Origin: Amphiscolops sp. MND2022
Taxonomy: Eukaryota
NCBI GenBank assembly: GCA_964187785.1
Contig: OZ076421.1
Coordinates: forward strand, 20,522,001-20,586,000
Reading direction: 5' to 3'
Length of the DNA: 64,000 nt
Shown here piece after piece: positions 1 to 64,000 of this stretch (position 1 is the stretch's first letter; every line of letters begins with the position of its first letter). Position numbers and translations under genes: made by a program. A model generated the notes under the pieces. The model did not search any database and was not told the origin of the DNA. It saw nothing but the letters and a program-made list of their open reading frames with translations.

Positions 1-348
1 TTTATATTTCACAAAAAGGTTCTCGCTTTGGTTTTATGGTTTCTCGTGGGAATAGAAAAGGCAGAAGAGCCTTTGTTTTTAGATGTTTCTGGTGAGAATC
101 CAAATGGAAATTGAGATTTTATTCGGTTGAGAATCTTTGACGCGTTGAAGTACTTTCACTTGTTTTGAGCTTTAAAAGGTCGCCAACTCATGACGTTCCC
201 GGCTTGTTAATTTTTTTAATGTGTTTAAATGATAGGAAACAAAAATGTCTGCGCTCAAAAGGTGTCCATTTGAATATATGTTTTCCAATAGCTTCTGTAG
301 AATTTTTCGGTGTGAACATTTTCGGAACACTACATTTAACTGTTTTTT

Positions 349-899
349 TTATATCTTTAAACGCCTTGGCGAGAAGTTTTCACACTGTATACTCTTCAGT
401 GAATTGGACATCCCATCCCTGTAGCTATCCCAACATGCGAAAACCGAACTTGGCATCCAAAAAATGACCCAGAGAATACAACTGATGCCAAAAATCAGGG
501 TCAGCTGCTTGTCTCTTTTGTTTGTTCGTTGAGCTCCATTTCGGGTCAAAAGGGTCCGGGCAGTTACAACGTATATAGCAACAGTAATCATAGCCGGCAA
601 CACGAAAAGCAAGATCTCATCGATAATGATTGCTAAATACTTCCCAAACACGTAAAGTTCGATTTTTCTCGCAACAATTAGGATTCCGTCAGGGATTCTT
701 GGGATTCGGGTGAGGAAAAAGACATTCCGAACAAAAAACAGAAGAATTCCACATGAAATCATGATGACTGCTATTGCGATTCTTCGACCCTTGGACAAAA
801 TTTGTCGCGCACTCGTTCCCTTGTGAACAAAAATGAAACGTTCAGCTGCAATAGAAACTAGGAACAGAGATTGGTTTCAATTAGATAACCGATCGATTT
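349..899 (-). pseudogene. Class A (rhodopsin-like) GPCR exon, TM3-TM6, probably pseudogenised
   Basis: Minus-strand translation gives SIAAERF (E/DRY motif, about 835-855), TM5 ILLFVLPAMITVAIY and TM6 LIFGISCILWVIFWMP. A TTTTCAG acceptor ends at about 900. An apparent frameshift lies near 867, there is a stop at 349, and only a degraded TM7-like stretch follows at about 230-290. Confidence 0.7.
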
Positions 900-1656
900 C
901 TGAAAATTTAGAAACTGAGTAATTTTGATATTACTGAAATATTTCAACAATCTGTATGCTGACCTGACCTATCTCGATCAGTTAGAAAATTTAATTATAC
1001 TCATAATTGGAAGCGAGAAAAATTCAACTTTCTTCCTAATTAATGTTGAAGCAAAAAATATATTCCACAAAGGCAAAATACATGCAATAGCATGATTCAT
1101 CGTTTTTCATACATTATACATTCATCATGCATACTTCTCTCGATAAACTTAGTTTAAGATACAAAAAAAATTCTCATAAAGCATCGCATGTGTAATAAAC
1201 AAACCTTCCAGATCATTTGGAGATTTTAAATAAAATCGAGTATTATTCCCCAATCTTTTGAAAATTCGAAAATTCTATCATGATTTTTTGATACATCTTG
1301 AGGTTGATATTAGACGACTGATGAGATCGGTCGGCTAATGTTAGAAGTTCCTATGCAAAAGCAGGTAGAACAGTTGTTGATTGACGTCATCAGACTGAGT
1401 GTATCATCAACCTGGTCCAGATTATCCAGGGACTTGAAGAAAGAAGCTGGGAAAGAGTGGAACACGTATTGGAATTCCTGTGCTGGGGCATCTTCTTCGT
1501 ATCTGATGGCCGTTGAAGCAGAGATGCACGATGTCCAGAACTTCAATCCCAACACGACCACCTGCTTTTCTTGCACATGAATCTTTTTGAATGTACAGTG
1601 AGGTTGCATTGAAAATCAATTGGTTTCAGCAATTGGAATCAAAAGTTTCTTGCTTA

Positions 1657-2418
1657 CCCAGGTTTTCGATCTTTGCGAATCTGTGCAGATCTGCAGGATT
1701 TTTGCAGATCTTTGCAGATATGAGCAGATTCGAAAAAAACTGACATACTCAGAAACACAAAAAACCCACAGCGATGTAAACGAATAATAAAAATGTTTAA
1801 AACTGGAGAGAAATCTCATTTATGTCAAAATGATGAAACATGTTTCTGTAGCAATCTGTCCAGATCTGTAGAGTTTACAGATCTTTACAGAGCCAAACAA
1901 TGACCATTAAATTACTATAACGTATTCCAAGTTAACACTTTATCAACACATCGACCAACTCATAAGGTTGTCACATGTCAAATTTAATCCACCAAAACTA
2001 AGTCAATATGGCAAACGAGCCTCTCAAAGTTCAACAATCACTTCTGGAAAGTTCAAGTGAAATGGATAAATTACGGTGTATAACCATACCGCACTTTCTC
2101 CAGTCACCAAAATTTCCGTGATGGGGACAAATTTTCCTTCTCGAGAATTTTGAGTGATGGAGAGTTTCAACTGACTGACCCTAGGTCAGCTAAAATACTC
2201 GATAAGTAGTTAAAGAAGTCCAAAAATGCAGTATATTGGTTCCTTAGAAGCTGCAGAAAAACACATTTCTGCAAAAATCTTTAAAGAAAATCTGCACACT
2301 TCTGTAAAGATCTTGCATATCTGTATGGATCTTCAAGATACAGTGCAACGATCTTTGCAGAACCCTGCAGAAAAAATTCTGCAGATCTGCACAGATTCGC
2401 AAAGATCGAAAACCTGGG
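1657..2418. mobile_element. Non-coding MITE/foldback element with about 40-bp TIRs, flanked by TA
   Basis: CCCAGGTTTTCGATCTTTGCGAATCTGTGCAGATCTGCAG at 1657 and its exact reverse complement ending at 2418. TA at 1655-1656 and 2419-2420. Subterminal GCAGATCT-type repeats. Confidence 0.75.
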
Positions 2419-2548
2419 TATTCATCCATAACTTCTCATGGTATTTCCCAGTGTTCGAAGCTATATATAGCTTCGAACACTGGGAAATACCATGAAAAGT
2501 TATGGATGATTACCCAAGTTTTCGATCTTTGCGAATATGTGCAGATCT
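2383..2548. repeat. 166-bp near-perfect loopless palindrome
   Basis: Two 83-bp arms with 4 mismatches counted, centred on CTATATATAG (2461-2470). Confidence 0.9.
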
Positions 2549-3661
2549 GGCGAGATCTTGGCAAGGCTAGCAAAGATCTAGCCATGGTTAACCATGGTTA
2601 ACTATGGTTTGCAAAGATTCCAAGATTTACCATGTTCTTGACAACGGTTCTATGGTGGCAAATGCGTACATGACATTATTCGCACATAGCAATGATTTTA
2701 GTAATTTTTTAGAATTGATTTTTTTTGTTTGAAGCTGGAGAGATTAAGAAGGAGGAAGTTAAAATCTGTGTACGGTATGGTTGAAAACTTCCAGTCTCAT
2801 CATAGCAATTTTAAGTACTGAATCCGATTTGCTCAACTTTTCATTGACCAGTCGACAAAACTATCTGAGCCCTTTTAATGAGATGGCAGTCATTCGATTA
2901 GGAAGCACCTTCAATTCCAAATTAGACGAAAGCTTCGAATATTTGACAGAGAATTCATTCATGTCAAAACAAAAACTAACCACTTCTCGAACCCAATGAA
3001 ACAAACCTCTTTTGATTGGTTATAAGACGGAAATAAGAAATGAGAAAACTGTCTTTTCTATAAGAAGAAACTCCGAGAGATGTGTCATACGAAATTCACG
3101 CTTGTCTACTTGATCTACTACAAAATATCATTTTCACTGTTCAGTTATTTTTAGTGCTCAAACTTGCTTTTTGTCGGTGCAACTTAAAGACTCTTTGAGT
3201 TGCAACTGGTTTTGAAAGTTCTGTATACTTCGCATTGCACATTTAAAACAGATTTGACAATCAGAACGAACTCAATAATCATCTGTTTCCATGGAAACAA
3301 ATCCCCGACCTTCATTTCATTCGTTGTTTTTTGAACATTGATCTCGTGATGTGCTCCTAAACCTGCTGCTGAACAATTAAGTTTTCACACGGTCTAAACC
3401 GAAAAGAAAGGGGAAAAAGAACCTTGAACTTGAGCTCATATAATTTCATTGTTTGTTTTTTATGTTGATCTGGAGTTTAATCACTCTTTCCAAACGTCTC
3501 ATTCTTAAGTTTGTTCTTCAATTTTACACCTTACATTTGTTTATTCGAAATAAGTTCGGATTTACTGTTTATTTACTGTAATTAACAATATCAAACCAAT
3601 CCCTAACTTATGGTATAAACTTGTCTCTCCTAATTAACGAACAAAATTGTGTATTTCTACC

Positions 3662-4069
3662 ATGTTTCATGAAATGTTACGCTGTATTCTCCTTCTTTTA
3701 TTGTGGGTTATCAATTGCAGAGCAACTGAGTTTAATATAGATAATCGCACCCGAGAATCCGACCAACTTGCTATTCAATTAGTGAAAGACATTAAACCTC
3801 AAATTGAGCGACTAAACGAAACAACATTCACCATTTTTGAACCCATCTCATACTACGAGTATATCAATCGAGAAGAAACCGACCTCGATGCAATATTGTA
3901 TTGGATCAAAGTGAGATATGATGAAGGATTTATGCACATCAAGATAAAACAGTACCTTTTCACGAGACCTTATAGGCCAGCAATTTTGATTGGTTACCAT
4001 CGCCATGTGACTCGGGAAGCGCAATTGCCACTATTCGTTGAAGAAGTTTTGAATGAAGATATGGTATGA
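3662..4069 (+). CDS. Secreted stefin (type-1 cystatin)-like protein, 135 aa, intronless
   Basis: Matches human cystatin A as recalled: IKPQIERLNETTF~VKPQLEEKTNETY, YWIKVRYDEGFMHIKI~YYIKVRAGDNKYMHLKV, LIGYHRHVTREAQLPLF~LTGYQVDKNKDDELTGF. N-terminus MFHEMLRCILLLLLWVINCRA is hydrophobic. TATAAA at about 3614. Confidence 0.75.
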   Translation: MFHEMLRCILLLLLWVINCRATEFNIDNRTRESDQLAIQLVKDIKPQIERLNETTFTIFEPISYYEYINREETDLDAILYWIKVRYDEGFMHIKIKQYLFTRPYRPAILIGYHRHVTREAQLPLFVEEVLNEDMV

Positions 4070-4404
4070 AACTTTGTAGTATCTCGTTTCACTGTAACTT
4101 CGCATGTTTATAAACATGCGAAGTATACTGATACGATGTTCATTTTTGACTCTGATGTGAAATTTAGTGAATTATTCGATATTTCCAGTTTTGGAATCTT
4201 TTTCATTATATAACTTTTGCAAACACATTTCACGTCCTTTCTCGTTTTTGATTGTGTACAAGTTTTACTGAGTGCACCGTTTGAAATGAAAAACAAATTA
4301 GGGTGAGTTGATTTCACTACATACGAAAGCGCCCAAAATTCATTTCATCCCACGTTCAATTAACTCCTAATCTCACATTTTATTTACTCAATAGCATCTC
4401 ACTC

Positions 4405-4925
4405 CAGAGATGTTACTTTAAAGCGGGGATTTTTACGGAAATATGCGATGCGGAATGCGGAACTTTTATTGAAATTATGCGCTAAGAACCGTACAAAAAT
4501 GTGAAATATGCGCTAATCAGAGGAATTATGCGAGGAAAAATAGGTTCGTCAAAACTGAAATTCAACTCAATCTGCAGAATAATAGGCTTTTTCGGCAAAA
4601 AAAGTCTGAGTTTTGGAACATTTTTGCGCGTGTTTGGGCATCCACAGATGAAGAATGATCTCTTTTTTGTTTCTTTGTTTTCTCCGGTAAAAGAAACGAC
4701 CGATTGTAACCTCTCACAGGGCTGGGCATAATTTTTTCCTAATAAGAATTACCAGAATTATTCATTTTGGAATAATACCATATATTTTGATTTACATTTC
4801 TCAGAAATATGCGGCAAAACTTGGCAATATAACGCAATTATGCGGCAATTTGTGCGTGACGAAAATTACGTCAGATTATGCGGAATTGTGCGGGATTATG
4901 CGCCGCATAATTGTAACATCTCTGG
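4405..4925. mobile_element. hAT-type MITE
   Basis: TIRs CAGAGATGTTAC...GTAACATCTCTG(G). 8-bp direct repeat TCTCACTC at 4397-4404 and 4926-4933. Subterminal ATTATGCG repeats. Confidence 0.85.
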
Positions 4926-5842
4926 TCTCACTCTAATGAGCCCAAAAATGTCAAGTCTTTGAAGTCTATCGACTGGTTTTCGCAATTTCGTTTTGACTGC
5001 AAGATAATTTTTAGTCGGCGCGCTCCGAAAAGAGAAGGCAGACAATAGTTATGACTTTCTAAGACTACCCGAACTGACAGATGATTTCATCAAATCTATA
5101 AATTTATTCACACTGTTTCCTGCTTGGTTTGGAAGTAAGTACGTGGTTTCGACGTACGGGCAGGACTAAACTTTCTAAAGTTTACCATCGAGTCCACATT
5201 AGGTTTTTTCAAGTAGTTTACCTCATATAATGAACAACATACACTTACGAAGTGTCCGAATTTGCCACAACTAATACGTTTTTATCCCTTTGTGTATCGG
5301 ACAATTGTGTGATATAGTTCATTTCGGGCTTACCTACTCTAAAACTTGCTTTTTTCTACGTGGTCTTTTGCAGTTGTATGTCAACGGGAATTTTTCTTTC
5401 ATTTTCCTTATAGTGATTTATTTCCATTTGATTGTCGTTCCTTGTGTTGGCGCCAGTCAATTGCAAGCTCAGAAACACAGATTTGAAGGTGACTGATGAA
5501 ACTTATCACTCAAAACACTTAGAAACTTTGTCAAGATTTTAGTTGGAAAATTACAAGTTTCACCAGAAATAGGGCATCCCAAATTTGGGCCACCCCAAAG
5601 CAAGTTGAATTTTACTACCTAGGTGGCGGAGTTTCAAAAAAAGTACTTCCATGTGGCCCGGTTTACGGTATATTCAAACTTTCGACGTTATATCCTAAGT
5701 AAATAGCGTTTTACTAAGGAGAAAGCGGAGGATCGCAATTATTGCGCTTTATCCGAATTTTGACGTTATATTCAAAGAAAGTTGCATTTTACTAAAATCC
5801 GAATTTTGACGATATATTCCAAGAAAGTTGCATTTTACTAAA

Positions 5843-6332
5843 ACAAGACGAGAACGTCTAAAGTCGGCGCCATATCTGAGGCTCCAAAAACGCAAATCAT
5901 ATTTTTGGAAAAAACTTGACTTTTGAAAAAAATTTCTTTCAAAAAAGTCACATAGTGCCGAAAAATGTAAAAGGGGGACCCTTCTGGATTTATTACCATA
6001 CATTCCGTTGCAAAAGATCAAAAACCTCGAAGGGGGGACCCTTTGGGGACATTAGAAAATTTTCGAAAAAAAGTTGCACAGTGCCGAAAAAAATCCAAAG
6101 GGGGGAAGGACCCTTTAGGCACGTCCGGTTTTGTGGGTTTCCTTGAAAAAGTAAATGAAAAGTAAAACACCAAAGGGGGGACCCTTTGGAATAACTTAGA
6201 TGCGTTTCCGGGGTATTCGTTTAGTTGAAGATACTGAACGTTAACGTTCGTCGCTTCGAGTCTGTCTTAAATAAAAAAAACGAGTGACTGTAATAGTCGG
6301 GCTCTTTTCTTAAGGAAAGCGCCGACTAAAAA
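5843..6332 (+). mobile_element. Dispersed non-autonomous repeat family (GGGGACCC / GCGCCGACTA family), Helentron/HINE-like architecture
   Basis: Subterminal inverted motif AGTCGGCGC (5862) / GCGCCGACT (6319), a 3' hairpin TAGTCGG...CCGACTA, an A-rich end and internal GGGGGACCCTTT repeats. Related copies at about 14130-14465, 20420-20740+42667-42875, 49570-50450 and 50640-51110, with end fragments at about 5010 and 61310. Superfamily assignment is inference. Confidence 0.6.
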
Positions 6333-7394
6333 GAGGAGGACAAATTTCAAAAAAAACACTCCGATGAGTCCCAGCACGCTATATCCAAAGTTTTGATGCG
6401 TTTTCCGAGCTCGAAAGGCACCCTTTGAGTGTTTCGACATTTTTTGTAATTTTAATGAGAAAAGCCTTGAACATATTTTGAAACTTTGCGCTTTTTGAGC
6501 CTTGAAACGTTTTCGTCTTGTTTGGAACTTTGACTGCCAATTGGTGAAATATTTGAACACATGTAATTTGCAAAACTTTATAAATTGTGTAAAAGGTTAA
6601 TGGATTCTTAAATTGTGGTCTTAGATCGACAGATAAGATTTTTGCAAAGGAGTATTAGATATCGTCCAGTGATTTTGCCAATTTTTCTGCACAATCAAAA
6701 TGCCGACATTGTCTCGAATTACGTTAGAAAGTCGTATTTCTTAAAATTTCAAAAATAGTACTTGTTTACAAGCATTTTTTCTGAAAGTTAATTATGCTTA
6801 GAACCATTTCAGTAGAGCCGATTTTCGGTTTTCCTGTTATCGTCAAAAAATTGTTCAAAAGTGGCACTAAATGCACAAGTGTCGAATTCTGACAATTTCT
6901 CAAACGCATTCCTTTCAATAGTTTTTTAAACAATATCTTGGGCGATGGTCTGAATAGAAAAATAACAGCCTTCAAATTGATTCAATTTATGACACTTTGT
7001 TTTACGAGCGAAAAAAACTTATCAAATGGGGCAAAAAGTCAGTTTCCGACGAATTTGAAACTCATCTTTCTCAAACATTCTCTCTCATTTTTTTCCAAAT
7101 AGACCTTACTCAAGCTCTAGATTTTCCAGAATTTTAGCGATTTGTTAGTTGTTTCATGGCTACTGATTTGTGTGTTCAACCATTCAACGAGATTTTTTTT
7201 CATGCTCAACAAACTTTAAATTTCGAGCGTTATGAATAAAACGTGCTCGCAAAACATTGACAAGGAATTGTTATTTAATGGCGGTGGCATACTTTGAATA
7301 ACAAAGCACTGGTTTTTAATTTGAATGAACTTCAAAGACTTGCCATTAGCTTCCTTAAGTTTTTTCTCATGGGCAAGAATTTAAGAAGGGGTAC

Positions 7395-7555
7395 GTCTGT
7401 CGACGCTTGAATGCACACGAAAAAGTAGTTCATATCTCTGAGTTCTTTCGAAAGAAGAATCACTGCCACCATCGCAATATTCATAATCACTCCAATCACG
7501 GAAGTCGGTATCTGAACAAACAACCCAGAGACGTTGCAACACTTGTTGAAAACAT
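7395..7555 (-). pseudogene. GPCR exon, TM1-ICL1-TM2, likely the upstream exon of the GPCR at 349-899
   Basis: Translates as IPTSVIGVIMNIAMVAVILLSKELRDMNYFFVCIQASTD (N1.50, LR in ICL1, A..D2.50), followed directly by a GT donor at 7394-7393. Same strand as the TM3-TM6 exon; the linking exon was not found. Confidence 0.65.
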
Positions 7556-7912
7556 CTCAGAACTTTCCACAAACTGTGTTCTGATGGTCCAGAAGGCGCT
7601 CCAATCAAAGACAACTGGCGGTTTGATAACTCCTTAACTATTATCAAATTGAAGTTCCTCGCTCCAATTGAATCATTATCAGTTTTTTCTTTTTAACACG
7701 ATGCATTGACTACTTGTACCATTGAGAACCCTGGTTGGAACTGCTTGAACTTTTTACATGTTTTTGTAGGTTACCAAGCTAATTTGCCATGATTTTATAA
7801 AATTCTCAAAGAAATGTCCATGCATTAAAACTTCACTGATTCGATTTAATTTTATCAAGCTGCCTATAAAATGCATATTAAATGTGACGGCAATTCTGCG
7901 CCGCGACGTTTT

Positions 7913-8269
7913 GGGTTCAGGGACATTTCGTCACCAGCCATTTAGGCGACAATATGGTGTCGGTCACATGGGCGACAAAAGTGTCGACCAAATGGGTTGA
8001 TCAATTTGATCAATTAACTGATATATTTGAAGAGGTTAGCATATTTGTTGTATGGCTCGGTCGCTTCGCTCCCTTCGCCAAGTAGCAACATTGAGGTATG
8101 GCCATATGGCACGTCGCTCCGCTTCGCTTCGCTCCTGCATTTAGGGCACTAGGGGTATGTGAACATATTTGGCCATTTAGTCGACGCGACATTTGGGCGA
8201 CATTATTGTCGCCGAAATGGGCTGAAGTTTTTGTCGCCCAAATGGCTGGTGACGAAACGTCCCTGCCCC
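7913..8269. mobile_element. Foldback MITE with core module A
   Basis: TIRs GGGACATTTCGTCACCAGCCATTT / AAATGGCTGGTGACGAAACGTCCC. Its core TGGCTCGGTCGCTTCGCTCCCTTCGCCAAGTAGCAAC... recurs at about 38855 and 40695. Confidence 0.75.
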
Positions 8270-8379
8270 ACATTTTGCAGGTTTCATAAAGACGCCGTTC
8301 TAATTTTGAAAGCAGCTCAGACCTTAATCAATTTTACCGCGCTTTCAATGCAAACAAATTTCAGTCACATTATAAGTTT

Positions 8380-9570
8380 CAAAGTAGCGTCATCTTCAGC
8401 GTGCTATTTGGCTAACGGTGATTACATAAGGTACTTACATGAGAAACTTACGCGTGAAATCAAAGTGATCGCTGCGGCGAAGAAGTGGAATTGTTTTCAG
8501 TTTTAATTCAAATAGTGAAGGCTGCATTGTAATCCTACAAAATGTGTCCATGCACGGTCCCGGAATTTGCCATGTTTTATAAAAAATTAGCCTGCATGTT
8601 TCAATGCAGCATGTAAAAAGTTCAAGCAATCTCGACTAGGGAAAACAATACAGTACTGTGATTAAGAAATTTTCAGCCCTGTGCGCTGAGCGTCGTTATC
8701 GACCAATTAAAATTGCTTACTTGCGCTCACTTTCAATTTTAATTGGCGCATCGAGTTGCCCAGAAAGAACGCTTATGTTATTTTCCAAGTTTTGGGCAGG
8801 GTTTTGAACTTTTTCTGAAAATTTTAAGTTCATCGGATTCTGCAGATTGTCTAGAATTTAATTATATATTTTTTGTTTCATTTATCCATAGATTCAGTGG
8901 ATTTGTGGGAGTTTATGGAGCATAAAACTTGTCAAAAAACTGTAAATAAAACGGTTAAAAGTTGGAAAAACGGCAAAACTCCCAATTTTGTTCATAATCC
9001 CAAAATTTGTAAATTTCTCAATTTTTCTCTCAGAATTTTAAAAACATGCTAATATAAACTAGATGAAATTCGAAGAAAATTCCGTTCGAACACTAGCGAG
9101 GTTTCGCATAGGTGCGCCTTTTTTCTGGGGCACTTTTGCTTTTTATGAGCACTTGACTTTTCATAATTTTACTGAAAAGTGGTTTTTGCTTTCAGACTCT
9201 ACTTCTAGTGGAAGGAAGCTAATAGATAACAAGACAAGCTAATTGAAAACAGAATTTAATTCAAAAAGAGGCGTCACCTTGAACTGAAAATAGAAAATTA
9301 CGACTCGGTCTCTAGTTGAAACTGCTGGGAAATTTTTCATGCTGCTTTCATGCATACGAGGCTAATTTTCTTTACAAAGCATGGAAAATTCCGAGAGTCT
9401 GCTGGGAACAAATTAGTAGAACTACGATGCAGCATCTATTTTATTCAAAACTGCAAATATTTCTACTTTTTCGCCATCATGATCACTTTGACTCCAGCTT
9501 TATTTTCTTTAAATCCATTGTATATAATTACCGCAATGCAAATTACACTCTGAAAATGACGCTTCTTTGA
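8380..9570. repeat. Old, diverged inverted repeat pair (about 8380-8630 vs 9310-9570) of a local repeat family
   Basis: AAAAAATTAGCCTGCATG...GCAGCATG vs CATGCTGC...GAGGCTAATTTT, and GCGTCATCTTCAG vs CTGAAAATGACGC. Further decayed copies near 10200-10340 and 13040-13340. Confidence 0.55.
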
Positions 9571-9610
9571 AATCTATCTCACTGAAGTTGATTTGCATTA
9601 AAATGCCGGC

Positions 9611-9684
9611 AAAATTGAAAAAAATATATATACCGCAAATTAAACTTGAGTTTAATTTGCGGTATATAATTTTTTTTCAATTTT
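9611..9684. repeat. About 74-bp palindrome
   Basis: AAAATTGAAAAAAATATATATACCGCAAATTAAAC-TTGA-GTTTAATTTGCGGTATATAATTTTTTTTCAATTTT. Confidence 0.85.
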
Positions 9685-10011
9685 CGAATTCACCCCCGAC
9701 TTGAACGTTTTAGATGTTCCTTTGTAGCTCGCCGAGCAATTCTTTTATGCTTCTATAGAGCTCTCCGAGGAACTTCCATGCATTAAAATTTCAGTGCTTC
9801 AATTGAATTTTATCAAGTTGTCTAAAACATGCATCCTAAATTTGGCATGAAGTTTCACAATTGTGTTTTAGACAGCTTGATAAAATTCAATTAAAGCACT
9901 GAAATTTTAATGCATGGAAGTTCCTCGGAGAGCTCTATAGAAGCATAAAACAATTGCTCGGCGAGCTACAAAGGAACATCTAAAAAGTTCAAGTCGGGGG
10001 TGAATTCGAAA
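9682..10011. repeat. Long inverted repeat: about 145-bp arms, about 37-bp spacer
   Basis: GAATTCACCCCCGACTTGAAC...GTCTAAAACA and its reverse complement ending GTTCAAGTCGGGGGTGAATTC, with few mismatches. Confidence 0.9.
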
Positions 10012-12355
10012 TCTTTGCCTAGTCCACTGAAACAATCCTGTAATTACAGATTTTTCATTCAAGTTTCTACTAGTAGTTTTTGCTAATGTTTACAATCATT
10101 GTTTTTTTGTTTTTTAAGCAGCAATGAAAAACGCATTTAGCTTGTTAATGCGTTTTCGGAAGAATTTCAACGTGCCTCGTTTTGAACAGAGTGTTAACTA
10201 TAGTCGAAACAGCAGGAACTTTTTACATGTTGCAGGCCTGCATGCACGGTAATTTTTAAATAAAACATAGAAAATTCAGTGAACTTCGGATGGTAAATCA
10301 TGTAGAATTACACTACATTTTCCACTACTGAAACTGAAATTGAAAATAAATTCCACTTCATTACCGACTCGATCACTTCGTATTAACACTTTGTTTTCCC
10401 AACTACACATGTGATGTGATCACAGCTTCTCAAATAGCATGACGCTCATTTACAGTCTATAAAAAGTTGCCAAAGTGTTACAATACTGAGCTATGTTTTT
10501 CTCAAATGACAGTCTTGAAACTGAATTGTTCTTATTTTAAAACCTTTTAGTCTAACATCTATCTAAAGCAGCTATCTGTCTATCTAACACCTATAATCCA
10601 AAGGGCCTCTATTTGATTGTTTTACTCATTCGTTGAGATCAAATATCCTCCTCTGGCTTTTTTGGCACTGGGAACTTTTTCCGATATTTTCATATCATTA
10701 AAAACCCGGTGTTTTTCAATATATTTTTTCAGTTTGTCTCCCTTTGGATATTTTCGACGTTTATATTTTTCAAAAACATCCCTTGAGCATATAAGAAAGA
10801 CTTGCCTTTTTTGGGCCTGAAGCGGCCTTCGACCTGGGATCGTTCCCGGTATGTTAGGCTAAGGAATAGTTCTTATCAATATTCACGGAAACGTCGGCCT
10901 CAACCTGGAAAGGTCGAAGGTTCAAAAAAGCGCGAAGTTTTCAACAATAATGCAATAAGAAATTCTTGAGGAAATCTCAGTGTCACAAAATGGTACGTAC
11001 CATCAGCCCGGCAATGCTGACTTCAATTTTCCATGCCACGAAGTAGAGGTAATGGAAGTATGGGATGTCGGAGGCTAGCTCCCCATTGGTGTAAATCCGT
11101 GTTGTGTTACTACCCACCACGTTGCCCATCTCCAAATCTGGGGGTTGGACAAAATTTACCCCTCAGTTTTGATTCAGACCACAAACGTGAAATTGCTGCA
11201 AGGTAGGCTATTAGTGTCACCTGGAAAAATTTCAGAAAAAAACTTCAGTTAAAACTGGTGTCCTGAACATTAATTTTTTAGCTTCTAATCATTGATAGTT
11301 TTTGATTTTTTGGCATCCACGCAATGGCAATCCAACGCAATGACAAAACGTCCTTCATTGAACTTAGAATAGATCCACTACATTTCATTTTTCATTGAGC
11401 CGTTACATTCAACATAGAGAACTTTAGGCAGGATCAAATTAGTATAATTTAAAAACTTTTTTCAAGGTTAATCGTAACTTCATGTAAAAAGGTTTGTTTC
11501 AAAAGTTCTTCCTGGATCCGAAATAAAGAGGTTTCCATGCAATTCCATACACGGAACCTTATGATCAACACAATTCCATGCGAATACATATATAGAACCA
11601 TAACATCCGTGGTTTTCATGCGTTTCCATGCTTGGAACCACATGGTGTTTGGAAAGGCATACGAGCCTAATGCAATATCAAGATAATAGTTATGATAACG
11701 TAGTTGAAAGTTTCTACGAGAAGATCACAACATGTTTAAAGTGAGCACGATTATTACATGAAGCCAGAAATGGTCCAAATTTTTTCACTATTGCAAAGTT
11801 ACTGAAATTATACTACTAGAAATTATATTTTTATTCAAAAAAAATTTTAGTCACGATTTGCAGCAAGTTATTTGAGCTTTTGGAGGCAGCAAATTTATTG
11901 ATATTCGAAATGTTCTCAAAAACGTTTCAATTCAACCACAAAATAAGCGCTTCCCTTCCATGATTGGCAAATGATATGAAGCAGGAACAATTCAAATTAA
12001 TATCAGATTCAAAGCCAAATATTGGCCTTAATGAATGGGTTGTTTCATACTTTTACTTCAGTTTCATTTTAATTTACGCAAAAAAAATCAAAGGAAAAAA
12101 TTCAAGATTAATTCAATTACTTATTAGAACTTCTCGCCACTATGATTACCACCTTTGATAACCAGGATCAGCTGAGAACTAATGTGAAAATCCACGAGAG
12201 AATATTGCCAAAGCTTGAGTTTCGGAACAACTTTTTGAAAAAATGCTTGACATCAACTATAAATTTTTATGGTGCGTTTTTTTTCAGCTCAGTATCGATT
12301 GCAGGCCATTATAAACAGGAAGTTCGTTTATTATAGACACATTTAAGCCTATAGG

Positions 12356-12405
12356 CTTTTTCAACGTTATCGATAAGATATATCTTATCGATAACGTTGA
12401 AAAAG
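12356..12405. repeat. Perfect 50-bp palindrome
   Basis: CTTTTTCAACGTTATCGATAAGATA|TATCTTATCGATAACGTTGAAAAAG. Confidence 0.95.
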
Positions 12406-14129
12406 TTTAACCAACAAAAAATTTAGAGCCGAAAAATTTTCAGCGCTGAACGTATATTAATAGATATAAATTTAATAAGACCAATTAAATTACCAAAGTA
12501 AACACCGAACCTTGTGACTGCAAAACGTTGGATTATCAGAACTACGCAAAGAATTGCTCCTTCAAGTACCGATCAAAATCGAAATAGATTTTCTGAGCAC
12601 TTCATTAAAAAATTTTAAAAACAGCCATCTAAATTTAAGCTCACAAGTGAGCTCGAAACTAAATTATTCCCTGAATTGATTTGTAAAAATGATGAAAAAA
12701 GCGCTAACGCCAACACGCCTGTTACGCTTTTGTATTCTTGGAAGCAAAACAAATATAATTGTAAGCATGAGCTTTGCAAGTGTTTATAACAGTTATTTTT
12801 GACGATGGCAAGCATAGGACCCACTACGCAAGGAACATGCTTTAAAACAGGGCTGAAAAAACTTCAAAAAATCTGAAGTGTTAAAACATTCAAAACAGCG
12901 ATCGAGATCAAGAGACTTGAATTTAAAGAGATCGAAAACTAATCAGAATTCTGAGCCACACCCAGCAATAACACTTACAGTTGAACTTTTTTAATAGTTA
13001 AAGCTGTTTCTACACTTTAGCAGTCGATACTGCTGCAACTTTTTACATGCTGCATGCATGCATGTAGCATGATTTTTTTGATAAAACCCGAAAAATTCAG
13101 TAAGCTCCTGGTAGTAAACCTTTTAGGATCACACTGCTGTTTTCACTATTGTAAAATAAAATCGAAAATAACTCTGCCTTCGTTGGCGACGCGATCAATT
13201 TGATACCTAGTTAGGACTGCTGGAACCTTTTACACAATGCAGGCCACAATGCAGGGTTATTTTTCATTAAATCTAGTGTGGTTCCGGTGCTATAACTTGT
13301 AGTATTACACTGCATTTTCCAGAACTGCAAGTAACTTTGAAACAAGACGTCCTCAAAACACTGGGATATTTTCTGCCTTATCAAACAAAATCAGGCGGAG
13401 GCGAGATTTGAAACCAAAACCTACTGATTGATAATAACCGAAATAGTCAAATAACCAAAATAGTCAAGTAGTGGATGGAGATCGTGGAGATTTGGCAGAA
13501 TTTACCATTAGTAACTACTCGACTATTTTAGTTAAAAAAACAGTCAAGTAGTGGATGGAGATGATGGAGATTTGGCGAAATTTGTTTTAAAAAAAGCATC
13601 ACGGGTCATGATTTCCTCCCCCATTATATGTGGGCGGAAAATAATAAATCACACTTCATTACCGACACTTTGTATCACAGTTATTTTCTCAACAACTCTT
13701 CTGATGTGACCGACGCTTCTCAAAATAGCACCTTAAATACCCTAAATATGACGCTCATTTGCAGTATATTACGCTTCTGAAATTGAAGTTACTTTGAACT
13801 GAAATGGCGTTGAAATTGATACCATTTTATTTCCTTTCAAATTTGAACTGCTTCTCAAGGGAATCTGCAAACCTTCAAGGCCTATAATTGCCGCAAAATT
13901 GCAATGAATCTTTCAAGCAACTTGATATACGTCGAAAAACAGGCCATGTGCCGTAAACTGATCGATTCCTACGCCTCCTCCTCAGTAAAATTACTTCGGA
14001 AATAACGTCAAAAGTTCGGATATAGCGCTTTACTTCTGATATTACATCAAAATTTCGGATAGTATTCAAAAAAATAATTTGCGGGTATATATTGAGAAAA
14101 CTTAATTTCAGAATTAATTTTTTTGAAAC

Positions 14130-14465
14130 AGTCTCAAAGTCCAAAAAATGTAAAACGGGAGACCCTTTGGGCTTTTTCAAATTCCAGTTTGTTGCAAAAC
14201 ATCTAAAATTTTGAATGGGGGCCCCTTTGGGAACAAAAAAAATCGAAAAAAGCCGCGCAATGCCGAAAAAAGTTCAAAAGGGGGACCCTACAGTCTCGTC
14301 CGGTTTTGTATCTTTTCGATTCCGCTTGCCGGTCCAGAAGTTTAATGGTCCTGTGAAAAGTGTTCACTACGCATACGTTCTGTCATCTTACGAAAGAAAT
14401 AGAAAAACACTTGCCAATGAATTAGTCGGGCTTTTTTCCTTTAAAGCAAAATGCGCCGACTAAAA
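14130..14465 (+). mobile_element. Partial copy of the GGGGACCC / GCGCCGACTA repeat family
   Basis: GGGAGACCCTTTGGG, GGGGACCCTA and the end TAGTCGGGC...GCGCCGACTAAAA match 5843-6332. Confidence 0.6.
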
Positions 14466-15299
14466 TATCTAAATTCACGACATAATGTTGACAAGTGGTC
14501 AGGGATCAGAAGTGACATTATTCGGCCTGGAACAAAGGTCTGTACTCAATTTTAATGAGATTTATCTTCCAAAATTGAGACCAAGTTACTCAAAGTGCCT
14601 CCAAGGTGAACGAGGAATTGTAATAAAAATTTACACCTATGAAAAAGGCAACAGAGAATTACAAGAAAGTACAATTCCCTTGATTAGGACTCTGGTCCTG
14701 GACATTCTATGCATTTCTGTATACTTTATGTACATTGAGAACTTGTAAAGGAAACTTCTAGAAATCTGGCAACAAATTATTGTTTTTTAGGCTGCTCGTG
14801 ATAGCTCAAACGAGTCATTCAGATTTTTTGGACAGCAATATTCCAGTGCATTGAAGACTCCAAGATCAAAGTCTGAAGAGCATGCGCTTTGATGTCCAAT
14901 CTTGCCTCGTCGTCAGTGGCCCTTGGTTTTTTTCTCAATGGCCTTGTAGCATGGACTCGTCAGGTGCAGTTTTGACATCAAAACTAACGTAGCAAGAGAC
15001 TGACAAATGTGCCCCCAATTCTATTATGTCTAATGTGAGTGTAGACATCTTCCGCTTCCGGGTAATGCAATTGTTTTGGCATACATTCAGTGTGTTGTTG
15101 CAAGAAAGTTTAGTTGACCTTTAGAATTTAGAAGAATGTTCCTGGGATAAAAGCAGTGTCTTAACCATATACTATTTCTGATCTCAAGCTTGGTACGACT
15201 GAAATTATACATACTCTGCGGTAGAGCATTAAACCATTTTGAGTAACCTTACACTGATGCGCAACACTGACAGTTCAATTCGATTGGGAAGTCGGTTCT

Positions 15300-18200
15300 T
15301 CCCAGATGTTCTTTTTCTTCTATAGCTCTTGTCGTTTTTCAAATTTGACCTCTTGTATTATGATTTGTTGTATTACGCCATCAATTTGGAATGAACATAA
15401 ACCATCGTAATCAAAAAAGGCGATGATACAAATATGTAACCGAGTGGAAAGTGGGCTCTTCAACAAAAAAGATGTTGATGCTGTCGACAAACTGCAAGCT
15501 GGAGAGTTTCCTTGCAGAGTCGGTGGCGATCACTTAAAACCTCGAAAAAAGACTACTAAATTACGAACTGAAACACTCGTGTGAAAATCAAGTATTGCCC
15601 CATTTTCGGCACCTTAGAACTTTTCTTCGAGTTTTTTGTTGTTTGTCGTGGATGAAATTATAGTTTTGGAGCCTCACGTGTATCTTCTCGTGACATTTTC
15701 GGCACTGAGATTTTGTTAAGATTCTAGCAAAAGTGTCCTTTGCATAATTGGGAAACTTGGTTTTTTGAAACGAAAATTGAGCTGGGATTGTTATTTTTAG
15801 AACAACAGGAAGATTGTAGAGAAATTCTAGTAAGTTTGAAGAAAAAACTGTCCACAAGTTTACCAATATTAAATTTGTAGAATTGTGTATATTTATTTGC
15901 ATATTTGTAAAGAATTGCGAGGACGTCTTTAAAAAGGTGGTTATTGTGTTCGAAAAAGCAGATGTCTTAACAAAAAACTATGTTCGTACCTGTCATGGTT
16001 TACCAAGTGATGGTACTGGCCCTAAACAAATTATTGCTAAACTTGTTTGACAAAAAACTGAACATCAGCAGCTGCGAAACGAATGGAAATTGAAAATGTA
16101 CCAACATATTCGTCAATAATGACCTAAATTACTTACCGAACTTGCCAAACTACTAAACAATACCTGCAAAAGTTTAAAAAAGTACCCTCAATGAGACATT
16201 GGGATATCTGACATAGTGTTTTTCTTCCTTTTCTATGCTGAAGGTTTTGATGTTGCCCTGCGGTAATATTGAACTTGCCCTGAGATGAGCTACAAAGACT
16301 CCTTGAAAAGCTTTGAGAAAAAATTAAAGCAACTTTTGCTTTGTTCATTTGAATTTTCATATTGTATTTAAAAGCATAAGCAATTCAGGTCGTTTGTGAA
16401 CGACATGGGTAGAAACGCTAATATTGGCGTTTCTGAAAGCTGGCTCACATCCAACGATAAAATGTCTTCATGGAATGTAGCTCAAGAAGCAAACTCAAAA
16501 ACGTTTTAGATTCGACAGAAGTTCAACTAACCAAAAACGTACGTAGAAGTGATCATCTTAGTTCACTTGAAACTAGATCCCAAAAAAACTTTATGAGAAA
16601 ACCTTTTCGATTTTTCACCTTTCGAGTCACTACAGGCAGACTTCTTTTTAGACAAACTGTAATTCTGAAATACTTTGGAAAATCCCCACCAATCCATGAA
16701 AAAACCCCAAACTGTCGTTCTTAAATTTATTATTGACAAACTCTGATCTGTTATGCGAATAATGCTAAGCAATGGCGAAAACATGGAGTACTTACTAAGT
16801 TTACAACCTTAGAATACTCTCACCTGGACAAATCACTCGGAAGAAGTTTTTGCAAACCTTGTCAGATTTTCCATGGTTCAAAATCTATCATTGCTCATGT
16901 GCTAATGATGTTCAAAATTTGTGCTTATCCCAACCAAAATCTTCGAGAAGCATGCTCGTATCTCAACAACGGTTCTCGAAGAAAAAACTTGAACTTTGGA
17001 AAAAAACTTGGTTCAACAAAAAATTCATAAACTATCTACGTGAACTGCAACTTGCTGATGCAAACGACTACAAAGTTTCATTTTCCGAAAATCCGTCTTC
17101 TTCTAGTAAACTGCGATTGAACTTCTTGTCTGTCGTGAAAGAAACAAAAATTGTTCCTGAGAACTGTTTCAACTCTCTTGAATCATCAAAATGTCGCTGA
17201 AATTTCAAAAGAGTGTTTAGGGGACACGAGCAATCAGTTAACATTACAGCTTTCGAAATTACTTTTGGAGATTTGACTGTCATAGATCAGAAAATTGCAG
17301 AACACTTGTGCTTCATCTTCACAAATCTAGATCAATGTTTCGGTTAAAAATGAGAGAGCCCCAATTTTTAGGATGGTGATTAATCGTTCAGTTTCCGGTT
17401 AATAACGGAAAAAAGCGCGATATTTTGAAGGAAATAAAATCTTACAAGGCATCCGCTCCCAGCAAAATTTTTGCCTTGACAACTATTAACGATCAACAAA
17501 TCTTAGTCACTTGACTGAAATTCGTTTTCAATGTGTGCATTAGGGATTCTTGATCTTAACAAATCTAGATCAATGTTTCCGTAAAAATTGAAAGCCCCAA
17601 TGTTTAGGATGGTGATTAATCGTTCAGTTTCCGGTTAATAACGGAAAGAAGCACGATATTTTGAAGGAAATAAAATCTTACAGGGCGTCCGCTCCCTGCA
17701 AAGTATTTGCCTGGACAACTATTAACGATCAACAAATCTTAGTCACAAGACTGAAATTCGTTTTGAATGACTGCATTAGGGATTCTGGGTACCCTCAATG
17801 CTAAAGAAGAGCTGCAATAACGTAATGTTTTCTTTCAGAAGGTGACTGACAACTTGGATCCGTTGAATTCTCGCCCCATTTCATTCACTATTCCGTTCTC
17901 CAAAATACTGGACTCTTATTTGAATAAATGAATGAACACCTGGTTTAGCAGAGGGTGGAGGGACACTCACGCGGTTTCAACTTGGTTTTTGATCAACTGT
18001 TTTTGGGCAAGATGCTATGTTGTCTCTTATTCAATGAATCCAACACATCATAATCTTCCGAAGAAACTCAAATCATTACATTTTCGACTTCAGCAATACA
18101 AATCTTGGAGTTTTTTATACCATGGGTAAAAGGTTTTTTACCGGGTCGATTGCGACACGTTTACGTAAATGGTGTTGTTTGGGAAAGATTTGACCTTGAA

Positions 18201-18570
18201 CAAGGTGTGGCTCAGAGAGTAGTCATAGAACCGCTGTTTTCCAGCATGTATATGAACGATTCTCCAATCCAAATATGCGAAACGGCTGAAACTCAACAGT
18301 ATGCTGACGATTGTTCACTTATTTGGAAAAATAAAAAGTCTTAGATTGCTATTCAAGTGTTTCGAGACAGTTTACACAGGTTCGATAAATTATTTTGTCT
18401 CGAAAAATGGATTTCGAAGGAAAGTAAAACGGAATTTATCACCCTCTCCCTCAAAAACGAAAAACAGTCCAACGCCTCAGGGACAGTTACTGTCTGCTAC
18501 ACCCTGATAAAGAAATCAGATCATGCAAATGCTCTGATGTCCCCTTTGAAAACACTATGACTTTCAAACA
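15300..18570 (+). mobile_element. Heavily decayed LINE (EEP endonuclease + RT)
   Basis: IGVSESWL-like EEP motif at about 16425; RT remnants HVYVNG, EQGVAQ, MYMND and QQYADD at about 18160-18310. Many stops and frameshifts; boundaries approximate. Confidence 0.65.
17321..17787. repeat. Tandem duplication with a 238-bp unit inside the decayed LINE
   Basis: ACAAATCTAGATCAATGTTTC starts at 17321 and 17559; the units stay collinear to GCATTAGGGATTCT. Confidence 0.85.
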
Positions 18571-18589
18571 CAGGTTAATAGTCGGGAAC

Positions 18590-18910
18590 AAGACGTTTCG
18601 GCTACAGACGTTTCAACGACAATGTGGTGGCGAACGTATTGGCCACAACACTGTCGCTGAAACGTCTTTGTCGCCTAAACGTCCTCTAAAAGCTAAATAC
18701 AAAAATTCTTCTCCATAGTTACCTTTGCTACGTTAAAACGTGCCTCCAATTTGCCCCCATTTCCTGTTGTGCCCCGCGGCCCCTTAGGGGCACTAGAATT
18801 ATTTCGTTTTGGTTTTCAGCTTTTAGAGGACATTTCGTCGACAAAAACGTTTCGGACACAGTTTTGTAGCCAAAACGTTCGCCGAAATACTGTCACTGAA
18901 ACGTCCAGAA
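18590..18910. mobile_element. Two adjacent small foldback/MITE remnants
   Basis: Internally repeated GACGTTTCG/CGAAACGTC inverted motifs (about 18590-18685 and 18825-18910), similar in style to the 7913 TIRs. Confidence 0.45.
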
Positions 18911-20294
18911 TCCAAAAATGCGCTGGAACTTTCGGCAGTTGGTATTGAAACAAACGAAATCATCGAGAATAGGTTTCCGATATGAGTAGTTAGGTTAGGC
19001 TTTTCTGCGCATTGTTATTGAGTCACATGGAATATTCTGTATTGTTTCTCTTCCCAACTAACTCTCTTCTTCGTTGCTTTCACAAAAAAATTGGGCCTCG
19101 AGAAGTGTTTTTTTCTCGTTTGAATACCGAGTCATCCTATGAATTGAGAAAAGACCAAGGGAATAATCAGTATCGAAATATTTGAATCAGATCAAGTCTC
19201 TGATCTACTTTTTCAGTACATCATTGTCAGATAAAAGTTTTCCAAAGCCATTTGAAGAGACCTACTCTAACGGCACCTTCTGGTACAGCAGATTCAATCG
19301 ATATTGGAATTAAGACTTTGGAAATTTTTGAAAAATTTTAATTCGATGCTTGACGTGGCACTGAGCATGTCACTAAGTGCTCAGGAGTGCTCTTTAGCTG
19401 TTTCTACAATATTGGCAAGGACTTCGACAACAAAGAGCAAGAACGACCACAATCACAGGAATAGCCACCAGAACAGACACCAGAGACTGCAAATACCTCT
19501 TATAATAGACTCTTTTACAGGTGCTAACTTTGATTTCAGCAGTATGCTAACTAAGTAGCGGAAACCGTAAAGACGAGTCTTTTCGTCTAATTCATGAATC
19601 TGTGCCTGTAGTGCCCCATCTTGCCAGCTGACTGTGGACATTGTCAAATAATTGTTGTGGACAGTGGACAAGATTGTTGCATTTTGTTGCTTGCATTTGT
19701 TTTTTTTACTACTGAGCAGTTTTAGATTTTATTCCCCAAGTAACCTTGAATGGAAAATATTACATTCATACTTCCTTTTGGAACGTTTTTACAGGCTGTC
19801 TAAGCGTTAGTTTCGAAGACAAAGCATAATTGACGTTACTGACAGCAATTAGTGGCTGGATAAAGCTGGCGAGGGCTTCTTAAGAGACGAAGACCTCCTT
19901 ATGACAGGACAACTTTTATCCAGGAGGTAAAATGGGACTATGACTATGGGCGCCTGTCCCGGGCAAATGTCCCATGTCTTAGATTCCTCCATCTCTGTGA
20001 CTGAGCTGTGCCAATGGTAAGAGCTTCACGTTAGATACAGTAACATCGATGAAATTAATGTACAAGTCGAGTGGTCTAAGTGTCTAGTTTTCTTTTGTTC
20101 CCATTTTTCCTCAATTTTTAGGATGGGGTGTTTTGAGATCAAGTTTTTGTTTGATCGAAAAGCGATATCATAAATTTTGAGATCGAATTGTTTTAATTTT
20201 GTTTTAACTTTTGCTCCTGCTAAGCTTTGGAAAAATTTCAAAGAAATTTAGGTACTTTTTTCCACTAAAACGGGGGTCCTTTACGATGTTTGCA

Positions 20295-20420
20295 AGCACG
20301 CCCTCATCGTCGCAAAGACCAACTCACACTACGATCGCTTCGCGATCTACGTTCCCGCTATCTCTTCGCTCCTGTTCGACCTCGCTCAGCAAGATGGGAA
20401 CATAAGCGGCCCCAAGGGGG
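20295..20420 (+). repeat. Core module B dispersed repeat
   Basis: CGTCGCAAAGACC...CGATCGCTTCGCGATC...CAAGATGGGAA; copies at 39315-39480 (+) and 41090-41275 (-). Confidence 0.75.
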
Positions 20421-20890
20421 GCATATCTGAGGTCCAAAAACATTGTTATTTGAAAACCCTAGTTATTTGAAAACATTGATTCGATCTCAATGACAGACCG
20501 TTTTCCGGAAGCTTCAGACTTGCAGAAGGAGAACGTAGGGTTCGAGTGTCGCACTAAATACAAAGTTATTCAATGTTTCCAAAAGTACAGGGTAGACCAA
20601 AGGGTCCCCCCTTTGAGTTTTTTCGGCACTTTGCGACTTTTCTCCGAAAATTTTTGTATTCTTTCGAAGTTTACCCTGTTGAATTTTATTGAAGTTGTCG
20701 ATTCATAAAAACCGTTCAATGAGCCTAAAGTGTTTTTCGGTGTGGAAGTTCCAGTTCCCCCATGGGCGTCTCCACTCCATATGGTCCCAAAAAAGAGCCT
20801 AATTGTTGTGATAAAATTAATAAAAAGAGCGATTTTGTTTTATGATTCATTCTTGCAAGTCGAGAAGCTGTCATTCCGCAACCCAACAAT

Positions 20891-20940
20891 TGGTGACCCC
20901 GACGTGATTTGGTGACCCCGACGTGATTTGGTGACCCCGA
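20891..20940 (+). promoter_or_regulatory. Tandem tRNA-Trp primer-binding sites (two full, one partial)
   Basis: TGGTGACCCCGACGTGAT at 20891 and 20910 and TGGTGACCCCGA at 20929, complementary to the eukaryotic tRNA-Trp 3' end ATCACGTCGGGGTCACCA. Confidence 0.85.
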
Positions 20941-21535
20941 TGTCGACAGACGAAACAAAGGAAACTGCATCTGGGTCTTCCTAGTCTGTGTCAACACAGG
21001 AAGACAATGTAACGTATGTGAGCAGAGTTACCGTGAAACCTCGTGTCTTCTACATATCGAATCCCCAGATTTGGTTCCGTCAACTGGAGTCACAATTCCA
21101 TCTGACGGGTATTACCAGCAGCGGGACGCATTTCCATCACGTATTAGCTGCATTGCTTTAGGATGTCGCGATAAACATGTCTCTTGAAACGGAAAATTAT
21201 GAAGATTTGAAGCTAAAGGTTATCACGATTTATCAGACGAGCCGTCGAAAGGTGTTAGAGGAAGCGCTTGGTTCGGTAACTATCGAAGGTTAGAAGCCAT
21301 CAGTCCCCTAGTCCGTATTCAGCGCAACCATGCTGACTGTAGTCTCCAAGTGGATGATGGAGTAGTTCGTCATCGCCTATTACAGGCGATGCCTTCTTCA
21401 ACTCGTATTGCACTCTCCGCACCTTCAACACTTGACTTGAAACAATTCGCAACATTGGCTGAGACCATATACAGCTATTCCGAGGGTAATGAACAAGCAA
21501 TGCTGTTTCAAGCAAACCAGAGCAGTCTATGCCTC
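20940..21535 (+). pseudogene. Gypsy gag, N-terminal part, with stops and a frameshift
   Basis: MSTDETKE...VKPRVFYISNPQIWFRQLESQFHLTGITS...VRHRLLQAMP, interrupted by a LINE tail at about 21540. Confidence 0.75.
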
Positions 21536-23609
21536 ACTCTTCTTGTTGTTGTTGTATTGACCTCACAGCAGGCTGAATGGACTTCTCCCGGCGGTTGTTA
21601 TCAGAATATCCTAGTTGTGTTTCGGCAGTTTTGGCAGTCACAGTATATTTGGTAGGTGCACAAATGATCTTCAAGAAAGAGCTGATGGAAGTATTGCCAC
21701 ACGAAGTCCAGAATTCTATTTCTGAGGCCCAAAGGTTCAAAAAATGCCACCCTGTCCGGAAGTTTGTTCGCAAGTCGGCACATCCTGAAACAGAACTCAG
21801 CGCGAGCGTTCTAAGTACGGGCAGTTTTTATATCAAACATCATTCTGCCCTTTTTAGAAATTGTCGTTGTCATATTCAAGTCTACCCCCGTGAAGCGCAT
21901 TTCGTGAAAATATTCTAATAGAAATAGTACGCTCTTTAGTTAGAAGAGCATAGGCACTGGTAGAAGGTTGCATTTTAAGCGAAGCGCTTTGTGAGTTGAA
22001 TGATAGTCACGGCATACCCATTCGAGGACTCTTTTCTGGAAATTTTTAAGTAATTTTAAACCGGTTCTGGAAAGACTGAAGCAGCAACAAGAAAATGTCA
22101 AAATTGGCAGTAACATAGAATTATACAAATTTAGGCTGACTCGCATTTGTGTAGCGGAGGTGTTCCTCTTGATAAAGAAGAAAACTGTTAGCTTTACGTA
22201 TTTCGCTTTCAATATGGGTCGACCATGATAAATTACTAGTTACCATCAATCCAAGATCTTTGGCAGATGTAAGTCCCCGGAGAGGTAAATTACTCAAATA
22301 GAATTGTTCTTCCGTTGTGCCTCGGAATGTAATTATAAAACACTTTAGGTCCTCGACAGCAAAAACATTTTGTTTTTCACTCCCCATTTAGTAAAGTTAT
22401 CAAGGTCCTTTTGAAAAACTTCTTTGTTGAAAATCACTATGCTTTCTCAGGTCATCAGCATAAAAGGAAGGTTCACTATAGACTAAATATTCCGGTAGAT
22501 CGTTGACAAATATGAGAAATATCAACAGTCCAATAAAAGACCCTTGCGTTACTCCTTTTGTTCTGAGAAGTTTATCAGAGCGTTCATTGCCAAAACGGAC
22601 AATTTGGTATCGATATGTTAAATCATCTTTGAGAAGCTACAGTAGACATCCACCAACTCCTATTGTAGAAACCTTTTGACTTAACTCAATCTCAAAATTG
22701 ATGCAGTGTGTAACGGCTGCATGCCCTTATCCTGCGCTGAGGCTTGACAAGCTTTACGCCGCCCTGATCCGTTGCTTAGTGCTGTGGACCGTCACTAAAC
22801 AATTCCTGGTTTCTTGTTTTAAAGGACTGTATCTTTTGGCTTGATGGGTCCGATGTGACCCGTGGAATCTCCTGCGATCCCTCTTTGCACTGAATTGGAT
22901 CCGATGTGATCCTGCACACACACACTTCCCTCACTGTATCTTCACGCGCTCCGGCTCTCCAACTATGAGAGTAGCTACTTAGTCGCTCTAACTCTAGCGA
23001 AAAGTTGTGAAGATTGAGAAGTTGATTAATTAGTCTCGCGGTCCTGAGACCCAACTTGACTATAGCTATTCAGTGGAGAAAATCTCTATCTAATAATGGT
23101 ATACATATGGTTTACAATTCTAGAGTAAATATAAGCAAATATCAGTTGAAATATGTTGTATAAATAAATGACATTTAAAGCATAAAATGAAGTTATTGAC
23201 TAAGTAAACAAAGAATGTGGTGGTTTTGGCATGTTGGTTAGGTGGGTTAGAAAGTATGTTTACACAATGTAAATATCATTAATTTCAACAGAGATGAATT
23301 TCCTTCAAGGTCATATGAGAAAATCACATAATAATTAATATATCAAAATTGGGATTTCATGGGGTCCGACCTAGGTCACTTTGGGTGTTAATTGCTCGGA
23401 ACCCAGGGGAGATACGGGGTAGGTTGTTAAGAGTGAAAAGTTAGTGTATCACCACCACTATATGTGTGCCAAGTTTCAAGGTGATTGAATCAGTGGTTTT
23501 CCGGGACGGGGGGTGGTGTTTTTTTACATAGGGTCATTTTTGCTTAGACTTGTATTTTTCCATCTAAAATCTTGATAAATTTTCTAAGTGTTTTGAGTTG
23601 TAAGTTTCA

Positions 23610-26291
23610 TCAGTCACGTTCGAATTTGAGTTTCTGATCTCGCAATTGACTGGCGCCAACATTGCCGGCCCTGTTTTTCTCCCGAAAAACACTTTCGTAG
23701 AACATGGGTGCCAGTTTCACTACTGGTCTTTTGAGTTTTCCATCTTCAGTTTTCACCAGCGCTGATCTCACTCGCCCATCGCTTCCATGATAGACTTCCA
23801 ACACTCTGCTGGTCTTGTAGTATGCTCTTTTTACATTTTCATCTACTTTCCAAACCAAATCATTGACTTCTAGTTGTCTAACTTCTTCTTTATTCCATTT
23901 TCCAAATAATTCAAGTTGCATCATCATTTCTTCCCATGATACAGCCGGCCCTATGAAAGGCCCATTTTCCGAACATGTTGTTGTTTGTGCTTTTGAAGAA
24001 CCCAATTGCGTTTCCATTAGCGATATTTCATCTGCGAATTCATCTATCACAATCTTTGCATATAGGATGCCAGTTGTCAATTGAACACTTTCAACCATTC
24101 CATGTAATAGGTTTGAGGTGTGTTCAAACTTCCAAGCTTGTTTCTTCGGTCGCTTGCGGTGGCCTTTGCTCAACTGAGTTTTATCCATGCCGTTAGCCTG
24201 TGCCACCGCGTCCATCCCAGAGTTTCCATTACCAATCCGAGGGTTCCACTCATTGTTATTACTCGGGATAGTTTCTTCTACAAGGCTTACTTTGAAGTCA
24301 ACATCAAATTTCTCTCCAAAGGTTGCAATCACGGTACGTGTTTCACATTTAGCATTGCATTCAACGGGTTTGTCATGTTTCGCTGCAACATGACATAGCT
24401 TTCGATACATTGCTTTTTCACTACAATCATCAAGCAGTGCAAATTGTTGCTCATGCACAAATCCATAACTTTTGTCGAATTCAAAACATTTGTTTCCTTC
24501 TTCAAGAAGTAGAGTACTGTCATGAAGCATCGTCACTTCAAATATTTTCCCTTGCTGTACATCCTGTTGAACGGTGAAAATTTCTGCACTCTCTTGCAGC
24601 AGTTCATGTTGGACACTCGATTCTCCCAAAGTTTGCTTGCTAGATGCGAATGATAAGAATCTATGCTCCTTCCTTGTTTCCGTCATTGTGTGATTCAAGT
24701 TCTCCTTTGTTTGACTTATCGAATGCTCACTCATGCCCAAGTGAATATCTTCTTCCAAAACCTGTTTGGTATCCACGAGGAGGGTTTCTGAACGGACGTC
24801 TTGCCGACCGTTGTCTACAATGAATGTTTCTGACAATTTCTGTATACATTCCGTTGTGATGAGCTGCGAGGTTCCTTGGTTTGCAAGTTTCACGTCTGGT
24901 TGTGATATTGCTTCTTTTCTGCACGTTTCGTTATCAGCTTCGGTGCTGTCTTTCCGATCAGCTTGCTCATCGGCTTCTGTGGGAGGTTTTGAGTCTCTCC
25001 TAAGAGCGGAGAACTTTCCTTCGTGAACTAATTTCACTGCATTCTCTGGTTTCGAATGAACTGATAGTGCAATATCGGCTGTTTCTGTCTTGTCCATGCA
25101 TCTTGAGACTTCCGTGAAACTGTCGACTGATGAGACACTTCGGACACTAGACCCTTGTCTGCTCGATGCTTCCTCTATTTCTCTTTCCTTTTCAGCTATT
25201 CTCGCTTTGCGGGCAAGCTGTTCATGCAAGTCAGCTATTTCCATTTGTATTGCTTCACGCTTCAGTTTCTCGAGTCGGGTTTGCAGTTCTTCTTGCTCTT
25301 TCTGAGCTTTTACTTTCAAATAAAGAACTCGTCTAGCAATTGAACTTTTCGAAATCACTGAGCTTCTGTTGCTTCTGGTTTCAACCAGTTTTGGATGTTT
25401 GCCCAGTTCCTCTATTTCCAATTGTCCAGTCTCGCTTCTTTGGCCTTGGACTTCATCCGATTTCTGATCTTCCGCTTTCTCTAATGCTAGAGGAAACAGT
25501 CGATCTCCATTAGACCACTTCGTGCTAACTGTTGGCCTGTTGTCTATCAGGATTGTTACGTCAGACACCTTACTGTTTTCTTCGAGTAGTGATGTCACAT
25601 CGTTGATTGAGTTTTCCACTTCAGATATGCTGTCTCTCATACCACAGCAACTTTCTTGTTCCTTGGTCTTTCTTGACCGTGTCAGTGATTCCTTTTCACT
25701 AGCTGTTTCTTTTACACAATTAGGTTTTGCCTGATGGACACGTCTTTGCCTCAACTTTCTTGTGCGAGGGCATCTCATAGCTGCGTCTGCAGATGTTCCA
25801 TTTGTCATCTGACTCAGTTTCAACTCTTTTGTCCCATCAATTGGACACTTCAACATTTGATGCACATCGGGGAACCAATATCCCCAACTCGATTCCAGTT
25901 TCGCAAAGCATTCGTCCCATTCAGTCACACTTCGATTGAGCTGTCTTTGCGTTTCTTCATTTGTAAGACTCAACATAAAGTCTACACAGAACAGCAATGC
26001 CTGTCTTCTCTCGCGGTATTCAATTACCCAATCAATCAAGTTTCTTTTGGATACAACAGCTGTTTCCTCATCGAGCTTGTCATCCAAGTCTTTTCCTAAC
26101 GTATGGATCTTTTCCACATGTAGGGGTACAATATCCCAATAGAGGCACCACGCGTACCAATCTGACGCATTTTCCAAATCTTTCGGTCTGAGCTCCATCA
26201 GTTGTTGGCTCTGCTTTGTGTTTCTTTCCTCAAACACAATTGCCATTCGAGGGTGGTGCATCATTTGCCTTTCTTTCTTTTTGGCTTTCAT
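23610..26291 (-). CDS. 893-aa BEL-derived fusion ORF (gag-like coiled coil, unknown region, integrase C-terminal DUF5641-like tail)
   Basis: Uninterrupted ORF with a Ser-rich plus coiled-coil segment (SSVISKSSIARR...EKEREIEE) and C-terminal KWNKEEVRQLEVNDLV...GSDGRVRSALVKT. No protease, YxDD, RNase H or DDE motifs seen. Confidence 0.7.
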   Translation of the reverse strand: MKAKKKERQMMHHPRMAIVFEERNTKQSQQLMELRPKDLENASDWYAWCLYWDIVPLHVEKIHTLGKDLDDKLDEETAVVSKRNLIDWVIEYRERRQALLFCVDFMLSLTNEETQRQLNRSVTEWDECFAKLESSWGYWFPDVHQMLKCPIDGTKELKLSQMTNGTSADAAMRCPRTRKLRQRRVHQAKPNCVKETASEKESLTRSRKTKEQESCCGMRDSISEVENSINDVTSLLEENSKVSDVTILIDNRPTVSTKWSNGDRLFPLALEKAEDQKSDEVQGQRSETGQLEIEELGKHPKLVETRSNRSSVISKSSIARRVLYLKVKAQKEQEELQTRLEKLKREAIQMEIADLHEQLARKARIAEKEREIEEASSRQGSSVRSVSSVDSFTEVSRCMDKTETADIALSVHSKPENAVKLVHEGKFSALRRDSKPPTEADEQADRKDSTEADNETCRKEAISQPDVKLANQGTSQLITTECIQKLSETFIVDNGRQDVRSETLLVDTKQVLEEDIHLGMSEHSISQTKENLNHTMTETRKEHRFLSFASSKQTLGESSVQHELLQESAEIFTVQQDVQQGKIFEVTMLHDSTLLLEEGNKCFEFDKSYGFVHEQQFALLDDCSEKAMYRKLCHVAAKHDKPVECNAKCETRTVIATFGEKFDVDFKVSLVEETIPSNNNEWNPRIGNGNSGMDAVAQANGMDKTQLSKGHRKRPKKQAWKFEHTSNLLHGMVESVQLTTGILYAKIVIDEFADEISLMETQLGSSKAQTTTCSENGPFIGPAVSWEEMMMQLELFGKWNKEEVRQLEVNDLVWKVDENVKRAYYKTSRVLEVYHGSDGRVRSALVKTEDGKLKRPVVKLAPMFYESVFREKNRAGNVGASQLRDQKLKFERD

Positions 26292-26656
26292 TTGTTCATA
26301 TGACTCTTTTGTTCCACTGAGGGCTTTCGAACTTCACAACTGTTTCTTGTAGGCTTTGTCACTTTTCCCAACTCTGCAATTTCTCAGATACAAAGTGTCA
26401 ACTGCTCAATCCGGTAATCAATCGCCAATTCTTGAAGAATCAACCCAATACTGTCGATTATACTTGCCTTCGTTGACGAACTTGATTGTTTCAGTGGATC
26501 AAGTCCCTCTGACTTGATCCCTTTGCTTTACTTGGTGGATTTACTTGCAATGACGTCTTAGACCAGATCTTTGCTTCAATCAGGAATACGTTCCCAAAGA
26601 GTACAATTCGTCTCAAAACTAGAATTGATGCACAAATACCTCCAGAGTGCCGCTAA

Positions 26657-26820
26657 AGCCCAACTCCCAGAGTACACAATAGCCCAATCTCCCAGAGACA
26701 CAGTAGCCCAATCTCCCAGAGACACAGTAGCCCAATCTCCCAGAGTCACAATAGCCCAATCTCTCAGAGTCACAATAGCCCAATCTCCCAGAGTCACAAT
26801 AGCCCAATCTCCCAGAGACA
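26657..26820. repeat. 24-bp tandem repeat (about 7 units) in the BEL leader
   Basis: AGCCCAATCTCCCAGAG(A/T)CACA(G/A)T repeated head to tail. Confidence 0.9.
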
Positions 26821-26891
26821 CGAAATCAGAGACTCCAAGACGCAGTTCTTGGGCAATCTTCTGTTGTCTACCAACGAGTCGTCTTCTTCTA

Positions 26892-26984
26892 GTCCGGGTC
26901 GTCCACCAACGAGTTGTCCGGGTCGTCCACCAACGAGTTGTCCGGGTCGGCGGACCAACGGGTTGTCCGGGTCGGCGGACCAAA
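26892..26984 (-). repeat. Four tandem 24-25-bp units, each containing a PBS-like motif
   Basis: On minus: TGGTCCGCCGACCCGGAC twice, then TGGTGGACGACCCGGAC twice, starting 2 nt after the 5' LTR. Confidence 0.85.
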
Positions 26985-29900
26985 TGTAACGGCTGCTTGC
27001 CCTTATCCTGCGCTGAGGCTTGACAAACTTTACGCCGCCCTGATCCGTTGCTTAGTGCTGTTGACCGTCACTAAACAATTCCTGGTTTCTTGTTTTAAAG
27101 GACTGTATCTTTTGGCTTGATGGGTCCGATGTGACCCGTGGAATCTCCTGCGATCCCTCTTTGCACTGAATTGGATCCGATGTGATCCTGCACACACACA
27201 CACTTCCCTCACTGTATCTTCACGCGCTCCGGCTCTCCAACTATGAGAGTAGCTACTTAGTCGCTCTAACTCTAGCGAAAAGTTGTGAAGATTGAGAAGT
27301 TGATTAATTAGTCTCGCGGTCCTGAGACCCAACTTGACTATAGCTATTCAGTGGAGAAAATCTCTATCTAATAATGGTATACATATGGTTTACAATTCTA
27401 CAGTAAATATAAGCAAATATCAGTTGAAATATGTTGTATAAATAAATGACATTTAAAGCATAAAATGAAGTTATTGACTAAGTAAACAAAGAATGTGGTG
27501 GTTTTGGCATGTTGGTTAGGTGGGTTAGAAAGTATGTTTACACAATGTAAATATCATTAATTTCAACAGAGATGAATTTCCTTCAAGGTCATATGAGAAA
27601 ATCACATAATAATTAAAATATCAAAATTGGGATTTCATGGGGTCCGACCTAGGTCACTTTGGGTGTTAATTGCTCGGAACCCAGGGGAGATACGGGGTAG
27701 GTTGTTAAGAGTGAAAAGTTAGTGTATCACCACCACTATATGTGTGCCAAGTTTCAAGGTGATTGAATCAGTGGTTTTCCGGGACGGGGGGGTGGTGTTT
27801 TTTTACATAGGGTCATTTTTGCTTAGACTTGTATTTTTCCATCTAAAATCTTGATAAATTTTCTAAGTGTTTTGAGTTGTAAGTTTCATCAGTCACGTTC
27901 GAATTTGAGTTTCTGATCTCGCAATTGACTGGCGCCAACACAGTGATTATTAATTGAATTTTGAATATTGGAATGACACAAATGTAATCGAAAGCGATAT
28001 AAATATAATGTGTACAGGTCACAGCAGGTGCCAGAAAAAGTACAATTTAGTTCACTGTCTGGCAGGTACCTGTCAAGTCTGCTATCTATTTTGACCTCAA
28101 TCGTTTCATCGGCTGTTGGTCAGCCGGCCAGCTGGTCGGCTTTCAGCCATCTAGACCTGATACCCCCGCTCGGCTGAAAGTCTTTTCGTATGCTGTATCG
28201 TCTTGAGTCTGCCCGATTTTTTTGTGAAGAAGTCCGCAATGTTGTCCGCTGATGAGACAAACTTCAAGTCAATTCCGTGCTCCCTGCACTTGACCGTGTC
28301 CTTGAGGAACGCTAGGCGGGTGGCGAAGTGTTTCGCCTTGTAGCCACCATCGTCCTTCGAGACTAGTGCCAAACACGATTGGGAGTCGCCGAGAATGGTG
28401 GTTTGTTTCGTCTCGCCAATGCACTCCAGGATCCCTTGTAAGTGAAGTGCTTCCTTAACCGCTTCGCTCTGTGCGTGAACCTCTGCTTCTGTCGTTGATG
28501 TGGCCACGCATGTCTGTTTCTTCGCTGACCACGAGATCGCGCCACTCCCGTAGCTGAAACAGTATCCAGTCACGTTTCTGCGGTCGTCCTTGCAGCTCGC
28601 GTAGTCCGCGTCTGAGTACCCTGTCAAGTGTGCCTCGCAGTTCCACCAGTATGTGATGCCCACGTCTTTGGTGCCCCTAGGGTACCGCAATACATGTTTT
28701 GCCGCCCGCCAGTGAACCAGACTATGATGGTTGAGGAACCTTGAAGGAGATGAGCTGCAAATGCCAGGTCAGGTCTGGCCGTCATCACTAGGTAAGAGAT
28801 GCTTCCCACTAGTCCTCGGTTGTCGCATTCAGCTATCTTCGAAACTTCCTCTGAACCGTCTTCCGGCTGGTCGTCTTTGCTGAGTCCACATTTTTCTGGT
28901 AAGGGAGTAGAAGCGATCTTACAGTTGTGCATACCGAATTTCGTCAGCAAGTTTGATATGTACAGCTTGTGGCTCAACGTCAAATAATCTTGTTCTGCTT
29001 TGAATGCAATGCCCAGGAACCACGCAAGAGGGCCAATGTCACCAATTGTGAACTGTTTGCCCACTTCTGCCTGAAACCATCGTCCAAAGTTCTCGTCGGT
29101 TGGACCATAGACGATGTCGTCAACCCACACCAGTGCCCAGTAATGATGGTCGCCCCTCTTTTGTGTCCAAAGTCACTTGTCGTGCTGCGAAGAGTGAAAC
29201 CCCAGCTGCCCCAGTCGATGCGATAGGCACTCGTACCAGTTGCGCCCTGATTGTTTGAGCCCGTATAGCGATCTCTTCAGTTTACAGACCATGTCGCTGT
29301 CGCCCTGCTCGAACCCTTCTGGCTGCTCCAGAAAAATCTCTTCGTCTTTGGGTGCATTGAGGTTGGTCTCTGGTTTCACGGCCAATGGATCTTTGTGATG
29401 TGGCACTTTGCGGTGAAATTCAACGAAGACGGCATTGTGACAAAGTACAGGGCACGTTTTGTGGCGCGGGGCTTCACTCAGACACCTGGCTTAGACTACC
29501 ACGGGACGTACTCACCAACGGTCAGACTGTCAACATTGAGGACAGTGATTGCGTGCGGCATGTGACAGGGCATTAAGTTCCGGCAAATGGATATAAAGAC
29601 AGCCTCACCTCGTTCGTCATCAAAGAATCGTACTCTTGCTGCATCGCTACTTTCCAGTTAGAGTCAGCCAGAGCCTCGGCAGCGGATCCAGGGACCGTCG
29701 ATGCCACCAATGCCTCGCTGTGTAGTGCCAGGTTCTCGAGCTCGTCCCCCATCACGAAGTCATCGAGTCGTCGAGGCAGTCTGGCGTTTCTCCGCTGTCG
29801 CCCTGGTTCGCTTCTCTGCGGCTGTGGGTTGTCGTCCTCGTCATCCATGTGTCCAGTGTTGGGAATTGTTTCGTCGGCTACTTCTACTTCTTCAACATCT

Positions 29901-32110
29901 GGTGATGAACCCTTCATGTCGTGTAGACCGTTGTCATAATGGATGGTCGTCTCCCGGCATCTATCGTGAGTCATTACTGTGGCGACAGATGTAACACCTC
30001 CTGGGAAGCAGTCCATGTTGAACGTCATGTTCCTTGATGTCCACACCTTGCTCGGGTTTCGATCAGGATGTAGCCAAAGCATAAGGCCGAGGTTGTTTTG
30101 GCAGACCCGTCTCGAGCATGCACCTGGCTATTCCTGTGACAGTGCCCAACACACGCTCAGTTTTGCCATTCTCCTGGGGAGTATAGGGCGCTGAGTACTC
30201 CTGCAGAAATGCTTTCTTGCGACACATCTCGTTGAAACCCCGTGATTTCTATTCTTGTGCCCCGTCTGGGACCAGTGTTCCAGGTGAGCCCACGTCCGCA
30301 ATGAAGAGTTCCTGCAACTCAATGACCTCGTCTCTTGTCTGCATTGGGTACATGACAGCATATCGAGAGTTGCTGTCAATGAAGTTGATTGAATATCGGA
30401 AACCCTGGTATGACTCCTGATGTATTGGCCCCAGCACATCAGTGTGAAAAATGTCCAGCTTTTTCTCCGCTCTGGTGCACGATGCCTTGATAACAGGTGC
30501 ACGCTTGGCCTTCTCTTCTGCGCATGTGTCAAAATGCCCTGCTGCTCCGTCCTTCCGGATGTACATACCGTCGACTAGCTTCGTTAGCCGTGCCACAGCA
30601 TTGAAGTTGTTGTGTCCCAGAGTCCTGTGCCACTGCACCAGGGTTCTGCTTTGGGCTGCATGGCTGCCCAACCAGGGTGACCAAACCTTGCATCCTCCAC
30701 ATCGATGTTCAATGCCTGGGAGATGTTCCACTGGGAGCGCTCTTGGTCCAAAGTTATACACAAAAGGAAGAAAACGAAGTGTATAGGTCATCACTGGTAC
30801 AAACCAAAGGAAGGAGGGTTCCGTGTTATGTCCTGATGTTCGCTTCCTTCCCGATTCTGACTATTGCACCCTGCTCGGCTAGCTTTTTTACTGAAATCAG
30901 GTTGCGGGTGTAGGTGGGTACCCAGAAAGCATGCTTCAGCTCGAGCTCACACATCCTGTCCTTGCTATCCAGCACCCCACATCGTCCTGTGCCTCTACCG
31001 TCCACTCGTGTTCGAATCCCGTTGGCATTGCCCACATCAGTGTTGAATGCCTCGTCGAGTTCCTTGAAGAGAGCCCTATCCTTCAGCATGAACCCGTTGC
31101 AACCCGAGTCCACCGATAGCTCGAGTCCTCCTTCCTCTGAAGCCCCTTCAAAGCTTCGGAAGCTGAAGAAGCCTTGCTTCTCTGGACCCCTGTTGGTGCC
31201 ACTGGACTGCCCCTTCTTGCTCTTGCACTCCCTTGCAAGATGTCCCTTCGCATTGCACTTGAAGCACGCCCTGCTTTCCTTTAACCTGCAGTCACTCGCC
31301 ATGTGACCCTCCTTTTGGCAATTGAAACACGTGATCTTCCTGCTGCTGTTGCCCCCGCATGAGTGGAATGCAGTTGAAGCCACGTCAGTGCCAGGCTCTG
31401 CCCTTGTGTTGGCAAAGTTGATTAGGTCCTACTTCATCTCTTCGTAGCCCTTTGGTGGTCCGAACTTGAGAACCGTCGCGATGCTCTCGAAAGTTCGAGG
31501 AAAGCCCTTCATCACCATCGCGCTGAACATCGCATTGGAAGTCATTTCTCCTGCTTCTTGAAGGTCCAGCTGTATTCCCTCAGCCCATGTGAGGTAGTCA
31601 GTCACCTTCTCCCCTGGTGTCATCTTCAGTCCAGCCAGCTGAGTGAGCAATGTCTGGATGCGGGGCCTCTCGGTGCTGCGGTGCTTCCCCACAATGGCTT
31701 TCCAGGCTTCCACCCTTTCTGGCATGTGAAGGCGGATGAAGTTGATTGAAGCCTTGTCCAAGCACTGAACAAATTTGCACCATACCATGAAGCGCTGCTT
31801 CTCCCGCTCGTCCTCTACGTTGACCGTGGCAGTTTCTTCTCCCCTCGTCTCGTCTTCCTTGTAGGAAGGCACAGTCAGCTTGTCGTCGAGGCATTTCCCC
31901 AGGTTGAGCATGTGCATCCTCGCCTCGAACTGCTCGCTGAACGCCGCAAAGTCCTCGTCTTTGCCAGAGAAGGAGAGCTACTCCAACTTCGAGTGGGTGA
32001 CTGTCATCTCAGCTGCTGACTGCTTGGCTCTACGTCAACTGGTTGATCTGGGCTAGTTAGGTTGTGATCATCGAGGTGGAGTTGGTCGTCATTGTATGTC
32101 AGTTATTGTT

Positions 32111-32123
32111 TGGGCCCATAACT
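32111..32123 (-). promoter_or_regulatory. Copia PBS of the internal (half-tRNA) initiator-Met type
   Basis: AGTTATGGGCCCA directly after the 5' LTR on the minus strand; matches the GGTTATGGGCCCA site known from Drosophila copia. Confidence 0.75.
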
Positions 32124-32561
32124 TCTCAAAATTGATGCAATGAATAATAATTGATTTGAATATTGGAATGACACAAATGAAATCGGAAGCGATATAAATA
32201 CTATTGTTCACAGGTCACAGCAGGTGGCAGAAAAAGTACAATTTAGTTCACTGTCTGGCAGGTACTTGTCAAGTCTGCTATCTATTTCGACCTCGATCGT
32301 TTCATCGGCTGTAGGTCTGCTGGTCGACCTTCAGCCATCTAGACCTGATACTCAAAATGAGGAACTTTGTCAAGAGCTTTTGCCATTTCTGCATACAATA
32401 GCTTTTGTTCATTTTCTGTAAAAAAGAAAGCAAATTTGTTTCTGGCCATCAAACACATAGAAACCCTGATAAAAGCCATCAAGACGCCAGAGCTAATTCG
32501 CATACACATTGCCCAATCTCTGAGGGTCAACATCCAAAAGTTTGCAGGTTTCATTTGTTTT

Positions 32562-34298
32562 GTAGTAGTAGTAGTAGTAGTAGTAGAATAGACTTCAGGG
32601 CGTATCCCTAGGAAGTTTTCCCCTTAGATAGTCCGAGTTTTAATTTGGTCGTAGTTTTTCAAAGATGTTGCAGTTTCCACATCTACATAGGAGTCTCCAT
32701 GTACATGTGTTTGACTCATGGTATTTCTTTTGAAAGAAGGTGTGGTAGACGTCGGTCAGCGTCGTTTTGTCAGGTTTTTGGTAGAAAGAGGGACAAGCGT
32801 AGATAAGGTAATTGTAGAGTCTCTTTGTGCGGGTAAAGAGGTTGTCAACTGTCTTTTGAAGTCGAGTCTGGGCAATTAGTGGCTCTCCTCTTTGAAAAAG
32901 CCTGGTTGAATCATATGCATGTGGCAAGGTTTCATTAAGTACTACGTCATACTTGTCATTGAGCATAGCCAGCAACATCAAGATATCGTGCATTTCCATA
33001 TAGAGACTGAGGGGGAGGAGCTTCAGCTCTTTCATTCTTTCGCAATAGCTTTTTTCTGGACCCAAAATGCAACGAGTCGCCACTTTTTGAACTTTCTCTT
33101 CTGTTGCAGAATTTGTTTTGTTTGGTAGCCATGTCTGGGAGGCAACGGTTAGGATGGAAACTACGTAGCCGGTACATGCGTTCAATTTCGTTATGATAGC
33201 ACATTTCTGCAAAAGACTTCGCTTGATTTGGAAAAAAGCACCCATTGCTTTGGTTGCACGCCTGTTACTGTTTTCATTCCAGCTAAGGTTGTTGCTGATC
33301 ATTGAATTGGAACATAGGAGAGCGACTTTTTCATCAGAGTAGCGCTTTGTTCTCCTCGCAGATTGAGAATTGTCGATTTCTCGATATTGGACATCATTTT
33401 GTTTGCATTTAACCAATTTTATATTTTCACAGGTGAATCACCCAGCTGAATTTGCTTTTGGGTTATGACTTTGAAATCATCTGCATAGCGAAAGCTATCA
33501 ACTTCATTTAGTAATTCAGGGAGATCGTTTATGAATAGTAAGAAAAAAAGAGGACCCAAGATAGACCCATGTGGGACCACACTCGTCACTGCTTTTGGAG
33601 TAGACCTGCTGTCCTCGGTACGATCGTATTGTTTCCTATCAGTCAGATACGATTTTATTATAGAAAGCAGCTTTCCACAAGTTCCAAAGTTTTCTATTTT
33701 CTGAATCAGGATGTCGTGGGGGAGGGTATTGAAGGCTTTGGCAAAATCGAGATATTAAACATCTAGCTGGTCTGTTTCTACTTTGTCATACATTTCATAT
33801 AATTGGTCGAGGAACACTAACAATCGGATTGTCGCTGATCTCCATCTGCGGAAGACAAATTGTCTTTCGTGTAGTCTATCTTTGGTATGCTTGTATATAC
33901 CGTCAAATATGACTTTTTCCAGTATTTTTGAGCAGCAGCATAGTAAACTGATGGGTCTGTAGCAACTTACGTCAGCCTTGTTGCCTTCTTTGAATATCGG
34001 CGTAACTTGAGAAAGTTTCCATGTCTCTGGAAAAGAGCTTTTATTGAGAGAGGTTTGGAAGATGAGAGTTAACGATTTACTGAAACTACTGTGGCATTTC
34101 TTCAGGCCAAGATTTCCAATTTTGTCATGACCCATGGATTTGTTCACTTTTAGATGCTCCATGATGTCACTGATTTGATTTTGATTCACGTTGAGTTGAC
34201 TCAGGGTTCCGGGTTCAGAGGTACTGACAAGTTTCAATTCACTTTTGCCAAACACAGCCACGAAGTAATCGTTGAAAAGTTTGCATTTTTCGTTACCA
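32562..34298 (-). mobile_element. LINE B (CR1/L2 group), 5'-truncated RT region
   Basis: (CTA)n tail at 32562-32586; motifs YRPISLLCCCSKILEK, FAKAF, FINDLP, YADD; C-terminal CTWRLLCRCGNC. Confidence 0.85.
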
Positions 34299-37200
34299 TT
34301 GTTGTTGTTGTTGTTGTTGTTGTTTTTGATGTGGATTCTCCGCTATTCACTGATGGGATGGCTCCCAAATTCTTTCTAACATCTTTATCCCATGTTTCTA
34401 CATTGTCTAACGTCGCACACTTTTAGACATGTACAGGGGTTGTCTTCGTCGAACTTGTTATCGTAGTGTCTCCACATATCGCCGAGAAGTCTGTCTTTGA
34501 AACCCGTTCCGTTACCAATGTCAACGCAAAATTAACATTGTTCACGATCTGACAAATCTCAAAGAAAAATTCGCTGCGGCTTCTTTCAAGTCCGAGGGAT
34601 TTTCATTTGTTAGTTCATGGGTCTGCGTGCGCTGCGAGTCACTTTGGTGTGTAAGTTCAGAATGTTCGCCAGATTGCCTCTAGTGAGCGATGAAAAAAGT
34701 AGGAGATCGTTCATCTGCACAAACATTGGTAGCGGCAAACTATTCAGTAGCCTCAAACTGTTAGCATAGCAAGTCTGTTTGTTGCTCATTATCCATTTCA
34801 CAGCTTTCTTTTGGAGCCTCTCTAGAGCGTTCATGGTGGCTTTTGATTATTTGGCACAAAAAAGTCCCCAGGTGACAATCGGAAGTACCAGCGATTTGTA
34901 CAGGATCAGCTTTGTGTTAGATTTAACATTGTACGCGATGTTCTGCCTGAGGGAGAACAAAACATTATAGGCATTTTTCAACGTTCTGTTAGCATGTGCT
35001 GACCAGTTGAGATCTTTTTTTTTACAAAGATGCGTAGGTCTTTGACTTCTTCTGTGTCCTCAAAACTGATGTTACCGACTTTATATTGACAATTTATACC
35101 TCTGAACTCAAGTTTGTAGCATTTGTCCGGAGCCAAGCTCATTCCATTGGTGTCAACCCAGTTCGAAATAGCTTCCAATTTGGATTTTATTTGCTCTTGT
35201 GTCTTCGCGACAGCTAAAATCTTTAGATCATCTGCAAATATGTAGGGATCACTAAATTTCAGTGCTTCGGGAAGGTCGTTTATGAAAATACAGAACAACA
35301 AGGGACCCACGAGGAATCCTTGGGGCACTCCATTTGTACTTTCTAACTGCTGAGATTTAGTGTTCCCATATCTAACGTGTTGGGTTCGTCGTTCCAAGTA
35401 GTCACAAAGAATATCGAGAAAGCAGACTCCAACGCCAATTGCACTCACTTTCTTTAGCAACTCATGATGCGGTACTCGGTCAAAGGCTTTCGCAAAGTCG
35501 GTGTAAAAAGCGACTACTGTATCACTAGAATTTTTATCCAAGGCTTCGTGTATGTCTTTCAAAAGTTTCAGCAAGTATGATTGAACTGATCTCCCATGGA
35601 CAAATCCGTGCTGGTTTCTGGAGAGAAAGAAAGAGAAATGAAGGAAGAGAGGATCATACAAGCACTTTTCGAAAACTTTACTGTCGATATTCAGAAGCGA
35701 CACAGGCCTGTGGTTCTTTACTAATTGTTTGTCGCCTTTCTTGTAGACAGGCACGATAGAAGTACTTCGAATTTTGGACCTTGAAACGTCAAAGTTTGCA
35801 AGAACCGATCCTTCGTTTCGAATGTCTTGTAGTGTGTATGGTATTTTTGGAGAGTAAACCGAATGAAAAAACTCGTTGAAGAAGCGGGCTGTTTCGTTTT
35901 CTGAACGACTGACCTCATCGCATTTGTACATTGCTTAAGGAATGCAATTTGCTTTGTTGAGATAGTTGAAGTGCTCGAAACTTTTTTCGGTATTGCGTGA
36001 GCTGAGAAGTTCTTCTTGGTAATTAAAACGATCGATTTCACAGTTCTCTAATACCACGTTTTCTACTTCAGATACGTTATTACTTCAGTATGCAGTAGGT
36101 CTTTCAAGAAGCACTTTCTTCTGAGTTTTCAGTTTGTTTTTGAGATTCGATGTACTTGGAGTTATCCAAGGAGGCGTTTCTTGTCGATGCCTCGTTCTCA
36201 GCGGAACACACTCCTGTATTAAATTTTCAGTGTATTGACACAATTCGGAATACATGGTGTCGAAGTTTGTGTGACAAACTTGACTGAAAGGACGTGTGCT
36301 CATAATGTCAATCATTTTTTGATAGTCAGCTCTCCCGTAACTCCGATACTTCTCAAAGATGGGTTTCTGTTGGTGGTGCGAGCATTCGAGTCTCATTTTC
36401 ACTGCATGATGATAAGTGATGTTGTAGACCTTCGTGAAATCGTTATCGTTTTCAGCCAAGATATTACCTTTCCTTTGAAAGACCAAGTCTATGGTGTTGT
36501 TTGCGCAAGTGGGAAAGTCAGCTACTTGCCGAAGCATGTGGTGTTCAAACAAACCAATGACTCTTTGTTCATAGTCTTCGGAGATGCATAACATATTCCA
36601 GTCAACTGTAGGCAGATTCAAGTCCCCACAGACAATTAGTGGAGTAGCTATTGGTAAAGAGTCGAGTATTTGTTCAAATTCTGAATTTTCATATCGGTAT
36701 TTGCTGTCATCCGGTGGGTTCTACAGAGTACAGAGAACAATCTCTAAGTTGTTGAGAATTATTGAACAGGCTACACAGCATTCAGGTAATACGATGTCTA
36801 GTTGTTTGGAAACAAGCGTGCTTTTCACGGCATTTAGAGAACCTCCGTGAGTAGAGTAGTCTTTAGTAGACGGTCTGTCTGCTCGGTAAAGTTTGTACTC
36901 TTTCAGTTGTAGTTCCGAGTCACGTACCCATCCAACCACGTCTCACACAAACGAATGACATTATACTGGCTCAAAATAATTGCTTTCAAGAACTTTTCTC
37001 TGCTTTCTGCTTTCCAAAGGCTTCGAGTATGCAGTAACAGCATGTTTAATTAGAATAGTCAGTCAGTTTTTTTTCATTTTCATCAATCAGTACGACTTTC
37101 TTTCCATCGTTAAAAAATTCAAAGTTCCGAATTTTCAGTTTGTCAGGTGGTATACTGTTGTTGATCAGTTCTCTCCGCTTCTTCAAACTCAGGTTTTCTT

Positions 37201-37950
37201 TCAAGGCATCTTCCCTTGACAACATGGGCATCAGAAATATGTTCTCATCTTTGAGAACAGTACGTTTCTCGTAGCTTTTTGCTAGCACCAAGCGTGCTTC
37301 GTGTTCCGTGTTGAAGGTAACAAGGACAGTCCTTGACTTTTTCCTATCTTTGTCAATTTTTCCAAGTCTTCTCATTTCTGTGACTTTTGTGTCAACGCCA
37401 ATTTTTGTAAGTATTTCGTTAACCTTTTGGTTGGGACAAGATTTTCATATTTCTTTTATCTAGATCCTCGGGGATCCCATGTATTCTCAGACTTGATGAG
37501 ATGTTGTGGTTCAGGATTTGTTTTTGATCTGATTCCGGCAAGGGTCTCCTCGTAGAAACTATTTCAACATTTTTTGCCGCTATTTCACTATAGCTGTTTT
37601 GGATTTCTTTACAGGAGACTTTCAAGACTTCTTTTACTTTTTTGTCAATTAGGGAAGTTAGTTTCACCTCAAGCAATTCCAGTTTGATTTCAAGTTTGAG
37701 GGCTTCCACTTGTTCATTCGCTTTGTGTATTGTCCAAGTTTTGATGATGTTATTTCGTTCATTGTTTTCAATACAGGTGTTACATAATAACTTGTAACTG
37801 AGTCCGAGTCTTTTATTCCATCCAAGGCTACATTCGAGAACCCAGTACACGAAGGTTCAAGGTGCATGAAACAGTTGCATCCAATGGTAAGATAGGTTTT
37901 CTCATTTTGATTTATCTTGCATTTGCAAGTTTTACAGTTCTCGTTCATTT
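34299..37950 (-). mobile_element. LINE C (CR1/L2 group), near full-length, decayed
   Basis: (CAA)n tail at 34299-34323. ORF1 pieces: PHD-like CKTC...CNCFMH..CTG, coiled coil, LRIHGIPED and RTVLVTF (37046-37948). EEP YRADR...GGSL at 36721-36939. RT FYTDFAKAFDRVPH, GVPQG, FADD at 34978-35931. 5' boundary uncertain. Confidence 0.88.
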
Positions 37951-38726
37951 TTGTAATCTGTTGAGTTTAGGCACATCGAACTGAATCAATGACCCAAAAA
38001 AATAGTTACAAAATCAAACAGATTGAAAACTGGACTCACTGGTTTTCTTGTTTGTTCTTCCTTGCTCTCCGTTTCTTAGATGATGGTTTCTTTTTCTTTT
38101 TGATGAGCTTCCTCAGTTGCCAATTGTGTTTTCTGACGATGCTCAACGTTTTTATTTCGAAAGCTGGTTCTTGATGAAGAGAATCGTATTCTGCTAAAAG
38201 TTTTCTGTCCTGTCGCTTCCCTTGTGATAAAAGTTCACGTGTGACGTGATGCACAGGTTTTTTCAACTTTTTCAGAAGGGGTAGATATTTGGGGAACCTT
38301 TCCGGGGACAGTATACCACACCTTGACAGTTTTCTAATTTCGTGATCTGTTTCGTCAGTTCACTTCCACTTAGTGGGCAGTGATTGTTTGATTTTTGGGG
38401 CGAGATGGAGTTGTTCACTACGTCGAGCCACTAAAGAAACTTTTCGTTGTATGGAAAAATAACTTTTCTAACCAGAAAGTGAACAGTTTTTCTGGGGTTT
38501 GCTGCACCAGGGTTCAGACTAAGTCCAAGGACTGCAATCACTTCTCTTCTTAGTCTCTTCTTTGTTTTTCCACCTCTCCAAAGAATGATTTAACGAGCTT
38601 GCTGCAATGACAGGCATTGATGGGACCACCACAGCTGTCCCTCAAATTTCAAACTCAATCTGAAACTACTTAATAATATTATCACAATGCTTTTTGTTTC
38701 CTATCTTTGTTGGAGTGGAGTTTTTT

Positions 38727-38995
38727 GTCGGGTCGGGGACATTTCGTCACCAACCATTTGGGCAAAAATACGGCGTTGGTCACATGGGCGACAAAAGTGT
38801 CGACCAAATGGGTTGATCAAATTGATATATTTGAAGAGGTTAGAATATTGGTTGTATGGCTCCGTTGCTTCGCTCCCTTCGCCAAGTAGCAACATTGAGG
38901 CATGTCCATATGGCACGTCGCTCCGCTTCGCTTCGCTCCTGCCTTTAGGGCACTAGGGGTATGTGAACATATTTGGCCATTTAGTCTACCGGACC
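38727..38995. mobile_element. Second, truncated copy of the 7913 foldback MITE with module A
   Basis: GGGGACATTTCGTCACCAACCATTTGGGC and the module A core are collinear with 7913-8180; the right TIR is missing. Confidence 0.75.
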
Positions 38996-39192
38996 AACCA
39001 TACAAATTTTGAGCTTTTTTGCCATAGATTGGGTGACTCAATGTTGCCATTGATTGGGTGACTCAATGTTGGCTGATTAGGTAGATTATTTACAACTTTC
39101 ACTTTTCTGCTGATGTTGCATTTTTATATGAGCTTACAAATTGCTCCAACCTGTACCATTTCGCGGAGTGTACGCCTTTGATATAATTGCTT

Positions 39193-39622
39193 GGGTCTAA
39201 TGGAATTAGATCTAACTGTTAGGTGTAACTTTCAGTTCTAATTTTATCTAAAACACTTAGGTCTAACCCCTTTATGATCTAATATTGGTTCTGGAAGCGA
39301 AAATATAATGTGGGGCATATGCGGTGTATGCACGCTCGCCCTCACCGTCGCAAAGACCAGCTCCCACTACGATCGCTTCGCGATCTTCGTTCCCTCTAGG
39401 TCTTTGCTCCTGTTCGACTTCGCTTAGCAAGATGGGAATATATGCGGCCCCAAGGGCACTTGAGAAAATGGGGACATATACGAGGCACGTTTTATACTAT
39501 ATATCATTTTTTAGTTTTAGATCCTAATTGACTTCTTTTTTTCTCAAATTAGATCAAATTAGAAGAGATTTTAAAATCTGATTATTTAGATCAAGTAATT
39601 AGATCTATTTCATTAGACCTGG
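39193..39622. mobile_element. MITE shell with AGATCT-rich imperfect TIRs enclosing module B
   Basis: GGTCTAATGGAATTAGATCT (39194) vs AGATCTATTTCATTAGACC (39601). Confidence 0.5.
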
Positions 39623-39629
39623 TTCCACG

Positions 39630-40390
39630 TAGCCATGACGACGAACCTAAAAATCTCCCTATTTTGTGTGCATGCGGTGAACCTCTTGCTATGTCTCACG
39701 CTTTACACTGTGCAAAAGGCGGATATACCCATCTGCAGCACATTGAAATTCGCGACACTTTCGCTCAGCTCTTAGGAGACGTGTGCAACGATGTTCAAAT
39801 CGGACCGAAACTTCAGCCGTTAGAAGGGTGGACCTTCGATAATAAATCAACGAGCACTGAAGATGAAGCTAGATTAGACATCAAAGCAAACGGACTTTTC
39901 GATTCAAGATTCTGCCGAACCTTCTTTGAAATCTTCAACCTATTCGCTAACTCCTGTCGCAAACAAATTCCAGAAGCATACAAACACCACGAAGCTTCAA
40001 AGAAACGCAAATACGAGCAACGTATCATAAATGTCGAAAAAAGCTCTTTCAGCCCTCTCTTGTTTGCGACTACAGGAGGAGCCGGACCGTCTGCGTCGAA
40101 AATCATCACAAGGCTTGCGGTCAAGCTCAGCGACAAAACTTCTGAGCCTTACGCCGATGTCGTAGGTTTTATCAGAACGAAGGTTAGTTTTGCACTTTTC
40201 AGCAGTTGAATTTTGTGTATTAGAGGATGTAGATCTCCTAAACATACGGTCATTCAGACTGAGTCTCTGAGCGCGATCGTCGAAGAGGGGAGGCTCTCAA
40301 GCTCCCACTGATTCTGTAACGAGCAAATTAATTGTGATATGTTTTATAGGTCGACCATATTCTTTGCCATTTGGTGTTTTGTTTTATAAA
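39630..40390 (+). mobile_element. 3' fragment of a restriction-like-endonuclease non-LTR retrotransposon (CRE-like)
   Basis: CACG...HALHCAKGG...H.EIRD zinc knuckle, then ARLDIKANG, HEASKKRKY, FSPLLFATTGG, KVSFALF*ILCIRG. No RT present. Confidence 0.75.
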
Positions 40391-40519
40391 TTAGTCCTCC
40401 ACTTACCGATGTTTTCACATTTATTTTCACGGGACCGTTACTGACACTGCAAGGAGGCTCTGCAGCTTGCAGCCTCTCGACACCTTCCACATCTTTTTTT
40501 GACAAGCCCCTCTGTAACC

Positions 40520-41422
40520 TGGGCGGTAAATGGTCACTTAGCTTAATGCCGTTTGGCTCAAAGTCATTTGGCCTAATACAGCTGGGGTGGCTGTAAATAG
40601 GTCGAATTTTTCTGGTCGAAAGGACAGAGGTCGAACCTTTTGATCGAATTGCAGGGATCGAATGGAATGCGGTCGAATTTTATCGTATTTGTTGTATGGC
40701 TCGGTCGCTTCGCTCCCTTCGCCAAGTAGCAACATTGAGGCATGCCCATATGGCACGTCGCTCCGCTTCGCTTCGCTCCTGCATCCAGGGTACTGGGGGT
40801 ATGTGAACATATCTGACAACGTTATAAAAATTTCAATCCGAGTTGTTTCGATCCCATTCAAAAATTTGGTATGTCGACCTGAGGACTAACTCTGATTTTC
40901 GATCCCGTTCTTTCGACCTATTTCCGCCCACCCATACAATTGGTCACTTGGCCTAATTTTTTTAAGCTAAGTGTCTCGGGTATTGGTCACTTGGCTTAAA
41001 GTCATTTGACTTGAAACCACTTAGTTGAAAACACAAATTTATCCTTATAACGTAGTCAGCGTATTATTATGTCATACCAAGTACCCCTCGGATATGTCCC
41101 CATTTCCTCTAGTGCGCCTCTAGTGTGTCCCCATTTCCCCTTATATTCCCATCTTGCTAAGCGAGGTCGAACAGGGGCAAAGACCTAGCGGGAACGAAGA
41201 TCGCGAAGCGATCATAGTGGGAGCTGGTCTTTGCGACGGTGAGGGCGACCGTGCATACACCGCATATGCCCACATTATGATATTTCCGGGAGTTGACATT
41301 CGTTCCTTGAGTTGGAATGGAGTTGGCTTAATTTTGTGGTCACTTGGCTTAAAATTTTCAAGCCAAATGACTCGACGAAAAATTTAAGCCAAATGGTATT
41401 AAGCCAAGTGACTGGTAACCAC
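40520..41422. mobile_element. Foldback element with GGTCACTTGGCTTAA repeats carrying both module A and inverted module B
   Basis: Left GGTAAATGGTCACTTAGCTTAAT and right ATTAAGCCAAGTGACTGGTAACC; module A at about 40695-40800, module B at about 41090-41275. Confidence 0.6.
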
Positions 41423-41669
41423 CTGGGCCATACATACGTAGACCATTCCGGTTTCGAGGCGCACGGTCCATTTTATATATTTATGATGGAAGGAAAACGA
41501 TGAGGGAGGAAAAAATTGATGACGACGATCCAATTCTGATATTCCTCCAGTTTATCGCAACAATTAGGCTGTTGTGTCTATTGGTTGAGACTTTTGAGCC
41601 GTTTCTCACAGTAGGCGGGATGGTTGGTGTTTTGCGGACATATTTCAGATACTTTTGAATTTGACTGAA

Positions 41670-42590
41670 TCCTATGCTGGTAATGCGAAAAGAGGCAAGT
41701 CTTGGTGTAAATGGCCTAGATCTAAGCCAAAATCAATCGACCCATCGTCCAGACCTGCCTCACTCCGTCAGGAAAACGCATAGCCTCCATCGATACGGCG
41801 GTGGATGATCGAGGCCTCATGTGTGAAATTACAGCCCGCGTTCATGACCAGAATGTAAAATTTCTTGTGGACACAGGCTCGATGGTTTCTATTTTCTAAA
41901 AAGTTCCATGGGTATTGATAAAGTCACCTTTGACTGTTGAGAGATTAATATTGGTGTCTTCGAGTTGTAGGTGAGGAAAAATCGATTTTTTGATAATAGA
42001 AACCATCGAGCATGTGTCCACAAAAAGTTTTACATTTTCCAGGAATACGAGCGACGCATCTGTGAGATAGAGAGGCAAGTATGAAGGGTTCAATGATGGA
42101 ACCCTTCATACTTGCATCTCTATCCCACAGATGCGTCGCTCGTATTCCTGGAAATTTTTCTATGCTGACACTCAGCAATCGATTTTGGGCATCGATTTTC
42201 TCAAAGCTCATAAGCTCCTCATAGATTGTGAAAAAAAACGGTTTGACTGACAAGACAACAACTATTCCATGTCAAGGCAGTCTCTCTTATTCAATATTCT
42301 CCTGTTTGTGTCGTCTCTCATTCATTTGATTCCGTTAGCGATCGTGATTTGCGCCAAGTTCTCGAAAAGAACCGAATTTTATTTTCGGACCCCATTTTCA
42401 ATGAAGAATTTCATCATACGGTTCATCGCATTGAGACTACAGGAACCGCTATTACGGCTCTTCCGAGGAATATTTGCCCCGAAAAACATGCCACTGCCAA
42501 AGCGGTGTTCGATTCAATGGTCAAGAAAGGTATATGTCGAAGTTCCAGTTCCCCATGGGCGTCTCCACTCCATATGGTCCCCAAAAAAGA
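41670..42590 (+). pseudogene. Gypsy gag C-terminus, protease and RT N-terminal stub
   Basis: KSWCKWP, FLVDTGSMVSI, SILGIDFLKAHKLLID, VHRIETTG...SPWASPLHMVPKK; locally rearranged at 41855-42155. Confidence 0.8.
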
Positions 42591-43197
42591 GCCCAATTGT
42601 TGTGATAAACTTATTAAATAGAGTGATTTGGTTTTATAATTCAACCCAACATTTCGCAACCCAACATCGACATTATGCGACTTTTTTTCTCAAAGGCAAA
42701 TTATTTTTTTCTGATGTTTCCAGTGAAGAAAAAAAACTGTTTTCGAGTTTCGTGGAAAACCTTTTCGGAATTTATTGGCACTGTATCGTAAATGAAAATT
42801 TTCACAATAGGCTGAGTTTTTCCTTGAATATTATTGAGCCTTAGATATGAGGCCGTCTTGGGCCGTTCCCGGCTGTTTTTCATTACACTTCCTTCAAGTG
42901 GAACTCTCTGTAAATGGTCACTTGGCTTAAAGTCATTTGTCTTGCGAGTACTCCTTTTCAGTAATCGATTTTTAACGCTGAACTCCAGAAAATTTTTTTT
43001 TTTGGGGGGGGGGGGCATTAACAAACAAGATCCCTGTACTCTCACTATTTCCATAAAATTTGTCTTCATTGGTTCCATTAAGGTAGCAATCATTTTACAT
43101 CAGCTAGTGCTTTATAGTAATTCATTGTTTTCCTCGAGTTTTTGCGTGGAAATGTGGTTACCCCAGTGACGTTTCCTGTGAATTACTTCAGGTGAAG

Positions 43198-46100
43198 ATG
43201 GATGAAGGCGGTGAACAGCATCCGCGTATTGACAAAGACAGTGTTATTGAAAATTGTTTGAAGATCCTACGGACTCCAACACATCAGAATGGCTTGAAGT
43301 TTTCTACGTTTTTGCACATTTACAAAAGTAAATTTGATCATCCATTCCCTTTTACAACAGACCTCGATACGTTTTTTTCCTCGTTCGCCACTGCTTCTTC
43401 TAATACACAGGTATGAGATATGTGTCCAAAATGTTTCGTTTGAACTCTTAGTTGCTTTGAATCCTTTGATACCAGTTATAATTGTCAAAGATTATTTATT
43501 CACAACATTGTTCGTTTATTACTCTTACTTTGCCCTTTTTGAGAGCAGGGGTTTGCAATAATTAATTGGTCTTCCAATAATTGCAATAATAATTGCCAAT
43601 ATTATTGATTGGGCACTTTTCCAATAACCAATTAATTGGAAATCGTTTTGCCAATTATTGGTTTCATTGGTTTTCAAATTGAAAGCTCTTTTTCAGGTTT
43701 GAAATGAGTTCGAACAGAGATTTTAAAACCATATGCAAGAAGTATTTCACACCAATGGAAAATGACATTTTCAAATGCAAATGTGGCAAAATTTTGAAGC
43801 AAAAAAAAAGGTACCGGTTGGTCTAATTTGATGGTGCATATTCGAACACAACACGAAACAACTCCATCCGGTCCCCAAAATACTTTGGACTTTATGCAAT
43901 GTAAGAAGTCTCAAACCATCCATGATTGGATCGAATGGATATGCATGGAGCTTCGACCTTTTAGCTTTGTGGAAAGCGAGTATGTGAAGAAAAATGTCAA
44001 GCTTGAAGCAATTTCAAAGAATACTTTGCAAAAGTATATGCATCTCCTCACCAAGAAAGTGGAACAAGAAATCATCAAAGCAATGCCAGAAAAAATTGCT
44101 TTGATAGTTGATGGATGGACATCTGGTAGCACCCACAACTTGGGCGTAATGGCATCGTTCTGCGACATGGATCAAAATGTTGAAGTTCCGTTGTTAGCTT
44201 TTTCGCCGCTCATAGATGAGACTTCACAAAGTGCTGCTCAGCAATATGTATTTTTGGAGATGACACTCAGCCAGTATGGCAAGTCGATGGAAGACAATGT
44301 GGTTGCTTTAATCGCTGATAATTGCGAGACCAATAAGGCTCTCGCTGATATCTGCAACGTTCCACTAGTTGGATGTCACTCTCACCGTCTGGCACTAGCA
44401 GTGAAAGAATACTTGACCAACAAAGACGAACTCATTCAAAAAGTGAACACTTTAATGGGAAAGTTGAAGGCACCGAAGACTGCCGCAGAGCTGAGAAATT
44501 TCACGAATTTAAAACCAGTGCAGTATTGTGTCACGCGATGGTTGAGTGTTATGCAAATGCTAAAGCGCTTCACTGAAATAAAGGATACGATAAGAAAAAT
44601 ACCTGCAGTCATTGACTTCTTGCTATCACCTAAAGAAGAACTCGAAATTGAGCAACTGGTGAAGATTCTGGAACCAATGAAATCAGTCACTATTGCTCTG
44701 CAAAGAAGTGATATGGATATGGACTCTGCTCGGACCTTGTTCGACGAGTTATTGAAAACTGTCGAGAATTTTGATCGGAACAAGAAATATATCCATAAGA
44801 ATTGTGCCATTGCCAAAAACAATTCGTTTGAAAACGCTATTGTTAAGCTACAGTCTGGTGATGAATGTGCTCTCAACGTAAATGAAAATCTAGCGTGCAA
44901 AAAATTGAGAAGAACTTCTGATATCGAGTGCGAATTTCCACAGACGGATGACTTCGCGGGAAACGTTTTGGCGAAAAAGAAGAAAGATACCAAACAGATG
45001 AAATACATTCCCTGCTCATTCATTTTGCCGACATCTAATCATTTGGAACGGTTTTTTAGCGCAGCTGGTTTCGCTTCGAATGACTACCGAAAATCAACTT
45101 TGCCGATGAATTTAGAAGAGCAACTGTTCCTTCGATTTAACAAAAAGCACTGGGATTTGAATTTAGTAAATCAAATTGTGAGTGCCTCTGAGTGAGCTAT
45201 TCATTTGAGTGTGCATGCCGCTGAGTGAGCTGTTTTATAATGCGTCTTTTCGATGATTTTTGTAATTTAATCACTCTGAAACAGCTGTTTTTTAAAGTGC
45301 CCAATTATTGCACTTATTGCAGTAATTTATTGGTCAAGGGTCCAATAATCAATTAATTGGTTTTCAGAAGTTTTGGGACCAATAATTATTGCAATTATTT
45401 ATTGCAAAGCCCTGTTTGAGAGGACACTTGAAACAAATGATATTGAGAGAAAAGATATCACAAATGAAATTCATTTCGCACTTTTTAATTTTTTGAATCA
45501 AGGTGCTCAATTTATGCTTGATTAACACGCAATGGATGTGTTTCTCAGATTTAATAACGTGTTTCCTTTTATAGTCAAAACGTTGTTCCTCCGCTTAGAA
45601 TCCCTAGTTCTTTGAACTTTGTGTTCCCAAAATCAGCGGAAAGGCCATGTATTGTAGTTTTTAAGTAGCTGTAGATGCTTCCTTGCCAATACGAACGTCG
45701 CGTGTAGTATTTGTAAAAGTATTAAAGTTTGGTAGAGCGTTATCGCTGTGACGTGCTACAGACCCGAGTTTGAGTCTTTCAATCATTAATTTTTTTGCAA
45801 TTTTCTCTTCCTTTTCTTGTTTGCGCTCATTGAAGTATGGATGTCTGTCTATCGTGACTCCCAGAATTTTGCCGCTTCGGGTTATTTCGCAATATTTAAA
45901 CTGGTTGAGAAACAAAAACAAGGTTAAGAGCGTTCTTACAGCTCAAATAGAATGTTGAAGACTTTCCACCGTTCAATGCAATGAGTCACTCGATACACCA
46001 AACTTACAGCTGGTGCAATGTAGTTTAACAATTTACACCAAGCTGCGGTTCAGTTTCTGTTATCCCATGTAATTGGAAAAGCGAAATTGCAAAGCGAAAA

Positions 46101-49100
46101 AGAGTTTTTCAAGAAAATGGATATACAACATTTTTGTAGCGCTTTCGAAAGTTATTCATACAACTTCGATCTGCATTCCCCAAGGCAACACACTCTCGCC
46201 ATTGCTTTTCACCATTTTTCTGAACGATTTCAAACATGTTATTAGTAACTATACTCGTGGACTCAGTTGCTTCATCAGAAAATTTATGCGAGCTAAACTT
46301 GTATGTAGGTAAAACTAAGTATGATCTTCTCGAAAGGCAAAATCAGGAAACTGTCAAGACTATGTCAACCAAACGAAACTGGAAAGGGTGGAGAGTTTTT
46401 GCTACCTTGGCATACTTTTCAAGTATAACAATACCTTTCAACTAACTATCCACCACAATATTGACAAAGCTAGGAAAACCTTATTCAAACTAGATGGAAC
46501 TATATGAAAATGCCAAATGTCGATTGCTCTGCAGTTGTATCTGTTCGACTGCCTTATAAAACCAATTCCGCTCCACGGGTGTGACATTTGGGGAATGGAG
46601 AATTTGAAACTGAACTTCCCAATAAATAGAAAACTTTAACAGAAGAAGAGGGTAACCACAAACAAAAAAAGTTACTAGGCTTTGATGAGCGATGTACTGT
46701 AATTTGTTTATACTGTAAGGATGCTCTGTTGCTTGGAGCGTATATTACACCCTAATTGTACATCACATGGCATTAATGCAGCATGGGCTTCAAATACTCC
46801 ATGGTTCATTTTTTGCTGCAATCGTTCAATTTTTGGCCCTTGAAAAAGTACAACCCCCAAAACTTTTTTTGGTTCAATTTTCGTCTGATTCCGAGTACCT
46901 ACTGAAAAATTCAGGAATCTATCTTCATCGTCTTCGGCAGTGACTATAAGCGTGAGAATTGAATTTCTCAAGCTGCCAACGACAATTCAATTCTCGTGCG
47001 ATGGAACGAGCAAGTGGTAACTATGCATTCGTACGCCGAGTTCATTGAGATGAAGCGAGCAAATGTTCGTAATTATGCTTTCGTGCGCCGAGTTATTGAG
47101 ATGAAGCGAACGAGTGTTAATTGTTCGTTTGCCGAGCTTCGCCTGCATTCAAATGCGAATGCGAAACTTCATCTACGCTTAGTAGTTGTTTTCTGTAGTC
47201 CAAGAAGAATTAAAGGCGGTGTAAACTGGTGGAGTGATTAATTGTGCTATTATTGTTCAATTATTGAACATGAAAGCCTGAAAGCAGAAATAATACTGTG
47301 CCCCGTAGGGGCCTATTTTACTTGGAATGGAATTCTTTGCTGAGAGGAACTATACATTGAGACCATTCACAGTCGCTTTAGAAAATATTTCGAAAAGAAA
47401 TTGACCAGTAGATTGGAATTTATTACGTCATCGTGCCACTATTTTCTTGGTCAAGAATTGAAATTATCTCATCTTTTTAGTCCATCGGTTGGAAAACACC
47501 TGCGAAAGTGGTGATCAAACTTCGACCTGGATATGCCAGGGCTTCCGAAGCACGTAGAGACAGTTCATCGTCTTCGGCCTCTCAACACAAACTTCTTCAG
47601 TACACTAAAGAACATTTTCGCCATGACGTTTCGAATGTACTGGTGAACAGGATGTGCGAAGACGAATGCTTGGTTTCAGATTTCCTCGCAATTTTCGAAA
47701 ATGTAGTGAAGCGAGATTTTCCTCAGCCTCAAGACTTCGAATTTACAAAGCAGCAGGAACTTTTTGACGTTCTCGGTGACATGTGCAAGCTAGAACGCAA
47801 AGGTAATCAAGTTTATGTCCGAAAGATTTTGACGCAAAACTGCCCACATTCACAGAGAAAACGAAGTGCGTGTAGTTCATCAAGTGCCAGTGTCCAAGAG
47901 ATCAGATCACCTCATCGCGGCACAAGTTCCATACCCATTCTATTCGACACTAAGGACCCTTTTACTCCTATGCCTCATCCTGTACAATCAGATTTGAAAC
48001 AGCGAATGTCTCAACCATTTGCTGCAGAGACCTGGCAACAAGTCCCGCCACCACTTTTATCTAATCCAAGACCCCAAATGCCTCAACATATGAATGCACC
48101 ACATTCAAGACAACAGCCTTTCATGATGACAGTTAAAGATTATCCTTACGCTCATAAAGTTTTGAAAGCAACTGACAGAATCAAAGATATCGTAGGGCCT
48201 TTGCAGTTCTCTCAAATTAGCGAAGCCTTAAGGGAGGTACCTCTTGATCAGCTGTGTTCAATGATTGACGATTTTTCCTTCAGACGAGGCACACATTTGA
48301 TGGAATTTGTCAACCATCACAGTCCAAGGTGAGTTAGTTTTACCTCATAATCATGCAAACATGGTATTACTTTCAGTACACGCGATTTGTTCCCTGTTTC
48401 TTGAAAGATTTCCCCGGATCTGCGGGGCGAACGCCGAATACGCAGTTCTGCTTTTCTAAGTCGGCGCCCTTTCGGATACTAGCTCCTCGAACCAAGCTAT
48501 GGTACCATAGTTTCAACCAAGTGGTCAAGCAATGACCGGCTCGACGCTGTCGTTTAAAAGTGACTCGCTCAAGGTCACAAAGGTCTGACTGCTCACCGCT
48601 GCTTTTTTCTTCCAAATTCCAAATGTGTTATTTTTTGTTCTGACCATACCGCTGAGCCAAGGATGAAGGACTTACTGAAGGCACAACAATGTGAGTGGAA
48701 AGAGATTCTAACCTGATAATGTCCCATCACATGTCAAATGCTTCAACCATTTCACCGAGTTTTTTGAAAGAATTACCAAAGGTTAAGAAAGTTTGTTGTA
48801 ATTGTCAATTTTGAAAAGCGTAAACTATCAACTTTTTGTTTTCGAATTTCGATTTGATGTTCTATGGAGAAGTGCTATATACTGAGTAGTAGGATTTTTT
48901 TCAAGGGAACAACGCGCAAAACCCACTGAATGTTTAAGAATGTTTACATGACTGTGTATTTCTAGTATTCAGCTTTATTTTTGGCTATTTACGATGCCAT
49001 TCACTGGAATGAGAGTTCTATGTCCAGAAAACGTCGTGGTACCTCAAGACTATGGGTGACAGCTTTTGAAATCTTGACTTTCCTGTCATTGCCGATGACT

Positions 49101-52100
49101 GCTAGGCATTGATGCGAGAAAATACAATTTCTCGTCTTGATTGGTGAAAGAGACTACTTTTCGCAGAAAGAGACGACTATAGCACTGGCTTTTTTGAAAT
49201 TTTCGAAAGAGCAACGAAGTGAAAGATTTTATAAGCTGTAACATACCGGATATAACGTTCCTTGGAGAATTTTTCATAGCTGTAAAAAGCGCTAAGGAGT
49301 CCCCTTCGACATAAACACAACCCATACCGGATTTATTACAAACCGGATATATATGAATTCCGGATATAACGTATACCTGATATAACGAATTCCGGATATA
49401 ACGTTTCTTGGAGAATTTTTCATTGTTACAAAAGGGTCCCCCTTTGGATTTTTTGGTGCAAACCCGAATTAACGCAAACCGAATATAGCGAATTCCGAAT
49501 GTAACGACACAACCCATACCGGATTTAACGTAAACTGGATATAACGAATTCCCGGTTTTACTATATCGGATATAGCCTTTCTTGTTTTTAAGACCGGCGT
49601 TTTTTCGGAACTATGCGACTTTTTAGGAGTCGGAAAAAATTTTCGACTACTTATGCAATCGTGCTGTTTTTTTTTTTCTCCCGACCTTTTCATGAAAATT
49701 TCAAATTTCTCAAAAACTGTCCATACGATTTTCACGAAATTTTCCACAGTCATTCTACACCCAAAGGTGCCCCTGCGTGTGCAAAGGCGTCAAAATCGTA
49801 TGGCTGGGATGTGAGAAACATAGCCAAAATTAGCCCAAAAATGGCCAAAAAACAGCCATTTTTCGACTTTTTTCGATTTTCTCAAAAACTGTCCATACGA
49901 TTCGAACGAAATTTTCTACAGTCATTCTACACCATATTATGGTCCTTTATGTGCAATTTCATTAAATTCGTATGGCTGGGATGTGAGAAACATAGCCAAA
50001 TTTAGCCCAAAAATGGCCAAAAAAAACAGTCATTTTTCGATTTTCTTACAAACTGTTCATACGATTCGAACGAAAGCGAGTCAGAAGGAAAAAGACTTAA
50101 GCCGACTCCTTTACCGCATATGCGGCTCTGGTTTCTAAATTGTTTTTATCGAACCTCCCCTTCAATTTTTTCCAGGAACCAAAAGTTTTGCGAGCATATA
50201 GCAGTCGTTAGGGCTTTCGGCACTATCTATGAGACATACCGGAGACATTTTTTGGGAAAAATCGATTTTGTTAATTTTTCGTTTTTTGATGATTTCTGCT
50301 GCCCAAGATGAGTTTTTTGCTGTTTCCATTTGGGGAAAAATAGTTTTCGAGCCTTTTTCATTCCCCTAGGGTCATTTTTGTTTTTCAAAAAACTTTCTTT
50401 TTTGAACATTGAGCGGGGCGCCGACTTGGGCCGTTCCCGGCTTGTTCTTTGATTTTAAGCTGTTTTTTAAGTCCTTCTGACGATGTTCATTGACCGAATT
50501 CTGCGACGAAGTGTTGATAGAGAAATGGGGTTGTCCGGCTCTGTATTGCAATAACATGTCTCCTTTGGGGATGCTCTTTGTTCTAGAAACTGTTGAATTA
50601 TTAATGTTGAATCGAGCTGCAAATTTTCTATACGTCATTCCATCTTAATAGCTTGTAGAACTCGAATTTTAGTGTTTGGATCAATTTTTTTTCTGAAATC
50701 CAAAAAATAGCGAAAAGAGTAACAAGTCAAAAGCGGTCCCGAAGTGTCAATATGGTCGGATTCTATAAAATTCTATAAACTGATTCTAAAATTCAACTCA
50801 AGTTAAATAAATTGAAGGAGACCCTTTGGAGACATGAAAAAAATTGCGAAAAAAGTCGCACAACGCCGAAATAACATGCAAAAAAAAATTTGGTCAAGGG
50901 CGGGACTCGAACCCACGTCCTTCTGCTTGGCAGACCTCAAAAGTCCTAATTAATCTCTATGCCAAGTGCCAGTAGAAGTAGTATGGCACTTAGCGTTCGT
51001 GCAAGCCAGCTTATAAAGCTTATAAAATTTGTCAGTTAGTTGGTCTTAAAAAAAAAGAAAAGTCACTGCTATAGTCTGCGTTTTCTACGAAAAGCGCCGA
51101 CTAATAAAAGGGTTTCTTCGTTCTGTTGCTTCGGTCAGATTTCTGAGTCTGTTGTGGCACTATGAGTAAGAGTGATAATCAATGATGCAGATGGTTCGGA
51201 GGGACCATTGACTAATACCGGGAAACCTACCGTGCATGGGTTATCTAACTCGCTTCTATGTATCTTTTGCTTGAACAATACCTTCAACAAATTCTTGACT
51301 ATTCTCGGATTTGTGCATAGAGATCAAAACAAGGTTTCCTCGTAATTTCAATCCTGGAAGTTTTCAAAGTATGATCATGTAATTTTTTCGGGTTCTTTCT
51401 TTTCATGGCCAACTTAGTCTATCATTTGTATTGGTCCAATAAAATGTTATGAATTTTATAAACTTTTATTTAGATCCAATGGACCTTCAAGTCACTCTAC
51501 GCTCGAGACAGCCCCAACGCCTGTGAAACTAGAACCTGGCACTCCATCGTCCAGCAGCGCTGCATTGGATTTCATTTCTCTACAATCTTCGGCTCCAAAT
51601 TCGAATCCTTTGTCTAACCTACCACCCGTGCCTCCTGCAAACACCCACGACCAGCTACACCTGCTGGCAGAAACGAAACTTGAAGGGAGTGGGATCCTAG
51701 GTGAACAATCGGTTCTTCCCAGGGATCTGAAAACATCGGCTGACCTTGACACTGCATGTAAAATAGTTGCGCAGAACATGAATGCCAGGAAAGAGTTTGT
51801 GAGTGCGTCCAAGATAGAACTGGCTTTGCTGCAGTATTACGGAAAACGTCAATTGGGGGACTTTGGCATTAGGTCTGTGAGGGCTGCCCATCAAATAGAA
51901 ACCTTGAAGGATTTGAACATGAAGGAGCGCAAAGTGGTTCTCTATGTCGAATTGTTCGTCAAAGTGAGTTGAATGTAGTTGGTGCTTCAAAAACTAAAAG
52001 TTCCTTCAGATTCAAGAAATACCTTCATCTACTGAATGGTGGATTATGGATCTAATTAATGAATGGAACTGGCCTTTTTCATTGAAAAAAGTATAACAAG

Positions 52101-55100
52101 ATGCTCGCTGAGCTCCCGGATCTTTTTTAGCCCCGAACTATTTTAGTGGCGATATATTCTTAAGGCTGGAGCATAGGAATAAGCTACGAACTTGCAAGAA
52201 ATTTGGGAAAAGTTGAAAATGTTTTGTTTTTGAGCTATGTGGATATTCTCACCCATGAAAATATTCCAAAACAAAAAATGCCAAAAATGGGATATTTTGA
52301 CTTCTGGCTTTTTAGTGCACTTTTCCCAACAAAGTTCAAATATCTCCACGTACGTATTTTGCGACCATACTTTCATGATAATTGAATTCTGTGTGAGAAC
52401 CTCTATCATTTGGAAATGACTTTGTAACGCGGCAAAATAAAAACGCGCCCCAGTAATTTTTCTTTACCATATTGAAATGTGGGCGGGAAATGTAAAGCCA
52501 ATATTCAGTTTTTACTCCCAAAGACTTTTGCATACTAATTTGTTGTCGAGATGATCGTTTTTCCTTGTTACATGATGTTTTCAAACTTGTCTGGTTCATC
52601 TAAAAAATCCTCATTGTGGACGTCAAGTTCATTGAGGACGAAATTGTTTTGCATTTTCCCCCAAAGAATTTGCCTTTTGTTCAATAATATATGGTATCTT
52701 TAGATGAGAAGTATCTGTACGATCCATGAGCTAGAAAACCTACTGGTCAGACTGCAACTTCCTGACAATGACGTCACCAACAACGCCGCCTCATTTGAGG
52801 ACCTGTACCAACTCGGACCCCTCTACAAGCACCCTGTGATTTACGATCACTTCAAGTTTCCCACTGACGGGTCGGTCCGGCCCCTGGAGATGAAATCCTA
52901 CGATGTCGCTTCTTTATTCCGAGACTACTTGACAAAAAAGAATCTTTGGCACAGTCGTGAGTTGAGCACTGCTGATTTTCTCACTCATCTCGCCAAAACC
53001 TTGGATGTTGAGAATCCGTGGAATTTGGGAATTAAAATTGTGTCTCTGCCTCTTTTGAAGGGTGTTAGTTTTCAACATTGTTACTGCTTTCCATATATTG
53101 TTTGCTCGGGTAACTTTTTTCACTGATGGATTTCATGAACGAAGGTTACCCTTAATCTACGCCCCAAAAAACGAACTATTGTACAATAGCCATCCTCTGG
53201 TATTCCAAGAAATCTAGAGTATTTCTCTGTGATGATCTACAGTTTTGTAAAGATAATTTTTGACCTCATTGGATGTTTCAAAAAACGGAAAAGGTATTAG
53301 TGGATAGGATTAAAATCCCAGAAATACCACCTTATTTTAAATTTATCCTTTTGTGACGCAAAAGAACATGATAAATAGCAGCCAATATACATGGGACGCA
53401 AATGTGCATAATTACTCTTTGACTCTATAGTTCACAGTATTTCTAAAGTAACGGAACATGTTCAATGGTATTTTTGATGACGGTGCCTTCTTTTTCAGAC
53501 CATCTGCAAAGCTCAAGCAGACAGCAAGAAGGAACAAGAGAAAATAATAGGACAAATGGTGAATTCTCTCATCGAAGACATGCGAAAGGAGTCTGACTAC
53601 CTTCGCCAGCAAATTGTCAAATCAATGGGCATTGGCTCCGGGGCAGACCAAAGACACATCAAACAATTGAAAACCATGTCGACTGCAGACCTTCTGAGAC
53701 ATTGCTACAAGGCATGTCAGCCCCTTCTGGAGTTTGTGGACACAGATGCGTCCAACGATTCGAAACTCATGAGAAAGAGGAAGGCCAACAAGTTTGCAGA
53801 AGTTTGCCGTCGCTTTCAGCTCTTCTTCGAGACTTGTCAAGACCAACCGGTGGCTCAAGCAATATTCGAGCTATGCCTTGTCAGCAGGGATGTGATTTTC
53901 TAACCATAAAAAATTCATGAAAACATTTTTTGTCAAGCTTTTGAGAAGCTTTTTGTGATAGCTTTGAATTTTTTGAGAAGCTTTCCGTGATATTGAACCT
54001 TCAATTTTTCGTGATATTTAATCTTCAATTTACCATGTTATCATTGATTTTGAAGAGAAACACGGCTTCAATTGCGAAAAGTTCATTTTATTTATTTTTG
54101 TTGGGCCGTTTTTAAACGAAATCTTTTGTTTCATTTCAAATTCGGAGTTCTGTGTTTTTTTACATTTTTCTTATAGCAGGAAATATTCGGATGAGTCATA
54201 GTACTGGGAACAAATTTTTTGTCATTGCACTGGGAACTGATTTTTTTTGAGAAATTCCGGTTTTAAGGACTATTCTTCCCGAAAAGCAAAAAATCTGGAA
54301 TATCCCAATCGCATCCAACTGGATTTTTGTTAATGAAATTCTCCTACCTTGATGACATCCCTGATTGATTGTCTCCTCTAGTTGTAAGTTGGGCAACCCG
54401 GCTCTGATCAAAGAAGCCATTGTTTTTATTCTGGACAATCAAGGACTGTGGGAGGATGTAGTGAAATATTGTCCATCGGAGTACACCAAAAATACGGCGA
54501 ATCCCTCGAATGCAAAACCCGAGGTGGTCGACTTGGAATCGAGTTCAGAGGAAGAATCAGAAAATGCATCCAATCAAGTCGTCGAGGAAAAAGAGAATGA
54601 GACTTTCCGTGAGTGGAATTGTTTATTAGGTTGTTGTCCGCATATTACGACTCATTGGCTAATTTTTACCGTTTTAATTTTCCGCCATATTCCATACGGA
54701 AGAAAAATCGATAGAACTGTGTTTTTCAGCGTTATAGAGTTAATGTCACAGAATGTAACGGCAAAAATGAGATTCGTAGTATACGTATTTATGAAGATCG
54801 AAAGAAAAAAGTTCCTCACGAAGATTTAAAATGTGCCAAAATGATTTTAGTTAAGATTTAATAGTTCAAATGCAAGACTCGTACAAGGGCAAGTTTTTAA
54901 ACACTTTTTATAACTTATAAATATCACCTCAGAAAGGGATTGAGACTTGATGGCTGGCTTAAGGGTTGAGTGTTGTTTTAAGAAGCGGTAGTTGCGGACT
55001 CGAATCTTACTCGGGGCCTTTTTTGAAAGTAAACATTAGAAATAGCAATTTGATATAACGTATATATGGTGCTATAATCCAGATATTGCGCTTTTCCAGT

Positions 55101-58100
55101 TATTTTTCGCGTTTTGCCGGGCGGAAAATTAGGGTTCGATTCTAGTCACGCCGAAATTTTCATCATTTCAAATTTAATCATACTAGTAGTAGTTTGATAT
55201 AACGCGTTTGAACTTAATGTTTTCGACTATGAATATTTAAATTTCTTATGTGACATAGGTTGTTTCTACTTCGCAACTTTCCGACCTTTTCCGATTTTTA
55301 TTTCACCGAAGGGACCTCAGTAGTACGGGAGGGTGGGCGTTTTGCTGTAATTTTTCGATCCCAAGTTATCGAGAATTCGATATGAATGCAGCGAATTCCA
55401 ACGTGTATCCCGAGCAGAGGTCAATGTAGTCTTAGCATATAGAATATGAGTTTCCATGCACATCTGTAATTATTGAAAAGCAAAGCACTGCTATTTTTGC
55501 CAATGCTATTTTGCAATAATTTCTATTCACTGAAAATGAAACGCTGTAGGGGTCGAAATAAAACGTTCGGAAAGCAAGGTCCACAGGAAACACGTACATA
55601 ACGTTTTCCAAAAGTGTCCAGAAGTTCGGATACAACGCATTTTTTCTTATGCATTCGTTATTTCCGAACATGGAATCAGTAATGTTCAATATGAAAGGAA
55701 ATAAATGCTCGAAACCCCACATTTTCCGGGTGTGAAGTATTTCAGTTCGTACACAACGTACGTGTTTCCCGTTGGACCTTCAGATCTGGCTCCTCGAAGG
55801 TTGTTTCCGCCCCTACAGCTTTTTCTTTTGAGTGAAAAAGGAATTATTGCAAAATCAGCATTTGCAAAAATAGCAGTTTTCTACTTTTCCATATATAAAG
55901 ATCGCTGTATTCATATCAAATTCACAAAAGTTTGGTTATCCGGCTGCAGAAAGTCCCCTTTCGTTGACTTTCCAAACCATTCAAGTTTGTTCCTTCGATT
56001 TGATAAGACACCATCTGGTAAGAAATGATACTTGTAATCAGCAAATAAAGATGACAGTTGGAGTGAATTCAAACTTTGACCTTTCTGAATTGAAATCCGT
56101 TTCGAAATCGAAAATTACACTGTGCTTTGGGATCGAAAAATTGCGTATGATGGTTTGGTAATTGCAGTAAACCCCTTCAAAATTGCAGTAAACCCCTTCA
56201 CCTACTGCCCTCTTTGGGTCTATTGATATTTTATGGTTGGAAAGGTTTTTCGAAAGCGTTTTTCGTGCTTGAATGTTTTTCGTGCTTGAATAAACTGACT
56301 TGTATTTCGTTTCAGTCGCTACTCTGGAAGAGAAAATTGGCGAAATGTTGAGAGAAGCCCTGAACAGTTGCTCGGATTTTTCGAATCAGATCTCATTGAA
56401 TCAGCTTGAAGCAATTGAACAAAACGTCTATAAATCAGACTCACGCAACCTTCTTTGGAATAAACATAAGATGTCTTTTCTGGGATTGGTTGTGTCGAGG
56501 CCTCTACTTCTGAGCAAATTCTCATCTGTCATTGGTGGAAAAGAATCGTCTCTTGATAATGAAGGTGACAGTTCCTTGAAATGTGCATCAACAACCGAGA
56601 TTAAAGAATTTCTTTGCCAATGTGACGCAAGTTCTGATAACATTGATTCCGTGGCTTCAGCTTTGAAAAGAACTTTTAACGTCGATATTGCTTCAGATGA
56701 AGCAACTAAGAAGAGAATTTGCAAAACAGTGGAAAACATTGAACCCCAGTCATCGGACAAATCATTCATCCGTTACTCTGAATCTTTAACTTATTCAGAA
56801 GACTTCACTAGCAGTGTTCTGCAAAAAGATGAGTTGAAATCAATGGTGCTGTATCAAATACAAAACTTACCATATATGGAAAATTTGGTATCCAGTCTTC
56901 AGTGGAATCTTTTGTTCAGACCTGAAATTGGAGATTTAGTACCTTTTCTGAGAGAAAACAAACCTCATTTCTCGTCACACGACGTCAAGTTTTTTATATC
57001 TTGCGAAGACTGTGTCTTCAAGATTCCTTCAAACAGTTCTTACGAAGCATTATCAAGTTCCGCTCTAAGCAACGAACCCCAAATGTTTTGCGCTCTTTTG
57101 CTTTCTCTTATCGACACAAATGATGGCATCCAGACGTTTCCTTACCAACTAGCCCAGTCGGAACTGTTTGCATCTTTCAATTCCTTGGCTCAAAACAAGC
57201 ATATCGTTGCTTTCACTTCTTGTGTTGTGACAATTCTGCCATCAAATTTTTCGGTTCCAATTTGGCGCGACTTATTGAAGCCTCTGGCGGACAAAGTTGG
57301 AACTGTTGACATCGAATCAAAAGTACTTGAGTATGTTCTGAGTCAGGGTGATAATTTAAATGCATTAAAGCTTGCTATGGTTGGAAACTTATCCGGGATA
57401 AAATCTTGGGTCGAGTCCACCTTGACGGAACCCAACATGGAACCAGTTGCGAAGAAACAGACATCAGTCAAGCTTGATGATTCTTCGTGGAGTGCTGCTA
57501 CTGAAGACGCTTCATTTGCCATGGATTTGGATGTTTCTAAAAATGGAGAAAAACCAAGAGACGAGTCCGTTATGGGTGGAGATGAAAATGACGATTGTGA
57601 CATAAGTATAGACAAGGAACAGGAGGATGGATGCAGAAAAATTGTCGACGAAATATTGATGACGGAGTTTGGTGAAGGACTCCAGATGGACGACACAGCA
57701 CGTGAGATTTTGAACAAACATCAAGATCGAATTGGGCGAAGTTTGGAGAGGTTATCCAAAGAATTGTACTCACAAGACATTCACTTCATATTGGAGCTGA
57801 TTCAAAACGCAGACGACAATTTTTACACGGTTGCCAATAGTAAAGGAGAACAGCCTACTCTAGTGTTTAAATTGGATTCCGAGAGGTTGTCTGTTTTCAA
57901 CAACGAAGATGGTTTCAGGGGCGAAAATTTGCGAGCTCTATGTGATGTAGGCAAAACAACGAAAGGAAAACATCGAAAAGGTTTGATTGGTCAAAAAGGT
58001 ATTGGGTTCAAGTCAGTCTTCAGGGTAACAGACACGCCAGAAATTCATTCCAGTGGTTTTCACGTTCGTTTTGATGTTCACAATGGAGCACTTGGCATGA

Positions 58101-61100
58101 TCAAACCTGTTTGGATAGAAGAAAATGATCGAAAAGAAACTCTGCAGTTAGACCTGAAAACATCTCTTAGCTCACAAAACGTCACTACAAAAATCATTCT
58201 CCCATTTACGACTAAATCGTCAAATGTGAAGGATTTCAAAACCAAATTACAGCAGATAGAACCAAGTTTGCTGCTGTTTTTGAACAAATTGACCCGGATT
58301 TTGATTCAAATTGACCTCTCCGACGATACTTCATCTGATCCCATGCAAGAAAGTTTGACACTGGAACGGGAATTTTTGAGTAACCGCATTGTACGTGTAC
58401 AATCAAGCGAAAGTCGTGAGTTCTTCCTGGTGGAGACAGCCTCTGTTGAGGTCCCTGAACACCTCAACGTCAAACTAGAAGAGACTGAAATATCGTTTGC
58501 CTTTCCTCTTGAAGCTATGGCTGCTGATTCTTTCCGCTTCACTTATGCTAGAACCATGCAGGCTTTTGCTTTTCTACCAGTTCGTGATTTTGGTTTGAAA
58601 TTCATTGTTCATGCAGATTTCGAGATTCCATCTTCGCGTCAAGACATCGACTGTGATTCAGCATTCAACCAGTGGCTTGCCCAAAAAATACCCCAGCTTT
58701 TTATCGATTCCTTTGAAAAGTTTGTTGCACTTATCAAAGATCCTGTTCAAGCGTCTATTTCATTCCTCAGCTATCTTCCTCTGCCTAACGAGACGTTTGG
58801 GTTTTTCAAACCAATTGCCCACAAAACATGCGAAATGGTTCAATCGGCTCTTGTTATTCCTACCACTGACAATGAGCTTTGCGTACCATCGCAAGTGATT
58901 CAGTGGAACGAAGTTATCAGTGGAAGCGAGAACATAGACACTGAGTTGTTCACCAAAGCCACCGGCTGGAAATTAGCTCATGCTCATTTGAACAAATTGC
59001 GACCTGCTGTTGTCAAACAACTTGGTCTGCACTGTGTTACTGTGAACGACCTTTTAGTCACACTTGAGTATTACACAACTTCGCAAAGTTTTGAAAATGA
59101 ACCGGAAGTGGAGAAAGTGGAAACCGTGAAAAAACTATTGATGACAATTTTGGTAAATTTCAGCCATCATGTAAGTCACGACATCCTAGCCAGGGTCAAA
59201 AAGATTCCGTTCATACTTCTGTCCAATGGACAGTGGGTTCCAATGCAGCATCATTCGGACCTGTTTTGTAACACTGAACAGGATTATGCATCGTTGAGCA
59301 AACTGAAACTGATCAAACTTGTGGATTCGAAATTGCTTCTGGATGACAATAACAAAGTCATACCCGAAGTTCAGAAGTTTCTGATCAATCTGGGAGTAAA
59401 ATTGTCATCCACCAAAGAATTGCTGAAGTTCCATGTTTCTGAAGTGCTGAGTAATGAAGAAAAGTGGTCCACTTTGGATCATGGGGCGTTGTGTGACTAC
59501 ACTCGGTTTTTAGTCAATGGTTGGCGAAATTTTACTTCTAAAGCAACTGATATAGATTGTTTCCTCTCTAATTTGCCTGTTTTAATTCGCAAAGGTACTT
59601 CCGCTATCGAAGTCTCTCAAATGAAGCATCTAAAGACGCTGTACTTTCCACCAAAATACCAGCCAAATCTGTGCTTGCCTCATGTTTTTCCCAGTTTCAC
59701 TTTCAGCACAATTTCCGATACATATATTTGCGGTCGTGAAAACGTTAAAATGTACCGAGACTTTTTCTCGAAAGTCGGTGTAAAGGAGTTTTTTAACTTC
59801 GAGAAGGTCGAAACTCCGTTATCTGAGAATGGGCTTTCAAAGAAGATTGATTTCACAAGTGACCTTGTCACCATACTCGAAGGTTGCGAGAAATTAGACG
59901 AGAACCAGGCCAAGCAACTATTTACCCTTCTGAGCTTCCACTGGAATGAAGTTATGGATCATATTCATGCGCGGGAGATAGAAGAAGGCACCCAGGCTGT
60001 GAAATTGACACCTTCGCGTATTTGGAAAGCGTTATTGGAAAACAGTTGGGTTCCAGCACAACTCGGCGGAAAACACATTTTTGCCAAACCAACAGATTTG
60101 TTCGTATCAACTTCTGACGTCAAACACGTTTTCCGAAACGATGTTCAAGTTTTGAATGAATCGATCAATGGGAGTCTCATCCGGAAAGAATTCTTGGATT
60201 TTCTGAAAATCAAAACTTCAGTTTCAGTGGAAGACGTGCTTGCGTATCTCCGCAATTGCAGCCAAAACCCGGAGTACAAACCCGATTTAGGTCACATGGC
60301 GCATGTTTACAAGTTCTTGGACCGAAACATAGACCAATGTCTGGAAGTGCTACAAAGTGAGAAACTGATTTGTCTACCAGACCACGGCTCTAGTGAAAAT
60401 GGTTTATCCTTTTTTGAACCCTCTCGCCTGGTAATGGACGACCCAAGCGGACTTTATCAAAAATACAGACCCACTCTACAGAAGTACAAAGCAACCGCGC
60501 CTGTGATCACTTTTTTCCGAGACATCAAGCAGTACCGCTATTTGAACGAGTTTTTTGATGCCATTGGAGCGTCGGATATTCCGACTGACGATATGTACAG
60601 AGAACTGATGCTGTTTCTCATAAACGCGTTGGATATGACAAAGACTGCACTGAGCAAAGAGAACCGAATTTCTGATCTCTTTCAATTGATTGCTTTGTGC
60701 TGCAACAAAGTTACAGACGAAGATATCTGTTTCCCTTGCAGTAACCGGAAGTTTGCGTCCCGAAAAGATGATATAGTGTTATATGACCAGAATCAAGTTC
60801 TGTATTCGATTTTCAAAGAAAACGAAAGCTTGAGAATCCTACATCCAGATGTTTTTGGTCAACAACCAGAGTTCCAGAATCTCATTTTGTCGGTCGCTCT
60901 TCAGGGAAAATACAGTTGGCTGAGCAACGTTATAAACGAATACATAACGGGACAGATTTGGACCTGCAGTAAGGTGCATAAGTTCATATACTTCGCATGT
61001 CCATACATACAGAGGTACTTGAGCAGCAATTACAGAGCCGTCTACGATAGAAACAAAGAAGTGTTTGCAAGAAATATTTCGACGATGAAAATTTTTGCTT

Positions 61101-63380
61101 GCAAGGAAATCGAGATCATTTACACTTACAAAGATACGTTGAACGTCAGCATAACCAAACCGATTTTCTGCAATGGGAAGCAGTTCTATGTTGCACAAGC
61201 TCATTTGGATGATTGGAAATTGATAGGGAAGGAAGTTGCTGTTCTTTTCAGGTTAGTCATTTTCATTTTCAGCGTTGAATCTTGGAAATTTTTTCACGCA
61301 CGTCGGTCTTATTAGTCGGCGCTTTTTGGAGAAAAAGCAGACTATTACAATGGCTAGTTTTTTCAGCCTCACATCGAAGTGTCCACTTTTTTTCAAGTTG
61401 TCCAACTTCGTCAGTGGTTTCGTATCGTCGTGGCGGAATTCTCAAATGTATCTAGGACCATATAAAAGACTAGACTAAAGCAAAGTGTCCCCATTTCGAG
61501 GTTTGTTGCCACCTGTGCGACCAAAGGTGAAAATAATTTTTTGTTGTTTTCAGTTGGAGAAAAACCTTTAGTGGCACTAAAGCTTCCTTAAAAATGTGTT
61601 TTTGAGTCTCCAGCGCCGATCCCGGTTTGTTTTTGTTTTTTTTTATTACAGTAGAACTCAGCTTATACGAGTTCTAAAGGAGAGACGCATTTGATTTGAA
61701 TATTTGTTCACTTTCGTCGAGTCTTAGTTCTCATTTGTAGGAAAATGACTGAAAAAAATTGGCATGTCGATTTTTAAGTCATTAAAAAGACTATTCAAAA
61801 CGTTTTCGAAAAGTTTGATTTTTTCTATCCATTTTGGAAAATTTTGCCTTTTTTGTGGAAAATTGCCTTTTTCGAAAAAGGCAATGAAAACTTTTTCTAC
61901 ATATTGTGTTAATTTTTTGCGGTAACTTGCAATGCCATTGCTGTTTCATTGAAACCGGACTATTTTTTGACATCTTGATGTTATATCGTAATGACTTTTA
62001 GTTTGGGAAACAAGGAATGGGAAACGAACCTCGGAATGTTTGTGGACCTGCTGATCAGATACTTTCTCAAAGAACCGGGACATCAAAATGTATCAGCTTT
62101 AGTGGAACAGTTTGGAATCCCAAGTCTACCCCCAGGAGACCCCGAATGGAATGTACCCAAACCCGAATACTCCAAAGTAGCCATAGACTTGGAGCTACGC
62201 AAGAACAAAGGCGAGGATGTGAATGCATCGTCGGGCGACACTGTGCAAGAGAAAAAAGAAGGCGATGAAAGTAAGAAAATTAATGATTCACTTCATTTTT
62301 TGTATTCAAATGATTCAAGAACGAAGATTGAAAAGGTTTAAAATAATGAAACGTTTTCAGGGCTCAATTTGTTTTCTTGACCATGTCTTTTTCTGCTCTT
62401 TCCTCCAAATAAAAAATATACATATGTTTTGAAGTCTTTCTTCGTTCGCTCACCATTTTATCCTTTCAGTTGCGTTGTTAAAAAGTAAAGTTCTGGTCCA
62501 CCATTATTGCGAATTATGGCCACCTTTTCTTCCTTGCCCTAAGATTGTAGTTTCAAGACACTCCGCATTTTCTGCCTACTGAAGTTTTTTGTTCTTTATG
62601 AAAGAAGACCGTGATTATCGGAGAGTCAAAGTGTTGTTTTTAGAAACTGCTGCCAAGAAGCCAGGTCAATGGCCCCCATTGCCCCCCAAGGGGTACAGAG
62701 GTGGGGCTACTTCTGCTGGAGCCGTGGGTTCCACTGGTGACGTCATGTCTGAGTTGCCGCCCCCTCCGAAACCACCCAAAGACTGGAATGCTACTGGCAT
62801 TAGGTTGCCACCGAGACCGGGTAGGTTTCAGCCAAATTAAACTTTTCGACCCATCTGAATGAATTGAAGATAGGACGGAAACAAAAACGTCGGTTCCTTT
62901 CAAAAAGCTCGCTTCTCTAAGAGGTTCTGTTCTTCGATGGAACCCTGAAAATCATATTTGAGCTCTTGTTCAAACTGCAATGTAAATCTTCAAGATTAAC
63001 TGCCCATTTTAAAATTCATCAACTGCGAATATTTTCATTCCGCATAGTTTTTGCTTTTCAGTTTTGGTTCATATTTCTTTTCAATACAAAAATATCCTCT
63101 TTCAGCAACAGTCGAAGCGAACAGAGCGCCTGGTACTGCCACAACTTCTAATTCCAACGAAGAGCAAGGAGTCGCCATAAGCTTCGGCAATTCTCCGGAG
63201 CCGATGACCTCAAATGAACAAACTCCCCTGACTAGCTCCAACTCTATTCCCATTCCCGGCGGAAAGCGCACTTCTCAGGAAATAGTGTCGGTGCCGGATT
63301 GCAACGGGGTCAACACAGTTCAGTCTCCGCCACGTATGAGTGCCGAGAAGAAACTCAAGACTTGTGAAGAAGTTAACAAG
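43198..63380 (+). CDS. NO VEIN-like / sacsin-type GHKL ATPase domain protein (multi-exon, 3' end beyond the window)
   Basis: Inferred exons 43198-43410, 47481-48328, 51474-51963, 52704-53063, 53499-about 53891, about 54389-54608, 56316-61251, 62002-62270, 62644-62820 and 63106-63380. All junctions are GT-AG with matching phases by manual check; exon 5/6 borders are least certain. Motifs ELYSQDIHFILELIQNADDN, FNNEDGF...LCDVGKTTK and IGQKGIGFKSVF; the NOV-like block VK|MRSICTIHELE...LGPLYKHP spans an intron. Confidence 0.85.
43546..45414 (+). mobile_element. hAT DNA transposon, near-intact, in intron 1 of the NOV-like gene
   Basis: 16-bp TIRs CAGGGGTTTGCAATAA / TTATTGCAAAGCCCTG; perfect 8-bp TSD TTTGAGAG (43538-43545, 45415-45422). 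Confidence 0.95.
43704..45195 (+). CDS. hAT transposase with BED finger; one apparent +1 frameshift in an A9 run at 43801-43809
   Basis: MSSNRDF...KCKCGK|GTGWSNLMVHIRTQH (BED finger); catalytic VDGWT, IADN, GCHSHRL (CxxH), TRW and TSNHLERFFS. Confidence 0.85.
45660..46700. mobile_element. Decayed LINE RT fragments in both orientations
   Basis: ILGVTIDRH (minus, about 45860), PQGNTLSPLLFTIFLND (plus, about 46180), KPIPLHGCDIWG (plus, about 46560). Confidence 0.55.
49240..49570. repeat. Cluster of GGATATAACG-type short repeats (pogo/Tigger-like subterminal repeats)
   Basis: CCGGATATAACG(A/T) and variants occur more than eight times in direct orientation. Confidence 0.55.
49706..50075. repeat. 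About 170-bp tandem repeat, 2.2 units
   Basis: CTCAAAAACTGTCCATACGATT at 49709 and 49881, with a variant at 50045. Confidence 0.85.
50891..50937 (-). other. tRNA-derived 3'-half sequence (T-arm/B-box plus CCA) inside a dispersed repeat
   Basis: GTGGG-TTCGAGT-CCCGC stem-loop, then CCTTGACCA, AA and a T8 run. No canonical D-arm or 7-nt anticodon loop. Confidence 0.55.
55490..55875. mobile_element. Diverged inverted-repeat (MITE-like) remnant in an intron
   Basis: CTGCTATTTTTGCCAATGCT...TTGCAATAATT...CTGTAGGGG vs CCCCTACAG...AATTATTGCAA...AGCATTTGCAAAAATAGCAG. Confidence 0.55.
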
Positions 63381-63396
63381 GTTTAGTGATACTCAC

Positions 63397-64000
63397 TGTA
63401 ACGGCTGCTTGCCTTTATCCTGCGCTGAGGCTTGACAAGCTTTACGCCGCCCTGATCCGTTGCTTAGTGCTGTGGACCGTCACTAAACAATTCCTGGTTT
63501 CTTATTTTAAAGGACTGTATCTTTTGACTGGTGGGTCCGATGTGACCCGTGGAATCTCCTGCGATTCCTCTGTTCACTGAATTGGATCCGATGTGATCCT
63601 GCACACACTTCCCTCACTGTATCTTCACGCGCTCCGGCTCTCCAACTATGAGAGTAGCTACTTAGTCGCTCTAACTCTAGCGAAAAGTTGTGAAGATTGA
63701 GAAGTTGATTATTAAGTCTTGCGGTCCTGAGACCCAACTTGACTATAGCTATTCAGTGGAGAAAATCTCTATCTAATAATAGTATACATATCGTTTACAA
63801 TTCTACAGTAAATATAAGCAAATATCAGTTAAAATATGTTGTATAAATAAATGACATTTAAGTGAATTATTAAAGTTATTGGCTATGTAAACAAAGCACA
63901 TGGTGGTTTTGGCATGTTGGTTAGGTGGGTTAGAAAGTATGTTTACACTATGTAAACATTATCAATTCAACAGAGTTACATTCTAATGTGGTCATATAGG
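63397..64000 (-). mobile_element. Third LTR of the same BEL family, running off the window
   Basis: Collinear with 22709 onward (TGTAACGGCTGC...), with more substitutions than separate the paired LTRs. Confidence 0.92.

What the first reader, a model, noticed from the sequence alone, without database searches (positions are those of the whole stretch)
22685..32355. Copia element with non-canonical LTR termini 5'-TATC...GAGA-3'
Four landmarks fix the ends: the 5-bp TSD CTCAA on both sides, the PPT GAGCGGGGG directly before TATCAGG, the PBS directly after TTTTGAGA, and agreement of both LTRs. Integrases normally need a terminal CA, and the non-TGCA motifs I know of are mostly from plant Copia. 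A TA...GA end in an animal Copia would imply altered integrase end specificity and would be missed by default LTR finders.
Basis: partly seen in the sequence, partly recalled or inferred. Interest (0 to 1): 0.72.

Follow-up and report, generated by a model that had tools for sequence, protein, structure and literature searches.

The report
Dead Copia retrotransposon with TA...GA ends
This is an old, broken Copia-type jumping gene whose repeat ends really do read TA...GA instead of the textbook TG...CA. That is not peculiar to this copy: its whole lineage keeps only the outermost T and A fixed, so the finding is real but only modestly new.

Summary
On the minus strand, 22690-32350 is a Ty1/Copia element: a 227-bp 5' LTR, a PBS touching ...TTTTGAGA, a degraded gag-PR-IN-RT region, the PPT GAGCGGGGG touching TATCAGG, and a perfect 5-bp TSD (CTCAA).

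- **GA end:** it is family-wide. All 34 full-length LTR copies aligned end in GAGA or GAGT, or in three tandem-array copies GATT; none ends in CA. Eight elements have TSDs.
- **TA end:** it is a minority variant. Of 70 LTR starts, 58 are TG, 8 TA, 3 TT and 1 TC. TA sits in both LTRs of four separate insertions, so it was inherited and transposed.
- **The family's usual motif:** TG...GA, as in rice Tos17.
- **Relatives elsewhere:** they end in CA, GA, AA or TA next to the same tRNA-iMet anticodon-arm PBS. One family has TT...GA ends in three insertions with nearly identical LTRs.
- **Genome-wide:** only 23 of 197 such PBS junctions are CA.

The best reading is an integrase that needs T...A and tolerates any subterminal base, not a new specificity. 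This copy is dead (LTR divergence about 9%).

The parts
22685..22689 (.). Left copy of the 5-bp target-site duplication CTCAA (TTGAG on the element's strand)
   Evidence: Read directly. It is identical to 32351-32355.
22690..22708 (-). Distal piece of the Copia 3' LTR (its U5 end). On the minus strand it reads ...CACTGCATCAATTTTGAGA. 22704-22708 (CAGTG) is one copy of the nested element's TSD.
   Evidence: It matches the 5' LTR at 32124-32142. Other family LTRs carry a single CACTG at this point.
22709..27940 (-). Nested LTR element, not part of the Copia. It has 956-bp LTRs that are 99.2% identical, TG...CA ends and the TSD CAGTG. It holds an 893-aa ORF (23610-26291, minus strand) with a DUF5641 match, and a 24-bp tandem repeat at 26651-26842.
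   Evidence: Repeat finder and self-BLAST, sequence, Pfam PF18701 E=3.4e-12.
27941..28162 (-). Proximal piece of the Copia 3' LTR. On the minus strand it begins TATCAGG at 28162. 27941-27945 is the second copy of CAGTG.
   Evidence: BLAST against 32138-32351 gives 88% identity over 224 bp. Sequence.
28163..28171 (-). Polypurine tract GAGCGGGGG, abutting the first base of the 3' LTR
   Evidence: The same (A/G)GCGGGGG|T(G/A)TCAGG junction occurs at 17 exact-match sites in the genome.
28172..32108 (-). Degraded gag-pol region. Pieces in all three frames match Retrotran_gag_2, two CCHC knuckles, Pol_BBD (protease), gag_pre-integrs and RVT_2. Each frame holds 31-44 stops.
   Evidence: Frame scan, Pfam.
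32109..32123 (-). Primer-binding site AGTTATGGGCCCAAA. The family norm is (G/A)GTTATGGGCCCAGA, complementary to the anticodon arm of initiator tRNA-Met. It abuts the last A of the 5' LTR.
   Evidence: The pairing to the tRNA-iMet anticodon arm is from my knowledge of the tRNA sequence. The genome's own ...CTGGGCCCATAACCCAG sites appear.
32124..32350 (-). 5' LTR, 227 bp. On the minus strand it reads 5'-TATCAGGTCTAGATGG...CATCAATTTTGAGA-3'.
32351..32355 (.). Right copy of the 5-bp target-site duplication CTCAA
   Evidence: A contig of run X1 spans 32314-32440.

Best explanation
Window 22690-32350 (minus strand) is an old, dead copy of a small Ty1/Copia family (about 4.4-4.7 kb, LTRs 222-237 bp). 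The family's integrated ends are 5'-T(G>A,T)TCAGG...TTTTGAGA-3'.

The PBS matches the anticodon arm of initiator tRNA-Met, as in Drosophila copia and yeast Ty5, and touches the last A of U5. The PPT touches the first T of U3. The finished linear cDNA should therefore be blunt and end exactly at the LTR ends, as in Ty1. Integrase would then join the 3'-terminal A of each strand across a 5-bp stagger.

The 3' ends of the two transferred strands read ...TGAGA (U5 side) and ...TGACA, ...TGATA or ...TGAAA (U3 side). The terminal A is fixed and the base before it is free.

The G-for-C change at the U5 end is fixed in the whole family. The A-for-G change at the U3 end arose in one sub-lineage, was copied into both LTRs of its progeny through the 3'-LTR U3 of the RNA template, and did not prevent further insertions.

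Shown: the anatomy, the ends, the TSDs, propagation of both variants, and the same freedom in relatives. Inferred: half-tRNA priming, blunt cDNA, and that the tolerance lies in the integrase.
For: - **Anatomy and boundaries:**
- **Family census:** at least 40 LTR matches.
- **LTR alignment:** similarity begins at T(G/A)TCAGG after either the PPT or unrelated flank. It ends at GAGA before either the PBS or unrelated flank.
- **Perfect 5-bp TSDs:** window TTGAG, C12 CCCTT, C2:87M TCCTT, C2:15M CCAAA, C8 ATTCC, C6 AGAGG. Two more match 4/5.
- **U5/PBS junction TTTGANA|RGTTATGGGCCCAG:** 14 GAGA, 20 GAAA (a sister family) and 0 GACA.
- **U3 start:** 58 TG, 8 TA, 3 TT, 1 TC.
- **TA in both LTRs at four separate loci:** the window, C12:15.82 Mb, C5:5.00 Mb and C7:62.25 Mb.
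- **Clustering on the tree:** all 8 TA LTRs fall in one 15-row subclade and none among the other 19 rows. The label clusters this tightly in only 2 of 500 shuffles.
- **Relatives in other assemblies with the same PBS:**
  - L049, L050 and L051 are TT...GA in three insertions, with LTRs 99-100% identical and TSDs AAAAG, CTTAT and AATTT.
  - L048 ends in TA.
  - L044, L054 and L055 end in CA.
  - L043, L045 and L053 end in AA.
- **Whole-genome NA|GGTTATGGGCCCAG:** CA 23, GA 42, AA 60, TA 72.
- **Integrase core:** the catalytic region, including ENGKIERxWGT, is invariant across CA, GA, AA and TA types.
- **Literature:**
  - Tos17 is TG..GA, TARE1 is TA..CA and AtRE1 is TA..TA. Non-TGCA elements are mostly small Copia with short LTRs (10.1101/137141; PMC5659011).
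  - Drosophila copia uses a half-tRNA primer, and Ty5 uses the iMet anticodon stem-loop (PMC5371799 and its reference 14).
  - Ty1 integrase used DNA ends processed to C/GA-3' (PMC2939329, citing Kiechle 2000).
Against: - No copy of this family examined is intact (12 full-length copies). Activity with these ends is inferred from past insertions only.
- The LTR tree is poorly resolved. It needs 3-4 TA/TG changes, so a single origin of TA is allowed but not shown.
- For the other families counted, I could not verify that the LTR ends directly at the PBS. Some of those dinucleotides could be spacers.
- A one-base 3' processing step by integrase cannot be excluded from integrated copies alone.
- Seven integrases are too few to detect residues that co-vary with end type.
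- In yeast, changing CA to AC does impair Ty1 integration (PMC2939329), so tolerance is not unlimited.
Confidence: 0.82

Rival explanations
1. The TA and GA ends of this copy are mutations acquired after insertion into an ordinary TG...CA element.
For: The copy is old (LTR K2P 0.09) and heavily mutated. Most family copies do start with TG (58 of 70).
Against: - GA is present in every family copy at both 5' and 3' LTRs, and no GACA junction exists.
- TA is present in both LTRs of this element and of three other insertions with different TSDs.
- The G in TGT is not in a CpG context, so two parallel hits at the same base are very unlikely.
Confidence: 0.03
2. The boundaries are misplaced: the true LTR ends lie a few bases in or out and are TG...CA.
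For: Several sequences near the ends could be mistaken for the true boundary.
- TTTTGAG occurs both in the 5' flank and at the LTR's 3' end of this copy, which could mislead a reader.
- A G precedes TATC in both LTRs.
- A CA lies 11 bases inside the 3' end.
Against: - Across 35 copies the flanks diverge exactly outside T(G/A)TC and GAGA.
- Shifting either boundary by one base destroys the 5-bp TSD in the window and in the other elements.
- The bases after the internal CA are present in 3' LTRs too, so by definition they belong to the LTR.
Confidence: 0.02
3. The family has an integrase with a changed, specific requirement (GA at U5, and TA in the sub-lineage), rather than general tolerance.
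For: - GA is fixed in this family.
- The two ends share TGA-N-A.
- The Rosaceae TGTT study argued for integrase divergence in non-canonical families (PMC5659011).
Against: - Within the one family, the U3 end occurs as TG, TA and TT while GA stays at U5. One integrase therefore handled at least C, T, A and G before the terminal A.
- Relatives at 41-62% pol identity carry all four subterminal bases, with an invariant catalytic region.
Confidence: 0.1
4. TA-ended copies were defective passengers. The G-to-A change arose several times in source 3' LTRs, and each gave only dead-end progeny mobilised in trans. TA would then be barely tolerated rather than neutral.
For: - The tree needs 3-4 changes.
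- TA is a minority (8 of 70).
- The four TA elements measured have LTR K2P of 0.07-0.13. The youngest pairs (0.013, 0.039, 0.044) are all TG.
Against: - All TA LTRs lie in one subclade, and a single origin is not excluded.
- Even passengers had to be integrated, so the TA end was used by integrase at least 4-6 times.
Confidence: 0.15

Closest known systems
Tos17 (rice Ty1/Copia) and the non-TGCA Copia class described with LTR_retriever (bioRxiv 10.1101/137141)
   Same: - 5'-TG...GA-3' termini, which is this family's majority motif.
- 5-bp TSD.
- A small element (Tos17 is 4.3 kb) with short LTRs. The non-TGCA Copia mean is 272 bp; this family has 222-237 bp.
- Copia domain order.
   Different: - The host is a plant, not an animal.
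- Tos17's PBS was not compared here.
- The TA...GA and TT...GA combinations seen here are not among LTR_retriever's motifs.
TARE1 (tomato, TA...CA) and AtRE1 (Arabidopsis, TA...TA)
   Same: The LTR starts with TA instead of TG in a Copia element (cited in 10.1101/137141 and PMC5659011).
   Different: There, TA characterises the family. Here it is a minority sub-lineage of a TG family and is combined with GA.
Drosophila copia and yeast Ty5 (priming by the initiator tRNA-Met anticodon arm, or 'half-tRNA')
   Same: The PBS (G/A)GTTATGGGCCCAG is complementary to the anticodon stem-loop of tRNA-iMet, not to its 3' end, and lies directly after the LTR. Priming mode is cited in PMC5371799. The match of the copia PBS letters is from my memory.
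   Different: From memory, Drosophila copia ends in ...CA before this PBS. In this genome 88% of such junctions are GA, AA or TA. Clade membership by RT phylogeny was not tested.
GalEa clade of metazoan Copia
   Same: Small aquatic-animal Copia elements with short LTRs and CCHC gag knuckles.
   Different: GalEa has the PBS TGGTAGCAGAGC (the 3' end of tRNA-Met) and TG...CA ends (PMC3587641, PMC5445492). Neither is found here.
Ty1 of yeast (integration chemistry)
   Same: The LTR abuts both PBS and PPT, so the cDNA is blunt and needs no 3' trimming. The TSD is 5 bp. Ty1 integrase has been seen to use ends finishing in CA or GA (PMC2939329, citing Kiechle 2000).
   Different: Natural Ty1 is TG...CA, and changing the dinucleotide to AC strongly lowers integration (PMC2939329). 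Ty1 uses the 3' end of tRNA-iMet.

Membership tests
Ty1/Copia LTR retrotransposons | pol domain order protease - integrase - reverse transcriptase - RNase H, with a Copia-type gag | tested here: met
   Window pieces, in this order on the minus strand, match Retrotran_gag_2, zf-CCHC x2, Pol_BBD, gag_pre-integrs and RVT_2. Better-preserved copies add rve, SH3_retrovirus and a full RVT_2 match at E=1.7e-61.
Ty1/Copia LTR retrotransposons | Two direct LTRs, a PBS after the 5' LTR, a PPT before the 3' LTR, and a 5-bp target-site duplication | tested here: met
   TSD CTCAA on both sides, plus seven further elements with their own TSDs.
Ty1/Copia LTR retrotransposons | LTR termini 5'-TG...CA-3' (usual, but not strictly defining) | tested here: not met
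   This copy is TA...GA. The family is TG (58/70), TA (8), TT (3), with GA at the 3' end in all copies.
Non-TGCA Copia elements (Tos17-like TG...GA class) | Non-canonical termini confirmed by several independent insertions with TSDs | tested here: met
   Eight family elements with 5-bp TSDs flanking T(G/A/T)...GA.
Non-TGCA Copia elements (Tos17-like TG...GA class) | Small element with short LTRs | tested here: met
   LTRs of 222-237 bp. Elements are 4.4-4.7 kb without nested inserts. The comparison figures (272-bp LTR mean; Tos17 4.3 kb with 138-bp LTRs) come from 10.1101/137141.
Non-TGCA Copia elements (Tos17-like TG...GA class) | Shared descent with the plant non-TGCA lineages | not tested
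The resemblance is one of kind, not shown kinship.
GalEa clade | PBS TGGTAGCAGAGC directly after the 5' LTR | tested here: not met
   The PBS here is (G/A)GTTATGGGCCCAG(A). The GalEa PBS is taken from PMC5445492 and PMC3587641.
Copia elements primed by the tRNA-iMet anticodon arm (Drosophila copia / Ty5 type) | PBS complementary to the anticodon stem-loop of initiator tRNA-Met | tested here: met
   GGTTATGGGCCCAG is the reverse complement of CTGGGCCCATAACC. The genome holds tRNA-like sites reading CTGGGCCCATAACCCAG. Assigning this to tRNA-iMet positions 27-40 rests on my knowledge of the tRNA sequence.
Copia elements primed by the tRNA-iMet anticodon arm (Drosophila copia / Ty5 type) | Actual use of a cleaved half-tRNA as primer | not testable with these tools
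Named metazoan Copia clades (Hydra, CoMol, CoMar, Copia, 1731, Mtanga) | Placement in an RT/RNase H tree with reference elements | not tested
   No reference sequences were reachable. The database hits carry no clade names.

The most novel reading that the evidence does not exclude
In the animal Copia lineage primed by the anticodon arm of initiator tRNA-Met, integrase recognises only the outermost T...A. The subterminal base is free to drift, so most families are non-TGCA. In this genome only 23 of 197 LTR/PBS junctions are CA, and relatives in other organisms show CA, GA, AA and TA at U5 and TG, TA and TT at U3. One of those relatives is a TT...GA family with nearly identical LTRs. If so, surveys of marine-animal Copia that filter on TG/CA, or on the plant-derived motif list, systematically miss most of the superfamily. 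The conserved 'CA' rule of retroviral-type integrases would be reduced to a single A in a whole natural clade.
Probability: 0.55. Interest if true: 0.5.

Novelty: new member of a known kind. Interest (0 to 1): 0.36.

Why it matters
Non-TGCA LTR ends are documented almost only in plants. The papers I found on animal Copia diversity (PMC11889832, PMC6238403, PMC3587641) either do not mention termini or report TG...CA.

This locus and its relatives give a clean animal example. One family carries TG, TA and TT starts with a fixed GA end, and a neighbouring set of families uses every subterminal base.

Two practical points follow.
- **Annotation:** finders or filters that require TGCA, or the eight LTR_retriever motifs, would reject TA..GA and TT..GA elements. 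That may contribute to the reported scarcity of Copia in animals.
- **Biochemistry:** the lineage offers natural substrates for asking how much of the CA rule an integrase of this superfamily really needs.

The individual element in the window is dead and has no functional consequence of its own.

Tried and rejected
- **Canonical boundaries.** I looked for TG...CA by shifting the ends one or more bases and by using the internal CA 11 bases from the end. I rejected this because the TSDs are lost and the multi-copy alignment fixes the ends.
- **GalEa membership.** Rejected on the PBS.
- **Intact family copy.** I looked for one to compare integrases. None of the 12 full-length copies is intact, so I used the longest uninterrupted pieces.
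- **Fetching other PBS-bearing families.** I requested 20 further loci (the CTAGA, TAATA, TCTTA, TGAAA families and others) to check that their LTRs abut the PBS. I did not try to get those letters another way, so remain junction counts only.
- **L046 and L052.** L046, a relative at 47% identity, gave LTR ends I could not reconcile with a TSD. L052 showed no LTR pair. Both were left out.
- **Split 3' LTR.** The tree and the distance use only the 221-222-bp proximal part, with the columns of the nested element masked.
- **Read laying.** It returned only short contigs of a repeated family. It confirms the junction at 32350/32351 but says nothing about expression.

Full report
**What is at the locus**

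The window is G000:C13:20522001-20586000 of a 1.07-Gb genome. The element lies on the minus strand. In plus-strand coordinates it runs as follows:

| Feature | Window coordinates |
|---|---|
| TSD CTCAA | 22685-22689 |
| LTR piece, minus strand ...CATCAATTTTGAGA | 22690-22708 |
| Foreign nested element | 22709-27940 |
| Rest of that LTR, minus strand starts TATCAGG at 28162 | 27941-28162 |
| PPT GAGCGGGGG | 28163-28171 |
| Coding region | 28172-32108 |
| PBS AGTTATGGGCCCAAA | 32109-32123 |
| 5' LTR (227 bp) | 32124-32350 |
| TSD CTCAA | 32351-32355 |

- Self-BLAST finds the LTR pair as 27941-28163 against 32138-32351 at 88% identity. It also finds a second, much younger pair, 22709-23661 against 26985-27940, at 99.2%.
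- That second pair belongs to a nested 5232-bp LTR element with TG...CA ends and its own TSD CAGTG. Other family LTRs carry a single CACTG at exactly that point.
The one omission is that the 3' LTR is split.

**It is a Copia, and a dead one**

- The interior has 31-44 stops in each frame.
- In order along the minus strand, the surviving pieces match Retrotran_gag_2, two CCHC knuckles, the Pol beta-barrel (protease) domain, gag_pre-integrase and RVT_2.
- Better-preserved copies elsewhere add the integrase core, the SH3-like domain and a complete RVT_2 match.
- The two LTRs differ by K2P 0.09 over 210 columns. The nested element's LTRs differ by less than 1%.

**The ends, tested on the family**

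The 5' LTR finds at least 40 matches in the genome, at 84-91% identity apart from the window's own LTR. I aligned 35 distinct LTR copies with 25-bp flanks.

- *Upstream:* similarity begins at T(G/A/T)TCAGG. It is preceded either by the PPT (...AGCGGGGG) or by unrelated sequence.
- *Downstream:* similarity ends at ...TTTTGAGA. It is followed either by (G/A)GTTATGGGCCCAGA or by unrelated sequence.
- *TSDs:* the window, C12:15.82 Mb (CCCTT), C2:87.2 Mb (TCCTT), C2:15.1 Mb (CCAAA), C8:29.6 Mb (ATTCC) and C6:38.96 Mb (AGAGG) have perfect 5-bp TSDs. Two more elements match 4/5.

Moving either boundary by one base destroys these TSDs, so the boundaries are right.

**Which part of TA...GA is the family's**

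Exact-pattern counts over the whole genome separate the two ends.

- *U5/PBS junction* TTTGANA|RGTTATGGGCCCAG: 14 GAGA, 20 GAAA (a sister family) and no GACA.
- *LTR start* TNTCAGGTYYAGATGG: 58 TG, 8 TA, 3 TT, 1 TC.
- *PPT junction:* 15 TG and 2 TA.

GA is therefore fixed in the family and TA is a minority state.

TA is nevertheless not a private mutation of this copy.

- It is in both LTRs here, and in both LTRs of elements at C12:15.82 Mb, C5:5.00 Mb and C7:62.25 Mb. It is in one LTR at four more sites.
- The TA-bearing elements whose flanks I could pair have different flanks and TSDs.
- The G is not in a CpG.
- On an LTR tree built without the two terminal columns, all 8 TA LTRs fall in one 15-row subclade and none among the other 19 rows.
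- That subclade is unresolved, so one origin is allowed but not shown.
- Both LTRs of a new copy take their U3 from the 3' LTR of the template. A G-to-A change there would therefore appear in both LTRs of every descendant, which is the pattern seen.

**The wider lineage**

The nearest proteins in the public collections are full-length Copia polyproteins at 41-62% identity, on short contigs from other samples. I read the ends of those contigs. All carry the same PBS type.

| Loci | U5 end next to the PBS | Notes |
|---|---|---|
| L043, L045, L053 | AA (...GAAA or ...AAAA) | |
| L048 | TA (...GAATA) | The same end precedes unrelated flank at its 3' LTR |
| L044, L054, L055 | CA (...TTAACA) | Different flanks at the 3' LTR in L054 and L044/L055 |
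| L049, L050, L051 | GA, with TT start (5'-TTTCAACTG...CCCTAAGA-3') | One family, three insertions, LTRs 99-100% identical, TSDs AAAAG, CTTAT, AATTT |

Within the window's genome, the dinucleotide before GGTTATGGGCCCAG is CA 23 times, GA 42, AA 60 and TA 72. These figures are junction counts, not verified termini.

**Integrase**

I aligned the integrase regions of one GA, three AA, one CA, one TA and one TT...GA representative.

- They share the HHCC, both catalytic D blocks and an invariant ENGKIERxWGT block around the catalytic E.
- No position visibly tracks the end type.
- Seven sequences have no statistical power. The result is what relaxed tolerance predicts.

**Mechanism proposed**

- *Minus-strand priming:* by a 5' half of tRNA-iMet paired to the PBS. 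This is inferred by analogy with Drosophila copia and Ty5 (PMC5371799).
- *Plus-strand priming:* from the PPT.
- *cDNA ends:* both primers abut the LTR, so the cDNA is blunt with ends identical to the integrated ends, as in Ty1.
- *Integration:* integrase joins the terminal A on each strand with a 5-bp stagger.
- *Specificity:* the two transferred ends read ...TGA-N-A. N is G at U5 and C, T or A at U3.

The published record fits this.

- Ty1 integrase used ends processed to C/GA-3', but an AC end is poor (PMC2939329).
- Tos17 is TG..GA, TARE1 is TA..CA and AtRE1 is TA..TA.
- Non-TGCA elements in plants are mostly small Copia with short LTRs (10.1101/137141; PMC5659011).

**Comparison with what is known, and novelty**

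- The element is a member of the Copia superfamily and of the known kind 'non-TGCA Copia'.
- Its majority motif is the Tos17 motif.
- It is not GalEa-like, because GalEa has a different PBS and TG...CA ends (PMC3587641, PMC5445492).
- Placement among the named animal clades was not testable here.
- Software lists of odd motifs exist for one annelid (PMC8220671). I found no paper describing terminal-base freedom in animal Copia. The large surveys (PMC11889832, PMC6238403) do not mention termini.
- The TA..GA and TT..GA combinations are not in LTR_retriever's motif list as quoted in PMC8220671.

**Verdict**

The finding is real and tidy but modest: a new animal member of a known class. The possible wider point is that this tRNA-iMet-arm-primed lineage needs only T...A. 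That point is suggested, not yet proven.

Noticed in passing
window 22709-27940: A young nested LTR element: 956-bp LTRs 99.2% identical, TG...CA ends, TSD CAGTG. Its only long ORF (893 aa, 23610-26291, minus strand) matches DUF5641 alone, the C-terminal domain seen in BEL/Pao pol. It also carries a 24-bp unit repeated about 8 times at 26651-26842. It looks like a non-autonomous BEL/Pao derivative. It was also noted by the scan as s1-152487.
   Followed up: partly
L035 (G000:C10:29316895-29326500), L040 (G000:C11:46886500-46896499), L020 (G000:C3:63806876-63810110): Several family copies sit in head-to-tail arrays (LTR-internal-LTR-internal). A single LTR there has the PPT on one side and the PBS on the other. 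L040 has three LTRs at 2.29-kb spacing, all ending ...TTTTGATT followed by the same sequence, which suggests tandem amplification of a deleted unit.
   Followed up: no
G000, 20 sites listed (e.g. C1:66759024 and C1:66762438): A sister Copia family has LTRs ending ...TTTGAAA directly before GGTTATGGGCCCAG. It is more numerous than the GAGA family at this exact junction (20 against 14).
   Followed up: no
G000 genome-wide: The word RGTTATGGGCCCAG occurs 633 times, but only 197 of these are NA|GGTTATGGGCCCAG junctions. Hits with a pyrimidine five bases upstream are strongly lopsided by strand (110 forward, 511 reverse). Many of the rest read ...CTGGGTTATGGGCCCAG, the tRNA-iMet anticodon arm itself, including a cluster at C8:62.076-62.145 Mb. 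A large one-strand array of tRNA-iMet genes or a tRNA-derived repeat is likely, but I did not examine it.
   Followed up: no
L049, L050, L051 (sample ERZ25878734, contigs ctg11121l, ctg24504l, ctg24194l): In another organism's assembly, a related Copia family (41% pol identity) has three insertions with 99-100% identical 194-195-bp LTRs, uninterrupted 1310-aa ORFs, termini TT...GA and a shorter PBS match (GGTTATGGGC). By LTR identity these insertions look recent.
   Followed up: partly
window 32109-32123 and family copies: About a third of family copies, including this one, have A instead of G as the first PBS base (AGTTATGGG). This shortens the pairing to the tRNA by one base. The variant does not track the TA/TG state of the LTR start.
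   Followed up: partly
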